Below, one piece after another: positions 1 through 64,000 of a DNA stretch of 64,000 nt. Both the position numbers and the translations under genes were made by a program. Below the pieces are notes generated by a model. It ran no database searches. It worked only from the letters and a program-made list of their open reading frames with translations, and was not told the origin of the DNA. The number at the start of each line of letters is the position of its first letter. Positions within the stretch are counted from its first letter, which is position 1. Source of the DNA: Fidelibacterota bacterium (lineage in GTDB: Bacteria > Fidelibacterota > Marinisomatia > Marinisomatales > TCS56); NCBI GenBank assembly GCA_043822705.1, contig JBDRBK010000115.1:1-64000 (forward strand), in the 5' to 3' direction.

Positions 1-864
1 TTCGGAATAGTGGATATTGTCAGTTGGAACACGGTCGATACGGAAATCGAGGAACTGCTTTTCAATCTGCCTATACGGCAGTTTTCCAAACCGCTTGAAT
101 TCAATGGTGAATACCACGTTTTCCGGGTCGTTGAAACTGAACGGAATATTCTTACACGAGACAACGATTTTCGGACGCAGCAGGAATCGCTGAGGGGTGT
201 CCTGCGAAAGCGCTGGGAAAGGGTTGCTGCCGCTGAATTCGTGGAACAGTGCCTGGCTGATCAGAATCTAATAATCAAGGCCGACCCGCTAAACCGGCTG
301 ACAGAGTACATCTGGGCAAATCGGCCGGTCGATACCAATCGTGAAATCCAGTTTATTACCAATGAGGAAATCAATTTCATTACCCAAAGTCTGGCTGATC
401 TGGCCGAGACCCCGATAGCAGTTTTTACAGATGGACAATTCACGGTTGATGAAATACTCTTCAATTACAAAATCAATCCGTTCAAGTTGAATTATGACAG
501 TATCCCGGAGTTACGGGAAAATCTGAAAAATATCGTGGCGATTTACGTGCGCGACTGGGTGTTGTCGGAAAAAGGCATCCGTGAAAAACTGGACCGCCGG
601 CCCGCGGTTATTGAAGAAGAACAGAGTCGCCGTGAACAATTGTTGGCCGAGAAAATGTTACGGAAGTTTGCTGGTGAACTGGATTTGGATAAGCATGAAA
701 TTGCAGAACAAAACAAAATTTTTAATAATTATATGTCCGATTATGTTGCCCGGTTAAAAGCAGAAGCCGATCTGGAGGTGTTTGAGAGTAATCTGCTGGC
801 CGTTAGCACCTCGGATGCCGGATTATCGCGTAAAATTGACTTTTTGGCTGTTCACACGCAATAA
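1..864 (+). CDS. PPIC/SurA-like peptidyl-prolyl isomerase or chaperone, 5'-partial
   Basis: Frame is open from base 1; 'FSKPLEFNGEYHVFRV' resembles the end of a parvulin domain and is followed by a helical SurA-like region. Confidence 0.55.
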   Translation, partial: FGIVDIVSWNTVDTEIEELLFNLPIRQFSKPLEFNGEYHVFRVVETERNILTRDNDFRTQQESLRGVLRKRWERVAAAEFVEQCLADQNLIIKADPLNRLTEYIWANRPVDTNREIQFITNEEINFITQSLADLAETPIAVFTDGQFTVDEILFNYKINPFKLNYDSIPELRENLKNIVAIYVRDWVLSEKGIREKLDRRPAVIEEEQSRREQLLAEKMLRKFAGELDLDKHEIAEQNKIFNNYMSDYVARLKAEADLEVFESNLLAVSTSDAGLSRKIDFLAVHTQ

Positions 865-877
865 TTAGTAAGGACTA

Positions 878-1906
878 ATGATGGGAAGAATAATGCATAA
901 AATAATTCCATCGCTGGTATTAATCATCAGTGTCGGGTTGGCCGAAAATGATCGTTTGACCAATGTCGGCACCACTTCGGCATCATTTCTGGAAGTCGGT
1001 ATTGGGGCGCGGGCGGTCGGCATGGGCGGAGCCTTTGTGGCACAGGCCAGCGACGTATCCGCTATATACTGGAATCCCGCCGGATTGAGCCGGTTGAAAA
1101 ATTATGAAGCGATGTTTGAGCGCGTCGAATGGCTGACTGATATCAGTTTTAATTTCGTTGGCGTGACTTTTCCGCTTCGCCACAATTCCAGCATCGGTTT
1201 TTTCCTGAATTCCATGAACGTGCCATACCAGGTAGTCAGGAACCAGGATTTCCCCGATGGAACCGGCGAGGAATTCAATGCTGTCAGTCTTGCCGCTGGT
1301 GCTTCCTACGCGCTCAATCTTACTGACCGGTTCTCGATCGGCTTTAACCTGAAGTACATCCAGGAACGGATCTGGCACGAAAAGGCCACCAGCTACGCGG
1401 TTGATATCGGCACTTTGTATCATACCGGAATAAATGGTCTGCGAATCGGTGCTGCGATCACTAATTTTGGGCCGCCTCTCCAAATGGATGGCAGCGACCT
1501 GATCATTTATGAAGATGTGGCACCCGATATTGACGGTAATAACGATCGCATCATGGGCAAATACCTCACCGATGAATGGCCGTTACCACTGAATATGCAA
1601 TTTGGGATTGCCTACGATGTTCTGAATTCCAATTTGGTTAAAATGACTATAGCGGTCGATGCTTTTCATCCGATCAATAATACAGAAAGTATTAACACCG
1701 GATTTGAACTGATGCTGTTTAATACACTGTACGCCCGGGGAGGCTACAAGGCAATCGCTCAGCAGGATACTGAAGAGGGTCTGACGCTGGGGGGCGGGTT
1801 GCGCTATAAAATGTTCGGACAGTCCTATATAAAAATTGACTATGCCTATGCCGACTTTGGTCGGCTTAAAAATGTTAAACGTTACACTATTCGAATGGAG
1901 TTTTGA
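878..1906 (+). CDS. PorV/PorQ-family (UPF0164) outer-membrane beta-barrel protein
   Basis: Signal peptide, 'FLEVGIGARAVGMGGAFVA...AIYWNPAGL' motif, C-terminal Phe. Confidence 0.85.
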   Translation: MMGRIMHKIIPSLVLIISVGLAENDRLTNVGTTSASFLEVGIGARAVGMGGAFVAQASDVSAIYWNPAGLSRLKNYEAMFERVEWLTDISFNFVGVTFPLRHNSSIGFFLNSMNVPYQVVRNQDFPDGTGEEFNAVSLAAGASYALNLTDRFSIGFNLKYIQERIWHEKATSYAVDIGTLYHTGINGLRIGAAITNFGPPLQMDGSDLIIYEDVAPDIDGNNDRIMGKYLTDEWPLPLNMQFGIAYDVLNSNLVKMTIAVDAFHPINNTESINTGFELMLFNTLYARGGYKAIAQQDTEEGLTLGGGLRYKMFGQSYIKIDYAYADFGRLKNVKRYTIRMEF

Positions 1907-1950
1907 TGCTCGTAGCAATTTTTTCAGTACTGAAAAGAATTGATATAACC

Positions 1951-4900
1951 ATGGTTCGGATTATCCAATCCGTTCTCCCACTGGCGATAATTATTTTCTG
2001 TTTTGTAGCCACTGTTATATTGGCTGAACAAATTCCGATCAACCGGGTCGAACAGATACCCAATCTGCCGACGCCATATCTGATGCGCGACTGGGAGCAG
2101 GTAGCGCTGGGCTACGACAGCCTTGTGTTCGATCTGAATCGCACCGGTCAATACCTGCCCCTGATCTGGATAAACAACAATACGATCAATTATTCCAGTC
2201 ACTCCAGCTTTGGTCTGCATACCGTTGTTGGTACACCATATCCAAACAACGCGGAAGCCATAAATACGCTGCCAGCCGTAGTCGGGGCGACGCTGGTCGG
2301 TGTAGATAAAAGTAATCAGAGCGGCCATAACTGGGTGCTGGGCTGCGAGGAATGGTTCAATCGCCGACCGGAAGAAAACGTGTATCTGAATAATTATGTC
2401 ACCAGCAGCGGCGACGACTGGTGGTACTCCATGATGCCGAATGTATTCTTTTACCAGTTGTATGCTTTATATCCCGGAATGGGCGATTTTGAATACCAGT
2501 TCCAGTCAGTGGCCGATCAGTGGCTGCGAGCCGTGCGGAAAATGGGCGGCGATGCGACGCCCTGGAAAAAGGCCTCAATGAATTACCGGGGCTGGTATCT
2601 CGCGACCATGGCACCATTCGGAACCGGCGTCAAGGAACCGGAATCAGCCGGCTCAATCGCCTGGCTGCTGTACAATGCCTATCGCGAAACCGCCGAATCC
2701 CGGTATTTGAACGGTGCGGAATGGGCGATGGAATTCCTGAGCGATTTCCCGACCAATGCCGCCTACGAACTGCAACTACCATACGGAGTCTACACCGCAG
2801 CCCGGATGAATGCCGAGTTGGGTACGACCTACGATGTTCAAAAAATGCTGAACTGGTGTTTCGATCCCAGCGATAATGTCCGCCAATGGGGAGTTACCCT
2901 GGGGCGCTGGGGCGATTATGACTGTTATGGTCTGGTTGGTGAGGCCAAATATACCGGCTATGCTTTTGCAATGAACGGATTCGAAATGGCCGGTGCTCTG
3001 GTACCGATGGTGCGTTACGATGACCGGTTCGCGCGGGCGATCGGCAAATGGGTACTCAATATGGCCAACGCCTCGCGCCTGTTTTACGCCGGTTTTCTTC
3101 CGGACAGCCTCCAGGATGGAGAAACTTGGGCGCACCAGTACGACCCCAACAGTTATATCGCCCATGAATCCATGCGTCAGTATGCACTTTATACCGGGGT
3201 CAGCCCCTTTGCCACCGGCGATGCTGTCGATGGTAACTGGGGGGAAACAAATTTCGCCCTCTATGGATCGTCCCATGTCGGCATTTTGGGGGGAATCATC
3301 GACACTACCAATGTCGCCGGTATTCTGCAACTGGACCTGCTTAAAACCGACTATTTCCAGGATTCGGCCTATCCTAGTTATCTGTTCTACAACCCGCATG
3401 CCGAGAGCAAAACAATAACCCTGGATGTTGGGGATAATTCGGTCGATATTTATGATGCTGTCACCAACCAGTATCTTGCCTTGGGAGTCAGCGGGCCGAC
3501 AACTCTGGAAATTCCGGCCGATGCCGCCGTACTGGCGGTTTATACGCCTGCCGGCGGGATTTCGCAATACGATCTCGAACGACTACTCATCGATGGTATT
3601 GTAGTTGATTATCACTCCGGTCAGGCCGTCGACAATTACCCGCCACGGATCAAGGCTGTTGCCTGCGATTCGATTACCGTGGTTTTCAATCAATCGGTCC
3701 CGATTTACTGCACCGCCGCCGATCGTGATGGCGATGACTTGTCCTATTCTTGGACAATTGTGGGCAATCCACTGGCTGGTGATACTGCTGTCGTCAACTG
3801 GACAGCGCCGGCGACCGAAGCCGATTTCTGGGTGGTCTGTGCGGTTAGCGATGGTGGTCCGGTGACCGCTCGTGACAGCATTCGCCTGACAGTGATTGAA
3901 GCGATAAATACGCCGCCATCGATTACGGATCTGTCGGCCACACCCACGGTGATTGCTCTAGGTGACACCGCCCGATTGGTCTGCCATGTCAGCGATCCCG
4001 ACGGCGATAGTTTAATTTTTGACTGGTCGGCCGCTTTTGGTTTACTCGGCACAGGTGATAGTCTGAATTACTGGGTCGCGCCCGATTCCGCCGGTTATTA
4101 CCATGTCCTGTGTCAGGTCAGCGATAATCGTGGTGGGGAAGATCTGGACAGCGTCCTGATCGTGGTGCGTGATTCCAGCGGTGCGCTGATCGACGACGCA
4201 GTGGCCTGGTATCCGTTCAGCGGCAATACCGATGATTTCAGCGCCTATGGCAATCATGGGACTAATAATGGTGTCACGCTAGTGGCGGACCGATTTGGTA
4301 ATGCCGACCAGGCTGGATACTTTGATGGTACCGAAGACAATGTCAGGATATTTTCCAGTACCAGTCTGAATTTCCAGGATGCCATTACCGTCAGCTTCTG
4401 GATGAAACCGGCCAGTCTGCCCAGTTATCGTGAATCATATCCTATATCCCACGGTAACTGGGAAAACCGTTGGAAGGTGTCAATTCTGCCGGAAAAGAAA
4501 ATCCGTTGGACCATTAAAACGACGACCGGAATTATCGACCTGGACAGCCAGACAAAAGTGGCTACAAATATCTGGTATCACGTTATCGGTCGTTACGACG
4601 GTAGCAATTTTGATATTTACCTGGATGGCAGTCTGAATTCACACACGACTTATTCTGGGTCAATCATGACCACCGCTATCGACCTGATGATCGGCCAGTG
4701 TCTGCCTACCACCAGCCAGTACAATTTCAACGGTGTTCTGGATGATATCCGCATCTACGATAGGCCTTTATCACCGGAAGAAATCGCACTGCTGTACAAT
4801 GAAATCGTCGGTCTGGCCAATGATGCAAAACAGTTGCCCGAATCTTTCAGACTCGAACAGAATTATCCCAATCCTTTCAACCCCCGCACAACCATTCAAT

Positions 4901-5103
4901 ACCAGCTTGCCAAACCGGGACAGGTGCGCCTGGAAATTATCGATATCCGCGGTCGAATAGTGGATGCAATTGTCAATGAGTATCAGCCCGCCGGTTATTA
5001 TTCGGTGGTCTGGAATGCGGACAATTCCAGTTCCGGTGTGTATTTCTATCGCCTGCAAAAGGATGATTTCACTACAGTGAAGAAATGTATCAAGCTGAAA
5101 TAA
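1951..5103 (+). CDS. Secreted multidomain protein: unclassified N-terminal (probably carbohydrate-active) domain, Ig/PKD-like repeats, LamG domain, T9SS/FlgD-type C-terminal domain
   Basis: Signal peptide; 'DRDGDDLSYSW'/'DPDGDSLIFDW' Ig repeats; LamG 'FNGVLDDIRIYDRPLS'; 'NYPNPFNP...SSGVYFY...KKCIKLK'. Start could be 1903. Confidence 0.75.
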   Translation: MVRIIQSVLPLAIIIFCFVATVILAEQIPINRVEQIPNLPTPYLMRDWEQVALGYDSLVFDLNRTGQYLPLIWINNNTINYSSHSSFGLHTVVGTPYPNNAEAINTLPAVVGATLVGVDKSNQSGHNWVLGCEEWFNRRPEENVYLNNYVTSSGDDWWYSMMPNVFFYQLYALYPGMGDFEYQFQSVADQWLRAVRKMGGDATPWKKASMNYRGWYLATMAPFGTGVKEPESAGSIAWLLYNAYRETAESRYLNGAEWAMEFLSDFPTNAAYELQLPYGVYTAARMNAELGTTYDVQKMLNWCFDPSDNVRQWGVTLGRWGDYDCYGLVGEAKYTGYAFAMNGFEMAGALVPMVRYDDRFARAIGKWVLNMANASRLFYAGFLPDSLQDGETWAHQYDPNSYIAHESMRQYALYTGVSPFATGDAVDGNWGETNFALYGSSHVGILGGIIDTTNVAGILQLDLLKTDYFQDSAYPSYLFYNPHAESKTITLDVGDNSVDIYDAVTNQYLALGVSGPTTLEIPADAAVLAVYTPAGGISQYDLERLLIDGIVVDYHSGQAVDNYPPRIKAVACDSITVVFNQSVPIYCTAADRDGDDLSYSWTIVGNPLAGDTAVVNWTAPATEADFWVVCAVSDGGPVTARDSIRLTVIEAINTPPSITDLSATPTVIALGDTARLVCHVSDPDGDSLIFDWSAAFGLLGTGDSLNYWVAPDSAGYYHVLCQVSDNRGGEDLDSVLIVVRDSSGALIDDAVAWYPFSGNTDDFSAYGNHGTNNGVTLVADRFGNADQAGYFDGTEDNVRIFSSTSLNFQDAITVSFWMKPASLPSYRESYPISHGNWENRWKVSILPEKKIRWTIKTTTGIIDLDSQTKVATNIWYHVIGRYDGSNFDIYLDGSLNSHTTYSGSIMTTAIDLMIGQCLPTTSQYNFNGVLDDIRIYDRPLSPEEIALLYNEIVGLANDAKQLPESFRLEQNYPNPFNPRTTIQYQLAKPGQVRLEIIDIRGRIVDAIVNEYQPAGYYSVVWNADNSSSGVYFYRLQKDDFTTVKKCIKLK

Positions 5104-5109
5104 ATTGTA

Positions 5110-7668
5110 ATGTTAAATAGAGCGCTGATAAGTGAGTCCTTCCGGCGGCACCAGATATTTCCGTTGGCATTTATTATTGGTGGTTTATTAGGCGGTTGTG
5201 CCGTCAGACAAGAGCAGCGTGATCTGGCGGTTACATTCGATGGTCCGGCGCGGATTGAAGTCGGCGGTCCATTCGTGGGTGCCGAATTTCACAACAGCTA
5301 CCCGGTGCCCCAGCGGATCAGCTTTTTCTATCCCATCGCCAACAGTATCGATCAGAGTAACGATTACTGGACCCGTGATAGCAGTGTGATAATGACCGTC
5401 GGTCTACAAATCGGTGACAATCCCCGTCTGGATCTGAGCCGGTTGCCCACTTCATTCAATCTGACACCTTTCAACGTTGGTTTTAGTCAGAACCACCCTA
5501 AAAGCACCATTGAAATTGATTACCAATTCTGCCAATCCAAGCCGGCTATGGTTGTGACAATTTCAGTGACCAATACCGGTTCCGAAACAGAACTTTATCA
5601 GTTGGACACCAGGCTGACCACCGCCCTGCGCACCTGTCATACTTTCCGCCGCATAGAAACCGGCTGGACCAGCTATGACGAAGTCACGGCCACCCTGATT
5701 ACCCGCTATACCGATGAAGAAGTGAGCAATGTCTGTGTCTTTGTGATGAACGGTGGTGCGAAAGCCGAACTGGTGTCAGCGCCGGTTGCGGAAGATGACC
5801 CGAGTAAAACCGCCGCCGCGTTTCGCTATCAGGAGAAACTTGCGCCCGGAGCAACGCTGCAGGCGGTCCAGGTGATCGGTTCCTGCTATGCGGAAGAAAC
5901 CAACGATCTGGTCGAGTACCTCAGCGGGAATTATAGACGCGAAGTCGAACAGTTTGAAACCGCAGTTCTGGTCAAAGCGTCGAACGAGTTTTTATTCGAT
6001 ACCGGAGATAATGTGCTTAATCATTCGGCGCACTGGGCAAAATCGACGCTCGCCGTTTTAGATCATTATCTGGACGGTGAAATCGTACCCATGCCCTGTC
6101 CGGCGGAGTATAATTTCTACTTCACGCACGATGCCCTGGTCACCGATCTGGCAGCGGTGAATTTCGATCTGCCGCGGGTGCGCCGGGACCTGGAATACCT
6201 GCTCAAACACGCCAACGACCAGCATATCATTCCCCATGCTTATTACTGGAAAGATGGTGAATACCGAACCGAATACGCCGATTCTAACAACTGGAACCAT
6301 TTCTGGTTCATCCAGACTGCCGCCAGCTACCTGCGGCATTCCGATGATTTAAACCTGCTCCGGCGCTGTTATCCGTATTTAAGCCAAAGCCTGGAATATG
6401 CCCTCCACAGCCGGGAAGATGACGGCCTGTTGTATGCTTACTATCTGGACGGCTGGGATATCGGACACAATTTCGGCCCACGGGCCTTCATGACCATTAT
6501 GGCTCTGAAGGGCATTCGGGATTATGTCTATATCTCCACTGTTTTGGGAGAAAATTCAGGGCGCATGGTCGAATACGAGCAACTAGCCGATGAAATGGAA
6601 CAGGCGCTGGCCGAGCGATTATGGAACGAAGAAGCCGGCTATCTGATCAATTATTATGAGAACGGCGACATTGATCCGCACTACTATGCCGGTTCACTGC
6701 TGGCCGCTCATTTTGGTCTGCTGGATCAGGAAAAAAGTCAGCGTTTGATCGCCACTGCCACTACCAAACTGGTCGATCCGGCCATTGGCGTCTACACGGT
6801 CTACCCCCCGGATTTTCACTTGCTGGGCGATTTTCTGAAATTCAAGGGCGACGAGGTAGGCCCGCCCTATGTTTATGCCAACGGTGCCGTCTGGAATCAC
6901 TGCAACGCCTGGTATGCCCTGGGACTGATGGCCGGCGGGGAACGTGCCGTGGCCCACGATTTTATCCGTCGGATCATGACTATTGATGGCATTATGAACA
7001 GCCCCAACGGTCAGCCGGCCATGTACGAATACCGCAACAGCAATCAGGGCGATACGGCCGTGTACGGTCGAATTGACAAGCCGCAATTCCTCTGGGCTGC
7101 CGGCTGGTATCTGTATGCGCTATACCATTTATATGGAGTCGAAGAGAATAGCTGGAACATTGCATTTCAGCCCTATCTGCCGGCGGGGCAGCAATCCAGT
7201 GAATTCGATCTGACCCTGGCCGGCCGGAAAATCCGGATAGCGGTAAGTGGAGAAGGCGAATACCTGCAGGCGATTCGCTGTAACAGCACGAACATTGACT
7301 GCGCCGTATTCTCACCGGATCTGATTACTGGTGATCGAATTGAATTAGTACTTGGCTCACCGGAAACTCCCTATCTGGCAGGCGCAGAAGCGATCGTCGA
7401 ATCCTGTGTCTACCAGACCGACCGGCAGCGACTGGACCTGGTATTGGCAGCCTTCCCCGGTCACCGGAATACAGTAACCGTGGTGGCACCAGTAGCACCG
7501 CAGGAAATTTACCTGGATGGTCAGCCATTTCAAGGTTCCTGTACTGTCGCCAAGCGTGGTTCGGTACAACTTATCTCACTTGAAATTCCCCATAATGCTC
7601 CCCGGGCGAACGTGACGCTGCATTTTGCAGCGGCGGAAGACAATCAAGGATTAAGCGATGAAAATTGA
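5110..7668 (+). CDS. Lipoprotein with an (alpha/alpha)6-barrel glycoside hydrolase/phosphorylase-like domain (paralog 1)
   Basis: Lipobox LLGGC; 'YANGAVWNHCNAWYAL' and 'QFLWAAG' resemble six-hairpin glycosidase C-terminal motifs. Confidence 0.6.
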   Translation: MLNRALISESFRRHQIFPLAFIIGGLLGGCAVRQEQRDLAVTFDGPARIEVGGPFVGAEFHNSYPVPQRISFFYPIANSIDQSNDYWTRDSSVIMTVGLQIGDNPRLDLSRLPTSFNLTPFNVGFSQNHPKSTIEIDYQFCQSKPAMVVTISVTNTGSETELYQLDTRLTTALRTCHTFRRIETGWTSYDEVTATLITRYTDEEVSNVCVFVMNGGAKAELVSAPVAEDDPSKTAAAFRYQEKLAPGATLQAVQVIGSCYAEETNDLVEYLSGNYRREVEQFETAVLVKASNEFLFDTGDNVLNHSAHWAKSTLAVLDHYLDGEIVPMPCPAEYNFYFTHDALVTDLAAVNFDLPRVRRDLEYLLKHANDQHIIPHAYYWKDGEYRTEYADSNNWNHFWFIQTAASYLRHSDDLNLLRRCYPYLSQSLEYALHSREDDGLLYAYYLDGWDIGHNFGPRAFMTIMALKGIRDYVYISTVLGENSGRMVEYEQLADEMEQALAERLWNEEAGYLINYYENGDIDPHYYAGSLLAAHFGLLDQEKSQRLIATATTKLVDPAIGVYTVYPPDFHLLGDFLKFKGDEVGPPYVYANGAVWNHCNAWYALGLMAGGERAVAHDFIRRIMTIDGIMNSPNGQPAMYEYRNSNQGDTAVYGRIDKPQFLWAAGWYLYALYHLYGVEENSWNIAFQPYLPAGQQSSEFDLTLAGRKIRIAVSGEGEYLQAIRCNSTNIDCAVFSPDLITGDRIELVLGSPETPYLAGAEAIVESCVYQTDRQRLDLVLAAFPGHRNTVTVVAPVAPQEIYLDGQPFQGSCTVAKRGSVQLISLEIPHNAPRANVTLHFAAAEDNQGLSDEN

Positions 7669-10141
7669 CCGGCGTTACTATTATGGACTGATTATTTCAA
7701 TGGTCCTCTTCGGTTGTGGATGTTCCAATGTACCGGTGTCGGAGCACCAACTGGCACTGAGCTTCGACGGTGAGGCTGGTCTGGAAGTGGGCGGTCCGTT
7801 CATCGGTCTGGCTTTCCATCACAGTGCGATGATTCCCCAACGGATCAGCTTTTTCTATCCGGTGGCCAACAGTATCGATCACAGCCGCGATTATTGGACC
7901 CGCGACACCTCTTTCGTCATGGACTGGTCGCTCAAAATCGATGACGGACCGGCCACCCCGGTCGGTCGTCAGGGCGCCCCGTTTGAGTTTACGCCCTATG
8001 CCGTCACCTTCAGGAGGGCCGGGGCCGGTTACCTGATCGAAGCCGATTACCGTTTCTGCCAGGATAAACCGGCGGCGGTCCAGACTATAACAATCACCAA
8101 CGAAGCCACCATCGCGCGGGATTTTCGTTTTGACTACCGTCTGAAAACCGGGTTGCGGACCTGCCACACATTTAAGATCATAAATGACGGCCGGGCGGAA
8201 ATCAGCTCCGATCAAAGGACCGTCTACACATATTTCGATGATTCTGACACCAGGCAGACCTGTGTGTTTACGGCCAATGCGGGGGTGGTGCCGGTTACGG
8301 CCGAGGCTAACGAAGAACAGCAAACCCCGTTTTCCCGGTTTGTCTATGAAAAACGCCTGGAACCGGGGGCGAAACTGGAAATAATCCTGATCATCGGTTC
8401 GACCACTACCGCCGAAGGGCCGGCCACGGTGGAGTATCTGCTGTCTAATTACCGTGAAGAAATCAAGCGCTACGAACAGACCATTGAAAAGAAAATATTC
8501 GAAACCTGGGTGACCAGAACCGGCAATCCTGACACCGATCATTCCGTGGCCTGGGCCAAGGCTGTCATGGAAGCAAACAAGCATTACCTGGACGGTGAAT
8601 TCGTACCAATGCCCTGTCCGGCGGAGTACAATTTCTATTTTACGCACGATGTGCTGGTCAGCGACTTGGCGGCGGTGAACTATGATCTGGCGCGGGTGAA
8701 AGAAGACCTGGATTATATCATCCGGCACGCAGATGAAAACAAGATCATTCCCCACGCCTACTACTGGAAAGATGGTAAGTACGTAACTGAATATGCCAGT
8801 TCCGACAACTGGAATAACTTCTGGCTGATCCTGGTATCCGCCGCTTACCTACGCCATTCCGGTGATGCGGATTTCGTGTCGCGGTTATATCCCTATATTG
8901 AAGTCAGCCTGGAACGGTCGTTGCTGACCCTGGAAGACGATAACCTGATGTGGTCCTACCGCCCGGACTGGTGGGACATCGGGCAGAATTACGGTCCCCG
9001 GTCATACATGACGATCCTGGCAATCAAGGCCCTGCAGGAATATATTTTCCTGTCCACGGCCCTGAATCGGAATCCCGAACGCGTGCCGGAACTGGCCGCC
9101 AACGCCGCCGCCATGGAAACGGCGCTCACCGAAAAGCTGTGGCGGGACGATATGCAGTATTTGGTGAATTATCACGACGATGGCTCCCTGGATGAACATT
9201 ATTATATCGGTTCGCTGCTGGGGGCCCATTTTGATCTGCTGGACGATGAAAAAGCCAACGCCCTGGTGAATACGGCCCAGGCCGTGATGGTCGATGAAAA
9301 AGTAGGGATTTACAATGCCTATCCCATGGACTTCGAGCGTTGGGGCGAATTTCTGAAATTTCACGGCAACGAGGTGGGCGCCAAGTATTATTATTTCAAT
9401 GGCGGTATCTGGCCGCAGGGCAATGCCTGGTATGCCTTGGCACTGATTGCCCGGGACCGACGGGAAGAAGCAGGCCGCTTCATCGATCAGGTGATGTCTT
9501 TGCATGGCATAATGAACGGACCCAACGGCCAGCCGGCCTATTACGAAGTGCGTAACGCCAACCGTGATAATCCAGATGAATACGGTCGGGTCGACAAACC
9601 GCAGTTCATGTGGGCCGGTGCCTGGTACCTGTACAGCCTGTACAATCTATTCGGTGTGCGGGACAACGGCTGGAATATCGCCCTTGATCCATATATTCCC
9701 ACCGGGCAGAAAAACAATCAATTCAGCCTGTTCGTCAACGGCAATCCGGTGGTGGTTACAGTTACCGGCCGCGGCCCGGCGCTGAGTGCACTAAAATTCA
9801 ATGGCCGGGATCAGCACACCCTGGTATTCCCCGCAGACCTGACCAGCCTGAAAGAAGTGAATTTGGAACTGGGCCGGCCGCACCAGCCCTATCTCCAAAA
9901 AACCACTGCTATGCTGGAAAGCTGCACCGGTGATGATCGTCGGCTGCACGTGAGCCTGCGGGCCTTTACCGGTCACGAGAATGAAACTGAAATCATTAGC
10001 CCGACGACCCCACGGGAAGTACGGCTCAACGGCGAGGCCGGGACTGCTTTCTGGCAGGCTGAAAATATGAAGGACTATTACCGGGTTGCAATACGGTTTA
10101 CCCATCGGCAGCCGGTTGCTGAACTGGAAATTCTGTTCTAA
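7658..10141 (+). CDS. Lipoprotein with an (alpha/alpha)6-barrel glycoside hydrolase/phosphorylase-like domain (paralog 2)
   Basis: Lipobox-like LFGC; shares 'PQRISFFYP.ANSID', 'VPMPCPAEYNFYFTHD' and 'IIPHAYYWKDG' with the upstream gene. Confidence 0.6.
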   Translation: MKIDRRYYYGLIISMVLFGCGCSNVPVSEHQLALSFDGEAGLEVGGPFIGLAFHHSAMIPQRISFFYPVANSIDHSRDYWTRDTSFVMDWSLKIDDGPATPVGRQGAPFEFTPYAVTFRRAGAGYLIEADYRFCQDKPAAVQTITITNEATIARDFRFDYRLKTGLRTCHTFKIINDGRAEISSDQRTVYTYFDDSDTRQTCVFTANAGVVPVTAEANEEQQTPFSRFVYEKRLEPGAKLEIILIIGSTTTAEGPATVEYLLSNYREEIKRYEQTIEKKIFETWVTRTGNPDTDHSVAWAKAVMEANKHYLDGEFVPMPCPAEYNFYFTHDVLVSDLAAVNYDLARVKEDLDYIIRHADENKIIPHAYYWKDGKYVTEYASSDNWNNFWLILVSAAYLRHSGDADFVSRLYPYIEVSLERSLLTLEDDNLMWSYRPDWWDIGQNYGPRSYMTILAIKALQEYIFLSTALNRNPERVPELAANAAAMETALTEKLWRDDMQYLVNYHDDGSLDEHYYIGSLLGAHFDLLDDEKANALVNTAQAVMVDEKVGIYNAYPMDFERWGEFLKFHGNEVGAKYYYFNGGIWPQGNAWYALALIARDRREEAGRFIDQVMSLHGIMNGPNGQPAYYEVRNANRDNPDEYGRVDKPQFMWAGAWYLYSLYNLFGVRDNGWNIALDPYIPTGQKNNQFSLFVNGNPVVVTVTGRGPALSALKFNGRDQHTLVFPADLTSLKEVNLELGRPHQPYLQKTTAMLESCTGDDRRLHVSLRAFTGHENETEIISPTTPREVRLNGEAGTAFWQAENMKDYYRVAIRFTHRQPVAELEILF

Positions 10142-10142
10142 A

Positions 10143-11459
10143 ATGGGAAGAATTTGCACAGCCAGACTATTGTTAACGATGACGCTGCTGGTCGGTGCGA
10201 TCTGCTGCACCGATTGCTCGCGATCGCGGTCGGAGAGTGCTGAGTATCTGCTGACTTACTGGTCGTCCACCAATCCCCATGAAATCGAACTGTCGGAAGA
10301 ACTGGTGGCGGAATGGAATGAACTGCATCCGCGAATGAAAGTAAAACTGCAGCCCCTGCCGGAGGGGCGCAGCGGTGAGGAAGTCCTGATCATCGCTGCC
10401 GCCGGTGGCACGGCGCCGGACGTCTGCTCCAACGTACCGCCGATCGTCGTCCCGCTGCTGGCCCAGGCCGCGGCGCTGGTCCCGGTTGATAATTTCACGG
10501 ACGGACGTTCGTATCTGGCGGAGCGGATCCCCGCCGAGCTGCTGAATACCTTCGTGTCCAGCGACGGTCGGTTGTACCAGATTCCTTGGAAGGGGAACCC
10601 GATCATGGTGCAGTACAACACCGGAATCTTGAAAGAAGTTGGTTTCGAACAACTTCCTGCGACCTGGTCGGAGTGGAATCATCTGGCTGCTTTGGTCAGC
10701 GGCGATACCGACGGCGACGGCCGCGACGACCGCTGGATGGCCGACCTGAATATCATTGCGGAATGGCGTCAGAGGCTGTTCGATTTCTATCCCTTTTTCA
10801 TCGCCGCCAGCCACGGGGAAACGTTGTTGAGAAACAACCGTGACATCAATTTCAATACCACAATTACACGGGATATTTTTGAATTTTACGGAGTCGGTTT
10901 TCGCAACGGCTGGTATGCCAATTCGATCTGGATCGGTGACCAGTATCTTCAGGGCCACATGGCGGCCCATATTACCGGTCCCTGGAATATCTCCCATACC
11001 GAACGCTTCAAGCCACCGGGCTTCCAGTATGATTTCGGGCCGATCCCGGTACCGGATGGTTTTACCGGCGATCACTACACTTTCGGCGATCCAAAAAGTA
11101 TCGGTATCTTCTCCACCTCCGAACATCCGGCGGAAGCCTGGGAATTCGTAAAATTTCTGATCTCCCGCGAGGCGGACGGGAAACTCCTTGAAATCTGCGG
11201 ACAGTTGCCTTTGCGTAAAGAATTGTTATGCGACACCCTGTATGCTGAATACTTCAGTAAAAATCCGCACATGCGAAAATTCGCCGAACTGGTGCCGTTC
11301 ACCCGTGGCTTCGATCAAAGTCCTGCCTTGCAGGAGGTTTTCGATGCTATTAATGAACAGTTCGACGCCGCCTGTATCCAGAACCGCCGCACTGCCGATG
11401 AAGCATTAAAAAGGGCCGTAAAAAGAAGCGAAAACGTATTAAAGGCCAGGGGTAATTAA
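10143..11459 (+). CDS. Sugar ABC transporter substrate-binding protein
   Basis: 'AAAGGTAPDV', 'DGRLYQIPW', 'PATWSEW', 'EAWEFVKFL'; directly precedes two permeases. Confidence 0.9.
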   Translation: MGRICTARLLLTMTLLVGAICCTDCSRSRSESAEYLLTYWSSTNPHEIELSEELVAEWNELHPRMKVKLQPLPEGRSGEEVLIIAAAGGTAPDVCSNVPPIVVPLLAQAAALVPVDNFTDGRSYLAERIPAELLNTFVSSDGRLYQIPWKGNPIMVQYNTGILKEVGFEQLPATWSEWNHLAALVSGDTDGDGRDDRWMADLNIIAEWRQRLFDFYPFFIAASHGETLLRNNRDINFNTTITRDIFEFYGVGFRNGWYANSIWIGDQYLQGHMAAHITGPWNISHTERFKPPGFQYDFGPIPVPDGFTGDHYTFGDPKSIGIFSTSEHPAEAWEFVKFLISREADGKLLEICGQLPLRKELLCDTLYAEYFSKNPHMRKFAELVPFTRGFDQSPALQEVFDAINEQFDAACIQNRRTADEALKRAVKRSENVLKARGN

Positions 11460-12320
11460 ATGTATAACCGGGAAAATCTGTCAGGACATATATTGGCTGC
11501 TCCTTACTATATCTTTTTTGCCCTGTTCATAGCCTATCCGCTGATTTTTTCATTTATTTTGGTATTTCACCGCTGGTCGATCGTAGGACCACTGGAGTGG
11601 GTGGGATTGAGCAATTTTGTGGAACTGGCGGGTGATCCTTTATTTTGGCGTTCAATCCTGAATACAATCGTGTTTATTCTGATTCATGTTCCGCTGCAAG
11701 TGTTCTTTGCACTGGTGTTGGCGGCTATCCTTAATAGTAAAATTCCGGCCCAGGGTGCGTTTCGGGCGGCATTTTTTCTGCCTGTGGTTGTTTCCGGAGT
11801 GGCCGTCACCATACTCTGGAAACAAATATTCTCAACGAATCTCGGTATCCTCAACCAGGTCCTCCATCTGGTTGGGATCGGACCGATTCCTTGGGTAACC
11901 GATCCATCCTGGGCCATGCCTTCCATCGCCATGATGGCCACCTGGAAAAATATTGGCCTGTACGTCGTCCTGTTTCTGGCCGGATTGCAGGGCGTTCCCC
12001 GGCATCTGTACGAAGCGGCTGATATGGACGGCGCCACCGGCGTTCAGAAGTTCTTTCATATCACTGTGCCGGCGATTAATCCGGTCCTGCTGATGGTCCT
12101 GATCCTATCCACACTAGGTGGCTTCAGCCTGTTTATCGAACCCTATGTCATCACCGGCGGTGGCCCGATGAATTCGACCTTATCGGGTGTGCTGTATATC
12201 TATCGTCAGGCGTTTTCATTTTTCCGGATGGGATATGCTGCGACCATCGGGTTCGCCCTGGCGGCCATAGTCATGACCGTCGTGGTAATCCAGCGCCGGT
12301 TTGTGGAGCGGGAGGTATAA
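11460..12320 (+). CDS. Sugar ABC transporter permease (MalF/UgpA-like)
   Basis: EAA motif 'LYEAADMDGA'; multiple hydrophobic segments. Confidence 0.95.
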   Translation: MYNRENLSGHILAAPYYIFFALFIAYPLIFSFILVFHRWSIVGPLEWVGLSNFVELAGDPLFWRSILNTIVFILIHVPLQVFFALVLAAILNSKIPAQGAFRAAFFLPVVVSGVAVTILWKQIFSTNLGILNQVLHLVGIGPIPWVTDPSWAMPSIAMMATWKNIGLYVVLFLAGLQGVPRHLYEAADMDGATGVQKFFHITVPAINPVLLMVLILSTLGGFSLFIEPYVITGGGPMNSTLSGVLYIYRQAFSFFRMGYAATIGFALAAIVMTVVVIQRRFVEREV

Positions 12321-13145
12321 ATGAGGCCAAACAATATCAATAGATTTATCCTGGTTATGTTTCTGTTTGTTCTGGCAGTATTGTTCATCTACCCCTTTTT
12401 CTGGATGATCGGTGGGACCCTCAAGCCGGAAGCGGAAGTAATGACCTTCAGTCCTTTCGGCAGCAGTTGGTCGCTGGACAGTTATAAAGCAATGCTGTCC
12501 AAAATTCCAATGTTTCAGGCGCTGTTCAACAGTCTGCTGGTTTCGGTGATATCGACCATCAGCGTACTGGTATCGTGTTCGATGCTGGGGTATGCTTTGG
12601 CCCGCCTCCGGTTTAAAGGACGCAGTTTGATTTTCAATGTCATCCTATTTACCATGGTTCTGCCGTTCCAGCTTACATTGATTCCACTGTACGTATTGAT
12701 GGTGAAATTCGGCTGGGTGGACAGTTATGCCGCCCTGATCATTCCCTATACAATGAGTGCCTTTGCGATTCTGCTCTTTCGTCAGTTTTTTCAGCAGGTA
12801 CCCCAGGACCTGATTGATGCCGCCCGGATCGACGGCCTGGGAGAAATGGGGATTCTTTTCCGGATTTTCTGGCCGCTCTCGAAGCCGGCCCTGATCACTG
12901 TTGGAATCATCCATTTCATGGGCATGTGGAACGACGCTCTTTGGCCGATGATTGTGGTGCGCAAATTATCAATGATGACCATGCCGCAGATGGTTGCTTT
13001 GTATGCGGTTGGAGGCCAGGCCGAATCACAGATCGGTACCCAGTTGGCTGCCGCCACTTTAATGTCCTTACCGATAATAATAACTTACCTGGTGCTGCAA
13101 CGGCATTTCATTCAGAGCATGGCCACATCGGGCCTTAAAAGTTGA
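12321..13145 (+). CDS. Sugar ABC transporter permease (MalG/UgpE-like)
   Basis: 'LIDAARIDG', 'GYALARLRFKG'. Confidence 0.95.
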   Translation: MRPNNINRFILVMFLFVLAVLFIYPFFWMIGGTLKPEAEVMTFSPFGSSWSLDSYKAMLSKIPMFQALFNSLLVSVISTISVLVSCSMLGYALARLRFKGRSLIFNVILFTMVLPFQLTLIPLYVLMVKFGWVDSYAALIIPYTMSAFAILLFRQFFQQVPQDLIDAARIDGLGEMGILFRIFWPLSKPALITVGIIHFMGMWNDALWPMIVVRKLSMMTMPQMVALYAVGGQAESQIGTQLAAATLMSLPIIITYLVLQRHFIQSMATSGLKS

Positions 13146-13196
13146 AATGGCAGATATCAATAAGATGAAGATGCAAATTAATTCAAGGAATCCGCA

Positions 13197-14084
13197 ATGA
13201 AGCTGAATCGACTTACTTCCCGGCCGGTGATGGAACCAATTGACAGTCATGAATGGGAAAGATCAGCCGTCTTCAATTCCGCCATGGTATATCATGCAGG
13301 ATTATTCCATGCCGTCTACCGGGCCACCGATCTGGGCGGCCACGAAAAATTCGGCCGTTATATCAATGCGTTCGGATATGCAACCAGCAAAGATTTATTG
13401 CACTGGGAGCGCAAAGATCATCCGATTATGCACAACGATGTTGCCCAGGAACTGCGTGGTCCGGAAGACCCCCGGATCGTTAATATAGATGGCACATTTT
13501 ATATGACTTATACCGGTTTCGGAGACCGTTTCCCCGATGATTACCGGATCTGCCTGGCGACCAGCACCGATCTGGTCGACTGGGACCGTCAGGGAGTAGT
13601 GCTCGACGAACCTAACAAAGATGCGTCACTATTCCCCGAAAAAATTGGTGGGCGCTATTGTCTGTTTCACCGCCGGCACCCGGATATCTGGCTGTGTTAC
13701 TCCGACGATTTGCAGACCTGGACCGACCACCAAATCATCATGCGACCGATCCACGGAACCTGGGAATCGGAGCGAATCGGAATCGCCGGTCCGCCGGTGA
13801 GAACCATGGACGGCTGGTTGCTGATTTATCACGGCGTCGATGAAAATAACAGTTATCGCCTGGGTGCCGCCCTGCTTGATTACGCTGATCCATCCCGGGT
13901 ACTGCAGCGTTACCCGGAACCGATTCTGAGTCCGGAACTGGACTGGGAAATCAATGGTTTCGTGCCCAATGTCATTTTTTCCTGCGCCACAGTGCTGAAA
14001 GATGATACGATCTACTGTATGTATGGCGGAGCCGACACGGTGTTGGGAATGGCAGCAATGCCGGTGGCGGATATTAAATTCTGA
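13197..14084 (+). CDS. GH130-family glycosidase/phosphorylase
   Basis: 'VFNSA', 'GPEDPRI', 'NKDASLFPEKIGGRY', 'WLLIYHGV', 'GFVPNVIF', 'YGGADT'. Confidence 0.9.
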   Translation: MKLNRLTSRPVMEPIDSHEWERSAVFNSAMVYHAGLFHAVYRATDLGGHEKFGRYINAFGYATSKDLLHWERKDHPIMHNDVAQELRGPEDPRIVNIDGTFYMTYTGFGDRFPDDYRICLATSTDLVDWDRQGVVLDEPNKDASLFPEKIGGRYCLFHRRHPDIWLCYSDDLQTWTDHQIIMRPIHGTWESERIGIAGPPVRTMDGWLLIYHGVDENNSYRLGAALLDYADPSRVLQRYPEPILSPELDWEINGFVPNVIFSCATVLKDDTIYCMYGGADTVLGMAAMPVADIKF

Positions 14085-14106
14085 ATACTATGGAATGGCA
14101 ACCGGC

Positions 14107-15321
14107 ATGAAAATCAAAATGTATCAATTAATCCTGCTGGCGGGAGTAGCATTGTCGGCCTGCGGACAACCATCGTCGACTAATCTGGATCACGCATTGG
14201 CGTTGGTAGACAGCATGACCGTTGACGATACGACTTTGGCCTACATCCTGATTTATGCCGACGCACCGGATTATCAACCAGTAGTTGCACAGGGCGAAGG
14301 TATTACCTGCGTTGATGACGTCGGTCGTTTTCTTGAGGTACTGGAATTCAGCATACTCAAAGATGGGCGGTGCGATCTGATTCCGGTGGCCCGTGGCATG
14401 ACCAGGTTTCTGCTGTATATGTCGCGCCTGGACGGTCTGTGGTACAATTTCATGGAAGCCGACGGATCGGTCAACCGGACCCATCAGAACAGTATCGCTC
14501 AATTCGGCTGGTGGGCGATTCGCGGCTTGCGTGGGCTGGCGGCTGCCTATAATATATTGTCGGAAACGGCTCCGGCCGACCCGCTGCTGCCGCTGATCGA
14601 ACAGCGAGTTAAGACGGTGGATGGACCGATCGCCGGGTTACTGGAAAAATATCCGCAGTATGTTGACACCCCCGCTGGGAAAAAACCGGCCTGGATGCCG
14701 GCCGGGGCGCCGGATCAGACCAGTGAATTGGTTCTGGCTCTGGCTAAACTTCATCGGACCGGCAAATTTGATTATTACCAGCCGATCAAACAATTTTCGC
14801 AGGCTCTGGTCGCGACGCAGTTACAACAGCCCGGCCATGATTTGAATGGTATGTACTTCTGCTGGGAAAGTATCTGGCATGGCTGGGGCAATAATCAATC
14901 GCTGGCCCTGCTTTCGGCCTATAAAATAACCGCTGAACCGGCGTTTCTTGGGAGTGTCATCATCTGGGCCGATAACTTCGTCCCCTTTATCGTCGAGCAT
15001 CAATTTCCCCGTCGTCTGGTATTGAATACCGATGGAAGTTATGATATTATTGATTACCCACAAATTGCTTACGGAACTAATGCTGTTTATCAGGGCATCA
15101 GGACGTTGGCCAATTTAACCGGCAGCAATGTCTATCAAAAACAGGCCGAACAGGTTTACGCCTGGTTTCTGGGGAATAACCGTCTGGGGACAGCGTTATA
15201 TGACCTCGCCAGCGGTCGTTGTTACGACGGAATCAACGGACCCGGTTCGATCAATTTGAACTCCGGCGCAGAATCAACGATCGAATGTCTGCTGGCTACC
15301 CAGCTCAGGTCGGCGCAATGA
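14107..15321 (+). CDS. Lipoprotein with an uncharacterised (alpha/alpha)6-like domain
   Basis: Lipobox LSAC; 'CVDDVGR', 'WYNF', 'WFLGNN', 'GRCYDGI', 'NSGAEST' resemble the domain fused to GT4 proteins near GH130 genes. Confidence 0.55.
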   Translation: MKIKMYQLILLAGVALSACGQPSSTNLDHALALVDSMTVDDTTLAYILIYADAPDYQPVVAQGEGITCVDDVGRFLEVLEFSILKDGRCDLIPVARGMTRFLLYMSRLDGLWYNFMEADGSVNRTHQNSIAQFGWWAIRGLRGLAAAYNILSETAPADPLLPLIEQRVKTVDGPIAGLLEKYPQYVDTPAGKKPAWMPAGAPDQTSELVLALAKLHRTGKFDYYQPIKQFSQALVATQLQQPGHDLNGMYFCWESIWHGWGNNQSLALLSAYKITAEPAFLGSVIIWADNFVPFIVEHQFPRRLVLNTDGSYDIIDYPQIAYGTNAVYQGIRTLANLTGSNVYQKQAEQVYAWFLGNNRLGTALYDLASGRCYDGINGPGSINLNSGAESTIECLLATQLRSAQ

Positions 15322-15333
15322 TTGGAAATAATT

Positions 15334-16392
15334 ATGGCAACCGTACAACTACAAGCAGTTAATAAGTCATATACCCGGGATAAGCTGGTAGTCCGGAATT
15401 TCAGTCTGGACATTGCCGATGGTGAATTCATCGTGCTGGTAGGGCCCTCCGGCTGCGGTAAATCGACTATCCTGCGGATGATTGCAGGATTGGAAGAGGT
15501 GACGTCGGGCACGATCCGGATTGACGGAAATGTGGTCAATGATCAACCGCCGAAGGACCGCGATATTGCGATGGTTTTTCAGAATTATGCGCTCTATCCG
15601 CACATGAACGTATTTAAAAATCTGGCTTTTGGTCTGAAACTGCGCAAATATCCGCAGCAGGAAATTACCGAGCGTGTCCAACGCGCGGCGGATATTCTGG
15701 AAATCGGCCGCTATCTTGATAAAAAACCCAAGGAACTGTCCGGTGGGGAACGGCAGCGTGTGGCCCTGGGGCGGGCGATCGTACGCGATCCCAAAGTATT
15801 TCTTTTTGATGAACCGCTGTCTAATCTTGATGCCAAGCTCCGCGTGCAGATGCGGGCTGAGATTAAGAAACTCCACCGTGATTTGAAAACAACGATGATT
15901 TACGTCACCCATGACCAGGTCGAAGCGATGACGATGGGCGATCGGATCGTTATCCTGAAGGATGGCGAAACTCAGCAGGTCGGGTCACCGCTGAACGTTT
16001 ATCAGGCACCGGCCAACATGTTCGTGGGCAGTTTTATCGGTTCGCCAGCGATGAATTTCATCAATGGTACAGTCGTGGGCGGGCGATTCATCGCCGGTGA
16101 CCTTCGCATCGACTTACCGGAGACAATGCCCAAGTTTGCCGACTCCCAATCGCTGGCGCTGGGAATCAGACCCGAGGACATCCTGATTGACCAGGGTGAC
16201 ATCACGGCCGAGGTACTGGTGACCGAACCGCTGGGAAGCGAAACGATAATCCACCTGCTGCTGGAGCAAAATCCACTGGTCGTTAAATGTCAGGCCCTGG
16301 TGTTTTACCCGCCGGGTGAGCGTCTGGCAATCAAATTCAAACCGGACCGAATCAGACTGTTCGACCGGGAATCGGGCCGGCCGGCCGATTAA
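15334..16392 (+). CDS. Sugar ABC transporter ATPase (MalK/UgpC/MsmX family)
   Basis: Walker A GPSGCGKS, signature LSGGERQR, 'FLFDEPLSNLDAKLR', C-terminal TOBE domain. Confidence 0.97.
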   Translation: MATVQLQAVNKSYTRDKLVVRNFSLDIADGEFIVLVGPSGCGKSTILRMIAGLEEVTSGTIRIDGNVVNDQPPKDRDIAMVFQNYALYPHMNVFKNLAFGLKLRKYPQQEITERVQRAADILEIGRYLDKKPKELSGGERQRVALGRAIVRDPKVFLFDEPLSNLDAKLRVQMRAEIKKLHRDLKTTMIYVTHDQVEAMTMGDRIVILKDGETQQVGSPLNVYQAPANMFVGSFIGSPAMNFINGTVVGGRFIAGDLRIDLPETMPKFADSQSLALGIRPEDILIDQGDITAEVLVTEPLGSETIIHLLLEQNPLVVKCQALVFYPPGERLAIKFKPDRIRLFDRESGRPAD

Positions 16393-16443
16393 TCAGCTGA
16401 TACAACCGCATAAATTTTATCACCCGTTTCGTGACCATTAATC

Positions 16444-17769
16444 ATGGATAGAAAATATTCAGCGGAATTCCGACCCCTGTTAACAGACCGGGCACTACAA
16501 GTACTGTTTTCCAACCGGATTGAGTTTGCCACCAAGCCGGCCCCCAGTCTGTACCCCCACCAATGGAACTGGGATTCGGCCTTCATTGCCATGGGACTGG
16601 CCCATGTCGACCAGCCCGGCGCGCGGCGGGAATTGAAATCACTATTCCGGGGACAGTGGCGGACCGGAATGATTCCCCACATCCTGTTCGATCCTGAGGC
16701 CAGCAAATATTTTCCGGGATCCGATTTCTGGAATTGCAGGTGCTGTCCCGATGCGGTGACGAGTGTTGAAACATCCGGTATTACCCAGCCGCCGATCCTG
16801 GCCTGGGCAGCACACCAGATTTACAGTGTCTCCGATAAATCAATGGCAGCGCTGGAATTCCTGGATTCGATTTTCGACTACCTGAGTCACTATCAGCAGT
16901 TTTTCCGGCAGTATCGCACCGTCGGTGACGACGGCCTGGTCTGCATTATTCACCCGTGGGAAAGCGGTCTGGATAATTCGCCTTGCTGGGATCCTGTACT
17001 GGAAAACATCGAATCAGCCGCTGAATTGGAATACAAGCGTTCCGATACCAGGCTGGTGTCCGATCAGGAACGACCTACCGACCGTGATCACTCTCGCTAT
17101 GCCGGGCTGGTGGAATTATTTCGCAATAATGGTTATGACCAGCGGGCTATTCTGAAAACCAGTCCTTTTGTAGTTCAACCGGCGTTGTTTAATACGCTCC
17201 TATGTATCGATCTGGATGCGCTGATCCGGATTGGGTCTTTGCTTGGTCGTCCCACGGCCGAAAGCCAGGAATGGCGGTCGCAGTTGAAAAATTCCCTCAA
17301 TGATAAACTGTGGGATGAAACAGCCGGCTTTTACGGTGATTTTGATTTGGTCAATCAGTGCCTGATCAGACAGAACACCATTGCCGGTTACCTGCCGCTG
17401 GCAGGCGAAATTCCGGATGAGCAGCGGGCCCGGCGAATGATAACGACGATTATTGACGCCAGCACATTCTGGCCGGCCGATGGTTATCCAGTGACTACCG
17501 TGGCTATGACCGCACCGGAATTCGATCCGGTCAAGTATTGGCGCGGACCGGTCTGGATTAATATTAACTGGCTGTTGATCCGTGGTTTACGCGCATACGG
17601 CCACAACGACAGCGCCCGAGAATTGACAGACCGGACCGTTGATCTGATCGAAAACCATGGTTTTTATGAATACTTCAATCCCTTCAGCGGGCAGGGATGT
17701 GGCACGGACCTGTTTTCCTGGACGGCCGCCTTGCTGATCGATTTGCTGGCTGAGGTTGAGCGCCGGTAA
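16444..17769 (+). CDS. MGH1/GH63-like glycoside hydrolase (glucosyl/mannosylglycerate hydrolase-like)
   Basis: 'LYPHQWNWDSAF', 'SGITQPP', 'HPWESGLDNSP', 'YWRGPVWIN', 'FYEYF', 'FSWTAA'. Confidence 0.9.
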   Translation: MDRKYSAEFRPLLTDRALQVLFSNRIEFATKPAPSLYPHQWNWDSAFIAMGLAHVDQPGARRELKSLFRGQWRTGMIPHILFDPEASKYFPGSDFWNCRCCPDAVTSVETSGITQPPILAWAAHQIYSVSDKSMAALEFLDSIFDYLSHYQQFFRQYRTVGDDGLVCIIHPWESGLDNSPCWDPVLENIESAAELEYKRSDTRLVSDQERPTDRDHSRYAGLVELFRNNGYDQRAILKTSPFVVQPALFNTLLCIDLDALIRIGSLLGRPTAESQEWRSQLKNSLNDKLWDETAGFYGDFDLVNQCLIRQNTIAGYLPLAGEIPDEQRARRMITTIIDASTFWPADGYPVTTVAMTAPEFDPVKYWRGPVWININWLLIRGLRAYGHNDSARELTDRTVDLIENHGFYEYFNPFSGQGCGTDLFSWTAALLIDLLAEVERR

Positions 17770-19177
17770 TACCGGTGGAACCGCCATAAATATACTCAGC
17801 CACAACGAGTTGATCGTTCGGGCCAGCGCTGCGGTCCGCGCGGCCCAGACACAGGTCCAGGATGATCCACTGCGACCGGGTTACCATTTTACAGCTCCGG
17901 CCCACTGGCTGAACGATCCGAACGGTCCCATTTATTTTGATGGTGCCTATCACCTGTTCTATCAGCACAATCCCTTCGGCCCGGAATGGGGTAACATGTC
18001 CTGGGGCCATGCCTGCAGCAAGGACCTAGTCCACTGGGAGCATCTTCCTGTTGCCTTGACACCGGGTCCGCACAGCTATGACCAGGACGGCGTATTTTCC
18101 GGTTCCTGTGTTATCCACAATGGTGTCCCAACCATCCTATACACCGGTGTTCAGCCGGAGGTTCAATGTCTGGCACAAAGTTTTGACGGTATGAACACCT
18201 GGATCAAAGAGTCCCGTAATCCGGTAATCGCTGGTCCGCCACGGGATGACCTGACCGCCTTCCGCGATCCGTTTGTCTGGTATGAGGATCAGGATTGGTA
18301 TATGATCGTCGGTTCCGGGATCAAGGGGATCGGCGGGGCGGCCTTGTTGTTCCGCTCTCACGATCTGCTGGAATGGCAGTACCTGCATCCATTTTGTACC
18401 GGTTTCGGTGCGATCTGGGAATGTCCCAATTTTCTGTGGCTTGGCGGTCGGCCGATCCTGATAGTGTCGCCGGAGGATACGGTACGGTTTGCGGTCGGTG
18501 AATACCGAAACTATCGATTCATACCAGAAAATTGGAAAATCCTGAATGTGGGTGGTCCCCGGGAATTTTATGCGCCCAATACGCTGCAGGACGACCAGGG
18601 ACGGACTATTATGTGGGGCTGGATTCAGGGCGGCGGGAGTCCCGGTTTTCCGTGGCAGGGAATGCTGTCTTTGCCGCGCATCCTGAATCTGGACGCTCAT
18701 GATAATCTGCTACAAATGCCAGTCCCCGAACTGGCTGTCCTGCGCCAACCGGGATATTCCTTAGCAAGAGTTGAGATTAGCAATGGCATGTTACCGGTAA
18801 TATATGGGGACAGTTGGGAAATGATAATTGAATTCGAATCGGAGCGGATCGGGAATTTTCTTTTTTCATTGAACTGTCCGGTAATTGAACTGGATATCCT
18901 GACGATCAAAATCACCGACAACAATCAAAGGATCACAATCAATGGACATAATCAAAACTTTGATTTAAACGATAAAAGCAGTTTGTCGTTACATATTTTC
19001 ATGGACCGTTCGGTCTGGGAAATATTCATCAATCACCAGATTTGCTCCACCGGCCGGTTTTATCGACCAATCACCGGTGAAATAAATTGTATCCTGAAAA
19101 CCGGAAATGACCGGGATTACTTGAAAAAATATAAATTCTGGCCGTTACGTGCGGCGGACTCCAACCTCAACGAATAA
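17756..19177 (+). CDS. GH32 beta-fructofuranosidase-family protein
   Basis: Catalytic motifs WLNDPNG, FSGS, FRDP, WECP; start position uncertain. Confidence 0.93.
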   Translation: MSAGNTGGTAINILSHNELIVRASAAVRAAQTQVQDDPLRPGYHFTAPAHWLNDPNGPIYFDGAYHLFYQHNPFGPEWGNMSWGHACSKDLVHWEHLPVALTPGPHSYDQDGVFSGSCVIHNGVPTILYTGVQPEVQCLAQSFDGMNTWIKESRNPVIAGPPRDDLTAFRDPFVWYEDQDWYMIVGSGIKGIGGAALLFRSHDLLEWQYLHPFCTGFGAIWECPNFLWLGGRPILIVSPEDTVRFAVGEYRNYRFIPENWKILNVGGPREFYAPNTLQDDQGRTIMWGWIQGGGSPGFPWQGMLSLPRILNLDAHDNLLQMPVPELAVLRQPGYSLARVEISNGMLPVIYGDSWEMIIEFESERIGNFLFSLNCPVIELDILTIKITDNNQRITINGHNQNFDLNDKSSLSLHIFMDRSVWEIFINHQICSTGRFYRPITGEINCILKTGNDRDYLKKYKFWPLRAADSNLNE

Positions 19178-19256
19178 CCGGCCGTGATTGTACCGGTCTT
19201 TTTAGAATATATGCTATTAGGCCGTCAGTGGATGTTCCTGACGCGCAATCGAATCG

Positions 19257-19580
19257 TCAAACTTTGTTCTGTTGATTCCCCGGCACGATCACGCTGAAAG
19301 TCGTACCAATCCCGACCGTGCTGTCGACCAGCAATTCGCCGTTGTTTTTGCGGACGAATTCGTGGCAGAGCACCAGTCCGATACCGGAACCTGTCTCACC
19401 TTCGGTTCCATTCCGTGATTCATGGCCGGCGATTTGGAACAGGTTGACCAGCACCGGTGCCGGGATGCCCGTACCGTAATCCCGGAAATTGATACGGACG
19501 TAGCCGTTTTCCCGGAAAGCAGATATTTCGATGTCGCCACCCCGACGTGAGAATTTGATCGCGTTATTCAGCAGGTTGGA
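19257..19580 (-). pseudogene. 5'-truncated histidine kinase ATPase (HATPase_c) domain
   Basis: In-frame N box 'NLLNNAIKFS', G1 'DYGTGI', G2 'GSGIGL', 'GTTF'; no H-box or start codon upstream. Confidence 0.85.
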
Positions 19581-19988
19581 GCACCGATGGATGTGTACAT
19601 AGATCCTGAAAATATGTTTGTCGGCAGTTTCATTGGATCACCGGCGATGAATTTTATTGAAGGACAGATCGATAACAGAATGTTTCGCAGTGCGGGTGTG
19701 GAAATTGATATCAGCGATTTGGAATATCTGGATGACAATTACCCGACAATTATTCTTGGTGTCCGCCCGGAGGACATTCAAATTGGCGGAGGTCCAACAA
19801 TGGCGGAACTGATTGTCGCTGAACCTTTGGGAAATGAGACTATTCTCCACCTGCAAATCGGAAAGAGTACCGTTGTTGCACGGGTAACGGCCAGCATTAA
19901 CGAAAAGCCAGGCGCCCGCTTGCCGGTAAAACTGGCACCAGAAAAAATCCTGTTTTTTAATAAAGATTCCAAGAAAAGAATTAAGTAA
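19561..19988 (+). pseudogene. 5'-truncated second MalK-type ATPase (C-terminal/TOBE part only)
   Basis: 'IQQVGAPMDVYIDPENMFVGSFIGSPAMNF' aligns with the 15334 gene; Walker motifs are absent. Confidence 0.85.
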
Positions 19989-20005
19989 ATAATGATGAAA
20001 ATTGA

Positions 20006-21733
20006 TTGGAGAATGGAATGGTAGTGGGGAATATGGCAGATAGATGCTGTAGAAAGATTTTAAAACTATTCATTAACGTACTGGTATTAATTATCTGGAC
20101 ACTACATTGCGCGCCGTCGCAGGTACTTCCTGAGTATCATAACATATCAAAAGATTTCACAAAAACAGTAAGTTTGAATTATCTGATTTATACTCCCCCG
20201 AATTACCGGCCCAATGAATCCTGGCCGGTCCTTTTTTATCTGACTGGTTTAGAGGGTACGGAGGATATCAACGCGATAAGAAATTATGGTCCGCCGAAGA
20301 TGGTGGAATCGGGATTGGTATATGATTATTTTATCATTGCACCGCAGTTACCAGGCGATGTTCACTGGGACCCGGATGCACTTAATGCCCTTTTAAGTAA
20401 ATTGAGAAGCACTTACAATTTGGATGATTCGCGTTTTTACATCACCGGGATAGGTGATCGTGGCGGTTGGGGCGTTTATGAGTTCTGCGTCAGTTATCCT
20501 GGCACATTCCACCGTTTGGCGCCCGTCAGTGCAACGGCCTGCACGGAAATCTGCAGGATTGGGAATGCATCCACCTGGATTTTTCAGGGTGCCCTGGATG
20601 ATATCGTCCCCGTGGCAGATGCTGAGAATATGGCTTATGAATTAGACTATTATTGTGAAACCGAAAATCAGTTGACCTTATTTGACAGTTTGGGACATGA
20701 GATTTGGGACCAGGCCTATTCTGAGGAAGGTTTTTGGGAGTGGTTGGTCGGATCGCCACCTTCATTCGGGGCGGGTTCTGCTCAGGCAAGCATAACAGAA
20801 TTTTCTACTGAAATAACAAAAGAGATCGATGATAATTACCTGCTGTATCTTCCGGCAAGCTATGACAGTACAGCTGAAGATTGGCCGCTGGTTGTTTTTC
20901 TCCATGGTGCCGGCAGTGCAATCTATAATATTGATAACATACGACAGGCCGGTCCTCCCATGTTGTACGAGCAGGGGATGGATTCAGATTTTGTACTGGT
21001 GTGTCCTCAACTATATGACGATGTGCACTGGGATGTCGATCGACTCTATGTTTTAACTAAACATATCCTGGATACCTACCGAATTGATGAAAGTCGTATT
21101 TATCTGACTGGTCTTAGTCGGGGTGGCTTTGGAACCTGGGAATTTGCAGTCAGCTACCCGGAACTTTTTGCTGCCGTAGTTCCCATATCCGCACGGGATG
21201 TGCCGGGCGTGGAACGGTTGAAGGATTCCAATGTATGGGTTTTTCATGGTGCCCTGGATGATGGCGTACCGTGGCAGGGTGCTCAGTTCATGTACAATCG
21301 ACTACTAAATGTTGATGCCAATGTTAAGCTGACCATGTATGCGAATGTGGGACATTGGGCCTGGATTCCGGCCTATGAAACAGATAGTCTCTGGACTTGG
21401 ATACTGGCGCAGCAAAGCGATTATGTCGTAGTCATAGATGAACCAATATACAGCCATGTCTTCAGTCTGGATGTTAACTATCCCAATCCGTTTAATCCGA
21501 CTACGACAATTGGCTACAACCTGCAGAGCGAATCATCAATCAATTTATCCGTTTACGATGTAGCCGGTCGTCTAATAACAACGTTGATTAATGATCACCA
21601 ATCTGCCGGTAGATATGAAATATTGTGGAATGGACGGGATATTTCCGGAAATCCAGTCAGTTCGGGTGTCTACTTCTACCAGTTATCAACAGGTGATTAT
21701 GTCCAAACCAGGAAGATGCTGTTGTTGAAATAG
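20006..21733 (+). CDS. Secreted tandem alpha/beta-hydrolase (esterase/peptidase-like) with FlgD/T9SS C-terminal domain
   Basis: Two homologous domains; 'VVFLHGAG', 'YLTGLSRGG', 'WVFHGALD'; 'NYPNPFNP...RKMLLLK'. Confidence 0.8.
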   Translation: MENGMVVGNMADRCCRKILKLFINVLVLIIWTLHCAPSQVLPEYHNISKDFTKTVSLNYLIYTPPNYRPNESWPVLFYLTGLEGTEDINAIRNYGPPKMVESGLVYDYFIIAPQLPGDVHWDPDALNALLSKLRSTYNLDDSRFYITGIGDRGGWGVYEFCVSYPGTFHRLAPVSATACTEICRIGNASTWIFQGALDDIVPVADAENMAYELDYYCETENQLTLFDSLGHEIWDQAYSEEGFWEWLVGSPPSFGAGSAQASITEFSTEITKEIDDNYLLYLPASYDSTAEDWPLVVFLHGAGSAIYNIDNIRQAGPPMLYEQGMDSDFVLVCPQLYDDVHWDVDRLYVLTKHILDTYRIDESRIYLTGLSRGGFGTWEFAVSYPELFAAVVPISARDVPGVERLKDSNVWVFHGALDDGVPWQGAQFMYNRLLNVDANVKLTMYANVGHWAWIPAYETDSLWTWILAQQSDYVVVIDEPIYSHVFSLDVNYPNPFNPTTTIGYNLQSESSINLSVYDVAGRLITTLINDHQSAGRYEILWNGRDISGNPVSSGVYFYQLSTGDYVQTRKMLLLK

Positions 21734-21773
21734 ATTTTGAAGGTTCCCATCATGTACTAATACATCTCACGTA

Positions 21774-22550
21774 TTAAATATGTTGGCCCCCCAAATAAAT
21801 ATCTCTGACCTGACGATTGTTAATAAGCTGATCTTTGGTTCCGCTCAATGCCATTTCCCCAATATCAAAAACATAGGCGCGATGGCACATTTCCAGCGCC
21901 ATCCGGGCGTTTTGTTCGACCAGTAAAATGCTTGTACCGGTTTGATTAATTTCAAGCAATTTATCGAAGACCTGTTCAATATAATTTGGCGACAGACCGA
22001 GTGATGGCTCATCCAGTAACAAAAGCTTTGGCTCCAACATCAGTGCTCTACCGATCGCCAGTTGCTGTTGTTCGCCGCCTGAAAGCGTACCGGCTTTTTG
22101 TTTTAAACGTTCTTTTAAAACCGGGAACAATCCCAGGACCACAGCTATTTTTTCCGCTGTCAAATATTTCTTACTCTTTGCTCCCTGCTCTTTGCTCCCT
22201 GCTAATAAATACCCGCCCATTTCAAGGTTATCGGCGACTGTCATGGTTGCGAACACCCGTCGGCCTTCGGGCACCAGTGATAACCCGATTCTGACCAGTT
22301 CGTGCGTTTTTCTTCCGGCAATATTTTGTCCGTTAAAGACTATCTCACCTGATTTGATACTGCCGTTGAATTCACTCAGCATTCCACAGACAGCCTTCAA
22401 TGCCGTCGATTTACCGGCCCCGTTGGGACCGATCATGGCGACTATTTCACCGGCATTGACTGCGAAATTCACATTGGTCAGCGCCGGAACCTGCCCATAG
22501 TAAACGGATAAATTGGTGACGGAAAGCAGCATTTGTGCTGGCTCAGTCAT
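21774..22550 (-). CDS. livF: Branched-chain amino acid-type ABC ATPase (LivF-like)
   Basis: GPNGAGKS, 'VPEGRRVF', LSGGEQQ, 'LLDEPSLGL'. Confidence 0.9.
   Translation of the reverse strand: MTEPAQMLLSVTNLSVYYGQVPALTNVNFAVNAGEIVAMIGPNGAGKSTALKAVCGMLSEFNGSIKSGEIVFNGQNIAGRKTHELVRIGLSLVPEGRRVFATMTVADNLEMGGYLLAGSKEQGAKSKKYLTAEKIAVVLGLFPVLKERLKQKAGTLSGGEQQQLAIGRALMLEPKLLLLDEPSLGLSPNYIEQVFDKLLEINQTGTSILLVEQNARMALEMCHRAYVFDIGEMALSGTKDQLINNRQVRDIYLGGQHI
22169..22203. repeat. Five 7-bp tandem units (tcttact/ctttgct/ccctgct) inside livF
   Basis: Read directly from the sequence; encodes the 'GSKEQGAKSKK' insert. Confidence 0.75.
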
Positions 22551-23322
22551 TAGTGGGGCCTTCCAGGGAGTGTATTTTTCCAAGATAGGCAGTCAACACA
22601 GCTTCGTTCTGCTGAATTGCCGCTGGTGTCTCATCGGCAATCTTCCGTCCATGGTTTAATACAATCACACGGTCGGCAATATCCATTACCACATCCATAT
22701 CGTGAGAGATAAATAAAACGGTTTTACCTTTATCCCGGATATTTTCAATATGCTCTTTCATTTGCTTCACCATCGTCGGAGAAAGGCCGGCGAATGGTTC
22801 ATCAAGCAACAATAATTCCGGGTCCAGCGCCAGCGCGCGCGCCAGTTCCAACAATCGTCTTTGTCCGTGAGACATTTGCTCGGCAAAGACAGCTTGTTTA
22901 TCCAGCAGACCGACGAAATTCAGTAATCCCCGGGCCTTTTCGATATTTACCGATTCCTCCTGCAACATGTTTTTCGCCCGGATTATCGCCGGCCATAATT
23001 TTTCACCACGGGGATATTTCAAAGCCAGTAATACATTATCCAGAACGGAAATTTGCGGAAACAGACGAATATTCTGAAAGGTTCGACCGATTCCACTGCG
23101 GGCGATGATAAATGGTTTTAATCCGGTCAAGTTTAACCGTTTGAAAATCACTTCACCCTCATTGGGCTTCAGAAAGCCCGATATGATATTAAAGGCGGTT
23201 GTTTTGCCGGAGCCATTGGGACCGATCAATGCGGTGATTTGTCCCGGTTGGATTTTTAAAGACAGTCCGGCCAGGGCATTGACGCCGTCGAAGCGTTTGG
23301 AGATGTTATTTAGTTCCAGCAT
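22543..23322 (-). CDS. livG: Branched-chain amino acid-type ABC ATPase (LivG-like)
   Basis: GPNGSGKT, 'GIGRTFQNIRLF', 'LLDEPFAGL'. Confidence 0.9.
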   Translation of the reverse strand: MLELNNISKRFDGVNALAGLSLKIQPGQITALIGPNGSGKTTAFNIISGFLKPNEGEVIFKRLNLTGLKPFIIARSGIGRTFQNIRLFPQISVLDNVLLALKYPRGEKLWPAIIRAKNMLQEESVNIEKARGLLNFVGLLDKQAVFAEQMSHGQRRLLELARALALDPELLLLDEPFAGLSPTMVKQMKEHIENIRDKGKTVLFISHDMDVVMDIADRVIVLNHGRKIADETPAAIQQNEAVLTAYLGKIHSLEGPTND

Positions 23323-24191
23323 TACCGAAACTGGAATTTTCCCAAAATACCCTGGGGACGTTTAAGCATTAACAGTACCAGCAGCAGGCCGTAGATCATC
23401 TGCCGCAGTGGCGCGGCGATCGAACTGGGTAAACCTAAAAAGCGCAATAATTCCGGTAAGATTACTAGTACGGCGGCGCCGATAAACGAACCCCGCAAAC
23501 TACCCATCCCGCCGAAGACCACCATTAGCAGGATCGTGATTGATTCCATGACGGTGAAACTGGAAGGATCGATAAAGGTGATATAATGGGCGTACAGGCT
23601 GCCGGCGATCCCGGCGAAGAAAGCGCCGATGACAAATACTAGGATTTTGTGCCGGTTTACATCCTTGCCCAGCGCCTGAACGGCGATTTCATCTTCCCGG
23701 ATTCCACGTAAAATTCGGCCAAAGGGCGAATCGACAATCCGTCGGATTATGAAATAAGTCAGGAAGACGAAAACCGCCACCAGCAGCAGATACGACCAGA
23801 TCGAGTTCAATTGATAGCCGAAAATCGAAAAACCGGGTATACCTGGTAATCCCATGGGGCCTCGAGTAAGCGATACCCAGTTCTTGGCGATATTGTAAAC
23901 AATCACCCCCGAACCGAAGGTGGCGATGGCCAGGTAATCGCCTTTTAAACGCAGGGCCGGCATTGCGATAACAATTCCGAATAAACCGGCGAAAACCGCA
24001 CCGATGAGCAGTCCGATCCAGGGTGATAAACCATAATTTAATGCCAGCAGAGTAGAAGTATAGGCGCCGACGGCCGAAAAAGCCGCATGCCCCATCGCCG
24101 GCAGACCGGTAAAACCCACTACCAGGTTAAGGCTTAAAGCCAGAATAATGTATATCCCGGTGATTACTAATATGTGGAGGAGGTATTCCAT
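23322..24191 (-). CDS. livM: Branched-chain amino acid-type ABC permease (LivM-like)
   Basis: 'LRLKGDYLAIAT', 'SPFGRILRGIREDE', 'GGMGSLRG'. Confidence 0.9.
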   Translation of the reverse strand: MEYLLHILVITGIYIILALSLNLVVGFTGLPAMGHAAFSAVGAYTSTLLALNYGLSPWIGLLIGAVFAGLFGIVIAMPALRLKGDYLAIATFGSGVIVYNIAKNWVSLTRGPMGLPGIPGFSIFGYQLNSIWSYLLLVAVFVFLTYFIIRRIVDSPFGRILRGIREDEIAVQALGKDVNRHKILVFVIGAFFAGIAGSLYAHYITFIDPSSFTVMESITILLMVVFGGMGSLRGSFIGAAVLVILPELLRFLGLPSSIAAPLRQMIYGLLLVLLMLKRPQGILGKFQFR

Positions 24192-24661
24192 TAGGACTCA
24201 TCCCCCCGCCTGCGTGCCTTCGGCGGGCAGGCGGGCCCCTTCTCTCTCGAGAGAAGGGGAGAATAGGTTTTCCCATCTATTTTTTTAAGAGAGGGATTAG
24301 GGGTGAGTTCGATAAAATCACCAAGTCTTTTTAAAACCTGATCCAGCTTATTTAATATATCATGATTACTAAAGCGGATTACTTTATATTCCAAATTATT
24401 CAGAATTACCGTACGCAGTGTATCGTAATCCTTCTGTTGTTCATGTACACCACCATCAATTTCTACTATCAACTGTAATTGGTGACAATAGAAATCGGCA
24501 ATGAAGATGCGTTTATCAGTATCATATTCGAACAGGATCGGATACTGACGATTGAATTTCAATCCCCGAAATTGCCGGTTGCGCACCGTTTGCCAGAAAG
24601 CTTTTTCGGCTGGCGTGCTTCTTTTACGCAAATCACGGCAGGTTTGGGTGATGTTAGGCAT
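24191..24661 (-). CDS. DUF559 (Vsr-like) endonuclease
   Basis: 'LRKRSTPAE', 'KFNRQYPI', 'ADFYC', 'VEIDGGVH', 'KVIRFSN'; the tail is translated repeat sequence. Confidence 0.9.
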   Translation of the reverse strand: MPNITQTCRDLRKRSTPAEKAFWQTVRNRQFRGLKFNRQYPILFEYDTDKRIFIADFYCHQLQLIVEIDGGVHEQQKDYDTLRTVILNNLEYKVIRFSNHDILNKLDQVLKRLGDFIELTPNPSLKKIDGKTYSPLLSREKGPACPPKARRRGDES

Positions 24662-24973
24662 GACTCATTCCCCTGATTGCACTTATCCCCATACCCCTTC
24701 TCTCAAGAGAGAAGAGGCTAAAGTGCATTCCCCTCTCTTCATAGAGAGGGGTTCGGTGTGAGTTCAATAAACCACTAGTGTGATAATATTTCAAGAGAAA
24801 TCGATGATCAATTCTTTTTTCTGAATATTGAAGAAATGCACCTTTGATAATATGCCAGATCATTAAATTCTTTATATACCGGATTGCACTCATCCCCATA
24901 CCCTTTCTCTCAACAGTGAAGGGGAAATGACAAGTTCCCCTCTCTTCATAGAGAGGGGTTAGGTGTGAGTTCA
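24196..24973. repeat. Three copies of a ~90-115 bp double-hairpin module (24196-24310, 24675-24766, 24882-24973)
   Basis: Shared frame act(c/t)atcccc...tctctc...ttccc...agagaggg...gtgagttc. Confidence 0.85.
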
Positions 24974-25852
24974 TCACAACCGCTCCTTCTCCACCTTAAC
25001 TCCCATTATCCCGCCCGGCCTCAACAGCAGAAAGATAATTAAAATACCGAAGGCGATGGCATCTTTCCAACCGGATTGGATTTTCCATATCCCCAGGTTT
25101 TCCGCCAGGCCCAGAAAGTACCCCCCCAACACCGCCCCGGGGATACTACCGATCCCGCCGATGATCGAAGCAATTATCCCTTTCAGGATGGCATTGAAAC
25201 CCATGGTCGGTTCCAGGTTGGTCTCGTAGGAGATCAAAATCCCTGCCATCGCCGCCAGGGCCGAACCGATGGCAAAGGCGATCATAATGGTTTTTTCGGG
25301 ATCGATGCCCACCACCCCGGCCGCCAGCGGATCGTCAGACACCGCCCGCATGGCCTTGCCGATTTTAGCGGACTGTACAAACCACCATACCAGTAAAAAT
25401 AAAACGATGCTGATGACCAAAATAATTATCTGAATGTCGGTGATTACCGCTCCAAGAATATGGTGCCCTTCTTTGATTTCACCGGTGCGAATGCTGAGTA
25501 TTTGGGCACCGTAAATCAATTGAATCAGGTTCTGCAGGAAAACGAACACCCCGAAGGACGCCAACAGAAAAATAAGGTTTGATGCTTTCTTTTTTCGCAG
25601 GGGTGCATAAACCAGGCAGTCGATACCGATTCCAATAATTGTAGTGATGACAATCGAAATAATTAAGCTGATAATAAAAGGAAATTCTAATGTTCGAATT
25701 AATGTATACGCCAGGTAAGCCCCGATTGTATAAACAACACCATGGGCGAAATGGAAGAAATTGACAGTGCGGTAAATCAGGGTAAAGCCAATGGCGATCA
25801 GGGAGTAGATGGAGCCAGCAATGAGACCGTTTGCTATAAGTTGATTAATCAT
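24974..25852 (-). CDS. livH: Branched-chain amino acid-type ABC permease (LivH-like)
   Basis: 'NGLIAGSIYSLIAIGFTLIY', 'FAHG', 'GKAMRAVSDD', 'GGIGSIPGA'. Confidence 0.9.
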   Translation of the reverse strand: MINQLIANGLIAGSIYSLIAIGFTLIYRTVNFFHFAHGVVYTIGAYLAYTLIRTLEFPFIISLIISIVITTIIGIGIDCLVYAPLRKKKASNLIFLLASFGVFVFLQNLIQLIYGAQILSIRTGEIKEGHHILGAVITDIQIIILVISIVLFLLVWWFVQSAKIGKAMRAVSDDPLAAGVVGIDPEKTIMIAFAIGSALAAMAGILISYETNLEPTMGFNAILKGIIASIIGGIGSIPGAVLGGYFLGLAENLGIWKIQSGWKDAIAFGILIIFLLLRPGGIMGVKVEKERL

Positions 25853-26046
25853 AATTTACCATTGCTACTGATTTCCAATCATTAAATGGAAACGTTATAT
25901 CCTTAGCTTGCAGAGATTTTATGAATGGTTGTCTTATAAAATATGTAAATCCTTGAAGAGTCTTCATAACCATAAGTCTGATAGAGGGGGTATCCATTTA
26001 ACTTTTATGTTAACATCCAATGATTAATGGAACTCCTCAGTACTTT

Positions 26047-26212
26047 TCTATCCAGCTATTCTTTTATAAGCAGACACCGTTATCTTGGGGCTGCAGGATC
26101 GTAATTTTACGCTGACTAGGGTGGGGTGCATTCTGTGTATAGCAGATATTAGTAGTTACTGGTACTGCAGTTAAGTGGACAGCACTATTCCCACGATATG
26201 ATTTTGGATAGA
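26047..26212 (-). ncRNA. Predicted IS110 bridge RNA/seekRNA with target-binding and donor-binding loops
   Basis: Two internal loops, each around a GCAG/CTGC stem, carry four segments matching the target and donor flanks; RNA ends are approximate. Confidence 0.8.
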
Positions 26213-26213
26213 G

Positions 26214-27284
26214 TTAAGCGATTCCGACCTCATAGTTTGTTTCGTTAAGTAGTACGAAGCGTATGCGCCGTAGCAGTTTTCGAGCGATACGAATGATGGC
26301 ACGATTACCATTCATACGATTGGTTAAGTTTTGGTAGGTACTTATTAATCCCGGATCATTCCTTAATGCTGCCCAGCTGTTCTCGATCAACAAGGTCTTT
26401 AGTATTCGGTTGCCTCTAGTGTCGATTCCGAAGACGTTCTGTTTTTCACCGCTGGATTTTTCTCTTGGGATAAGACCAATATAGCAAGCTAATTGATCAA
26501 TAGACTGGAACCGATTAATATCCACCAATTCAGTCAACCAGGTCATAGCGCTAATAATACCAATACCAGGGATGGTTATTAAGTGTTTAACCTGCTGGCG
26601 ATACCGGTCATTTTTGGCGAGCTCACGGATTTTACTGTCAATAGCGAGTTCCTGTTGGTTAAAAAACCGGTATTGATCAATCAGATTAAGTAATGAATCT
26701 GTCCCTGTACTTGAGTGCATTCGATCAGGATCACTGGCCCAGTCGAGAAAAGCTTTGGACCAACAACGGCCTTGATAGCAGTCCGGTGTCTTGACGCCAT
26801 GGAAGCGCAGCAGGCTTTTAATACGGTTCTTTGTTCGGGTTTTATCTTTAATCAACCTCAAACGCTGGCGCATCAGAGCACGATCTTCCCTGGCAGTAAT
26901 GGATGGTATATAAACAGAGTTTAGCTCACCGTTCTTCAGGCTTTTGGCAATCCGTCTACTATCACGTGGATCCGACTTATGGCGTTTATCCTTATCAGTA
27001 ATGGGAATATCAGCGGGGTGTATGACATGACAATCAATGCCCAGTGACTCCAGATGATCATGTACCCAAAACCCATTGTAACCAGCTTCATATGCAACAT
27101 GATAATCTGCTCCAGGAAAGTTGCGTTTGAGATATGTCACAAGCTTATCTGGTTCCGGTGGCTGATTAAATGTTTTATGTTCAAACTGCTCAGTATGGAT
27201 GCTGACAGACCAACTCTTATTATGAACATCGATTCCAACAAAAATAGATTGACCGGTGAAATCCAATCGTTTATTTTGCACCAT
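26214..27284 (-). CDS. IS110-family recombinase/transposase
   Basis: DEDD RuvC-like motifs 'FVGIDVH', 'YEAG', 'KSDPRDS'; 'TIPGIG'; C-terminal 'GLIPREKSSG' serine motif. Confidence 0.95.
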   Translation of the reverse strand: MVQNKRLDFTGQSIFVGIDVHNKSWSVSIHTEQFEHKTFNQPPEPDKLVTYLKRNFPGADYHVAYEAGYNGFWVHDHLESLGIDCHVIHPADIPITDKDKRHKSDPRDSRRIAKSLKNGELNSVYIPSITAREDRALMRQRLRLIKDKTRTKNRIKSLLRFHGVKTPDCYQGRCWSKAFLDWASDPDRMHSSTGTDSLLNLIDQYRFFNQQELAIDSKIRELAKNDRYRQQVKHLITIPGIGIISAMTWLTELVDINRFQSIDQLACYIGLIPREKSSGEKQNVFGIDTRGNRILKTLLIENSWAALRNDPGLISTYQNLTNRMNGNRAIIRIARKLLRRIRFVLLNETNYEVGIA

Positions 27285-27343
27285 AATAGGGTTCCTCTTG
27301 TTATTGCGATGATAACGTAAGTTATCACTTGAGGAGCCCTATT
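27285..27343 (-). promoter_or_regulatory. Leader hairpin that pairs the transposase ribosome-binding site
   Basis: aatagggttcctc (27285-27297) / gaggagccctatt (27331-27343) are a 12/13 inverted match; inner stem tgataac/gttatca; abuts the ATG. Confidence 0.65.
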
Positions 27344-27384
27344 TCTATGCTGTTAAACATACGATCTGTGTAAATGGTATTTTG

Positions 27385-28602
27385 TCAGTCATTGTGAACC
27401 ATTCGATCTTCAAACAGAATGGCAAAGTGATTCATGGCCTCTTTCCAGTTTTGTATGGGCATGGTCCACTTTTTACTGGCATTTTCCAAGGCTAAATATA
27501 ATATTTTAAAGATCGCATCGTCATTAGGGAATGAGCCCCGGGTTTTGGTCACCTTCCTCAGCGACATGTTCAAGGACTCAATCGCATTGGTGGTATATAT
27601 TGCTCTTCGTATCCCTTCCGGGTAGCCGAAGAATGGAGTCAACCGCTCCCAGTTGTTACTCCAGGATTTACTAACGGTAGGATGAGTTTTGTCCCACTTC
27701 TGAGCAAAGGTATCCAGATTCTCACGGGCCTCTTCAGCTGTGCCGGCACTGTAGATGGTCTTCAGATCATCGGCCATCTCTTTTCGCTGTTTCCACGATA
27801 CATACTTTAAGGAATGACGGATCATATGAACAATACAGAGCTGAACCTGAGTATCAGGGTAAACCGTCTCAATAGCATCAGGAAAACCCTTTAATCCATC
27901 GACGCTGGCAATGAAAATATCGTTTAGGCCTCTGTTCTTTAACTCTGTCAATACACCCAGCCAGAACTTGGCTCCTTCAGTCTTGGCGATCCACATACCC
28001 AGAACATCCTTGATACCTTCCACATTGATACCAATGGCCAGGTAGACAGCTAAATTGGCAATATGTCCTTCTGAGCGTCCTTTAATACGAATAGCGTCCA
28101 GATAGACAATCGGGGACAGTGGGTCAAGCGGCCGGTTCTGCCAGGCTCTAACCTCAGCAAGTACTGCATCTGTTACTTTGGATACCAGAGAGGGAGATAC
28201 TTCTACTCCATAAATATCTTTCAGCTGCGCTTGAATATCACGAGTGGTCATTCCCCGGGCGTACATAGCTATAATTTTATCATCAAAACCATCAAAGCGG
28301 GTCTGACGTTTTTTGATCAGCTGGGGTTCGTAGGTACCGTTACGATCACGGGGTACATCGACTGGGATTTCGCCCAGATCGCCTTTGAGAACTTTATGGC
28401 CTTTTCCGTTACGGGAGTTACCGGTATTATTACCTGTCTGTGAATGAGGAGGATAACCCAGATGATCGGTCATCTCTCCTTCAAGGGCACGCTCTACAAT
28501 GATCTTGGTCAGTTGCTTCAATAAACCGTCTTTACCAAGAATATCTTCTGGACTATCGCAGTCTTTTAATAATTCATCTATCAATTCATCTTTTCTGGTC
28601 AT
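27385..28602 (-). CDS. IS256-family (Mutator-like) DDE transposase
   Basis: 'NSRNG', 'VPRDRNG', 'MYARGMTTRDI', 'VYLDAI', 'DGLKGF', 'QLCIVH', 'IYTTNAIES'. Confidence 0.97.
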   Translation of the reverse strand: MTRKDELIDELLKDCDSPEDILGKDGLLKQLTKIIVERALEGEMTDHLGYPPHSQTGNNTGNSRNGKGHKVLKGDLGEIPVDVPRDRNGTYEPQLIKKRQTRFDGFDDKIIAMYARGMTTRDIQAQLKDIYGVEVSPSLVSKVTDAVLAEVRAWQNRPLDPLSPIVYLDAIRIKGRSEGHIANLAVYLAIGINVEGIKDVLGMWIAKTEGAKFWLGVLTELKNRGLNDIFIASVDGLKGFPDAIETVYPDTQVQLCIVHMIRHSLKYVSWKQRKEMADDLKTIYSAGTAEEARENLDTFAQKWDKTHPTVSKSWSNNWERLTPFFGYPEGIRRAIYTTNAIESLNMSLRKVTKTRGSFPNDDAIFKILYLALENASKKWTMPIQNWKEAMNHFAILFEDRMVHND

Positions 28603-28674
28603 CGTTAACTCCTTTTTTTGACTCTGAGTTTATTTTATCGATAACCATTTACACACTTAGAAATACACCCTCAG

Positions 28675-28965
28675 ATGAGGTCATTTATTGGATTTCCGAA
28701 GGAAATAATAAGTAAGTATGTAACTCCACCTCATTTACCAGAAGGAACAGAGCCGGGTGAACTTAAAAAAGAAAGTCTTACATTTACCCATATTGGTGAC
28801 TATCATCGGATTGTAACTATATCGGAGCCTTTCATTAGTGCTTTAGTCCAACTTTGTTTGAATTCAATTTCTGGCTATGGTACACCTGATTATCCTGAAA
28901 CAATGAAAAATGCAATTAATTATAGACTCAAACAATCGTTATTAGGAATTAAATCTGGGGAATAA
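28675..28965 (+). CDS. Hypothetical protein, probably a 3' remnant truncated by IS256
   Basis: AT-rich ORF starting 3 bp from the IS end, directly upstream of vsr. Confidence 0.35.
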   Translation: MRSFIGFPKEIISKYVTPPHLPEGTEPGELKKESLTFTHIGDYHRIVTISEPFISALVQLCLNSISGYGTPDYPETMKNAINYRLKQSLLGIKSGE

Positions 28966-28975
28966 ACTATTTTCA

Positions 28976-29395
28976 GTGAATGATAACCTAACAAAAACGC
29001 AACGAAGTTATTGTATGTCCCAAAATAAGGGTAAAGATACAAATTCAGAAAAAAAAGTGAGATCAGAATTGCATTTCAGGGGTTTTCGCTTCCGGAAAAA
29101 TGATAAACGCTATCCCGGTAAGCCGGATATTGTATTACCGAAATATAAATGCATAATATTTATTAATGGCTGCTTTTGGCACGGTCACAAAGGATGTAAA
29201 GCCTCGAAATTACCGGATAGTAATCGTCCGTTCTGGGAAAAGAAGATTTCTGATAATATCAATAGAGATGTCAGCAATATCAGTGAATTAGAAGAACTTG
29301 GCTTTAGGGTGATTACAGTATGGGAATGTGAATTGGTTGCAAAAGCCAATAGGGCTACACGGCTAGAACGATTGAAAAATGAGATAATTATGTAA
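28976..29395 (+). CDS. vsr: Very short patch repair endonuclease
   Basis: 'QRSYCMS', 'PGKPDIV', 'IFINGCFWHGH', 'FWEKKI', 'VITVWECE'. Confidence 0.92.
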   Translation: MNDNLTKTQRSYCMSQNKGKDTNSEKKVRSELHFRGFRFRKNDKRYPGKPDIVLPKYKCIIFINGCFWHGHKGCKASKLPDSNRPFWEKKISDNINRDVSNISELEELGFRVITVWECELVAKANRATRLERLKNEIIM

Positions 29396-29446
29396 ACCGT
29401 GAATATCATAAGCTAATTTAATAACGGAGCTTGCCCCGCGTAATGA

Positions 29447-29471
29447 AAAAGCCCCTCAAAAAGGGGCTTTT
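29447..29471. terminator. Bidirectional intrinsic terminator between vsr and the tRNA
   Basis: aaaagcccct-caaaa-aggggctttt. Confidence 0.8.
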
Positions 29472-29476
29472 GAATG

Positions 29477-29550
<74 letters not shown>

Positions 29551-29583
29551 ATCGTTAATTTTTTATGATCTTAATCGGTGCCG

Positions 29584-29661
29584 CCAGACTGCTCCCCGCC
29601 TGACCGAGTCAAACAGACGGTCCAACTGTGTCAAACAGTGGCGGGCAGGCACCCCGCGATC
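29584..29661 (-). repeat. Duplicate of the tRNA 5' end, interrupted by a 55-bp insert
   Basis: ccagactgctcc[29596-29650]accccgcgatc versus ccagactgctccaccccgcgatc at 29531-29553. Confidence 0.8.
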
Positions 29662-29861
29662 ATTTGTTTTCCGGTATAAAAAGCGCTGCCAAAATTAGGA
29701 CATTCCGTTGTCTTATACAATAGACATGGAAGGGAGATTGGAAAAATCACTCCGTCTGGCGATGCAGTCTGCCATTGGCCGAAAAATTCGCCTTTAACTG
29801 CCGGAATCGGACCTATATTTACACCGGTGAGCGGGTAATTTCAACAAACAGGACGGGCATC

Positions 29862-31106
29862 ATGAAATTAATCAGATTAGTGACGGCACTGCTGATCGCA
29901 GGCAATTTTACCATCGCGGAGGAACCTCCAACATTCAAGGTCGATCAACTGGCGGACCAGATCTACAAATTCACTATCGACGGCGGCGGTTACGATGTGA
30001 AGGTGATCGCTTCCATCGGCGCCGACGGTATTCTGCTGGTGGATACCGGCCAGAAGGGCAGCGCCGAAGCGCTGAAAGAGCTGGTGCTTTCCTATGGCAA
30101 AGGCCTGCCGAAATACATCATTTTCACCCACGCCCACGTCGAGCACACCGCCGGCAATTATATCTTCGGTCCCGAGCCGGTCCTGATCGGTCACGACAAG
30201 CTGCGAACCCGCCTGCGCAGCGGCAGTTACCTGTTCGATGAATTCCCCGACCATTCCATTCCCGAGCTGACTTTCGACAAGTCACTGACCCTCAATTTCA
30301 ACGGCGAGGAAATCCGGCTGCTGGCTTTTCCCGGCGGCCATGACGACAGCGATATCGTGGTCTGGTTCAGCGGTTCGCGGGTAGCCTGCATCGGCGCCCT
30401 TGCCAACGGTCACCATTTTCCCTCGATCGACGGCAACACCGGTGATATCATGAAATATCCGGGGATCGCCCACGCCGTTTATGATATCCTGCCACCGGAT
30501 GTGACCATCGTCCCCGGGCACGGAGCCGACGGCACAATGGCCGATTTCGCCCGCTTCAACAACATGCTGGACCGGAGTTTTGCCCTGGTCAAACAGGGCA
30601 TCGACGCCGGTCAGGACCTGGCCGCCCTGCAGCAGGCCAATATTCTCGGAGAATTCGCCGATTTCGGCGGCAGCTATACCAGTCTGGACCGCTGGATCAA
30701 ATATATTTACGATGGTTATACCGAACCGGCGCCCGGCAAGGATCGGAAATCGCTCTACGATCCGATCTATTATGCCATCCGGGATGAGGGTGCTTCGGCG
30801 GCGGTGGAGCTGTACCAGAAGCTGAAGCGCGAAGCGGTCGACGAATATTATTTCCGGGATAATTTTCCACTGTTTGTCGGCTATAAACTGTACAACATCG
30901 GCCGCTATGCCGAAGCGCTACCGTTCCTGCAGTTGGATGTGAAGGAATTTCCCGGGACGGATTACGAATGGCTGTCGTACTATTATCTGGGGCTGACGGC
31001 GAAGGAGACCGGAGATATCAAACTGGCCCGCAAAAGCCTGAAGCAGGCCCTGAAACTGAATCCCGATGAAGAGGATATTAAGACCAGCCTGGCCGAGCTG
31101 GACTGA
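29862..31106 (+). CDS. Exported MBL-fold metallo-hydrolase with C-terminal TPR
   Basis: 'LLVDTG', 'THAHVEHTAGN' (Glu in place of the usual Asp), 'VPGHG'; 'ALKLNPD' TPR. Confidence 0.85.
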   Translation: MKLIRLVTALLIAGNFTIAEEPPTFKVDQLADQIYKFTIDGGGYDVKVIASIGADGILLVDTGQKGSAEALKELVLSYGKGLPKYIIFTHAHVEHTAGNYIFGPEPVLIGHDKLRTRLRSGSYLFDEFPDHSIPELTFDKSLTLNFNGEEIRLLAFPGGHDDSDIVVWFSGSRVACIGALANGHHFPSIDGNTGDIMKYPGIAHAVYDILPPDVTIVPGHGADGTMADFARFNNMLDRSFALVKQGIDAGQDLAALQQANILGEFADFGGSYTSLDRWIKYIYDGYTEPAPGKDRKSLYDPIYYAIRDEGASAAVELYQKLKREAVDEYYFRDNFPLFVGYKLYNIGRYAEALPFLQLDVKEFPGTDYEWLSYYYLGLTAKETGDIKLARKSLKQALKLNPDEEDIKTSLAELD

Positions 31107-31151
31107 CCGCCGTTAAATAGCACTCACGTTTTACACTTCGTTTGTACAGTT

Positions 31152-31334
31152 TTAGCGTGAGGCCCGGCTGAGTTCGTAGTGACAGGTCGGGCAGACCCAC
31201 AGGTGGCGGCCGAAGGACATTTCGAACATCATCAGATATTCGCTGCCGTCCTGGCAGCGCTGGCAGCCGCCGGCGGGCATTAACCGCGGGAGCGGTTCAC
31301 TGATCCGGGCACGATTTTTCCTGTTTGTTTTCAT
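31152..31334 (-). CDS. Small putative zinc-ribbon protein
   Basis: CQRC...CPTC; GGAG upstream of the ATG; sigma54-like motif upstream. Confidence 0.5.
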   Translation of the reverse strand: MKTNRKNRARISEPLPRLMPAGGCQRCQDGSEYLMMFEMSFGRHLWVCPTCHYELSRASR

Positions 31335-31382
31335 CGCATACTCCGTAGTTCATTGCTGAAAATCGTATCTGCCTGTATATAG

Positions 31383-31398
31383 ACAAATATTGTGCCAA
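31383..31398 (-). promoter_or_regulatory. Sigma54-like -24/-12 promoter
   Basis: Minus strand TTGGCAC-AATAT-TTGT versus consensus TGGCAC-N5-TTGC. Confidence 0.55.
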
Positions 31399-31512
31399 GG
31401 GATCCAAAATGGACGCAAAACCGGGGAATATCGGTAACAGCGAATTAGGAATCAGGCCGGTTGGAGTATTATAGTCATGCCGAAAAAGGCGGGACCGGTC
31501 TTGGTCAGGACT

Positions 31513-32745
31513 TCACTGAGCCAGTGATTCGAAGCCGGCCAACCATTCGAACATCCCCGAGAAAGCGCTGAGAATGGCCGTTCCGTGGCTGCCGCCGGGA
31601 ATCGTCACCAGATTCACCGCTGCCGTGGAAGTGGCTGACAGATTGGCTACGGCGGTCAGGGCGTTATAGTAGGGTACCGTCTCATCGGCGTCGCCATGGA
31701 AGAAGGTCAGCGGCACGCTGGGGTGCCAGTCCAGCAGGGTGTTTTCCCGGAGAATGGCGGTCAATTCCGGCTCGTTACCGCCAAGATAGCCACTGATGAA
31801 ATCGTCGTGGAAAAGGTCGCCAAGCGTTCCCGGCAGGATGGCGGTGATCTGATCGTAATCGCTGGTACCGTCGAACAGACCCGGGATCAGCTCGGCATAG
31901 GGCGGCTGGAAAATATCAGCCAGCCGCAGTTCGTCATAAATATCGGCGTAGGCCGCCAGGATGAAGGCGGGATAGAGTGGTTGGGTATAATCGCTGTCCT
32001 GGAAGATCGAGTCGACCGTGCCGGTCAGATCGTAGGGTCCCGCCATCGGCGCCACCGCCGTCAGATTGAATTCGTCGGAAAAATTCTGTTCGATTTCCCG
32101 GTGGGTTGCCAGCGTGGCGTAACCGCCTTCGGAATAGCCGGTGAGAAACAGACGGTCGTCGAGATCGATTTCCCGTTCCCGGCAGAAATTGCGGCCGGCG
32201 CGGATAAAATCGATCACCGCCGAGGCCAGCGACCGGGCGTGCAAATAGGGATGCAGCAATTCCGACTGGCCGTAGCCGAGGTAGTCAGGCACGGCGGTGC
32301 AGTAGCCCCGGGAAGCGGCGATCAGACCGATGAAGCCTTCGCCGGAATTATAGGGATGGACCGATGCCACCGCGTCGCGCTCGGTCACCGTACCGTGCTG
32401 GAGGCTCAACAGGGGGTAGGCCGGGCCGCCAACTGGCACGAACAATGCGCCTGAAGCCTTTACATCGGCGCCGGCCGGATCGATCGTTTCATAGATTATC
32501 CGGTAGGCGTCTACCGCGAATTGCGGATCACTGCTGTTATCGAAACCGGCAAGAGTGATGATGGTGGCGATCTGTTCGCTGGTATAACTGCCCAACGCCG
32601 TCGCGCTGACAATCTCGCCGCGGATGGGCTGGTCTTCCGGGTTGAGGTCGCAGCTGCCGGTCATGACGATCAGCGCAATCAGAATGGCGCAGCGAGGCAA
32701 ATTACCCCCGATCGATTTACCGTGATTGAATAGATTGCTTTTCAT
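31513..32745 (-). CDS. Secretory lipase-family alpha/beta hydrolase (lipoprotein)
   Basis: 'QHGT', 'PDYLGYG', nucleophile 'GYSEGG', 'HGDADETVP'. Confidence 0.85.
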   Translation of the reverse strand: MKSNLFNHGKSIGGNLPRCAILIALIVMTGSCDLNPEDQPIRGEIVSATALGSYTSEQIATIITLAGFDNSSDPQFAVDAYRIIYETIDPAGADVKASGALFVPVGGPAYPLLSLQHGTVTERDAVASVHPYNSGEGFIGLIAASRGYCTAVPDYLGYGQSELLHPYLHARSLASAVIDFIRAGRNFCREREIDLDDRLFLTGYSEGGYATLATHREIEQNFSDEFNLTAVAPMAGPYDLTGTVDSIFQDSDYTQPLYPAFILAAYADIYDELRLADIFQPPYAELIPGLFDGTSDYDQITAILPGTLGDLFHDDFISGYLGGNEPELTAILRENTLLDWHPSVPLTFFHGDADETVPYYNALTAVANLSATSTAAVNLVTIPGGSHGTAILSAFSGMFEWLAGFESLAQ

Positions 32746-32997
32746 TGATTTTCCTGACAACCGTCCGCGGGCGTTCATGGTCCTATTTGCTGCGGGAAGT
32801 TAACAATTTGACGGACGCCGGCGGATTAATATCTCCGGAAAATATTTACTTGGCCGCAGTTCTGTCCAGTAGAAAATCTGCGGCGATCAATCGTCCGATG
32901 GTTGTAATTTCGCCAATGAATAATTACTGGCTGAATATACCTGTTAATCCGATCCACACTGCAATTTTAATAATCACCAATCGGGAGGAACCCAATT

Positions 32998-35088
32998 GTG
33001 AGACAACTGCAATTATTGGTACTGATCGTCGGGGTGGGACTGATGTCCTGTAGCAAAACCAGCGACAATCCGTTTTTCACGGAATGGGATACGCCCTTCC
33101 AGGCGCCCCCGTTCGATCAGATCAGTGAAGAACATTACTTGCCGGCTCTGCTGGCCGGGATCGAGCGGGAAAAGACCGAAATAGCGGCGATTGTCGACAA
33201 TCCGGCGTCCCCCACCTATGCCAACACGATCGAAGCCTACGAAGCCAGCGGTGAATTTCTGACCCGGGTCGAGGAAGTATTCTTCAGCATTTCCGGTACG
33301 GATGCCACCCCCGGAATCGATGATATCGAGCGCGAGTACACGCCGATACAGTCCCAGCATAGTGATGATATTCTGCTGAACAAGGAACTGTTCCGACGCA
33401 TTAAAACCGTTTATGAGCAGGCCAATCGTACCAGTCTAACGGTCGAGCAAAACACACTCCTGGAGAAGATCTACAAGGACTTTGTCCGCAACGGTGCCGA
33501 TCTTGCCGCCGATCAGCAAACCGAGCTGCGACGGATAAACGAGGAACTGGCCAATCTGAAAATGGAATTCGGTCAGAATATCCGCAAGGAAAATAATACC
33601 TGGGAAATGCTGATCGACAAAGAGGCCGATCTGGTCGGGTTGCCGCTACGGGTCCGGGCCGGCGCCGATCAACTGGCGCGTGAGCGCGGTTACGCCGGAA
33701 AATGGCTGTTCACCCTCGATAAACCCAGCCTGACGCCGTTTCTGCAGTATTCCCAGCGCCGTGATCTGCGCGAACGGATTTTTATGGCTTATATCCATCG
33801 CGGCGATAACAACGATAAACTGGATAATAAAAACAAGATAATCAAAATCGTCAACCTGCGGATCGAACGTTCCCAATTGCTGGGTTATGACACCTATGCC
33901 GATTATTCGCTGGAACGCAGCATGGCCAAAACCAGCGCCAATGTATACGACCTGCTGTACAAGTTATGGGGACCGGCCCAGAACCGCGCCCGGATGGAAG
34001 TGGCGGAGATGCAGGCCATCATCGACCGGGAAGGCGGTGGTTTCAAGCTCCAGCCCTGGGACTGGTGGTACTACGGCGAGAAACTGCGCCAGGAAAAATA
34101 TAACCTGGTTGACGATCAATTGCGGCCATATTTCGAGATCAATAATGTGCTGCAGGGGGCATTTGATGTCGCCTCGCGCCTGTACGGTATCAGTTTTACC
34201 CGGCGGGATGATATCCCGGTGTATAATCCTGATGTAAAGGTTTACGAAGTCAAGGAAGCCGACGGCACCCATATCGGCCTCCTGTATACTGATTACCATC
34301 CGCGGGTCGGCAAGCAGGTGGGGGCCTGGTGCGGCGGTTTCCGCGGACAGTCCAACCGCCACGGCCACTGGGTGACGCCGCTGGTGACTAATGTCTGCAA
34401 TTTTTCCGCGCCGACGGCAGAAATTCCCGCACTGATCAGTTTCAGCGAAGTGGAAACGCTGTTCCACGAATTCGGCCATGCCCTGCACAGCCTGTTGCAG
34501 ACCTGTGTTTATCCCAGCCAGCTGATGCCGCGGGATTTCGTCGAACTGCCTAGCCAGGTGATGGAAAACTGGGCTGCCGAGCCGGAGGTGCTGCGGTTGT
34601 ACGCCCGGCATTTCATTACCGGTCGGCCGATTCCCGAGGATCTGATCGAGAAAATCCGCAATTCGCGTCTGCATAACCAGGGCTTTATCAACACCGAATA
34701 CCTGGCGGCGTCGCTGTTGGATATGGAATGGCATACCCTGAATACACCGGTCGACGGTGATCCTGTGGCGTTTGAGAACGCGGTCTTTAAAAAAATCGGC
34801 TTGATTCCGGAAATTGTATCCCGTTACCGCAGTCCCTATTTCAACCATGTCTTTTCCTGGGGCTACTCCGCCGGGTACTACAGCTATATGTGGGCCCAGG
34901 TGCTGGATGCGGACGCCTTCCAGGCCTTCAAGGACTCGGGCGACCTCTACAACCAGGAGCTGGCGGCCAAATTCAGAAAATACGTGCTTGGTCTGAGCGG
35001 TACCGAAGATGCTATGGATATTTACCGCAAATTCCGCGGCGGCGACCCGGACATCCAACCGCTGCTGGTGAAACGGGGACTGAATTAG
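32998..35088 (+). CDS. dcp: M3A metallopeptidase (peptidyl-dipeptidase Dcp-like), lipoprotein
   Basis: 'FHEFGHALH', 'RDFVELPSQ', 'YSAGYYSYMWA'. Confidence 0.9.
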   Translation: MRQLQLLVLIVGVGLMSCSKTSDNPFFTEWDTPFQAPPFDQISEEHYLPALLAGIEREKTEIAAIVDNPASPTYANTIEAYEASGEFLTRVEEVFFSISGTDATPGIDDIEREYTPIQSQHSDDILLNKELFRRIKTVYEQANRTSLTVEQNTLLEKIYKDFVRNGADLAADQQTELRRINEELANLKMEFGQNIRKENNTWEMLIDKEADLVGLPLRVRAGADQLARERGYAGKWLFTLDKPSLTPFLQYSQRRDLRERIFMAYIHRGDNNDKLDNKNKIIKIVNLRIERSQLLGYDTYADYSLERSMAKTSANVYDLLYKLWGPAQNRARMEVAEMQAIIDREGGGFKLQPWDWWYYGEKLRQEKYNLVDDQLRPYFEINNVLQGAFDVASRLYGISFTRRDDIPVYNPDVKVYEVKEADGTHIGLLYTDYHPRVGKQVGAWCGGFRGQSNRHGHWVTPLVTNVCNFSAPTAEIPALISFSEVETLFHEFGHALHSLLQTCVYPSQLMPRDFVELPSQVMENWAAEPEVLRLYARHFITGRPIPEDLIEKIRNSRLHNQGFINTEYLAASLLDMEWHTLNTPVDGDPVAFENAVFKKIGLIPEIVSRYRSPYFNHVFSWGYSAGYYSYMWAQVLDADAFQAFKDSGDLYNQELAAKFRKYVLGLSGTEDAMDIYRKFRGGDPDIQPLLVKRGLN

Positions 35089-35114
35089 CTGACTGAACCG
35101 ACGAGTGGAATTTT

Positions 35115-35142
35115 AAAAGGCGGCCCGTGAGCCGCCTTTTTT
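35115..35142. terminator. Bidirectional intrinsic terminator
   Basis: aaaaggcggc-ccgtga-gccgcctttttt between convergent genes. Confidence 0.85.
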
Positions 35143-35170
35143 AATGATATGTTCGTGATTGCTGCCTGTC

Positions 35171-36064
35171 TCAGGCGGCAAGATCGGCCAGGAATTTCCG
35201 CATCTCCACCACCATGTCGCCGCTGTGGGTACGGGTGTTGGTCCCCATATCGATATAGCTGCAGCGGGACAGCAGCGGAATCATTTTGGCGATGTTGCCC
35301 GGATCGTGCAGTTTATCGGATTCGGCGCCGAAAATCAGGACCGGCAGGGTAACCCCCGGCAGGGTATCCCAGATTTCATATTTGATCAGTTCCCGCGCCG
35401 CCTGCTTCAGTTTGTAGGGGTCGGCGTCGTCAAGATTGGCACAGTATTTTTGGTACTGAACCGGGTCGGCCTGGGCATCGACGCGGAAATTCCGCAGATA
35501 CCATTTTAAAAACGGTTTCATGATCAGATAAAGCCGCGGCGGAAAAATCCGGATCAGCAATCCGCCCCACCAGGGCGAATGAAAAACGGCGTTGGGTCCC
35601 ACCAGGATCAGGGCTAAGGGCCGCTGATTCAGATCGCGGCAGCTTTCCAGGATCGCCGTGGCACCCAGCGAACTGCCGAAAAGCAGGTAATTGTCAGCGG
35701 TCAGCCCGAACCGGTCCACCAGACGCACGATGTCGCGGGCGATGGCCGCCACACCGTATTCAACCCGGCCACTGACGACAGAAGTGACTTTTTCCCGTGA
35801 GTCCACATAGTACACTTTATGATCCCGGGTCATTTCCCGCAGGGCATGCACCCAACTGTCCAGGCGCGATATCCAGCCGGGGATGAACAGCACAGGTGGG
35901 TTGGTTGTTTTGACCGGCGGCGTGAACGTGATTACCCGCAGACTGACACGGTCGGATATTGCCAGCATTTCTTCCAGGATGTGACAGCCGGGTGCGCAGT
36001 ATTCGGTCAGGTCGAGTGCCGGTGCAGCGGTCCGCAGATCTGAGGCCGTCAGTGACGAACTCAT
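35171..36064 (-). CDS. Alpha/beta-fold hydrolase
   Basis: 'VLFIPGW', 'GSSLGA', 'PVLIFGAESD', C-terminal His. Confidence 0.8.
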   Translation of the reverse strand: MSSSLTASDLRTAAPALDLTEYCAPGCHILEEMLAISDRVSLRVITFTPPVKTTNPPVLFIPGWISRLDSWVHALREMTRDHKVYYVDSREKVTSVVSGRVEYGVAAIARDIVRLVDRFGLTADNYLLFGSSLGATAILESCRDLNQRPLALILVGPNAVFHSPWWGGLLIRIFPPRLYLIMKPFLKWYLRNFRVDAQADPVQYQKYCANLDDADPYKLKQAARELIKYEIWDTLPGVTLPVLIFGAESDKLHDPGNIAKMIPLLSRCSYIDMGTNTRTHSGDMVVEMRKFLADLAA

Positions 36065-37005
36065 ATCACTACCCGGATCGCCTGCTTCATAACGGAGTAG
36101 CGGGCCGGCGGATAGCCGGCGATCTCACCGTCGGTCTCGATACAGATATCCTGGTCCGAGTCGATTTCGAACGATTGGCACTGCCAGTGATGGGCGGCCT
36201 TGTTCTTGAGGACCGAGCCCAAGTAGAGCGTGGGAATTACCGCCAACAGCCGCAGCCGCGACAACGGTTCCAGCAGGACCACGTCGACCAGACCGTTATC
36301 CTGAATGCATTCGATGCCGTAATTCATGCCGCCGCCGAAATACGGCGTCTTGAATACGGTGACGTTGCTCATCTGCGAGCCGGACCACTCCTCACCATCG
36401 ATCCTGATCCGGCAGTCATAAGGTGTGAATTCGCGGATCGCGCCCAGTCCGGCCATGATCGCGCCCAGGTCGACGCTCAGGCGCTTGATGATCTGTGACA
36501 GGCCGGTGACGTTATTGTAGCGGTTGTTGGCGGCACTGATCACGCCGATGCTGGAATTGTTAATGAAATAGCGACTGGCAGGCTGGCCGTCACGGTCAAG
36601 GCATTCCACCAGACAGATGTCGATCAGGGAGGTTTCATTGCTGGTAAAGCGATCCAGCAGGCTGCGACCATCGGGGAATTTCCGGGCAAAATCGCAACTG
36701 CTGCCGGCCGGGAAGTACAGTAGCTGCAACTCGGAGGTGATCTGCTGGCCGAATTGCGCCAGTCCCTGGATCGTTTCGTTGATCGTACCGTCGCCGCCGA
36801 ATACGGCGATGCGCTTGTATCCCCGGCGAATCAGGTCGCCGGCGATTTCCGTGGCGTGGGAGGGGTACTCGGTGACTTGGTAGTCGAAAGCGAGGTTGTG
36901 ATCCTCTAACTGGCGCTTGAATTTTACCCAGCGCTTGGCCGCCAGCCATTCCCCCGCCGCCGGATTGCAAATAATAAACGTCTGGTCCATTGCCGTCTGA
37001 TTCAT
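36061..37005 (-). CDS. Diacylglycerol/lipid kinase family (YegS/DagK-like)
   Basis: 'ICNPAAG', 'GGDGTINE', 'PAGSSCDFAR', 'YFGGGM', 'ETDGE'. Confidence 0.9.
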   Translation of the reverse strand: MNQTAMDQTFIICNPAAGEWLAAKRWVKFKRQLEDHNLAFDYQVTEYPSHATEIAGDLIRRGYKRIAVFGGDGTINETIQGLAQFGQQITSELQLLYFPAGSSCDFARKFPDGRSLLDRFTSNETSLIDICLVECLDRDGQPASRYFINNSSIGVISAANNRYNNVTGLSQIIKRLSVDLGAIMAGLGAIREFTPYDCRIRIDGEEWSGSQMSNVTVFKTPYFGGGMNYGIECIQDNGLVDVVLLEPLSRLRLLAVIPTLYLGSVLKNKAAHHWQCQSFEIDSDQDICIETDGEIAGYPPARYSVMKQAIRVVI

Positions 37006-37331
37006 ATTTCCCCAACAAGCTGATTGCGCTAAAGTATTAACAATTTCCGTTACCGGGCAAAATAAAGTTTTCGGTCGGGTAACAAGATTTTCTCGAAATG
37101 CTAGGAATGCAATAATTCGGGATTAAACCCGGATCGCATTTTAATAGCAAGAAAATATTAAATTGGCGGACAACTAAATGCCAGAGCAGGTGTCGATCAG
37201 TTATGGTAGCGAATATTGTCTGAGAGGGGTAGAGCCCTGCATTACAGCTATAGAGTATTTCCTTACCTCCCGGGTCGCGCGTATCCGGTTATGATTATAT
37301 TTCAACGAATGCAAATGAAAGGAACCAGTTG

Positions 37332-39197
37332 ATGAAGTACAGAAAACCGATATTTATTGGTTTGACCGTTATATTCGCCTGTTTCACATTGCTGCCGGCG
37401 AGTGATATTCCGCAGCGCAGCGACATGGAGGAACAATATCTCTGGGATCTCACCAGCATCTATCCTTCCATCGCGGAATGGGAAAAGAATTTTCTGGCGG
37501 TGGAGACGGGGATGACCGAATTCGAAAAATACCGGGGAACGCTTGGCAAATCCGGTGTCAATATTCTGAAATGTCTGCAACAGGACACGGAATTATCGAA
37601 AAAACTGGATAATCTGTATGTCTATTCCGGTCTGTTGAAAGATCAGGATACGCGGGTTTCGGAAAACATGGCCCTGGACGATCGCGCCCGCAGTCTGCTG
37701 GTCAAATACGGAGAAGCAACCGCCTATATCGTACCGGAATTGCAGACCATCCCCGAGAAAAAGTTGACTAAATTCATCGTCAAAACACCGGGACTGGAAG
37801 TATATCAGTTTTTCTTCGATAATCTGATTCGCCGGCGCGCTCACACACTTTCCACCGCCGAAGAAGAGCTGCTGGCCAAGGCCGGCGATTTATTCAACGG
37901 CCCCCAGAAAATTCACCAGCAGCTGACCAATGCCGATATGGTTTTTGGAATGGTGAAAGATGATGATGGTAACGAGATTCAGTTGACCCGCGGCCGCTAT
38001 TCAAAATTATTACAGTCACGCAATCCGGAAGTGCGGCGTGGCGCCTTCCTGACCCGGACTGAAGCCTTCGACAAGGTTAAGAATACCAATGCGGCGGTAT
38101 TCGATACCTACCTGAAGAAGGATTTATTCATTACCCGGGCTCGGAAGTACAACAGCACGCTGGAAATGGCTCTGGATGCCGACAACGTTCCGGTGGCAGT
38201 GTTCGACAACCTGCTGAACACGGTCTACGCCAATGTGGAATACCTGCATCGTTATATGGAGCTGCGGCGCAAGGTTATGGGCATGGATGAGATTCACCTG
38301 TACGACACGGCCTTTCCGATTGTCGATGATGTCAGCCTGGAAGTGACTTACGAGCAGGCCGTGGAAATGCTGCTCAAAGCCTTCGAGCCGATGGGCGAAG
38401 AGTACCTTGACATGGTCAAGCAGGGTTTTGCTTCGCGTTGGGTGGATGTTTATGAGAACGAAGGCAAGCGCGGCGGCGCCTACTCTTGGGGTACATTTAC
38501 GTCGCATCCCTACATCCTGATGAATTACAATGACACCCAGGATAACATGTTCACGCTGGCCCACGAGATGGGGCACGCCATGCACAGTTTTTATTCCAAC
38601 CAGAACCAGCCCTACCCGACGGCCGACTACACCCTGTTCGTGGCTGAAGTTGCTTCGACCTTTAACGAAGCGCTGCTGATGGATTACATGATGAAAAATA
38701 CCGACGACCCGAAACTGAAGCTGGCGCTGCTGGATCAGTGGGTGAACAATTACCTGGGCACGGTATTCACGCAGGTAATTTTTTCGGAATTCGAGCGCAA
38801 CGCCCATCAGATGGTGGCGGATGGCGTTCCGGCGACTGTGGAATCACTGAACCAGACCTATTTTGACGTCGAACATAAATGGTACGGTCCGGTGGCAGTA
38901 GTTGATGACGGCTACAAGTACAACTGGGGTCGGATACCGCATTTCTATCGCCGTTTCTATGTGTACAAATATGCCATCAGCTACTGCGCTTCGGCCTCCC
39001 TGGTCAAGGCAGTGCTGGAAGGCCGCGAAGGCGCGATGGAGAATTACATGAACTTCCTCAAATCCGGTGGCAGTGATTATTCAATCGAACTGCTGAAAAA
39101 AGCCGGTGTCGATCTCTCGACGCCCCAGCCGGTGGACGATGCCATGGAGGTATTCGGCAATCTGATCACCCAGATGGAAGAACTGCTGCTGCAGTAG
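37332..39197 (+). CDS. pepF: Oligoendopeptidase F (M3B) with signal peptide
   Basis: 'WDLTSIYP', 'GKRGGAYS', 'LAHEMGHAMHS', 'AEVASTFNE', 'RIPHFY'. Confidence 0.93.
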   Translation: MKYRKPIFIGLTVIFACFTLLPASDIPQRSDMEEQYLWDLTSIYPSIAEWEKNFLAVETGMTEFEKYRGTLGKSGVNILKCLQQDTELSKKLDNLYVYSGLLKDQDTRVSENMALDDRARSLLVKYGEATAYIVPELQTIPEKKLTKFIVKTPGLEVYQFFFDNLIRRRAHTLSTAEEELLAKAGDLFNGPQKIHQQLTNADMVFGMVKDDDGNEIQLTRGRYSKLLQSRNPEVRRGAFLTRTEAFDKVKNTNAAVFDTYLKKDLFITRARKYNSTLEMALDADNVPVAVFDNLLNTVYANVEYLHRYMELRRKVMGMDEIHLYDTAFPIVDDVSLEVTYEQAVEMLLKAFEPMGEEYLDMVKQGFASRWVDVYENEGKRGGAYSWGTFTSHPYILMNYNDTQDNMFTLAHEMGHAMHSFYSNQNQPYPTADYTLFVAEVASTFNEALLMDYMMKNTDDPKLKLALLDQWVNNYLGTVFTQVIFSEFERNAHQMVADGVPATVESLNQTYFDVEHKWYGPVAVVDDGYKYNWGRIPHFYRRFYVYKYAISYCASASLVKAVLEGREGAMENYMNFLKSGGSDYSIELLKKAGVDLSTPQPVDDAMEVFGNLITQMEELLLQ

Positions 39198-39221
39198 TCC
39201 GGATTAGTTTGCATGTTATGA

Positions 39222-39259
39222 GCGGCCCCGTCTTCAAAGAAGCTGGGGCCGTTTTGTTT
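39222..39259 (+). terminator. Intrinsic terminator after pepF
   Basis: gcggcccc...ggggccgt followed by tttgttt. Confidence 0.7.
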
Positions 39260-39358
39260 ACCGGCATTTTCAACCGGCGACTATGACCGCTGATTCATGT
39301 AAATTCCTGCTGTAATTTTGTGCTTCGGAAATTGAAACAGTGTTTAAGTCGAGGGGTA

Positions 39359-41404
39359 ATGATGAAACAGACAAATTTCACTGGAATTCACCGGTTTTTA
39401 TTGATTATTCTGACCGGTATCTTGTTTTTTGGCTGCCAACCGGAAAAACCGGTTGGACTGCCCCTTACGGCTGCCGAAACCGTGATCGCCGGACTGGTGA
39501 CCAGTCACGGACCCGAACAGCAGGAGCGGATTGCCACCGGCGTTGAACAACTCCGGCGGCTCTGGCAGTCGAAGGATGGCTCTGACGAACTATTCGGGGA
39601 CTTCTGCCGCGAAAATTTCGTTTCCGATCCGGATGAACTGTTGCAGTCGTTCCAGCGGCTGGAAGCAGCCCTGGAAAGCGTCAACGGCCACCTGACCCAG
39701 TTAAGCCGCGAATTGCAGTGGAACCTGGATGTCGACACCGGACCATTGCAACCGATCGATTATCTGCTGGGCAGTCTCAGTCTGGACAGCCATGTCAATT
39801 CCGATCTGTTCGCTACTAAAATCGCCTTCTGGGTGCTGCTGAATTACCCATTGTACAGCCTCGAGGAATGTCTGGCGCAGGGCGCCGACTGGTCCCGCCA
39901 GAAATGGGCCGAGGTACGGCTGGCCCAGCGCTTCGCGAACCGCGTACCGGCCGCCGTCAGCCAGGGGATTCATGAAGCCTACACCAACGCCGATAATTAT
40001 ATCAACGGTTACAATATTTACATGGGCAACCTGCTGACCGCCAGCGGCGAGCATCTGTTCCCGAAGGACCTGCGTCTGGTTACCCACTGGGGACTGCGCG
40101 ATCAACTCAAGGCCGACTTCGGACAGGCGGACGGTCTGACACGGCAGCGGCTGATTTATGACGTCATGCAAAAAATAATTTATCAGGATATCCCTCAGAT
40201 TGTCATCGACAATCCCACCGTCGACTGGAATGTGGCCGCCAATACCATCAGCGGCGCCGCCACCGATAACAGTCCCGAGCCGGATACGCGCTATTATTAT
40301 CTGCGCAATTATTTCCTGGCCGAAAAGAACGCCGATCCCTACTATTCCCAGTATCCGAATTTTGTCGATCGCAGCTTCAATCTGGATCGGGAGGTGCCGG
40401 AAGCGAAGATTCGGGAAATGTTCAATACACTGTTATCATCAGAAGAACTGGCGGCCACGGCCCGGCTGATCGGGCAGCGGCTGGGGCGTGATTTCGAGCC
40501 ATTCGATATCTGGTACAACGGCTTGCGCAACTCGGACCGGCCCGACCAGGCCGTGCTGGACCGGCTCGTAGCGGAGCGTTACCCCGACGCGGCAGCGTTT
40601 CAGGAGGAATTGCCGGATTTCCTGACTTTCATGGGATTCGACCGGGCGACCGCCTTATTTCTGCAATCCAAGATTGACGTTGATCCTTCCCGAGGGATCG
40701 GGCATGCCGCCGGCGCCGGCCGCCGCAACGACAATGCTCACCTGCGCACCCGTGTTCCGGCCGGCGGTATGGATTACCGCGGCTACAATATAGCCACCCA
40801 TGAACTGGGTCATAATGTGGAGCAGGTCTTCAGCATCAGTCGCATCGATCATACCCTGCTGGAAGGTGTACCGAACACTGCTTTTACCGAAGCTTTCGCC
40901 TACGTTTTCCAGGACCGGGATCTGGCCTATTTGGGTTTCGCCGAAACAAATGAACAACAGCAGTATTACTCCGCTTTGCACGGACTCTGGACGGTTTGTG
41001 AAATCGCCGCCGTCGCCCTGGTCGATATGGACGTCTGGCGCTGGATGTATGCCCATCCCGATTGCACGCCGGCGGAACTGAAAACGGCCGTGATTGAAAT
41101 CGCCCGCGGTATCTGGAATAAATATTATTATCCGATATTGGGACACCGCGACACACCGATTCTGGCGGTTTATTCGCACATGATCGATAACGGCCTGTAC
41201 CTGCCCAACTATCCGCTGGGTCAGATCATCGAATTTCAGATTCAGGAATATATCGCCGGCAAAAACCTGGGTCGTGAGATGGAACGGATGTGCACGATCG
41301 GCAATATTACTCCGGACCAGTGGATGCAGCAGGCAGTCGGTCAGGCGATTTCGGTCGAGCCGCTGTTGGCTAAGACCCGTCAGGCGCTGGCTATCCTGAA
41401 ATAA
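39359..41404 (+). CDS. Lipoprotein, divergent gluzincin (M3/M32-like) metallopeptidase candidate
   Basis: Lipobox FFGC; 'THELGHNVE' plus downstream 'AFTEAFA'; 'YLPNYPLG'. Confidence 0.6.
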   Translation: MMKQTNFTGIHRFLLIILTGILFFGCQPEKPVGLPLTAAETVIAGLVTSHGPEQQERIATGVEQLRRLWQSKDGSDELFGDFCRENFVSDPDELLQSFQRLEAALESVNGHLTQLSRELQWNLDVDTGPLQPIDYLLGSLSLDSHVNSDLFATKIAFWVLLNYPLYSLEECLAQGADWSRQKWAEVRLAQRFANRVPAAVSQGIHEAYTNADNYINGYNIYMGNLLTASGEHLFPKDLRLVTHWGLRDQLKADFGQADGLTRQRLIYDVMQKIIYQDIPQIVIDNPTVDWNVAANTISGAATDNSPEPDTRYYYLRNYFLAEKNADPYYSQYPNFVDRSFNLDREVPEAKIREMFNTLLSSEELAATARLIGQRLGRDFEPFDIWYNGLRNSDRPDQAVLDRLVAERYPDAAAFQEELPDFLTFMGFDRATALFLQSKIDVDPSRGIGHAAGAGRRNDNAHLRTRVPAGGMDYRGYNIATHELGHNVEQVFSISRIDHTLLEGVPNTAFTEAFAYVFQDRDLAYLGFAETNEQQQYYSALHGLWTVCEIAAVALVDMDVWRWMYAHPDCTPAELKTAVIEIARGIWNKYYYPILGHRDTPILAVYSHMIDNGLYLPNYPLGQIIEFQIQEYIAGKNLGREMERMCTIGNITPDQWMQQAVGQAISVEPLLAKTRQALAILK

Positions 41405-41424
41405 CCGGGGGAGATACAATAAAA

Positions 41425-41449
41425 AAAAGGCGCCATATAGACGCCTTTT
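41425..41449. terminator. Bidirectional intrinsic terminator
   Basis: aaaaggcg-ccatataga-cgcctttt between convergent genes. Confidence 0.75.
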
Positions 41450-41471
41450 AAATTTATAGTGGCCTGTTTTA

Positions 41472-42323
41472 TCAGGTCAGATAGGGCCGCAGGGCTTCCC
41501 GGCGTGAGCGATGCTGGAGACGGCGAATGGCCTTCTGTTTGATCTGACGGACCCGTTCGCGGGTCAGACTGAATTCCTCGCCGATTTCATTCAGCGTCAG
41601 CGGCTTGCCGCGGTCGATTCCGAAATACAGTTTTAGAATCTGCTGCTCACGATCGGTCAGCGTCGCCAGGGCGGCGTGGATTTCTTCCTTCAGGGATTCG
41701 AACATGATCGGCTCATCCGGCAGGTAATAGCCGTCATCGGGGATGATATCCTTAAGTGAGCCGTCTTCGCCTTCCCGCAGGGGATTATCCAATGACTGGG
41801 CGCGCCGTGAAATCCGGATGGCGTCGACGATTTCGTGGCCGGTCATTTCCAGGTGACGGCCGATCTCGTCGGCTTTGGGAGACCGTTCCATTTCCGCTTC
41901 CAGTTTTTCGGCGGTACGCGTGATCTTGGTGATCATGCCGACGCGGTTCATCGGTAAACGAACCAGACGCGACTGTTCCGCCAGTGCCTGCAGGATCGAT
42001 TGACGAATCCACCAGACGGCGTAGGAAATGAATTTAAATCCCCGCGTTTCGTCAAATCGGCCGGCGGCCTTGATCAGGCCGATATTGCCTTCGTTGATCA
42101 GATCGGTCAACTGCAATCCCATGCCCTGATATTTCTTGGCCGTTGATACCACAAACCGCAGATTCGCTTCGATCAGTTCTTTCTTGGCCAGTTCATCACC
42201 CTGTTTGATCCTTACGGTCAATTCGACTTCGCGGTCGGGTTTGAGGGGTTCGAACTTGCTGATTTCCTGTAGATAGCGACTGAGTTCCCGGTTGCCGGAA
42301 CCACTTCTTGAATTTGCTGTCAT
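41472..42323 (-). CDS. Sigma-70 factor, RpoD/SigA-like, lacking region 1.1
   Basis: 'YLQEI', 'ANLRFVVS', 'DLINEGNIGLIKAA', 'GFKFISYAVWWIRQSI', 'LTRERVRQI'. Confidence 0.95.
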   Translation of the reverse strand: MTANSRSGSGNRELSRYLQEISKFEPLKPDREVELTVRIKQGDELAKKELIEANLRFVVSTAKKYQGMGLQLTDLINEGNIGLIKAAGRFDETRGFKFISYAVWWIRQSILQALAEQSRLVRLPMNRVGMITKITRTAEKLEAEMERSPKADEIGRHLEMTGHEIVDAIRISRRAQSLDNPLREGEDGSLKDIIPDDGYYLPDEPIMFESLKEEIHAALATLTDREQQILKLYFGIDRGKPLTLNEIGEEFSLTRERVRQIKQKAIRRLQHRSRREALRPYLT

Positions 42324-42561
42324 TAACTGATCCTTTATTCTCGGTAAAAAGCTTACGAATTTACTGCTGTACTACATTCTTTCCATAATAATTGTTCCAA
42401 TTTCATAATCGGTGCATTGGGGTATTGTAAAAAAATCAAGCCGATCTAAGATATCCAATTACGGATCGATATTGTTGTCATATGATACAGTTTACCGACG
42501 ACAATGTCCAGTATTAATTCAACCGCAACGGGAGCCGATTTGCCGGATGTCAAATCGGCAA

Positions 42562-43920
42562 TCAGAATGGCAGGGCAGCGCTACCGGCGGCGATGAATTC
42601 ACCCGGCGGTACGTCGCTAATCCGTCCCTTCCGATCGACTGGTACACCGCGGCGGATCACCAGTTCGGGAAAGATCGCCGGAAATCCGTCGAACGCATTC
42701 CAGTCCGGGTCACCGATTAAATCGGGCTGCCAGTCGTCGGTGACGCGTTCGGGGTCGACCACTACCAGGTCGGCGTCGCTGCCGGGGGCGATCAGGCCTT
42801 TCCGGGGGTACAGCCCGAATACCCGGGCGGCGTTGGTGCTGAGCAGGCGCGTCAGGAGACTAAGGTCGAGCCCGTGCCGAACGAATTCCGCCAGCAGAAC
42901 CGGGAACAGCGTCTCGACGCCGCCGATTCCGTTGGGAATATCCTGAAACGGGATATCTGGATGTTTATCCTGCAAGTGAAACGGACAGTGGTCGGTGCCG
43001 ATCACTGAAATTCGTCCGGACAGCACCGCCGCGCGCAGGACCTGGTTATCCGCCGGGCGGCGCAACGGTGGACTGGCGACGTACATCCGGCCGTCGGACC
43101 GGCGGTAGCGGGACTCATCTAACAGCAGGTACTGGGGGCAGGTCTCCAGGAGCAGTTCGAGGTGGGCTGCGGCGGCCTTTAAACCGGCGGCCGAACTCAG
43201 GTGCACGATATAGGCGGGGCAACCGGTCCGTTCGACGATCCCGGCGATGGCGGCGACGGCCTGGGCTTCGGCGCGGTCGGGCCGGCTCAATCCATGATAG
43301 AATGGTGCGATGTGACCGGCGGCGGTCAACGGCGCCTGGGCCGCGGTAATGATGGCGTCATCTTCGGCATGGACCATCAGGAGTCCGCCATGCTCGGCCA
43401 GTACTTCGGCGACCTGTTCGATTTCCCCGTAACTCAGCATCATTCCGGCTTCCCTGTAGGTGGTGAACACCTTGAAGCTGCTGACGCCGGCGGCGATCAG
43501 GTCGGGGATTTCCGCCAGCAGGTTGCGGTCGAACCTGGTTAAGTTGCAGTGCAGATGATAATCGCACATCGAACCGGCGGCGGCCCGCTGCCGGGCGGCG
43601 ATGCTGTCGTGCAGGGATTGATTCGGTTCCAGGATCGTGAAATCGATAATTGTGGTGACACCGCCGTGGAGGGCGGCTCTGCTGCCGCTGGTAAAATCGT
43701 CGGCGGACCAACCGCCCTTGATGGGGATGCCCATGTGGGTGTGGGGATCGATGATCCCCGGGAATATTAATTTCCCCTGGCAGTCGATGATCCGGGCACC
43801 GTCCGCTGCCGGAAGCGCTTTCCCGACGGCGCCGATCCGGCCGTTTTCAATCAGTACATCCTCCCGGCGGATACTATCATGATGCACAACGCGGCCGTTT
43901 TTCAAGATCATTGCCGTCAT
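42562..43920 (-). CDS. Dihydropyrimidinase/hydantoinase-family amidohydrolase (HydA/HyuA-like)
   Basis: 'PGIIDPHTHM', 'GGVTTIIDF', 'SFKVF', 'VHAED', 'GTDHCPF', 'GSDADLV'. Confidence 0.88.
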   Translation of the reverse strand: MTAMILKNGRVVHHDSIRREDVLIENGRIGAVGKALPAADGARIIDCQGKLIFPGIIDPHTHMGIPIKGGWSADDFTSGSRAALHGGVTTIIDFTILEPNQSLHDSIAARQRAAAGSMCDYHLHCNLTRFDRNLLAEIPDLIAAGVSSFKVFTTYREAGMMLSYGEIEQVAEVLAEHGGLLMVHAEDDAIITAAQAPLTAAGHIAPFYHGLSRPDRAEAQAVAAIAGIVERTGCPAYIVHLSSAAGLKAAAAHLELLLETCPQYLLLDESRYRRSDGRMYVASPPLRRPADNQVLRAAVLSGRISVIGTDHCPFHLQDKHPDIPFQDIPNGIGGVETLFPVLLAEFVRHGLDLSLLTRLLSTNAARVFGLYPRKGLIAPGSDADLVVVDPERVTDDWQPDLIGDPDWNAFDGFPAIFPELVIRRGVPVDRKGRISDVPPGEFIAAGSAALPF

Positions 43921-43922
43921 TT

Positions 43923-44978
43923 TCAGGGAGCCTTTGGCGCCGACAGTGACTGTGTCGACCGGTGGCCGGTACGGTAGTGCTGGATGATCTCGGATATGAC
44001 GCTGACGGCGATTTCCGGGACGGTCTCGGAAGCAATATCCAGTCCGACCGGGGCGTGAACCTGGTCTAATTGTTCCCTGCTGTAGCCCTTTCCGGCGAGC
44101 GCGTCCGCCAGAATTTTCCATTTACGCCGGCTGCTCATCAATCCCAGGTAGGCCGTATCCAACGCCAGCAACCAGCTCATGAGTTCAAAATCATGGCGGT
44201 GTCCGCGGGTGGCTACCAGGACAAAATCAGTCGTGGCGATCGCGATTTTTTGCGGCAGGTCGGTGATCGATGATGTATCCAAACGCAGGGCGTGGGGAAA
44301 ACGTTCGGTGGTAGCCAGATCGGCGCGATCGTCATAAATGAATGTATCTAATTCGATAAAATGGGCCAGTTCGGCCACCGCCTGCGCCACATGACCGGCA
44401 CCGAAGATATGCAGCCGGGCCGGCGGCGCCAGATAGTTGATGCAGTGCAACGTTTTACCGATTTCGACCGACAGGGACTGCCGCGACTGCCGGGACAGCG
44501 CCAAGGCGCGGTTGAGCTCGTCCGGCAGGTTCTCCGGTGCACCCGCTTCATCCACCAGCCAGCGCCGGACAATAGCCGGTTCAAATCCGTTGATGGCGGT
44601 TACCAATTGACGGCTGACAGCCTGCGGTTCCAGCAGGGCGACGGACCGTATCAGGTCCCGGATTGCCGGCGTGAACGGTTCGATCAGCACTTGCGTGCTG
44701 CCACCGCAAATGCCGTCGGCACCTTCGGCGCCGGTACCGCTGAGATCGTATTCCGCACGAACCGGTTGTCCGTCGGCGATGACTTTCCGGACGGCTTCGA
44801 TCACGCGGAATTCCATCGGACCGCCGCCGACCGTACCGATTGTCGTGCCATCGGCCAGGACCAGCATCAGCGGATAATCGCGCCGTGGCACCGATCCCTG
44901 CCAGTCCACCAGGGCGCACAGGGCCGCCGGTTGTTCGAAACCGTATTCGGTCAACTGCCGGTAGATGCGTTTTTCCAT
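43923..44978 (-). CDS. xdhC: XdhC/CoxI-family molybdo-hydroxylase maturation factor
   Basis: 'GSVPR', 'GTVGGG', 'ICGG', 'IFGAGHVA', 'TRGHRHD', 'HAPVGLDI...PEIAVS'. Confidence 0.9.
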   Translation of the reverse strand: MEKRIYRQLTEYGFEQPAALCALVDWQGSVPRRDYPLMLVLADGTTIGTVGGGPMEFRVIEAVRKVIADGQPVRAEYDLSGTGAEGADGICGGSTQVLIEPFTPAIRDLIRSVALLEPQAVSRQLVTAINGFEPAIVRRWLVDEAGAPENLPDELNRALALSRQSRQSLSVEIGKTLHCINYLAPPARLHIFGAGHVAQAVAELAHFIELDTFIYDDRADLATTERFPHALRLDTSSITDLPQKIAIATTDFVLVATRGHRHDFELMSWLLALDTAYLGLMSSRRKWKILADALAGKGYSREQLDQVHAPVGLDIASETVPEIAVSVISEIIQHYRTGHRSTQSLSAPKAP

Positions 44979-44981
44979 GGC

Positions 44982-45785
44982 TCAGGAACGGGTGAAATTG
45001 ACATATTCCAGCACCGCTTCCAGGACGGCCCGGCCCACGGCTCGGGATTTATCGGATATGCGGTGCACATCGACCGCCTTGCCGCGGGGGTCGATATCGC
45101 CGATTTTCAGTCCTTTGGTGATGCTGACCTGCGGAGAAATCAGGCCCCGGATGACTCCCGCGATCGGCGCCTCGATCCGGTGATTGTAATTGATGGTGCC
45201 CAGCAATTCGCCGGCGCCGACCAGATTGCCGAAATCGACCCGCCACTCCAGCCGGCCCGCTTCTCGGGCTCGCAGCAAACGACGCACGGTTTCGCCGCCC
45301 AGGTCGCCGGGGATGCCGGTATCGGGCGCGGCGGAACCTTCGTAGATGATCCGCCCCAGGTCGTGCCCGCGTTTGGTTTCGATCACTGCGTGGCAGTTTG
45401 TACCAGCGGTGAAACCTGGCCCCAGCCCCACCGTATAGGCCTTCCCGACTGCGAAATCGGCCTGCTGCTGTTTCTGCATCCGGGCGTCGACTAGAATCCA
45501 CGGGCGCAGGGAAGCGATAATCGCCGGATCGTCAGTAATCAGCGGCAGGGCGCCACGGTTGCGGATGGCCCCGATACCGGCCGGTTGGCAATATTCGGCC
45601 CGCAGTCCTTCCACCGTCGCTGTACCGCTGAGCATGGCATCGCTGAAAGTCACCGTCCGCCGGATCGCCAGCGGTACCGGCAGCTCGGTCAGGATCACCG
45701 GAAAACCGCAGTGCTGCAGGCTGCTGGCGGCGGCGCTGGCCAGTTCCCCGGCACCGCGAATGACAATTATTGTGTCACTGAACAT
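44982..45785 (-). CDS. yqeB: Selenium-dependent molybdenum hydroxylase system protein YqeB
   Basis: 'IRGAGELAS', 'AIRRTVTFS', 'GLGPGFTAG', 'ETKRGHDLG', 'KIGDIDPR', 'ISDKSRAVG'. Confidence 0.92.
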   Translation of the reverse strand: MFSDTIIVIRGAGELASAAASSLQHCGFPVILTELPVPLAIRRTVTFSDAMLSGTATVEGLRAEYCQPAGIGAIRNRGALPLITDDPAIIASLRPWILVDARMQKQQQADFAVGKAYTVGLGPGFTAGTNCHAVIETKRGHDLGRIIYEGSAAPDTGIPGDLGGETVRRLLRAREAGRLEWRVDFGNLVGAGELLGTINYNHRIEAPIAGVIRGLISPQVSITKGLKIGDIDPRGKAVDVHRISDKSRAVGRAVLEAVLEYVNFTRS

Positions 45786-45883
45786 GACCGATTTTAAACA
45801 GAAAAGGGTGTACGTGTTAAGACGGATCTGCCCCGAAACACGCCGACGCCGCTATTTATCCGGACCGCAATCGGTTGAATTGG

Positions 45884-46903
45884 TTACGGTCGCTGTGCGG
45901 TGAAAAATTCCCGGATCAGGGTTGTGACCTGGTCGGTCGCTTCGACCCAGACCCAATGACCGGCGTTGGGCACGATTTCCAGCCGGGCGCCCGGAATGCC
46001 GTCGGCGATTGGTCGGACCCATTCCAGAGGTGTCATATCGTAGTCGCCGTAGATGATCAGGGTCGGACAGGTTATCCGGTTCAGGCCGGGAGCCAGATCA
46101 TAGTTGCGAAAAAACCGTCCCAGACCGGCATAGCGGCCGGGAACGGCCGTCCAGGTCGTATCGCGCAACCACAGGTGAATGCTGTCGGCGTAGGTCGGAT
46201 TGTAGCAGTAGGAGCGGAAGTAGACCCGCCAGAACTTTTCCCAGCTTTCGGGAAGTCGCCGTTGGAAACCGTCGCTGGCAAAAATTTCTTCCAGCGCCAG
46301 GCTATCGGCGGTGGTACGCCGGCTTTCCTTGATTGCGCTGAATGATTCCATGGCTTCCGCCCGAATCCCGGTAGTGGACATGATCACCAGGGAACTGATA
46401 TTCTCCGAATATTTCATGGCATATTGCAGCGCCAGCAGGGCGCCCCAGGAACCACCGATCAGGTTGATTTTTTCCGGGGCCAGTTGCTGCCGCAACTGTT
46501 CCAGATCTTCGACGAACTGCTCGACCGTATGGTTGGCGGTATCGGCGTCGCCGGTGGAACGGCCCGCCGCCCGCTGATCGTAGAAGATCAGACGGTACTG
46601 GTCGGCCAAATCCTGCAATTGCAGCATCGTGTCATGGGTGTCGCCGGGCCCGCCGTGCAGTATGAAAGTGGGTGTGCCGCTGCCGACGATTTTATAGTAG
46701 ATTTCGGCGCTGCCGATCCGGGCCCGACCTTCGGTGACGGATATATCCGTTTTCGACCGGCAACCGATCAAATTCAGAACGGCGAAGATAACCAGTCCGA
46801 CGCTCATCAGCGCCCGGACCGAGACGATCCTGAGTGACTGTTTCATCAGTTGACTCCAGATATTTGAGTGTTTCGTTTCACTTGAGCAGTAACAAATTTT
46901 CAT
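45884..46903 (-). CDS. Alpha/beta hydrolase, proline iminopeptidase-like
   Basis: 'LHGGPG', 'YDQR', 'GGSWGA', 'NAGH'; the true start may be downstream. Confidence 0.85.
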   Translation of the reverse strand: MKICYCSSETKHSNIWSQLMKQSLRIVSVRALMSVGLVIFAVLNLIGCRSKTDISVTEGRARIGSAEIYYKIVGSGTPTFILHGGPGDTHDTMLQLQDLADQYRLIFYDQRAAGRSTGDADTANHTVEQFVEDLEQLRQQLAPEKINLIGGSWGALLALQYAMKYSENISSLVIMSTTGIRAEAMESFSAIKESRRTTADSLALEEIFASDGFQRRLPESWEKFWRVYFRSYCYNPTYADSIHLWLRDTTWTAVPGRYAGLGRFFRNYDLAPGLNRITCPTLIIYGDYDMTPLEWVRPIADGIPGARLEIVPNAGHWVWVEATDQVTTLIREFFTAQRP

Positions 46904-46918
46904 GGAATAAATATTAAT

Positions 46919-48151
46919 CTAAGGCAGCAGTACATAGCCGAAGCCTAACTCCTGACGCGGTACTGCCGCGAATTCCAGTTTGACCACCGTAATCCCGGCG
47001 ATCCGGTCGGGACTCATCGCCGGCAGGTCCAGCAGCCGCAGATGTTCACCGGTCTGTTCGAATCTGATTGCCGTGCCGTTCGCCAGCAACGTGGCCCGGT
47101 CCAGTTTGGTCTTAAACCCGGCCAGTGTGATTTGTCCTCCCGGCCAGCGGTCGCACCAGAAATAAGCCGTGTTTCCTTTGCGGGTCCAGGCACCCAGGGG
47201 ATTGACTTCAAAACAGTCGTCGTTGCGATCGATGCCGCCATAGAGCGCTGCGCCATTTTGTTTAAGCCAGCGACCGACCGTAGCCAGTCGTTCCAGCGCT
47301 TCCGGCGGGACGGAACCGTCGGGAGCCGGACCGATATTCAACAGCAGATTACCGCCGCCGGCCGTGACCTGCTGGAGCATGCTCAACACCTTGCGGGCGC
47401 TGTGCCAGTCCTCCGGCGGGGCGTAGGGCAGGCAGCCCCAGGCGCCGTTAAAGGTCATGCAGGATTCCCAGGGGCGATCGGCTTCGGCCGGCCGGATCGC
47501 CTCTTCCGGGGTGGAGAAATCTTCCGGCAGCATGGCCCGGTCGTTGATAAGTATTTGCGGCTGGAGCGTTCGAACCATTGAATTCAATTCAGTACTCTCC
47601 CAGGCAGTCGCGGTGGGCAGAGGCCAGGGTACGTCGTACCAGAGAATATCGATTTTGCCGTAATTGGTCATCAGTTCACGCACGCAGCCGTGGGTGAAAT
47701 CAACAAACCGGCGGCGGGCGGCTTCGTCATTAGCGCAATTTGCACCATCGGGATGGTGCCAATCCATCAGCGAGTAATAAAAGCCGATTTTGAGGTCGAA
47801 TTCCCGGCCGGCTTCCACGAATTCCCGGACCAGGTCCCGGCCCGGTCCGCGCCGGACCGAATTGTATTCGGTCTGAGCGGTATCCCAGAGACAGTAACCG
47901 TCGTGGTGTTTGGTGGTGAAAACCAGGTACTTCATTCCCGATTCGCGGGCCAGCCGGGCCCAATTCCGGGCGGGTGTTTCAGCGGGCTGCCAATCGTCAG
48001 CCAGCCGCTCGTAGTCTGCAACCGGAATCCGCTCCTTGTTCATCACCCATTCGTGGCGGCCCAGACGCGAATACAGACCCCAGTGGACGAACATTCCGAA
48101 ACGGGCGACCTGCCACCAGGCCAGATGATCGTTCCGCTGCAATTTATTCAT
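46919..48151 (-). CDS. Alpha-L-fucosidase, GH29
   Basis: 'FGMFVHWGLYS', 'TTKHHDG', 'YYSLMDW', nucleophile 'LWYD', 'GNLLLNIGP'. Confidence 0.93.
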   Translation of the reverse strand: MNKLQRNDHLAWWQVARFGMFVHWGLYSRLGRHEWVMNKERIPVADYERLADDWQPAETPARNWARLARESGMKYLVFTTKHHDGYCLWDTAQTEYNSVRRGPGRDLVREFVEAGREFDLKIGFYYSLMDWHHPDGANCANDEAARRRFVDFTHGCVRELMTNYGKIDILWYDVPWPLPTATAWESTELNSMVRTLQPQILINDRAMLPEDFSTPEEAIRPAEADRPWESCMTFNGAWGCLPYAPPEDWHSARKVLSMLQQVTAGGGNLLLNIGPAPDGSVPPEALERLATVGRWLKQNGAALYGGIDRNDDCFEVNPLGAWTRKGNTAYFWCDRWPGGQITLAGFKTKLDRATLLANGTAIRFEQTGEHLRLLDLPAMSPDRIAGITVVKLEFAAVPRQELGFGYVLLP

Positions 48152-48212
48152 GCGACACCGGTCGCCGGATCATTATATTTTCCAATTTTCAATATCCCCC
48201 CGGGTCTTTGGT

Positions 48213-48950
48213 TTATTTCAAATCAAGGATCGACAGCATGCTGGTCGACGGCAGGTGTTCGCGAATGTAAGCGATCTGTTCGCTGTCGCCGTATTCGTCA
48301 TTTTCGGGCAGCCAGTGGATCGGCACAATTATTTGTGGTTTTACCGCTATAGCGAATTCCACCACATCCTGCCCGGACAGGCCATAGGGCTTACGAACAT
48401 TCAGTACGGCGATATCGATGCCGGAGAGGGCCAGTGCTTCCGGGGTGGGGCCGGTGTCGCCGGAAATATAGCAGCGCACACCGTCCAACGTGAACAGATA
48501 ACCCAGTCCGCCTGCTTCGGCGGGGTGGGCCGCGCAACCGTAGGCCGGAATTGCATCGATGACGAAATCATTCACTGACGCCGGTTTTCCCGGCAGTACC
48601 AATGCTGTTTTGGCCTGCGGCAGCGCTTCCTGCACCGTTTGCAGATCAGGGGTAATAATCACCGTGGCGGGAGTCAGCAATGGGCCGATCGTGGCCGGTG
48701 AAAAATGATCGCCGTGGAAATGGGTCAGCAGGATGACGTCGGCCGGGGGCAGGGTATCAATGTTTACGAGATCAACCGGATCAACATAGATAGTCAGTTC
48801 AGCGGTCTGTATTTTGACGGCGGTACTGCCGTAGGGATGCGTGGACGCCAACCAGGTGATTTTTTCCAGCATGGCTGATGGTGACTTAGCGCAGCCGGCC
48901 AAAACAATAATCAGCACTAAGATGAAAAATCCTTGGATTGCTACTTTCAA
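48213..48950 (-). CDS. MBL-fold metallo-hydrolase lipoprotein
   Basis: Lipobox LAGC, 'THFHGDH', 'SGDT', 'VPIHW'. Confidence 0.85.
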   Translation of the reverse strand: MKVAIQGFFILVLIIVLAGCAKSPSAMLEKITWLASTHPYGSTAVKIQTAELTIYVDPVDLVNIDTLPPADVILLTHFHGDHFSPATIGPLLTPATVIITPDLQTVQEALPQAKTALVLPGKPASVNDFVIDAIPAYGCAAHPAEAGGLGYLFTLDGVRCYISGDTGPTPEALALSGIDIAVLNVRKPYGLSGQDVVEFAIAVKPQIIVPIHWLPENDEYGDSEQIAYIREHLPSTSMLSILDLK

Positions 48951-49235
48951 TGGTTTTTCCCTCCGCAGTATTTTGACTTAATTCCAGCAGACTTTACGGT
49001 CTAATCGGATCATGATCAAGAGTTTAATCGATAAGCGGTTGACTCTGCCGGTCAGCCGGTAATGACTCTAAATTGCTGGTTGCCGGAACTTCGTTGGCGC
49101 CGGACTATTCCCGCTAAGCCCATTGGCGAAAACCGGGAATTACCAAATGACCGTTTCGACTGTAAATTTGACCGACTGATAACATCAGCATGTCATTCGA
49201 AATAGTCAAATTCTGATCGAAATACGATTATTATT

Positions 49236-50426
49236 ATGTTTGAACCGAATCGTTCCACTGGTCGGCTGGCCGGCATTCTGCTGGTCATCTTGATAGTCGG
49301 GGCCTGTGACAAGAATTCCGACGATCCCGCCGGCACTTTTTCAAAGACCTTCGGATTCGAATATCAGGATGAGGGAGCGGCCGTGCAACAGACAGCGGCT
49401 GGCGGCTATATCATTGTCGGGACGACCAATTCCTATCAGACCCTGGCGGATGTCTGGCTGCTAAAGACCGACCGGTACGGTGAGGAAGAATGGTCACAGG
49501 TGTTTGGCGGGTCTGGTTTTGATCGCGGCCTGGCCCTCGATCAGACCGCCGATGGCGGCTTTATCATCGGCGGTTATACCGAATCGTCCGGTGCCGGTTT
49601 GAAGGATGCCTGGATCATTAAAACCGATTCCCGGGGCAACCGGCAATGGGATAAAATCTACGGCGCTGCCAATGATGATATCTGTTACGACATCAAACAA
49701 ACCGGTGACGGCGGATATATCATTTGTGGAACTACAACACAGGCGGGTCAGGGGCTCAGCGATATCTGGTTGATCAGAACCGACCCGGGTGGTGAGCGGC
49801 AATGGAACCAAACCTATGGTTACAGCGGGTCGGCCGATCAGGGTTACGCGGTGCTGGAAACCCTGACCGGTGATTTTGTTGTGGTCGGCTATACGTCGCC
49901 GGGGGACTTTGGTTTCTCCGATTTGCGCCTGCTGCGGACTGATAATCAGGGTGCCATAATCTGGGATATAATTTATGGCGGTGACGATTATGACGAGGGG
50001 TATTCGGTTTGTGAGACCAGCGACGGCGGGTGGGTGCTGGCCGGTTCGGCTGAATCCTACGGCAATGGTCTGGATGACATCTGGCTGATCAAGCTGGACG
50101 CCGACGGCGAAATCGCCTGGGAACGGGTTTTCGGCGGCGATGGTCGCGACCTGGCCCGGTCCGTCGTGGAGACTTTTGACGGCGGCTTTATCGTGGTTGG
50201 CGCGACCAATTCGTTCAACACCGGCGATTACGATGTCTGGGTCGTCAAGACCGATAGCAGCGGCTCTCAGCTTTGGAACAAAAGTTACGGCGGTGAGCTT
50301 GACGATGGTGGGAATTCGATCTGCCGGACAGCGGACGGCGGCTATATAATCACCGGCTATACCAACTCAGCCGGAAACGGCGGCGACTTGTGGCTGCTTA
50401 AAATCGATTCGCAGGGGAATTACTGA
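49236..50426 (+). CDS. Beta-propeller repeat lipoprotein
   Basis: About seven repeats of 'QT.DGG(Y/F)II.G.T.S....D.W..KTD..G...W'. Confidence 0.75.
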   Translation: MFEPNRSTGRLAGILLVILIVGACDKNSDDPAGTFSKTFGFEYQDEGAAVQQTAAGGYIIVGTTNSYQTLADVWLLKTDRYGEEEWSQVFGGSGFDRGLALDQTADGGFIIGGYTESSGAGLKDAWIIKTDSRGNRQWDKIYGAANDDICYDIKQTGDGGYIICGTTTQAGQGLSDIWLIRTDPGGERQWNQTYGYSGSADQGYAVLETLTGDFVVVGYTSPGDFGFSDLRLLRTDNQGAIIWDIIYGGDDYDEGYSVCETSDGGWVLAGSAESYGNGLDDIWLIKLDADGEIAWERVFGGDGRDLARSVVETFDGGFIVVGATNSFNTGDYDVWVVKTDSSGSQLWNKSYGGELDDGGNSICRTADGGYIITGYTNSAGNGGDLWLLKIDSQGNY

Positions 50427-50518
50427 CGGCAGCCGCCGGGGCGGTTATTTTGTAATTGGTTTGATCAGACCGTCTCCGCCGGTGGATTGTTCATCATGCG
50501 ATCATTTTAACAAATTAT

Positions 50519-50548
50519 TGTAGGGGCACAGCATGCTGTGCCCCTACA
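50519..50548. repeat. Perfect 30-bp GTAG-type REP-like palindrome
   Basis: tgtaggggcacagcatgctgtgcccctaca is its own reverse complement. Confidence 0.85.
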
Positions 50549-50564
50549 GCATTATTATCATCAC

Positions 50565-50963
50565 GGGCAGCAACCCGAAGCGTTGGGGAACCATCCCGAA
50601 CCCTTCGGGAACCAACCCGGAGCTTTGGGGAACCAACCCGGAGCTTTGGGGAACCAACCCGGAGCTTTGGGGAACCGACCCGAAACGTCGGGGAACCATC
50701 CCAATCCTTTCGGGAACCATCCCAATCCTTTCGGGAACCAACCCGGAGCTTTGGGGAACCATCCCAATCCTTTCGGGAACCGACCCGAAGCGTCGGGGAA
50801 CCATCCCGAACCCTTCGGGAACCGACCCGGAGCGTCGGGGAACCATCCCAATCCTTTCGGGAACCATCCCGAAGCGTCGGGGAACCAACCCGAAGTGTTG
50901 GGGAACCAACCCAATCCTTTCGGGAACCGACCCGGAGTATCGGGGAACCAACCCAATCCTTGC
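50565..50963. repeat. Tandem array of 19 x 21-bp units, GGGAACC(aa/at/ga)CCC + 9 variable nt
   Basis: Units counted in an exact 21-bp register; a gggcagcaa variant brackets both ends. Confidence 0.95.
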
Positions 50964-51143
50964 GGGCAGCAATTCCGGGATTTGTGTAAAATGAAAATAA
51001 TGTGTTAAATTAATTACACCACCGGGGGCGAGGAATCCCGGTGAAGAAATACTTTCATATTGATTGATAGTCTGACTCCGGTCCGCCGGAGATTACCTGT
51101 AAATACGCTTGAAAGTAGTAATCTTTAGCTAAGGAGGGTAACA

Positions 51144-51458
51144 ATGGGTACACCAACTTTCGCCGAAACCATCAGTAACGGGAAGGTCATGCTCAGCGGC
51201 CTGCGGGCCCACGCCGCGGCCCTGGCCGTCCGGGGTATCGACGCCGAATTTATCGGCGGCTTTGAAACTGATATCAACGCCTGCGAGCAACTGAACAACG
51301 AACAGGAAGCCCTGAAAGCCGGGCTGAAAGCCAAGACGGCGGAACTGAACCAGCAGATGCAAAGCCTGAAAGCGCGCTACGGCGAAGCCAATCAACTGGT
51401 GAAAATCACCATCGATCATTCGCTTTGGCTGGAGTTCGGCATTACCGCCAAACGTTAG
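51144..51458 (+). CDS. Small coiled-coil hypothetical protein
   Basis: Strong RBS AAGGAGG; heptad-rich; ends 'WLEFGITAKR'. Confidence 0.75.
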   Translation: MGTPTFAETISNGKVMLSGLRAHAAALAVRGIDAEFIGGFETDINACEQLNNEQEALKAGLKAKTAELNQQMQSLKARYGEANQLVKITIDHSLWLEFGITAKR

Positions 51459-51668
51459 GCCGTTGGGTGCGACGTTCCCGACACCGGGCTCCCGCCGGCA
51501 GGCGTTCGGTTGACAATGATCTCTCTCATCAGGTGCCAGTTAAACCGGACGAAAATACTTGATTCCGAGCGGAATTTGGTATAGCTTCGGTTGTCGGTAA
51601 AACAAGACTTGATTACGCCCAACGGCAATGATTTTTTCGAAAGTCAGCGACCCGCGGGCGTATTTTTT

Positions 51669-52457
51669 TTAACCGACCTGATAGTACTGCCGGGGGTTTT
51701 TAACAAAAGGCAGGTAAATCTGGAAAATGCGGTACTGCAGGAGACGACGGCTTTTACCGGTCAGTTTATTGGCCCAGCCTGGTTTGCGTCCGGTTACCTG
51801 GTGCTTTTCATCGAGGGTATTGATCATGGCATGGATAATAATACCATATACCAGTAGAGTTTGCCGGTCATCCTGATAATCCAGGTTTTCCAGAATGGCA
51901 ATCAGGGGGTCGAACCAGCGTCTGAAACCCGCCTCGGCTAAAAACCTGTCGGTGAATTCCGCGAATGTTATCGTATAGTATTTTTCGTTGATTTGTTTAA
52001 TCAGCGATTCACCCATGCCGCGCTGCCAGCCCCGTTTCACGATTTGATTTTTACTGCTCTCGAGCGCCCGGATGAATGCCAGCAACAGCGCCCCCCGCTT
52101 ATTCAGGGCTAAATTGGTGTAGATGCCTTCCAGTCGCATGATCTGGATGCGCGCCCAGAGTTGAACGAAGAGATAAATACTGTCCAGGTAAGTGAACCAG
52201 TCGGAGAATTCCAGTCCTTCCGGCCGGTCAGTGTAACTGAATTCATCGAAATCGGATTGGGCCAGGTAGCGAATTTTACCGACCAGTTCATCGGCGGCTT
52301 TTAAAATCGGATCAAGATTTTTATTGATCAACTGGGCGGCGGACTTCCGGTCGTTCACTTTTTGGACATAAAAATATTCGAACAGTTTTACCAGCATCCC
52401 GCCACTGAACAAGGCAATTATAATTTTCAGCCAGCTCGGCTCGGCAATACTTCCCAC
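51669..52457 (-). CDS. Hypothetical protein with N-terminal membrane anchor
   Basis: 262-aa ORF with a hydrophobic N-terminus; no motif recognised. Confidence 0.6.
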   Translation of the reverse strand: MGSIAEPSWLKIIIALFSGGMLVKLFEYFYVQKVNDRKSAAQLINKNLDPILKAADELVGKIRYLAQSDFDEFSYTDRPEGLEFSDWFTYLDSIYLFVQLWARIQIMRLEGIYTNLALNKRGALLLAFIRALESSKNQIVKRGWQRGMGESLIKQINEKYYTITFAEFTDRFLAEAGFRRWFDPLIAILENLDYQDDRQTLLVYGIIIHAMINTLDEKHQVTGRKPGWANKLTGKSRRLLQYRIFQIYLPFVKNPRQYYQVG

Positions 52458-52729
52458 TTAAATTAATCCGGTTGAGTTATTGTAATCTTCAACGGTCGAT
52501 TTCCCTCCCGCACAAGGCTCATGAAAATATTTTCCGTCAATAAGCCCGCCATCAGATTACATTATAAATAGTAAAATTTCAAGGAATCAAACGCATTTGA
52601 TTGGGCTTAATACACTTCTTTCCCTCAATCCCCGCCTCAGATTAGCGGTATAAATATGTCCGCCACAGATGGTTAGCAGGATCGCCCGGATTAAAATCGC
52701 AGTACGCAAACCACCGATGAGTGATTCGG

Positions 52730-53191
52730 TCAGATCGTCCCGGTTTCAAGGATCGCCTTCAGATTGCGGCCTTCTTCCAGCATATGTTGGCGCATGGCCG
52801 CGATCCGGTTCCTGAATAACAAAAGAAAAACGAAATCGAGCAGACGATCGATGAATTTTACCCTCGAACCGATTTCGAGTTCGGCGGTAAAGCGGACGTC
52901 ATACCCGTTTCCCCGGGCCTCGAATGCCCCGCGTCCCATGCCGGCAATGGCAAATTCCACCCGCTGGTCCGGAACCACATTCGTGATGCGGAAGCGCAGC
53001 TTGTGGGATTTTCCATGGAGAAATTCCTCACATTCGATCTCAGAACCCACCGCCAGCAGCGATCCATGCAACACCCGGCAGGATACATGCGCCGGATGCC
53101 AGAGCGTATAGTGCCGCGGCATTTGCTCCAACCAGGCGAAAACTTCGCCGGGAGTTGTTCTGATATCAATGCTGTCGCGCAGTGAAATCAT
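52730..53191 (-). CDS. SRPBCC-family protein
   Basis: 'SIDIRTTPGEVFAWL...WHP', 'HMLEEGRNLKAILE'; AAGGAG RBS. Confidence 0.75.
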   Translation of the reverse strand: MISLRDSIDIRTTPGEVFAWLEQMPRHYTLWHPAHVSCRVLHGSLLAVGSEIECEEFLHGKSHKLRFRITNVVPDQRVEFAIAGMGRGAFEARGNGYDVRFTAELEIGSRVKFIDRLLDFVFLLLFRNRIAAMRQHMLEEGRNLKAILETGTI

Positions 53192-53278
53192 GTTTGCTCC
53201 TTCCAGGCTATTCTGCCGGATGTTGGCAACAGGTGCCGCGTGTACTGCGTCCGCCGGAATGGGTGACAAGTAGGGACT

Positions 53279-53608
53279 TCAATCAACGATGAACAGCTTG
53301 GCCCCGACTGCCGTGAGCGAACGGTGTGGTTCGGTGTTGTCGGCGACCTGGTAGCTCATCCCCGGCCTCAGGGTGAAAATGCGACCGTCTTTGAGTTCGG
53401 TCTGCAGCTCACCCTCAATAACCAGCAGGATATGGCCCTTGTCGCACCAGTGATCGGCGAGATAGCCCGGCGAATACTCGACCATCCGGACGCGGATTTC
53501 GCCGAATTGCAGGGTGCGCCAGTACGCCCTGCCGCGTTCACCCGGATATTCGGTTTTCGGGATTTCCGACCACTCGATGACATTAAAGGGAATGTCTGAT
53601 AATTTCAT
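53279..53608 (-). CDS. DHCW-motif cupin-fold protein
   Basis: 'RMVEYSPGYLADHWCDKGH', 'GAKLFIVD'. Confidence 0.9.
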   Translation of the reverse strand: MKLSDIPFNVIEWSEIPKTEYPGERGRAYWRTLQFGEIRVRMVEYSPGYLADHWCDKGHILLVIEGELQTELKDGRIFTLRPGMSYQVADNTEPHRSLTAVGAKLFIVD

Positions 53609-53641
53609 GATGAATCCTTTCGCTATTCCTAACCGCTTGAC

Positions 53642-54244
53642 TCACTGGTTTGTGTTGTGTCCGGTATTATTAGAATCCAGATAACTATCCATATCCAGTG
53701 CCACGCCGGCATCATTTACTGGAACATACCGCACTGCATTACCATGTCTTAGAATTATTTCCCGGGCGCCGTTATCGCCGCTGAGGGCCAACAGTTCGGG
53801 GGTCAATTCGGAAGAAAAAAAGGTGGGGTGGCCCATCCGCTCACTGAAGGTGGGGACCAGAATCAACGGTTTGATCCGCTCCAATTCGGCCAGCAGAAAT
53901 TCGATCGTCGCCGGTTGGATGAACGGCTTGTCGCCGTTGCAGAAAGCCCAATAATCCGGTTCTCCGGACGTATTTGTCAGGCCGGCCTTAATCGATGAGG
54001 TCAGTCCGGTGGCAAAATCAGGATTGTAAACAATGGTGATCCGGTCACCGAAGCGCCGGTTGAGCAGCGGCTTGATTTTTTCCCATTGATGGCCGGTGAC
54101 GACGGTGATTCCCATGTTCGAGTCGATGAAACTCCAGACAGTGGTTTCGATCACTGTCCGATTGCCCGATGGCAACAATAATTTGTTCGGCGGGTGGCGG
54201 CGGGAAAGTCCGGCGGCGGTGATGATCAATTGGGTCGTGGTCAC
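53642..54244 (-). CDS. MocA/YgfJ-like molybdenum cofactor nucleotidyltransferase
   Basis: 'AAGLSRR...NKLLL', 'SSIKAGL', 'GDKPF', 'GHPTFF', 'GDNGAR'. Confidence 0.82.
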   Translation of the reverse strand: MTTTQLIITAAGLSRRHPPNKLLLPSGNRTVIETTVWSFIDSNMGITVVTGHQWEKIKPLLNRRFGDRITIVYNPDFATGLTSSIKAGLTNTSGEPDYWAFCNGDKPFIQPATIEFLLAELERIKPLILVPTFSERMGHPTFFSSELTPELLALSGDNGAREIILRHGNAVRYVPVNDAGVALDMDSYLDSNNTGHNTNQ

Positions 54245-54978
54245 TGCACCGGTTCCAGATGATCCTTTTGTACGCTGCCGTACCAGGTGGGTCGGCCGGA
54301 GGCGGCGTAAATCGCGCGTGCCAATGCGCTGGCCTGACCGGGATGGGCGTCGGTCTTATTGACGAAATAGGTGCGCGGAATGGCCGGCGGTATTTTTGAT
54401 GAGTAGCCCTTTTCCGAGGTGACGACCCGGGTAATGAAAGCAGGCGTCAGCACGAAATTGTCGGCGATGCCCCAGAATTCGCGGAAGCGCTCCGGGCGGT
54501 GTACCAGTCCGTCGGCCAGGGTCGTGCCGACCACATCGGCGCCGACGATGACGATCACCCGATCGAAGAAATCCGGGACCATCGGGTCGTGATCGCAATG
54601 GACCTTCAACGGCCGGTTGCGGGCACCGTCGCATTCAACAATCGTGACATCGGCCTGGTCTTTGAATTGCTCCAATTCATCCATGGTGATGCCGTCCACT
54701 TTGTGGGCATTCAGGCAGGTGCCCATCACGCACAGGGGATTGTGGCGGGCGAACCAGGTGGCTAAATCGCCGCTGCCGATTTCATCCCGGCAGATAATTT
54801 TAGGGTCGGTATGAAATGCAGATTTGGTAATCGAGGTCAACAGGACCCGGCCAAACACTTGCACCAGTTCCCGGCCCAGCCGTTGCTGCAGACCGGTCTT
54901 GCCGCCGCCGCCCAGCAGGGCGATGCAGGCACCGGCAACCGGGGCACCATCGGGGAAGGCCAGAGCGGTAAAGTCCAT
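54241..54978 (-). CDS. yqeC: Selenium cofactor biosynthesis protein YqeC
   Basis: 'LGGGGKT', 'VECDGARNRPLK', 'VHRPE', 'FVNK'. Confidence 0.88.
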   Translation of the reverse strand: MDFTALAFPDGAPVAGACIALLGGGGKTGLQQRLGRELVQVFGRVLLTSITKSAFHTDPKIICRDEIGSGDLATWFARHNPLCVMGTCLNAHKVDGITMDELEQFKDQADVTIVECDGARNRPLKVHCDHDPMVPDFFDRVIVIVGADVVGTTLADGLVHRPERFREFWGIADNFVLTPAFITRVVTSEKGYSSKIPPAIPRTYFVNKTDAHPGQASALARAIYAASGRPTWYGSVQKDHLEPVQ

Positions 54979-55167
54979 GAGTTAATTTACGGTCCTCAGG
55001 AATAAATTGCGCCAGCCGCTATCGGCAACCGCTGATTTGACGGAAGACTGGCAAACTTCCCGTATATTTCGCCCGGGAAAAAACCGACTTAAGATCGCGA
55101 TTGAAAAATTGTCGTCGTGGTGCGGTCATCCCCGGTTCGATATCAATTATCAGGAAAAAGTACGACC

Positions 55168-56358
55168 ATGACCGGAATCATCCTAAAACCAGGCCGTGAA
55201 CGCAGCCTGCTGCGGCTGCATCCCTGGATATTTTCGGGGGCGATCAAAAAAGTCAACAGCGCTCCCCGGCCGGGGGAGACGGTCGATCTGTTTTCCGCCG
55301 ACGGCCGGTTCCTGGGGCGCGGGGCCTATTCCCCGGTTTCCCAGATTCGGGTGCGTGTCTGGACTTTCGACGAAGGCGAGACGATCGACGTGGCATTCTT
55401 CGAAAAACGGATCAAGGCTGCCGTGGCCCTGCGTAAGGCAGCGGGAATTGCGCAGCAGACGGACGCCTGCCGGCTGGTGGCGACCGAGGCCGACGGACTA
55501 CCGGGACTGATAGTCGACCGTTACGGCGCCTTTCTGGTCTGCCAGTTTCTGAGTGCCGGGGCGGCGTATTGGCAATCTACTGTCGTCGATATCCTGCGGC
55601 ACTCGCCCGGCGTTACGGGAATCTATCAGCGCTCCGATGCCGACGTCCGTGGCAAGGAGGGTCTGGAGCCGGTCCGGGGACTACTGTGGGGCGCGGAACC
55701 GCCGGAGTTGGTGGAAATCGTTGAAAATGGTCTAAAATTTCTGGTGGACATTCGCAACGGCCACAAGACCGGTTTTTACCTGGACCAACGGGAGAACCGG
55801 CAACTGGTCCGTTCCTGTAGTGCCGATAAGGATGTGCTGAATTGTTTCGCCTATACCGGCGGATTCGGGCTGGCGGCCCTCCAGGGCGGCGCCCGGCAGG
55901 TAACCAACGTGGAAAGCGTGGCCGGCCTGCTATCGCTGATCGATCAGAATCGGCAACTGAATTCATTAGACGAACAACTTTGTATGAACGTGAAGGCCGA
56001 TGTATTCCAATTGTTGCGACAATACGACGAAACGGGCCGGACCTTCGATATCATCGTTCTGGACCCGCCGAAATTCGCCGAATCGCAGAGCAATCTGCCC
56101 AGGGCCAGTCGCGGCTACAAGGATATCAACCGGTTGGCTTTCAAGTTACTGCGGCCGGGCGGGCTGCTGTTTACTTTTTCCTGTTCGGGTCTGATGAAGA
56201 TGGACTTGTTTCAAAAGATCGTGGCCGATGCCGCCCTCGATGCGGGGCGCGATGGGCGGATTCTGCAATGGCTGCGGCAGGGGGCCGACCATCCTGTGAC
56301 GCTGCCCTTTCCCGAGAGCCTGTACCTGAAAGGCTTGCTGGTTGAGGTTGTTGAATAA
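55168..56358 (+). CDS. rlmI: RlmI-like class I SAM-dependent rRNA m5C methyltransferase
   Basis: 'HPWIFSG', 'EADGLPGLIVDRY', 'GHKTGFYLDQR', 'LDPPKF', 'TFSCSG', 'YLKG'. Confidence 0.88.
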   Translation: MTGIILKPGRERSLLRLHPWIFSGAIKKVNSAPRPGETVDLFSADGRFLGRGAYSPVSQIRVRVWTFDEGETIDVAFFEKRIKAAVALRKAAGIAQQTDACRLVATEADGLPGLIVDRYGAFLVCQFLSAGAAYWQSTVVDILRHSPGVTGIYQRSDADVRGKEGLEPVRGLLWGAEPPELVEIVENGLKFLVDIRNGHKTGFYLDQRENRQLVRSCSADKDVLNCFAYTGGFGLAALQGGARQVTNVESVAGLLSLIDQNRQLNSLDEQLCMNVKADVFQLLRQYDETGRTFDIIVLDPPKFAESQSNLPRASRGYKDINRLAFKLLRPGGLLFTFSCSGLMKMDLFQKIVADAALDAGRDGRILQWLRQGADHPVTLPFPESLYLKGLLVEVVE

Positions 56359-56454
56359 CCCGTCACAAATTGATTTGTATATCCAGGCGAATCTGATTAA
56401 AATCGGCATCATTTCCTGCCGATGGCAATCCATTGGTATTCAAAGGAGGAATCT

Positions 56455-56979
56455 ATGCGCAGAATTTTACTCTTTTGTATGACTTTTCTTATGCTTGGCT
56501 TAATGGCCGGTTGTTCGAACACAGATGAATCCCTTTGCGATTTCGGCCTTTACCTGCTGGCGGATACTACCCTGAGCTATGCCGAGATTGCCGACAAATC
56601 ACTTGGTAAACTGAAATTGCAGGATAATCCGGTGATTATATCCGAAGACATTCAAAGTTACGAGGTATTGTATTCTTCCGATTCTACCTATTCTTTGTTC
56701 CATAGAATGGTAGTAACGGCTGCGACAGTCGATAAACTGGGATCGGAAATCATTCCTTATGTGGTGAAAGTCGGCTCCAATCGAATCTACCTGGGCGAAT
56801 ACTGGCCCCAATTGATGTCGATTATGGCTCAAACAGTTACGATGGTCAATATGGCGTATGTGGATTTAGTTTTTATTGCTAATAATGACACAGGTGCTGA
56901 ATTAATAAACGATTTCCGAATAGTAGCAGCCCTTGAACAGGGCGGGGTAGAGATCGTGTATGAAGATATCAGCAACTGA
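56455..56979 (+). CDS. Hypothetical lipoprotein
   Basis: AGGAGG RBS; lipobox MAGC. Confidence 0.65.
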   Translation: MRRILLFCMTFLMLGLMAGCSNTDESLCDFGLYLLADTTLSYAEIADKSLGKLKLQDNPVIISEDIQSYEVLYSSDSTYSLFHRMVVTAATVDKLGSEIIPYVVKVGSNRIYLGEYWPQLMSIMAQTVTMVNMAYVDLVFIANNDTGAELINDFRIVAALEQGGVEIVYEDISN

Positions 56980-57100
56980 ATAGAATCCATCATCATTTTG
57001 AACGGAATCGTGGTATTGGAGCTGATCCGATAAGTTTCCATCTCCGACTGAAATCTTAGTAAATTATATCGATAGAAAGGGCAAAGAGTAAGAATTAATT

Positions 57101-58735
57101 ATGGCACATTTGCAGTTTGAAATTTCCGGAAATATTGTCGATATATTCAATCAACGCACCTTCCCCGGCCGGATTGCCGTTGAAAACGGACGCATCGTAG
57201 CGATTGATGAAACCAGCCATGCCGTAGAACAGACTATCTTGCCGGGTCTGATCGACGCCCATATTCACATCGAAAGCTCAATGCTGGTGCCCACGGAATT
57301 CGCCCGGCTGGCGCTAGCGCACGGCACGCTGGCGGCGGTTTGTGATCCCCATGAGATTGCCAATGTACTAGGTGTCGCAGGGGTGGAATTCATGCTGAAA
57401 AACGCTGCGCGATCACCCTTCAAATTTCATTTTGGCGCCCCTTCCTGCGTACCGGCGACACCGTTCGAAACCGCCGGTGCGACCATTACCGCGGCCGATA
57501 TCGAACGGTTATTTTCCCGGCGGCAGCTCAAATTCCTCAGTGAAATGATGAATGTCCCTGGTGTGCTACTGGACCTGCCGGAGGTGACGGCCAAACTGGC
57601 TCTGGCCCGTAAATACGGCCGGCTGGTGGATGGTCATGCCCCGGGGCTGCAGGGATCCGCGGCCGGAAAATATATCGCTGCAGGTATCACGACCGACCAC
57701 GAATGCGTGACCCTGCCGGAAGCCCGGGAGAAAATCACACGGGGGATGAAAATTCAGATTCGGGAAGGCAGCGCCGCCCGAAATTTCGACGATCTGTATC
57801 CATTAATTGACGAATACCCGGGTATGTGCATGCTCTGCAGCGACGACAAACATCCCGACGACCTGGTGCGCGGGCACATCAACGAGCTGGTCCGACGCGG
57901 GCTGGCGGCCGGACTCAATCCATACAACCTGCTGCGGGCGGCCTGTCTCGCTCCGGTGGAGCATTACGATCTGGAGGTGGGCCTGCTGCGGGTGGGCGAT
58001 CCGGCCGATTTCATCGTGGTGGACGATCTGGCGCAGTTCAATGTGATTCGGACTTATATCGATGGAATCCTGGTGGCGGAAAACGGCTGCTCGGCATTAC
58101 CGGCCGTCGCGGTCGAGTCGCTGAATAAATTCAATTGCCAGCGCAAGCAGATTACCGATTTCGCCGTGCCGGCGGCCGGTAATAAAATCCGGACCATCGA
58201 TGTGATTCCCGGCCAGTTAATCACCGGTAGTGCCTTGGTCGAACCGTGGATTTCCGATGGGAACGTGGTGGCCGATCCCGGTCGCGACATACTGAAATTG
58301 ACGGTGGTCAACCGTTATGCCAATGCCAGGCCGGCGCTGGGTTTCGTGCGCAATTTCGGTCTTAAAACCGGTGCGATTGCCTCATCGGTGGCTCATGACA
58401 GCCATAATATTGTTGCTCTGGGCGCCAGCGACGAAGAACTATGCCGGGTGGTAAATCTGGTGATCGAACAACGGGGCGGAATCGCCGCCGTTGGTGGAAT
58501 GGAAGAAGTGATTATGCCGCTGCCGGTGGCTGGTATCATGAGCGACCGTGACGGACAGACTGTGGCCGGGCTGTATTCCGCTTTGGATCGCTTTGCCAAG
58601 GGTCTTGGTTCATCCCTGCCGGCGCCCTTCATGAGCTTGTCCTTCCTGGCCTTGCTGGTCATCCCCGAGCTGAAACTCAGCGATCAAGGTCTCTTCGATG
58701 GAATAAATTTTAAATTCACTTCCGTCTTTGGATGA
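57101..58735 (+). CDS. ade: Adenine deaminase
   Basis: 'IDAHIHIESSM', 'DPHEIANV', 'DGHAP', 'TDHEC', 'IREGS', 'SVAHDSHN'. Confidence 0.95.
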   Translation: MAHLQFEISGNIVDIFNQRTFPGRIAVENGRIVAIDETSHAVEQTILPGLIDAHIHIESSMLVPTEFARLALAHGTLAAVCDPHEIANVLGVAGVEFMLKNAARSPFKFHFGAPSCVPATPFETAGATITAADIERLFSRRQLKFLSEMMNVPGVLLDLPEVTAKLALARKYGRLVDGHAPGLQGSAAGKYIAAGITTDHECVTLPEAREKITRGMKIQIREGSAARNFDDLYPLIDEYPGMCMLCSDDKHPDDLVRGHINELVRRGLAAGLNPYNLLRAACLAPVEHYDLEVGLLRVGDPADFIVVDDLAQFNVIRTYIDGILVAENGCSALPAVAVESLNKFNCQRKQITDFAVPAAGNKIRTIDVIPGQLITGSALVEPWISDGNVVADPGRDILKLTVVNRYANARPALGFVRNFGLKTGAIASSVAHDSHNIVALGASDEELCRVVNLVIEQRGGIAAVGGMEEVIMPLPVAGIMSDRDGQTVAGLYSALDRFAKGLGSSLPAPFMSLSFLALLVIPELKLSDQGLFDGINFKFTSVFG

Positions 58736-58824
58736 TGCTCGATAAAAGCGCTAAATTTCACGGTTTGCTGTAATAGAAAAATGAAGAAAATACCTTACTT
58801 AAAAATGATTGCAACGGCGCGATT

Positions 58825-61116
58825 TTGAACAGGAATACGGTGAGTAAGGATTTCAAATATATCGGTCGGTCGGTCCCCCGGGTCGACGCCGCCGGCAAGG
58901 TAACCGGCCGGACCCGCTTTGTCACCGATGAATTCTTGGATCGGATGGTCCATGCCTACCCGTTTTATTCCGCCATTCCGTTCGGTCGGGTGACGGCCAT
59001 CGATATTGCACCGGCAGCCTCGCAACCGGGAATTCTGGGCGTGCTGACCGCTCGCGATATCCCTGGGAAAAATCAGGTGGGGGTCATTATCGAGGATCAG
59101 CCGCTACTGGCCGATCCGGTGGTGCGCTTCGTCGGCGATACGATCGGGATCGTCGTAGCCGAGACCGCAGTCGCCGCCCGCCGGGCCGCCCGCCTGGTGA
59201 TGGTGCAGTACGAAGAATTCGAACCGATTTTCTCGATCGCTGAAAGCAAAGCCGCCACCGGTAATTTTATCCACGATTCCAATGTGGCCTGTCGCCACCG
59301 GGTCGATAAAGGCGATATCGAAGCCGGTTTCGCTTCCGCCGACCAAATCATCGAGGCCGATTTCGTCACGCCGTTTCAGGAACATTATTACCTGGAACCA
59401 CAGGGTTGTATCGTCATCCCGGAAGATGACGGCAGCGTCACGGTCCACGGTTCGATCCAGTGCATTTATTATGTCCAGAAAGCAGTGGCCCGGGTACTGG
59501 GAATTCCCTTCAGCAAAGTCCGGGTGGTCCAGTCGCCGATCGGCGGCGGCTTCGGCGGCAAGGAGGATATTCCATCGGAGCTCTGCGCCCGTGCCGCGTT
59601 AGCGGCCGTAAAATTCAATCGGCCGGTAAAAATGGTATACAACCGCCGCGACGACGTGCAACTTACCAGCAAACGGCACCCGTTTCAGATTCATTTCAAG
59701 GTCGGCGTCACCAATGACGGCCGTTTGCTGGCGGCCGATATCCGGCTGGAAGAGAACTCCGGCGCCTACGCCACTTTGTCGACCGTCGTATCCTCCCGCA
59801 GCACGATTCACGCCATGGGACCCTACGTGATTCCCAATATCCGGGTGCGCTCGACCGCCTGGTACACCAACCTGCCCACCACCGGCGCCTTCCGTGGTTT
59901 CGGTTCGCCCCAGGCCACTTTCGGTCACGAGCGGATGCTGGACATCATCGCCGACAGCCTGGGTATCGATCCGGTGGAACTGCGGCTGAAAAACGTGCTG
60001 CGAACCGGCGACCTGACCCAGACCGGCCAGAAATTATCCGTCAGTGTGGGTGCGGAAGAGACGATTACCCGCAGCCGGGACCGCTCGGATTGGAACGCCG
60101 TTCGCTCGGCTCGGACGTCCGCCGGGCGCTACCTGAGCGGCATCGGGATCGCCGCCTCCCATTACGGCAATTGCCTGGGTGCCGCCGGCTGGGCGCTGGA
60201 CGGGGCCGGCGCCAAAATCCAGATTCGCCGTGATGGTTCGGTGGCTGTTGCTTATGGACTGGCCGAGATGGGCCAGGGCGCCCTGACCGCCGTGACCCAG
60301 ATGACGGCCGAGGCGCTGGGGATCGATTCCGGCCGGATTACCGTGCCTGCGCCGAGTACTGACCTGGTACCGGACAGCGGTCCCGGCGTCGCCAGCCGCA
60401 ATGTGGTCATGACCGGCAACGCGATTCGTGATGCCGCCGCCAAACTGGCGCCGATCCTGAAAACCGCCGCCGCTGCCATGCTGGAAACCGATCCGGAAAA
60501 AATTACGATTGCCGGCGACCGGATTCTGGTCGACGAGACCGAAAAATCCGACTTCGGCACCCTGGCCGATTACCTGTTCACCGGCAATTACCAGATGGAT
60601 ATGCTGGGCTGGTGGCACGTGCCGGCGCTGAATTACGATCCGGAAAAGGGGATCGGCGAGGCCTATTTTACCTATTCCTACGCCACCCATGTGGCTAAGG
60701 TGCGGGTGGATCGCCTGACAGGGCTGGTCCACGTGGACAAAATCTGGGCTGCCCATGATATCGGTCAGGCCATCAATCCCGCCGGACTGGAGGGGCAGGT
60801 GGAAGGTGGTACGACCCAGGGCATCGGTTGGGCTTTGACCGAACAGTTCAAATTTGACCGCGGCCGGGTGCTGACCGGAAATCTTTCGACCTATTTATTG
60901 CCCACGGCCGCCGATGTAGGCGAGGTGGAAACGATCCTGGTGGAAGCCGCTGAACCGCTGGGTCCCTGGGGCGCCAAGGGTATCGGCGAACCGGCGGTGA
61001 TTCCCACGGCGGCGGCAATTGCCAACGCCGTCAGCCACGCCATCGGCGTGCAGTTGAATGAGATTCCGTTGACACCCGAAAAAGTGTTGGCCGCCATCGA
61101 AGGGAGAGACCGCTGA
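58825..61116 (+). CDS. Xanthine dehydrogenase-family molybdopterin-binding subunit
   Basis: 'GGGFGGK', 'GAFRGFGSPQ', 'EMGQG', 'GQVEGG', 'GAKGIGEP'. Confidence 0.95.
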   Translation: MNRNTVSKDFKYIGRSVPRVDAAGKVTGRTRFVTDEFLDRMVHAYPFYSAIPFGRVTAIDIAPAASQPGILGVLTARDIPGKNQVGVIIEDQPLLADPVVRFVGDTIGIVVAETAVAARRAARLVMVQYEEFEPIFSIAESKAATGNFIHDSNVACRHRVDKGDIEAGFASADQIIEADFVTPFQEHYYLEPQGCIVIPEDDGSVTVHGSIQCIYYVQKAVARVLGIPFSKVRVVQSPIGGGFGGKEDIPSELCARAALAAVKFNRPVKMVYNRRDDVQLTSKRHPFQIHFKVGVTNDGRLLAADIRLEENSGAYATLSTVVSSRSTIHAMGPYVIPNIRVRSTAWYTNLPTTGAFRGFGSPQATFGHERMLDIIADSLGIDPVELRLKNVLRTGDLTQTGQKLSVSVGAEETITRSRDRSDWNAVRSARTSAGRYLSGIGIAASHYGNCLGAAGWALDGAGAKIQIRRDGSVAVAYGLAEMGQGALTAVTQMTAEALGIDSGRITVPAPSTDLVPDSGPGVASRNVVMTGNAIRDAAAKLAPILKTAAAAMLETDPEKITIAGDRILVDETEKSDFGTLADYLFTGNYQMDMLGWWHVPALNYDPEKGIGEAYFTYSYATHVAKVRVDRLTGLVHVDKIWAAHDIGQAINPAGLEGQVEGGTTQGIGWALTEQFKFDRGRVLTGNLSTYLLPTAADVGEVETILVEAAEPLGPWGAKGIGEPAVIPTAAAIANAVSHAIGVQLNEIPLTPEKVLAAIEGRDR

Positions 61117-62441
61117 TGGATCTGATTCTGACCAACGGCCGGATCGCCAGTCCCGGTACCAATCCCGGGCTGATCGAGGAAGGTTTTATTGCTATCCAGG
61201 ATGGCGTGATCGTCGCCGTCGGCGCCGCGTTGCCGGAAGGCCTGTCCGCCGGACAGGTCGTCGATCTGGCCGGTAAACTGGTGTTGCCGGGCATGATCAA
61301 CGCTCACACCCATTTATATTCGGCTCTGGCCTTGGGGATGCCCTGGCCGGCGGCGCCACCGCAGAATTTCGTCGAGAAACTGCAGAAAATCTGGTGGCGG
61401 CTGGACCGAGCCCTCGATACAGAATCCACCCGCGCCTCGTTTGCGGCGGGACTGTTGGATTGCCTCCACAGCGGGGTGACCACGGTGATCGACCACCATT
61501 CCAGTCAGAATTTCATCGGCGGCTCGCTGGAGCTGCTGGCGGAAGTGGCCGAAACCATCGGAATCAATGTGGCGGCGGCCTTCGAAATCACCGATCGCAA
61601 CGGTCCCGCCGGATTCCAGGCCGGACTGCAAGAAAACCTCGATTTTTTTAATAATTATCGCAATCACCCCAACATCCGGCCGCTGATCGGTTTGCATGCA
61701 TCATTCACCCTGTTGGACGAGTCGTTGGCGACAATTCGCCGGACCCTGGGTGATGATTGTGATTGGGGTGTTCATATCCACGTTTCCGAAGATCAGGCCG
61801 ACGAAACCGACGCCCGCAATCGTGGCTACCGCTCGGTGATCGACCGCCTGCAAGCCTTCGATCTGATCAATCAGTGCAGCCTGATTATTCACGGTCTTCA
61901 CATGCCGCCGGAGGATGTGGATATTCTGGCGCAGACCGGTGCCCTGCTGGTGCATAATCCCACCTCGAATGCCAACAACCGGGTCGGCATTTTGAGTGCC
62001 GCTACCGTCAACAGATTAAAAGCCGGACTAGGTACCGACGGCATGCAGGCCAATCTGCTGAACGAGGCCAAGGAAGGTACCCTGATCCGCAGCCACAGTC
62101 TGACGGGCGGGGCCGACAACCTGGATTACAGCCAACTCTTGTTCGATCACAATCCGGCGATCGCCTCGCGAATCTTCGGGCGGTCGATCGGCAAAATCCA
62201 GGTGGGGGCTTCCGCCGATCTGGCGATCTATGATTATTCCCCCCGGACGGAACTGTCCGCCGCCAATCTGAGCGGCCACCTGCTGTTCGGGCTGGATCGG
62301 CCCGAAGCGGTCATTATCAACGGAAAGTTTAAACTGCGTGACCGGCAATGCGTCACGCTCGACGAAGATGAACTACTGCACAAAGCGCGGTTCCAGTCAC
62401 GGAAATTATGGGCCGCCATGGAACAATTAACTGTGAGATGA
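61116..62441 (+). CDS. ssnA: SsnA-like aminohydrolase
   Basis: '[15 protein letters not shown]', 'IWWRLDRAL', 'TVIDHHSS', 'GLHASFTL', 'HNPTSNANN'. Confidence 0.85.
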
Positions 62442-63676
62442 AAATGGATTTTATGAAAATCAAACACCAGGCCGAATTTTACCGGTTCGACATGGTCCGC
62501 TTTCTGCGGGACATGATCGCGATTCCCGGTGAAAGCGGCCAGGAGGCAGCGGTGATTAAACGGGCCGCCGAGGAAATGGAAAAAGTCGGCTTCGACCGCA
62601 TCGAGATCGACGATTTCGGCAACCTGCGCGGCTGGCTGGGGCATGGCAAACACCTGATTGCCATGGACGGCCATATCGACACGGTAGGCGTCGGCAATCG
62701 TGCCAACTGGGAGTTCGATCCCTATTCCGGTAAAGAGGATGATGACTGTGTCTATGGTCGCGGCGCCTCCGATCAGGAAGGCGGGATTGCAGCGATGGTC
62801 TATGCCGGAAAAATTATCAAGGACCTGGGTCTGGAGGATGACTATACCCTGGTGGTAACGGCCACGATCCAGGAAGAGGACTGTGACGGTCTTTGCTGGC
62901 AGTATATCATCGATAAGACCGGACTGCGGCCGGAGTTCGTGGTGATCAGCGAACCGACCTCGTGCCGGGTCTACCGCGGCCAGCGCGGCCGGATGGAAAT
63001 CAAGGTCAGCACCAGCGGAATCAGCGCCCACGGTTCGGCGCCGGAACGGGGCGATAACGCTATTTACAAGATGGCGCCGATCCTGGCCGAACTGGAGCAG
63101 TTGAACGGTCGCCTGGCCGATCACGATTTTCTGGGCAAGGGATCGCTGACAGTGTCGGAAATTTTCTTTTCGTCACCCTCGCGCTGCGCCGTGGCCGATG
63201 GCTGCTCGATCTCGATCGACCGACGCCTGACCTTCGGCGAAACCATGGAATCGGCCCTGGCCGAAATCCGGTCCCTGCCGGCGGTCCAAAAAGCCGGTGC
63301 CGAAGTGGCGCTCTACGATTACGACCGGCCGTCCTATCGCGGCGTCCGCTACCCGACCGCCTCCTATTTTCCGACCTGGTTGATCGACGCCGATCATCCC
63401 GCCACCCGGACCGTGGTGGATGCTTACCGCGGACTGTTCGGCAACGAACCGCTGGTCGACAAATGGACATTTTCCACCAACGGTGTAGCAATCATGGGCA
63501 AGTACGGGATTCCCTGCATCGGTTTCGGTCCCGGCCACGAAGACCAGGCCCACGCTCCCAACGAGCGCACCTGGAAAGAAGAGCTGGTCACCGCCGCCGC
63601 CGTCTACGCCACCATCCCCAAAATTTATGTGAACAATTATGCTGCTGGTGCCAAAACCGGAAGCGAGCTGGAGTAA
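62438..63676 (+). CDS. ygeY: YgeY-family selenium metabolism-linked M20 hydrolase
   Basis: 'DGHIDTVG', '[10 protein letters not shown]', '[12 protein letters not shown]', '[10 protein letters not shown]', 'KWTFSTNGV'; ATGA overlap with ssnA. Confidence 0.92.
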
Positions 63677-63678
63677 CT

Positions 63679-64000
63679 ATGAAATTTGATAAGGAATTGA
63701 TCGATCGGCTGAAAGGCAAGCATTTCATCACCCTGCAGGACTGGTCCAAAGCGGACATCGATGCCCTGCTGGAACTTTCCGCCGACCTGAAACAGAAATT
63801 CAAGACCGGTGAAATCACCGATTACCTGAAAAATCAGACCGTATTTCTGATGTTCTTCGAGCAGTCCACCCGCACCCGCAATTCCATGGAGGCGGGTATC
63901 ACCCAGTTAGGCGGGCATGCTCATTACCTGGACACCAGCACGATGCAGATATCCCACGGCGAATCGCCCAAGGACACGGCGGTGATTTTATCCCGCTACG
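63679..64000 (+). CDS. Ornithine carbamoyltransferase-family protein, 3'-partial
   Basis: Own translation MKFDKELIDRLKGKHFITLQDW...FFEQSTRTRNSMEAGITQLGG...HGESPKDTAVILSRY; runs off the window. Confidence 0.85.
   Translation, partial: MKFDKELIDRLKGKHFITLQDWSKADIDALLELSADLKQKFKTGEITDYLKNQTVFLMFFEQSTRTRNSMEAGITQLGGHAHYLDTSTMQISHGESPKDTAVILSRY

Follow-up and report, generated by a model that had tools for sequence, protein, structure and literature searches.

Among insertion sequences (IS) of the IS110 family, IS4321 and IS5075 are said, in work by Partridge and Hall from 2003, to target the terminal inverted repeats (IRs) of Tn21-family transposons. The IS1111-type seekRNA elements ISEc11, ISKpn4 and ISPa11 have a non-coding region downstream of tnp, according to Siddiquee et al. 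(2024, PMC11187229), and IS621 encodes a bridge RNA with one loop for the target and one for the element's own ends, both centred on a 2-bp core, as described by Durrant et al. (2024, PMC11208160) and Hiraizumi et al. (2026, PMC13626964). Here, we report an IS110-family element inside the terminal repeat of an IS256-family IS. Both habit and mechanism are already known, and the case is a new and well-supported instance of them. The element was likely placed by its recombinase together with a predicted guide RNA, and the lineage that it represents is likely a specialist on IS256 ends, as judged from sequence comparison. IS256 is absent from the main text and the readable supplements of PMC11187229, and a literature search by title and abstract start, with most subscription papers and ISfinder beyond its scope, returned no IS110 element in an IS256 end with a bridge RNA.

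In the window, by which we mean the whole stretch of 64,000 nucleotides that was analysed, a 1,364-bp IS110-family element (26004–27367, minus strand, including one copy of the core) interrupts, at a CT core, the right IR of an IS256-family IS that is intact in other respects. The outer part of this IR (bp 1–18, 25986–26003) ends with the core copy at 26002–26003, and the inner part (bp 19–29) follows the insert at 27368–27378. The two junctions have exactly two letters in common, CT at 26002–26003 and CT at 27366–27367, and the position of the cut is thus fixed to within the core. Apart from this 2-bp core at both junctions, the insert has no longer duplication and no terminal IRs. Excision of 26004–27367 in silico yields a 29-mer that is identical in 22 of 29 positions to the reverse complement of the uninterrupted left IR (28644–28672). 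A weight matrix was built from IS256 relatives of the same phylum, which contributed 22 IRs, 13 at the right end, from 16 loci; the host's own IRs were excluded. On this matrix the rebuilt right IR scores 31.7 bits, a value reached by none of 6,676,840 genome positions, and the left IR scores 22.7 bits.

The host transposase (27385–28602, minus strand) is an intact frame of 405 amino acids of the Mutator-type DDE class, recognised by PF00872 and by NF033543 with 422.8 bits against a cut-off of 150. The insertion core comes 17 nt after its stop codon, compared with 11–22 nt in relatives, and the IS without its insert would measure 1,323 bp, within the 1,317–1,355 bp of all eight relatives for which both ends were found. 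Its terminal IRs are imperfect and resemble those of IS256 relatives. Members of the IS256 family characteristically generate a target duplication of 8–9 bp. None was found flanking the host; its absence was rejected as informative because a duplication of at least 8 bp is likewise missing in seven of the eight two-ended relatives (two of these seven at contig ends) and is seen in one. The neighbourhood includes a DUF559 gene inside an ABC-transporter cluster (24191–24661) and a Vsr endonuclease gene beyond the IS256 element (28976–29395).

An uninterrupted right end was found in one of eight public sequencing runs, all examined at the level of contigs. In run X5, which belongs to a study other than that of run X1, a single 151-nt contig of depth 2 aligns to 27366–27500 with one difference, and the 15 loose letters that precede 27366 match window positions 25987–26001 in full (15/15). 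This empty end may belong to another copy of the IS or to the same locus without its insert, both being possible because the outer flank was not seen. The occupied state is found in run X1, possibly the source sample, where a contig crosses the IS110/IS256 junction at 27114–27380 without difference but has just 13 letters on the IS256 side. Contigs of runs X2–X4 and X6–X8 contained neither an empty site nor a circle, which is no evidence of absence since their cover is patchy, and the RNA runs gave neither a joint nor a contig over the RNA region. The first-pass annotation of this DNA had proposed a precise insertion inside the IS256 right IR, and the 22/29 match of the rebuilt IR, the two-letter overlap of the junctions, the top score in the genome and the empty end in X5 all agree with it. 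The assembly has one copy of the IS256 element and one whole copy of the IS110 element, both in the same 124-kb contig; beyond these, the search for copies gave only two fragments of a sibling of the IS110 element.

The IS110-family recombinase (26214–27284, minus strand) is an open frame of 356 amino acids with DEDD and GL-P----SG motifs, assigned by Pfam (PF01548 and PF02371) and by NF033542 (216.8 bits against a cut-off of 140); the closest proteins (P0121, P0122 and P0002–P0004) are 69–92% identical to it. Near the ends of the element lie short, imperfect subterminal inverted repeats of about 10 bp with a one-base gap. The right one (26007–26019) overlaps a predicted −35 box at 26015–26020, and the left one (27348–27360) is accompanied by a predicted −10 box at 27356–27361, both boxes on the minus strand. 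Beyond these repeats the element extends 7 bp on the left and 3 bp on the right, offsets that are shared by homologues of 38–56% identity. When the ends are joined, the predicted boxes are 17 bp apart, and the same spacing occurs in 20 of 23 parsed homologue loci; the right-end parser demanded a nearby TTG, so that the count of −35 boxes is biased, and left the spacing free. Upstream of the gene, a leader hairpin (27285–27343, minus strand, z = −4.35) pairs with the ribosome-binding region and, on the folding model, would damp translation of the recombinase, including translation from transcripts that read through from the host gene. Similar complementary leader arms are visible in IS110 homologues.

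The non-coding sequence of the element is distributed unevenly, with 210 bp on the right (26004–26213, minus strand, 3' of the gene) and 81 bp on the left. The longer region likely encodes a two-loop bridge/seek RNA (about 26056–26197) whose predicted guides match the insertion site. Four of its segments, all read on the minus strand, correspond to target or element ends. The predicted left-donor guide (26061–26067) equals the right end of the element plus the core (7/7), the predicted right-donor guide (26097–26103) is complementary to seven letters of the element's own left end (7/7), the predicted left-target guide (26133–26139) matches the inner half of the IR, core included, in 7/7 positions, and the predicted right-target guide (26169–26178) matches the outer half, again with the core, in 9/10. 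Both singly and in a 15-sequence alignment the region folds into stems, the consensus fold keeps the guides unpaired, and compensatory changes are seen in 6 of its 16 pairs; the single fold is weakly better than shuffled sequences (z = −1.84 and −0.75).

Of 61 homologue loci, 23 could be parsed; the other 38 were excluded because they were partial, had short flanks or could not be parsed. Four partly mis-parsed loci (L004, L016, L089 and L093) were retained in the guide analysis. Fourteen distinct guide pairs, that of the window included, agreed with the flanks of their own elements at an average of 10.64 out of 13 positions outside the core, compared with 5.31 ± 0.63 after shuffling, and none of 10,000 shuffles scored as high, a result that overstates how well guides track flanks because the loci are kin and not independent. 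In 21 of the 23 parsed loci the left-donor guide is identical to the right end of its own element together with the core; the two misses are mis-parsed ends. Guide-based specificity, as the annotation had presumed, is supported by the fit of both target guides to the occupied site and by the tracking of own flanks among homologues.

The analogy to IS4321 and IS5075, which the annotation had also drawn, holds in so far as an IS110-family element with a 3' non-coding region again sits within the terminal repeat of another transposable element. Here, however, the host belongs to the IS256 family and is no Tn21-family transposon, and the element's subterminal repeats are short as well as imperfect. 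Its transposase shares 25.8% identity with that of IS4321 across 81% of the length and is found on a distant branch, which places the element outside the IS4321/IS5075 subgroup. One complete site is known here, compared with nearly 900 for IS4321 in PMC11187229. There is also likeness to the IS1111-type elements as that paper portrays them: the downstream non-coding region, the 7- and 3-bp terminal extensions and an RNA in which the complement of the top strand precedes the match to the bottom strand, by which the IS1111 group is recognised, are all present, as are the GL-P----SG motif and a predicted promoter at the circle junction. Differences from the same description are the subterminal repeat (near-perfect and 11–13 bp long there, gapped by one base and about 10 bp long here), the length of the protein (356 compared with 330–350 amino acids) and the IS256 IR as target, the repeat length falling inside the 7–17 bp range given in PMC11208160. 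With IS621 the element shares a target loop, an own-ends loop and a 2-bp core, but its RNA lies in the right end and not the left, the order of guides differs from that in PMC11208160 and PMC13626964, and protein similarity is weak (E = 1.6e-4). ISSso6, an IS110-family element, is among the best-scoring named plasmid matches (30%). In a transposase tree of 32 rows with three named references the element falls far from IS4321 and in a 24-row clade with ISSso6 (support 99/99), the placement of ISSso6 being unsure on account of its long branch. The clade as a whole is 25–31% identical to the plasmid-borne IS110 elements searched.

By analogy with IS621 and ISEc11, the IS110 element would form a circle in which the joined ends create a sigma-70-type promoter of 17-bp spacing. 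The RNA transcribed from it would fold into two loops, one for the target and one for the donor, and strand exchange by the recombinase at the 2-bp core would proceed in a single orientation, without duplication of the target.

The guides also bear on the choice of the right IR over the left. At the core position the left IR reads GT, a difference to which the annotation had attributed its vacancy. The argument is true yet incomplete, because GT is one of six mismatches to the right-target guide, which matches the left IR in 4/10 positions, the occupied end in 9/10 and the IRs of relatives in 2–6/10. For the window's 15-letter guide, the genome contains no site with at most one mismatch and two with at most two. 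One of these two is an orphan IS256-like right end on contig C90, which carries the CT core, matches the guide in 13/15 positions and is empty. This end (G000 C90:460–508) and another (C41:61466–61494, near a tRNA-like fragment) are orphan IS256-like ends with no transposase nearby. A further proposal, that IS256 ends serve the element as a multicopy neutral site, finds no backing in this genome, since each element is present in a single copy and the well-matching end on C90 stands empty.

What the insertion does to its host can be considered in the light of ISCth4, which we take to belong to the IS256 family. In PMC7780238, where ISCth4 is compared with IS256, its donor IR is bound over bp 7–11 and 14–25, its recipient end is bound weakly, and a junction that retains just 14 bp of one IR remains able to integrate in vitro, though at a slower rate. 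The insertion at bp 17–18 splits a subterminal site equivalent to that of ISCth4 and leaves 18 bp at the tip. With its gene intact and this right-end binding site divided, the IS256 host would likely have lowered mobility until the insert is precisely excised. Since excision by IS621 is less efficient than insertion (PMC13626964), any such block could be long-lived. Integration of the 14-bp junction of ISCth4, on the other hand, implies that the nested unit may remain mobile, the left IR serving as donor. The host would then circularise, using the 18-bp right tip as recipient, and would carry the IS110 element along in a 2.7-kb unit. This possibility, which concerns the effect on the host and is compatible with guided placement, we regard as rather doubtful: the host transposase frame and the left IR are intact, and the weak binding and slow integration reported for ISCth4 would suit a shortened recipient end, but the insert cuts what would be an ISCth4-type donor site (bp 7–11 and 14–25; PMC7780238), the assembly holds no second copy of the nested unit, and no target duplication flanks it, a lack that, as noted above, is shared by seven of eight relatives.

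Guided placement itself may reflect a lasting habit, and for this the sibling fragments are informative. A broken sibling of the IS110 element, 84% identical, is found at C214:17016–17386 and is probably joined with C133:34183–34323. Near codon 302 it is interrupted by a multicopy IS, the ends of which are found again at several contig ends, and its 5' part has been lost beside a 127-bp element with IS3-like ends. The C214 sibling has kept the left guide and has a different right guide, which matches the remaining flank of the sibling over seven contiguous letters; a contig of run X6 reproduces this allele. All four altered guide letters fit the commonest form of the IS256 IR (11 of 22), and the 10-letter site of the sibling occurs in 11 of the 22 IRs of relatives and twice in the 3.3-Mb genome. 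This retuned match suggests specialisation on IS256 ends, in which the left-target guide would stay on the conserved inner motif of the IR and the right-target guide would be retuned to its variable part. The close relative P0121, on a public contig of 1,488 bases, has lost its stop codon and its tail is read through; the tail shows the left guide unchanged and suggests a third allele of the right guide, rich in A and T.

A comparable arrangement is found at locus L096 (G073:C1), where an IS110 element of 36% identity splits the right IR of a distant IS256-family IS with a 409-aa protein. Its core copies lie at 1421–1422 and 2857–2858, the rebuilt end matches its left IR in 22/28 positions, and the insertion, in the same orientation as that in the window, lies about 8 bp nearer to the outer tip of the IR. 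No second close copy of this element was found in 41 genomes. An IS256 end beside an IS256 gene was occupied at 1 of 78 IS110 homologue loci, from which it follows that the clade as a whole does not share the habit, and relatives of 41–56% identity have unrelated targets. Neither 401 genomes of the phylum, nor 233 genomes of the order, nor viral contigs contained a close relative with flanks, and P0002 was likewise not found in viral contigs. Exact matches to the 17-mer target at 11 viral loci were taken as chance, neither transposase being present, and the single viral locus with the guide motif had no transposase; the junction pattern matched eight times beyond the window in the 233 order genomes, with neither transposase in any. 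Homologues of about 50% identity at L091, L092, L095 and L106 are inserted a short way from tRNA-like fragments in their left flanks, possibly at the ends of integrated elements. At L033, L038, L040–L049 and L019, about 35 letters of the left flank are alike at different loci, which suggests a dispersed repeat as target. The reverse nesting is seen at L007:1300–2690, where an IS256-family IS lies within the donor loop in the 3' non-coding region of an IS110 homologue.

On these observations the IS110 lineage is probably, though by no means certainly, specialised on IS256 ends. Insertion could instead have been guided but incidental, if the guide had evolved for some other repeat or had drifted and happened to match an IS256 end once. 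We find this unlikely. A single complete site is known, the 10-letter site of the window occurs in none of the 22 IRs of relatives, relatives at 41–56% identity go elsewhere, and the remaining flank of the C214 sibling is weakly IR-like (its 18 letters are equalled by 0.28% of genome positions and the 8 letters outside the guide by 0.58%, the other flank being lost), all of which would accord with an incidental match. Against this, the genome offers the guide no other site within one mismatch, one of the two sites at two mismatches is itself an IS256-like end, and the four changed letters of the sibling guide agree with the commonest IR form. Misassembly of two neighbouring elements, or wrongly drawn boundaries, might be suspected in an assembly of 218 contigs with 6% contamination and with no run contig across 26003/26004, but is highly improbable given the core at both junctions at offsets conserved in homologues, guides that spell out both flanks, the empty end in X5 and the X1 contig across the other junction.

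If the lineage is specialised, we tentatively suggest a more far-reaching form of the relationship, namely a dedicated parasite of IS256 ends in the course of retargeting, with one guide fixed on the invariant inner motif and the other rewritten as the repeat varies, whose guides would co-evolve with host ends as matched allele pairs, and whose nested unit may ride on the host transposase. IS256-family ends may be added to the list of mobile elements targeted by IS110-family recombinases, with an empty site and four predicted guides that can be read. With its divergence (25–31% identity) and a predicted two-loop RNA that is compact, at about 140 nt, the clade is also a candidate for supplying bridge recombinases. 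Because two sibling guide alleles occur in the same genome, they offer a natural example of how guides are reprogrammed, and a simple way to test whether one transposon holds another back or travels with it.

What the first reader, a model, noticed from the sequence alone, without database searches (positions are those of the whole stretch)
26047..26212. Fully decodable IS110 bridge RNA programmed against an IS256 terminal repeat
Seen: on the minus strand, 3' of the recombinase, there are two similar modules. Module 1 is GTGC-TG-TCCACTTAACT-GCAG...CTGC-TATACACAGA-AT-GCAC. TGTCCACTTAACTG (26181-26168) matches the empty target TATCCATTTAACTG at 12/14, and TACACAG (26139-26133) is the reverse complement of the right flank CTGTGTA (27366-27372). 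Module 2 is CAGC-GTAAAATTACGATCCT-GCAG...CTGC-TTATAAAAGAATA-GCTG. TACGATC (26103-26097) equals the element end at 27360-27366, and ATAAAAG (26067-26061) is the reverse complement of the other end CTTTTAT (26002-26008). All four segments converge on the same CT dinucleotide, in the order target-left, target-right, donor-left, donor-right. An 8-bp inverted pair (26047-26054/26205-26212) brackets the region. Established: IS110/IS1111 recombinases use bridge/seek RNAs with separate target and donor loops, and IS621 uses a CT core. Inference: this is a natural, probably reprogrammable RNA-guided recombinase with target ~CCA(T/C)TTAA-CT-GTGTA and donor TACGAT-CT-TTTAT. I cannot tell whether this particular element has been described.
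Basis: partly seen in the sequence, partly recalled or inferred. Interest (0 to 1): 0.92.

Follow-up and report, generated by a model that had tools for sequence, protein, structure and literature searches.

The report
RNA-guided IS1111 element in IS256 end
A small jumping gene that finds its landing site with its own guide RNA sits inside the end repeat of another jumping gene; the guide can be read off the sequence, but this is a new example of a known kind of element.

Summary

- **What it is:** an intact IS1111-group (IS110 family) insertion sequence at 26004-27365(-). It lies at a duplicated CT/AG dinucleotide, 16 bp inside the right inverted repeat of an IS256-family element.
- **The RNA:** the 210-nt region 3' of the recombinase holds a two-module RNA. 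A covariance model built only from distant relatives (46-49% protein identity) finds it as the single hit in the window (26046-26196(-), E 7e-7).
- **Structure:** 13 of 33 helix pairs show compensatory changes.
- **Guides:** across about 20 related elements, the two sides of loop 1 track each element's own flanks (0 of 20,000 permutations). One side of loop 2 tracks the right element end in 22 of 22. The other donor segment is supported only in this element.
- **Retargeting:** a decayed second copy in the same genome has a changed guide and sits in a different IS256-type end.
- **Empty target:** uninterrupted IS256 ends in two related genomes match the guide at 13 of 14.
- **Not shown:** RNA expression.

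RNA guidance in IS1111 elements and targeting of other transposons' ends are both published. This scan has also noted IS110/IS1111 elements in IS256 ends in other genomes. Verdict: a real, cleanly decodable new member of a known kind.

The parts
26004..27365 (-). IS1111-group insertion sequence (1362 bp without the core copies)
   Evidence: The junctions read. The flanks join to an IS256-type inverted repeat. Only AG/CT is duplicated.
26002..26003 (.). Core dinucleotide copy at the right end of the element (CT on +, AG on -)
27366..27367 (.). Core dinucleotide copy at the left end of the element
26214..27284 (-). Recombinase, 356 aa, intact
   Evidence: Pfam DEDD_Tnp_IS110 and Transposase_20. 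NCBIfam NF033542 'IS110 family RNA-guided transposase', 216.8 bits against cut-off 140, profile positions 1-340 of 343. GLIPREKSSG motif.
26046..26196 (-). Two-module bridge/long-seekRNA core
   Evidence: Only hit in the window of model R1, which was built from 17 sister-clade RNAs: 38.4 bits, E 6.9e-7.
26169..26181 (-).
   Evidence: 12 of 14 to the flank here. 13 of 14 to uninterrupted IS256 ends L021 and L091. Covaries with the flank in relatives.
26132..26139 (-).
   Evidence: 8-nt exact match, against at most 5 to non-cognate flanks.
26097..26109 (-). Loop 2, 5' side (D1; donor-left): complementary to the left element end
   Evidence: 7 nt exact. 13 nt at 85% (repeat I8). No support from relatives.
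26060..26067 (-). Loop 2, 3' side (D2; donor-right): identical to right end plus core plus the first base of the left end
   Evidence: 8 nt exact. The matching 5-mer agrees with the right end in 22 of 22 elements across 3 sequence states.
26121..26194 (-). Module 1 helices: GTGGG/CCCAC, GTGC/GCAC, GCAG/CTGC
   Evidence: Aligned to the model's helices. Compensatory changes against the sister clade.
26047..26120 (-). Module 2 helices: CAGC/GCTG (or the longer CCTAGTCAGC/GCTGGATAGA) and GCAGCC/GGTGTCTGC
26205..26212 (-). 5' arm of the 8-bp bracket (partner 26047-26054)
   Evidence: Used in the minimum-free-energy fold. 7 of 8 kept in L002 without covariation. The sister clade has an enclosing helix predicted at a similar place.
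27351..27360 (-). Left subterminal inverted repeat (ATGTTTAACA), preceded by a 7-bp extension that includes the core
   Evidence: By eye.
26007..26015 (-). Right subterminal inverted repeat (TGTTAACAT), followed by a 3-bp extension AAA
   Evidence: By eye.
27285..27343 (-). Hairpin in the 5' leader that covers the ribosome-binding site
   Evidence: Inverted repeat I1, 20 nt, 80%.
27385..28602 (-). IS256-family transposase of the host element
   Evidence: Pfam Transposase_mut, E 2.7e-121. NCBIfam transpos_IS256, 422.8 bits.
25986..26001 (.). Outer 16 bp of the split IS256 right inverted repeat
27368..27380 (.). Inner part of the split IS256 right inverted repeat
28645..28672 (.). IS256 left inverted repeat, 21 of 28 identical to the rejoined right repeat, with GT at the core position
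   Evidence: count by eye.

Best explanation
This is an IS1111-group member of the IS110 family. Its DEDD recombinase is guided by an RNA encoded in the 210-nt non-coding region 3' of the gene.

- **Module 1 is the target-binding loop.** Its 5' side pairs with the recombinase-sense strand of core plus downstream flank. Its 3' side pairs with the opposite strand of upstream flank plus core.
- **Module 2 is the donor-binding loop.** It reads the joined element ends in the same way.
- **Both loops meet on the AG/CT core,** where strands are exchanged. The circular element therefore enters 16 bp inside the right inverted repeat of IS256-type elements.

Shown here: the anatomy, RNA homology and structure covariation, guide-flank covariation in relatives, and a naturally retargeted second copy.

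Inferred from published work on ISEc11, ISPa11, ISKpn4 and IS621: that the RNA is made, binds the recombinase and directs recombination; that the element moves through a circle; and that it is co-transcribed with the recombinase from a junction promoter.
For: 1. **Protein.** The recombinase carries both family domains and is full length.

2. **IS1111 end anatomy.** Subterminal repeats ATGTT(T)AACA, extensions of 7 bp (left, with core) and 3 bp (right), an 81-nt left end against a 210-nt right non-coding region, and a 2-bp duplication only.

3. **RNA homology.** Model R1 was built from 17 RNAs found 3' of recombinases 46-49% identical. At E <= 10 it gives exactly two hits in 66,071 bases: the flagged region (E 6.9e-7) and the second genomic copy L002 (E 5.9e-9).

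4. **Structure.** On 20 sequences, 96.8% of cells pair, against 31.8-44.3% when partners are slid. 13 of 33 pairs change on both sides, and 0 of 500 shuffles reach this (the alignment was fitted to the model).

5. **Target guides.** For 20 unique guide/flank combinations on the right side and 16 on the left, the cognate longest matches sum to 167 and 126. The non-cognate mean is 5.0 per pair. 0 of 20,000 permutations reach either sum. L034 and L035 differ by one guide base and by the matching flank base.

6. **Donor guide.** The D2 5-mer equals the right end in 22 of 22 elements, with three states: ATAAA, ATAGA and ATAGG.

7. **Second copy.** L002 is 84% identical overall but 5 of 13 in G1 (my count on the alignment). 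Its G1 matches its own flank, another IS256-type end, over 7 nt.

8. **Empty target.** Uninterrupted IS256 right ends in genomes G005 and G006 match G1 at 13 of 14, and the one difference allows a G-U pair. They also carry the G2 target.
Against: - **No RNA evidence.** Contigs from two RNA libraries lie only inside the reading frame (26421-26641) and could be DNA carry-over. Nothing covers 26004-26213.
- **No Rfam match.** No Rfam 15 family matches.
- **Fold energy is ordinary** (z -0.71).
- **Imperfect guide match here.** G1 has one C-A mismatch and one G-T wobble against the IS256 copy it sits in.
- **D1 is weak outside this element.** It matches the left end at 6 of 6 only here. In 22 sister elements the same register gives 4-5 of 6, no better than the 4 of 6 cross-clade background (the background is my own count).
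- **Some cognate matches in relatives are short.** L009 G1 4 nt; L013 and L024/L025 G1 6 nt; L015 G2 4 nt; L029, L030 and L033 G2 5 nt.
- **One-base junction discrepancies.** Five sister elements and L093 have right junctions that differ by one base from what guide and end predict.
- **No evidence of recent movement.** Only one full copy is assembled.
Confidence: 0.88

Rival explanations
1. Only module 1 is a guide, as in the short seekRNA. Module 2 is a precursor or scaffold part of the long transcript, and the element ends are recognised by the protein through the subterminal repeats rather than by RNA.
For: For ISEc11 the 82-nt short seekRNA, which holds only the target matches, was sufficient and even more efficient than the long form. 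The role of the 145-170-nt long form is stated as unresolved (PMC11187229, passages). D1 has no support from relatives.
Against: D2 follows the right end in 22 of 22 elements through three sequence states. D1 is complementary to the left end over 13 nt at 85% in this element. Module 2's helices are conserved with compensatory changes. Durrant et al. report donor-complementary nucleotides in IS1111 RNAs (PMC11208160, passage).
Confidence: 0.15
2. The internal copies of end and flank sequences act at the DNA level, for example as extra recombinase binding sites or remnants of nested ends. No RNA is involved.
For: The matches are equally visible as DNA repeats (I8 and I25). No transcript was seen.
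Against: The segments sit in the unpaired sides of helices that keep pairing through compensatory changes. That is a constraint on a folded single strand. The family precedent is RNA (PMC11187229, PMC11208160).
Confidence: 0.04
3. Chance resemblance: the four short matches in an A+T-rich region mean nothing.
For: Single matches are reached by 0.7-6.7% of shuffles.
Against: All four together are reached by 0 of 20,000 shuffles. There is also independent covariation in relatives and an independent model hit.
Confidence: 0.01

Closest known systems
IS1111-group elements with a 3' seekRNA / bridge RNA (ISEc11, ISPa11, ISKpn4, ISPst6; Siddiquee et al. 2024, PMC11187229; predicted in 93% of IS1111 entries by Durrant et al. 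2024, PMC11208160)
   Same: - DEDD recombinase with the GL-P----SG motif.
- Subterminal inverted repeats with 7-bp and 3-bp extensions.
- Long non-coding region downstream of the gene.
- The segment pairing with the top strand lies 5' of the one pairing with the bottom strand.
- The ~150-nt two-module RNA is within the published long-seekRNA size range of 145-172 nt.
   Different: - A different target (an IS256-type inverted repeat).
- The recombinase was not compared directly with the named elements.
- Donor-matching nucleotides lie in a simple internal loop that mirrors the target loop. Durrant et al. say that in many IS1111 elements they lie in a multi-loop.
- No experiment on this element.
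IS621 bridge RNA (IS110 group; Durrant et al. 2024, PMC11208160)
   Same: - Two internal loops, each with two guide segments that pair with opposite strands and overlap on a 2-nt core.
   Different: - The RNA is encoded 3' of the gene, not in the left end.
- Guide order is reversed relative to the gene.
- Long subterminal repeats.
- The core reads AG on the recombinase-sense strand.
IS4321 / IS5075 (IS1111 family; Partridge and Hall 2003, seen only as a reference entry)
   Same: IS1111-type elements that insert at one position inside the terminal inverted repeats of another transposon.
   Different: Their host is the 38-bp repeat of Tn21-family transposons. Here it is the repeat of IS256-family insertion sequences.

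Membership tests
IS110 family (DEDD recombinase) | N-terminal DEDD/RuvC-like domain plus C-terminal Transposase_20 domain | tested here: met
   PF01548 E 2.5e-17 and PF02371 E 1.8e-19. NF033542 216.8 bits, above cut-off 140.
IS1111 group | GL-P----S(t)G motif in the C-terminal domain (PMC11187229, section 6) | tested here: met
   GLIPREKSSG in the translation.
IS1111 group | Subterminal inverted repeats, usually 11-13 bp | tested here: met
   ATGTTTAACA (27360-27351) against ATGTTAACA (reverse complement of 26015-26007). 9-10 bp with a one-base indel, so slightly shorter than usual. By eye; the repeat tool did not list it among its 25 longest.
IS1111 group | Terminal extensions of 7 (or 6) bp on the left and 3 bp on the right beyond the repeats | tested here: met
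   AG+ATCGT = 7 bp on the left and AAA = 3 bp on the right, with the core counted on the left. The sister clade shows the same pattern: AG+ACCTT and AGA/AGG.
IS1111 group | Longer non-coding region downstream of the recombinase gene | tested here: met
   210 nt (26004-26213) downstream against 81 nt (27285-27365) upstream.
IS1111 seekRNA / bridge RNA | Segments complementary to both target strands that overlap at the insertion point, with the top-strand match 5' of the bottom-strand match | tested here: met
   G1 (26181-26169) and G2 (26139-26132) overlap on the core. Both covary with flanks in relatives. That 'top' in the paper means the recombinase-sense strand is my assumption.
Bridge RNA (two-loop, Durrant definition) | Donor-binding loop with two segments that pair with opposite strands of the joined ends, each including the core | tested here: inconclusive
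   D2 is met (22 of 22). D1 matches here (7 nt exact; 11 of 13), but it covers only one core base and has no support in relatives.
IS1111 seekRNA / bridge RNA | RNA is transcribed and co-purifies with the recombinase | not testable with these tools
   Public runs gave only short contigs inside the reading frame.
IS1111 seekRNA / bridge RNA | Changing the guide changes the insertion site | not testable with these tools
   Only natural analogues are available: L002 and the sister-clade target classes.
Rfam families | Match to a curated RNA family | tested here: not met
   No relevant hit at E <= 10 in 25700-27700.

The most novel reading that the evidence does not exclude
The window element, its decayed sister copy and similar elements noted elsewhere in this scan belong to IS1111-type lineages that live as specialised parasites of IS256-family elements. 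They follow the divergence of IS256 end repeats by changing a few guide bases and disable their host element's right end. This lineage also has an unusually simple, symmetric two-internal-loop RNA, which would make an IS1111-type system as easy to program at both target and donor as IS621.
Probability: 0.4. Interest if true: 0.45.

Novelty: new member of a known kind. Interest (0 to 1): 0.3.

Why it matters
This element gives a clean natural example in which all guide segments of an IS1111-type RNA can be read from sequence. It comes with a set of about ten related target classes that serve as a natural table of guide-to-target pairs, and with one case of retargeting inside a single genome.

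That is useful for people who annotate insertion sequences in metagenome-assembled genomes or who mine compact RNA-guided recombinases. It adds IS256-type ends to the list of transposon ends used as landing sites.

It does not change the understanding of the mechanism.

Tried and rejected
- **Rfam 15** on 25700-27700 at E <= 10: two irrelevant weak hits.
- **Single-sequence folding:** energy not different from shuffles.
- **Empty target in this window and genome:** none in the window. The IS256 element is single-copy in the assembly.
- **14-nt G1 pattern in 233 genomes of the order, up to 1 mismatch:** 66 genomes had a match, but the reversed-pattern control was about as frequent. Of the 32 loci I read, only 1 (L091) lay in an IS256-type end. 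The one exact match outside this genome (L090) lies in unrelated sequence.
- **Public sequencing runs:** no run held more than 0.18 of the sampled words. Laid contigs cover only parts of the reading frame and the left junction, and none cover the RNA region, so nothing can be said about expression.
- **Promoter and terminator scan of 25900-27500:** 3 promoter-like sites against 4.5 expected. None lies just upstream of the RNA, and there is no terminator after it.
- **Model R1 over 151 genomes of the order:** only the own second copy and one orphan RNA in G088. The window hit itself was lost under the stricter filters.
- **Decoding D1 in the sister clade by the window's rule:** no better than background.
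- **Literature:** one full-text search for IS110 family + IS256 + terminal inverted repeat + target listed 6 papers. None describes this targeting in its title or abstract start (listing only). I did not search further, so I do not claim it is unpublished.

Full report
**1. The observation**

I read the minus strand of 25800-27600 and listed the reading frames. From 5' to 3' on the minus strand, the region contains:
- an IS256-family transposase gene at 27385-28602 (Pfam Transposase_mut, E 2.7e-121; NCBIfam transpos_IS256);
- 17 nt further on, the sequence ...CCATTTACAC-AG;
- an element that starts ATCGTATGTTTAAC, carries a 356-aa reading frame (26214-27284) and ends ...GATGTTAACATAAA;
- then AG-TTAAATGGATACCCCC.

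Only AG (CT on the + strand) is repeated at the two junctions.

The two flanks together resemble the other end of the IS256 element (28672-28645) at 21 of 28 positions (my count). The element therefore splits the right inverted repeat of the IS256 element 16 bp from its outer end.

**2. Chance**

I shuffled the 151-nt RNA region 20,000 times.

| Segment | Shuffles reaching the observed value |
|---|---|
| G1 | 141 |
| G2 | 560 |
| D1 | 1346 |
| D2 | 794 |
| All four together | 0 |
| Three or more | 1 |

- The reverse complement of the region scores 8 of 14, then 5, 4 and 5.
- None of 41 windows of the coding part reaches the observed value on two measures.
- The single-sequence fold is no more stable than shuffles (z -0.71), although it does contain the bracket and the module 1 helices.
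- Rfam 15 has no matching family.

**3. What the element is**

The protein has both IS110-family domains. It matches NCBIfam NF033542, 'IS110 family RNA-guided transposase', over the whole profile. The features that define the IS1111 group in Siddiquee et al. (PMC11187229; I read sections 6, 9 and 13 plus passages) are all present:
- the GL-P----SG motif, here GLIPREKSSG;
- subterminal inverted repeats ATGTT(T)AACA;
- extensions of 7 bp on the left (counting the core) and 3 bp on the right;
- the long non-coding region downstream of the gene (210 nt against 81 nt upstream).

In the element's own orientation, the 5' side of loop 1 is complementary to the recombinase-sense strand and the 3' side is identical to it. 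This is the order that paper reports for IS1111 elements, and the reverse of IS110-type elements such as IS621. In IS621 the left target guide pairs with the bottom strand and lies 5' (PMC11208160, passages).

**4. Relatives**

- The genome is an assembly of 218 contigs. It holds one full copy plus fragments of a second, 84-90% identical copy at two contig ends.
- L002 keeps the last 380 nt, including the RNA and the right end.
- Protein-based scans found 13 loci in genome contigs and 36 in metagenome contigs. Full-length matches were mostly 46-49% identical, and many came from records titled Syntrophales or Smithella.
- Of the 45 loci checked (9 of the 13 genome loci and all 36 metagenome loci), 20 had both recognisable ends. 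Two more (L011, L036) had the RNA but no right end.
- These 'sister-clade' elements have the same end anatomy (AG+ACCTT, then the repeat; AGA or AGG on the right) and a clearly alignable RNA 3' of the gene.

**5. RNA structure**

- I aligned 17 distinct sister RNAs. I dropped L006, L014, L025 and L026 as identical to kept rows, and L011 because its 3' part diverges.
- On these 17, my four-helix structure pairs in 97.1% of cells, against 29.6-43.6% when partners are slid. Only 3 pairs change on both sides.
- A covariance model built from these 17 alone gave exactly two hits at E <= 10 in the window plus L002: 26046-26196(-) at 38.4 bits (E 6.9e-7) and L002 at 47.6 bits. This is independent recognition of the flagged region.
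- After aligning 20 sequences to the model, 13 of 33 pairs change on both sides and 96.8% of cells pair, against 31.8-44.3% slid. 0 of 500 shuffles reach this. This alignment was fitted to the model and so leans towards it.

The bracket:
- It overlaps the GCTG stem by 2 nt.
- The model instead pairs GCTGGATAG with CTAGTCAGC just 5' of module 2.
- On a longer sister alignment, RNAalifold predicts a 6-bp helix enclosing both modules. An enclosing helix is therefore plausible for the family, but which pairing holds in the window is open.

**6. Guides and flanks**

For 24 loci I extracted the four loop sides, the flanks and the ends.

Target guides:

| Comparison | Unique combinations | Cognate longest matches, sum | Non-cognate mean per pair | Permutations reaching the sum |
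|---|---|---|---|---|
| Reverse complement of G1 against downstream flank | 20 | 167 | 5.0 | 0 of 20,000 |
| G2 against upstream flank | 16 | 126 | 5.0 | 0 of 20,000 |

- The sets comprise roughly ten target classes. Related elements share targets, so the rows are not independent.
- Short cognate matches:
  - G1: L009 (4); L013, L024, L025 and the window (6 each).
  - G2: L015 (4); L029, L030 and L033 (5 each).
- In the window, G1 is interrupted by its two non-matching positions.
- A telling pair is L034 and L035, whose guides differ at one base and whose flanks differ at the matching base.

Donor guides:
- The five bases of D2 before the core equal the right end in 22 of 22 elements, with three states: ATAAA in the window and L002, ATAGA in 14, and ATAGG in 6.
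- D1 is complementary to the first six bases of the left end at 6 of 6 in the window. It extends to 11 of 13 (repeat I8).
- In the sister clade the same register gives only 4-5 of 6, which equals the 4 of 6 that the window's D1 gives against the sister left end (my count). D1 is therefore the least supported segment.
- D1 reads only one of the two core bases.

**7. The target**

- The second copy, L002, shares the scaffold, but its G1 differs from the window's at 8 of 13 positions (my count).
- Its downstream flank is another IS256-type end (AAATCGGATATACCCC). This resembles the right ends of IS256 relatives in sister genomes, such as ...ACACAAAATCTTGGACACCCCC in L019.
- Its G1 matches that flank over 7 nt including an AA 'core', while its G2 and D2 still read AG. 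This looks like natural retargeting between IS256 variants. The copy is decayed and its left end is missing, so the case is suggestive only.
- Searching the IS256 3' part in the 9 genomes of the family gave matches in 4, counting the own genome. One of them (L021, genome G005) carries an uninterrupted right end...CCATTTACACAG-TTGAGTGGACACCCCC. A second such end is L091 in G006.
Against the IS256 copy in the window it matches 12 of 14, with one G-T wobble and one C-A mismatch. The guide thus fits a sister variant of the repeat better than the copy it occupies.
- The left repeat of the same IS256 has GT at the core position and four further differences in the G1 footprint. That fits its being unoccupied.

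**8. Expression**

- No public run held more than 0.18 of the sampled words.
- Contigs from two RNA libraries lie at 26421-26641, inside the reading frame. None covers the RNA region, and contigs cannot show strand or ends.
- The consensus scan found no promoter just upstream of the RNA and no terminator after it. This is compatible with, but does not show, the published view that the long RNA is co-transcribed with the recombinase from a promoter formed at the circle junction (PMC11187229, discussion passage).
- By eye, the joined ends would place TTGGAT and TATGTT 17 nt apart. That is a weak match and an inference only.

**9. Comparison with what is known**

- RNA guidance in IS1111 elements was shown experimentally for ISEc11, ISPa11, ISKpn4 and ISPst6 (PMC11187229).
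- Bridge RNAs were predicted in the right end of 93% of IS1111 entries, with target- and donor-complementary loops (PMC11208160, passage).
- Insertion of IS1111 members into the end repeats of other transposons is known for IS4321 and IS5075. I saw that paper only as a reference entry.
- Earlier notes of this scan describe IS110/IS1111-type elements at one position inside IS256 end repeats in other genomes (e1-7870707, e1-7870703, e1-7932332). I did not check them.
- One full-text search did not list a paper on IS256 ends as a target (listing only).
- What is somewhat particular here is the simple, mirror-like internal loop for the donor. Durrant et al. say many IS1111 RNAs hold donor nucleotides in a multi-loop.
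- Also particular are the within-genome retargeting and the set of related target classes.

**10. Verdict**

This is a new member of a known kind, of moderate-to-low interest.

Noticed in passing
L002 (G000:C214) and L003 (G000:C133): The second, decayed copy of the element is broken. L003 holds 141 nt of the gene and L002 the last 380 nt. At the break both run into unrelated sequence with similar inverted ends (...CCGCGCGATTTTTAA / TTCAAAAATCGCGGCG...) and a repeated AAAC, as if another small element had inserted into the recombinase gene.
   Followed up: partly
window 27285-27343: A 20-nt inverted repeat (80% complementary) in the 5' leader would fold over the ribosome-binding site just before the recombinase start. 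The sister clade has a similar pairing (GGCAAGTCTC / GGAGGCTCGCC). This may be translational control.
   Followed up: no
L008, L026, L033, L032, L010 (right junctions); L093: In five sister-clade elements whose right target starts with G, the right junction is one base shorter than the right end, core and guide predict. In the orphan L093 it is one base longer. I have no explanation. It could be slippage at the core, decay or a boundary error.
   Followed up: partly
L093 (G088:C86, about 5650-5880): An RNA of the window's own clade, with a right end ...CAACATAAA-AG, lies without any recombinase gene upstream. Its G1 matches its own, different flank over 8 nt. It is either a relic or a non-autonomous element.
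   Followed up: partly
L008/L026/L032/L033 flanks: Several sister-clade elements sit in palindromic repeats (for example GGGAATGACAGAGAGGTGTCATTCCC), which look like repetitive extragenic palindromes. That is the usual kind of target for this family.
   Followed up: no
window 26026-26039 and 27330-27343: A 14-nt inverted repeat (79%) links the right non-coding end with the left leader, beyond the subterminal repeats.
   Followed up: no
window 28645-28672: The left repeat of the IS256 element has GT where the right one has the CT core, and it differs in the guide footprint. It is unoccupied.
   Followed up: yes
window 26214-27284 (protein): There is a weak sub-threshold match of residues 138-280 to the NCBIfam model for the TIGR-Tas RNA-guided endonuclease (20.7 bits, cut-off 100). 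It is probably meaningless.
   Followed up: no
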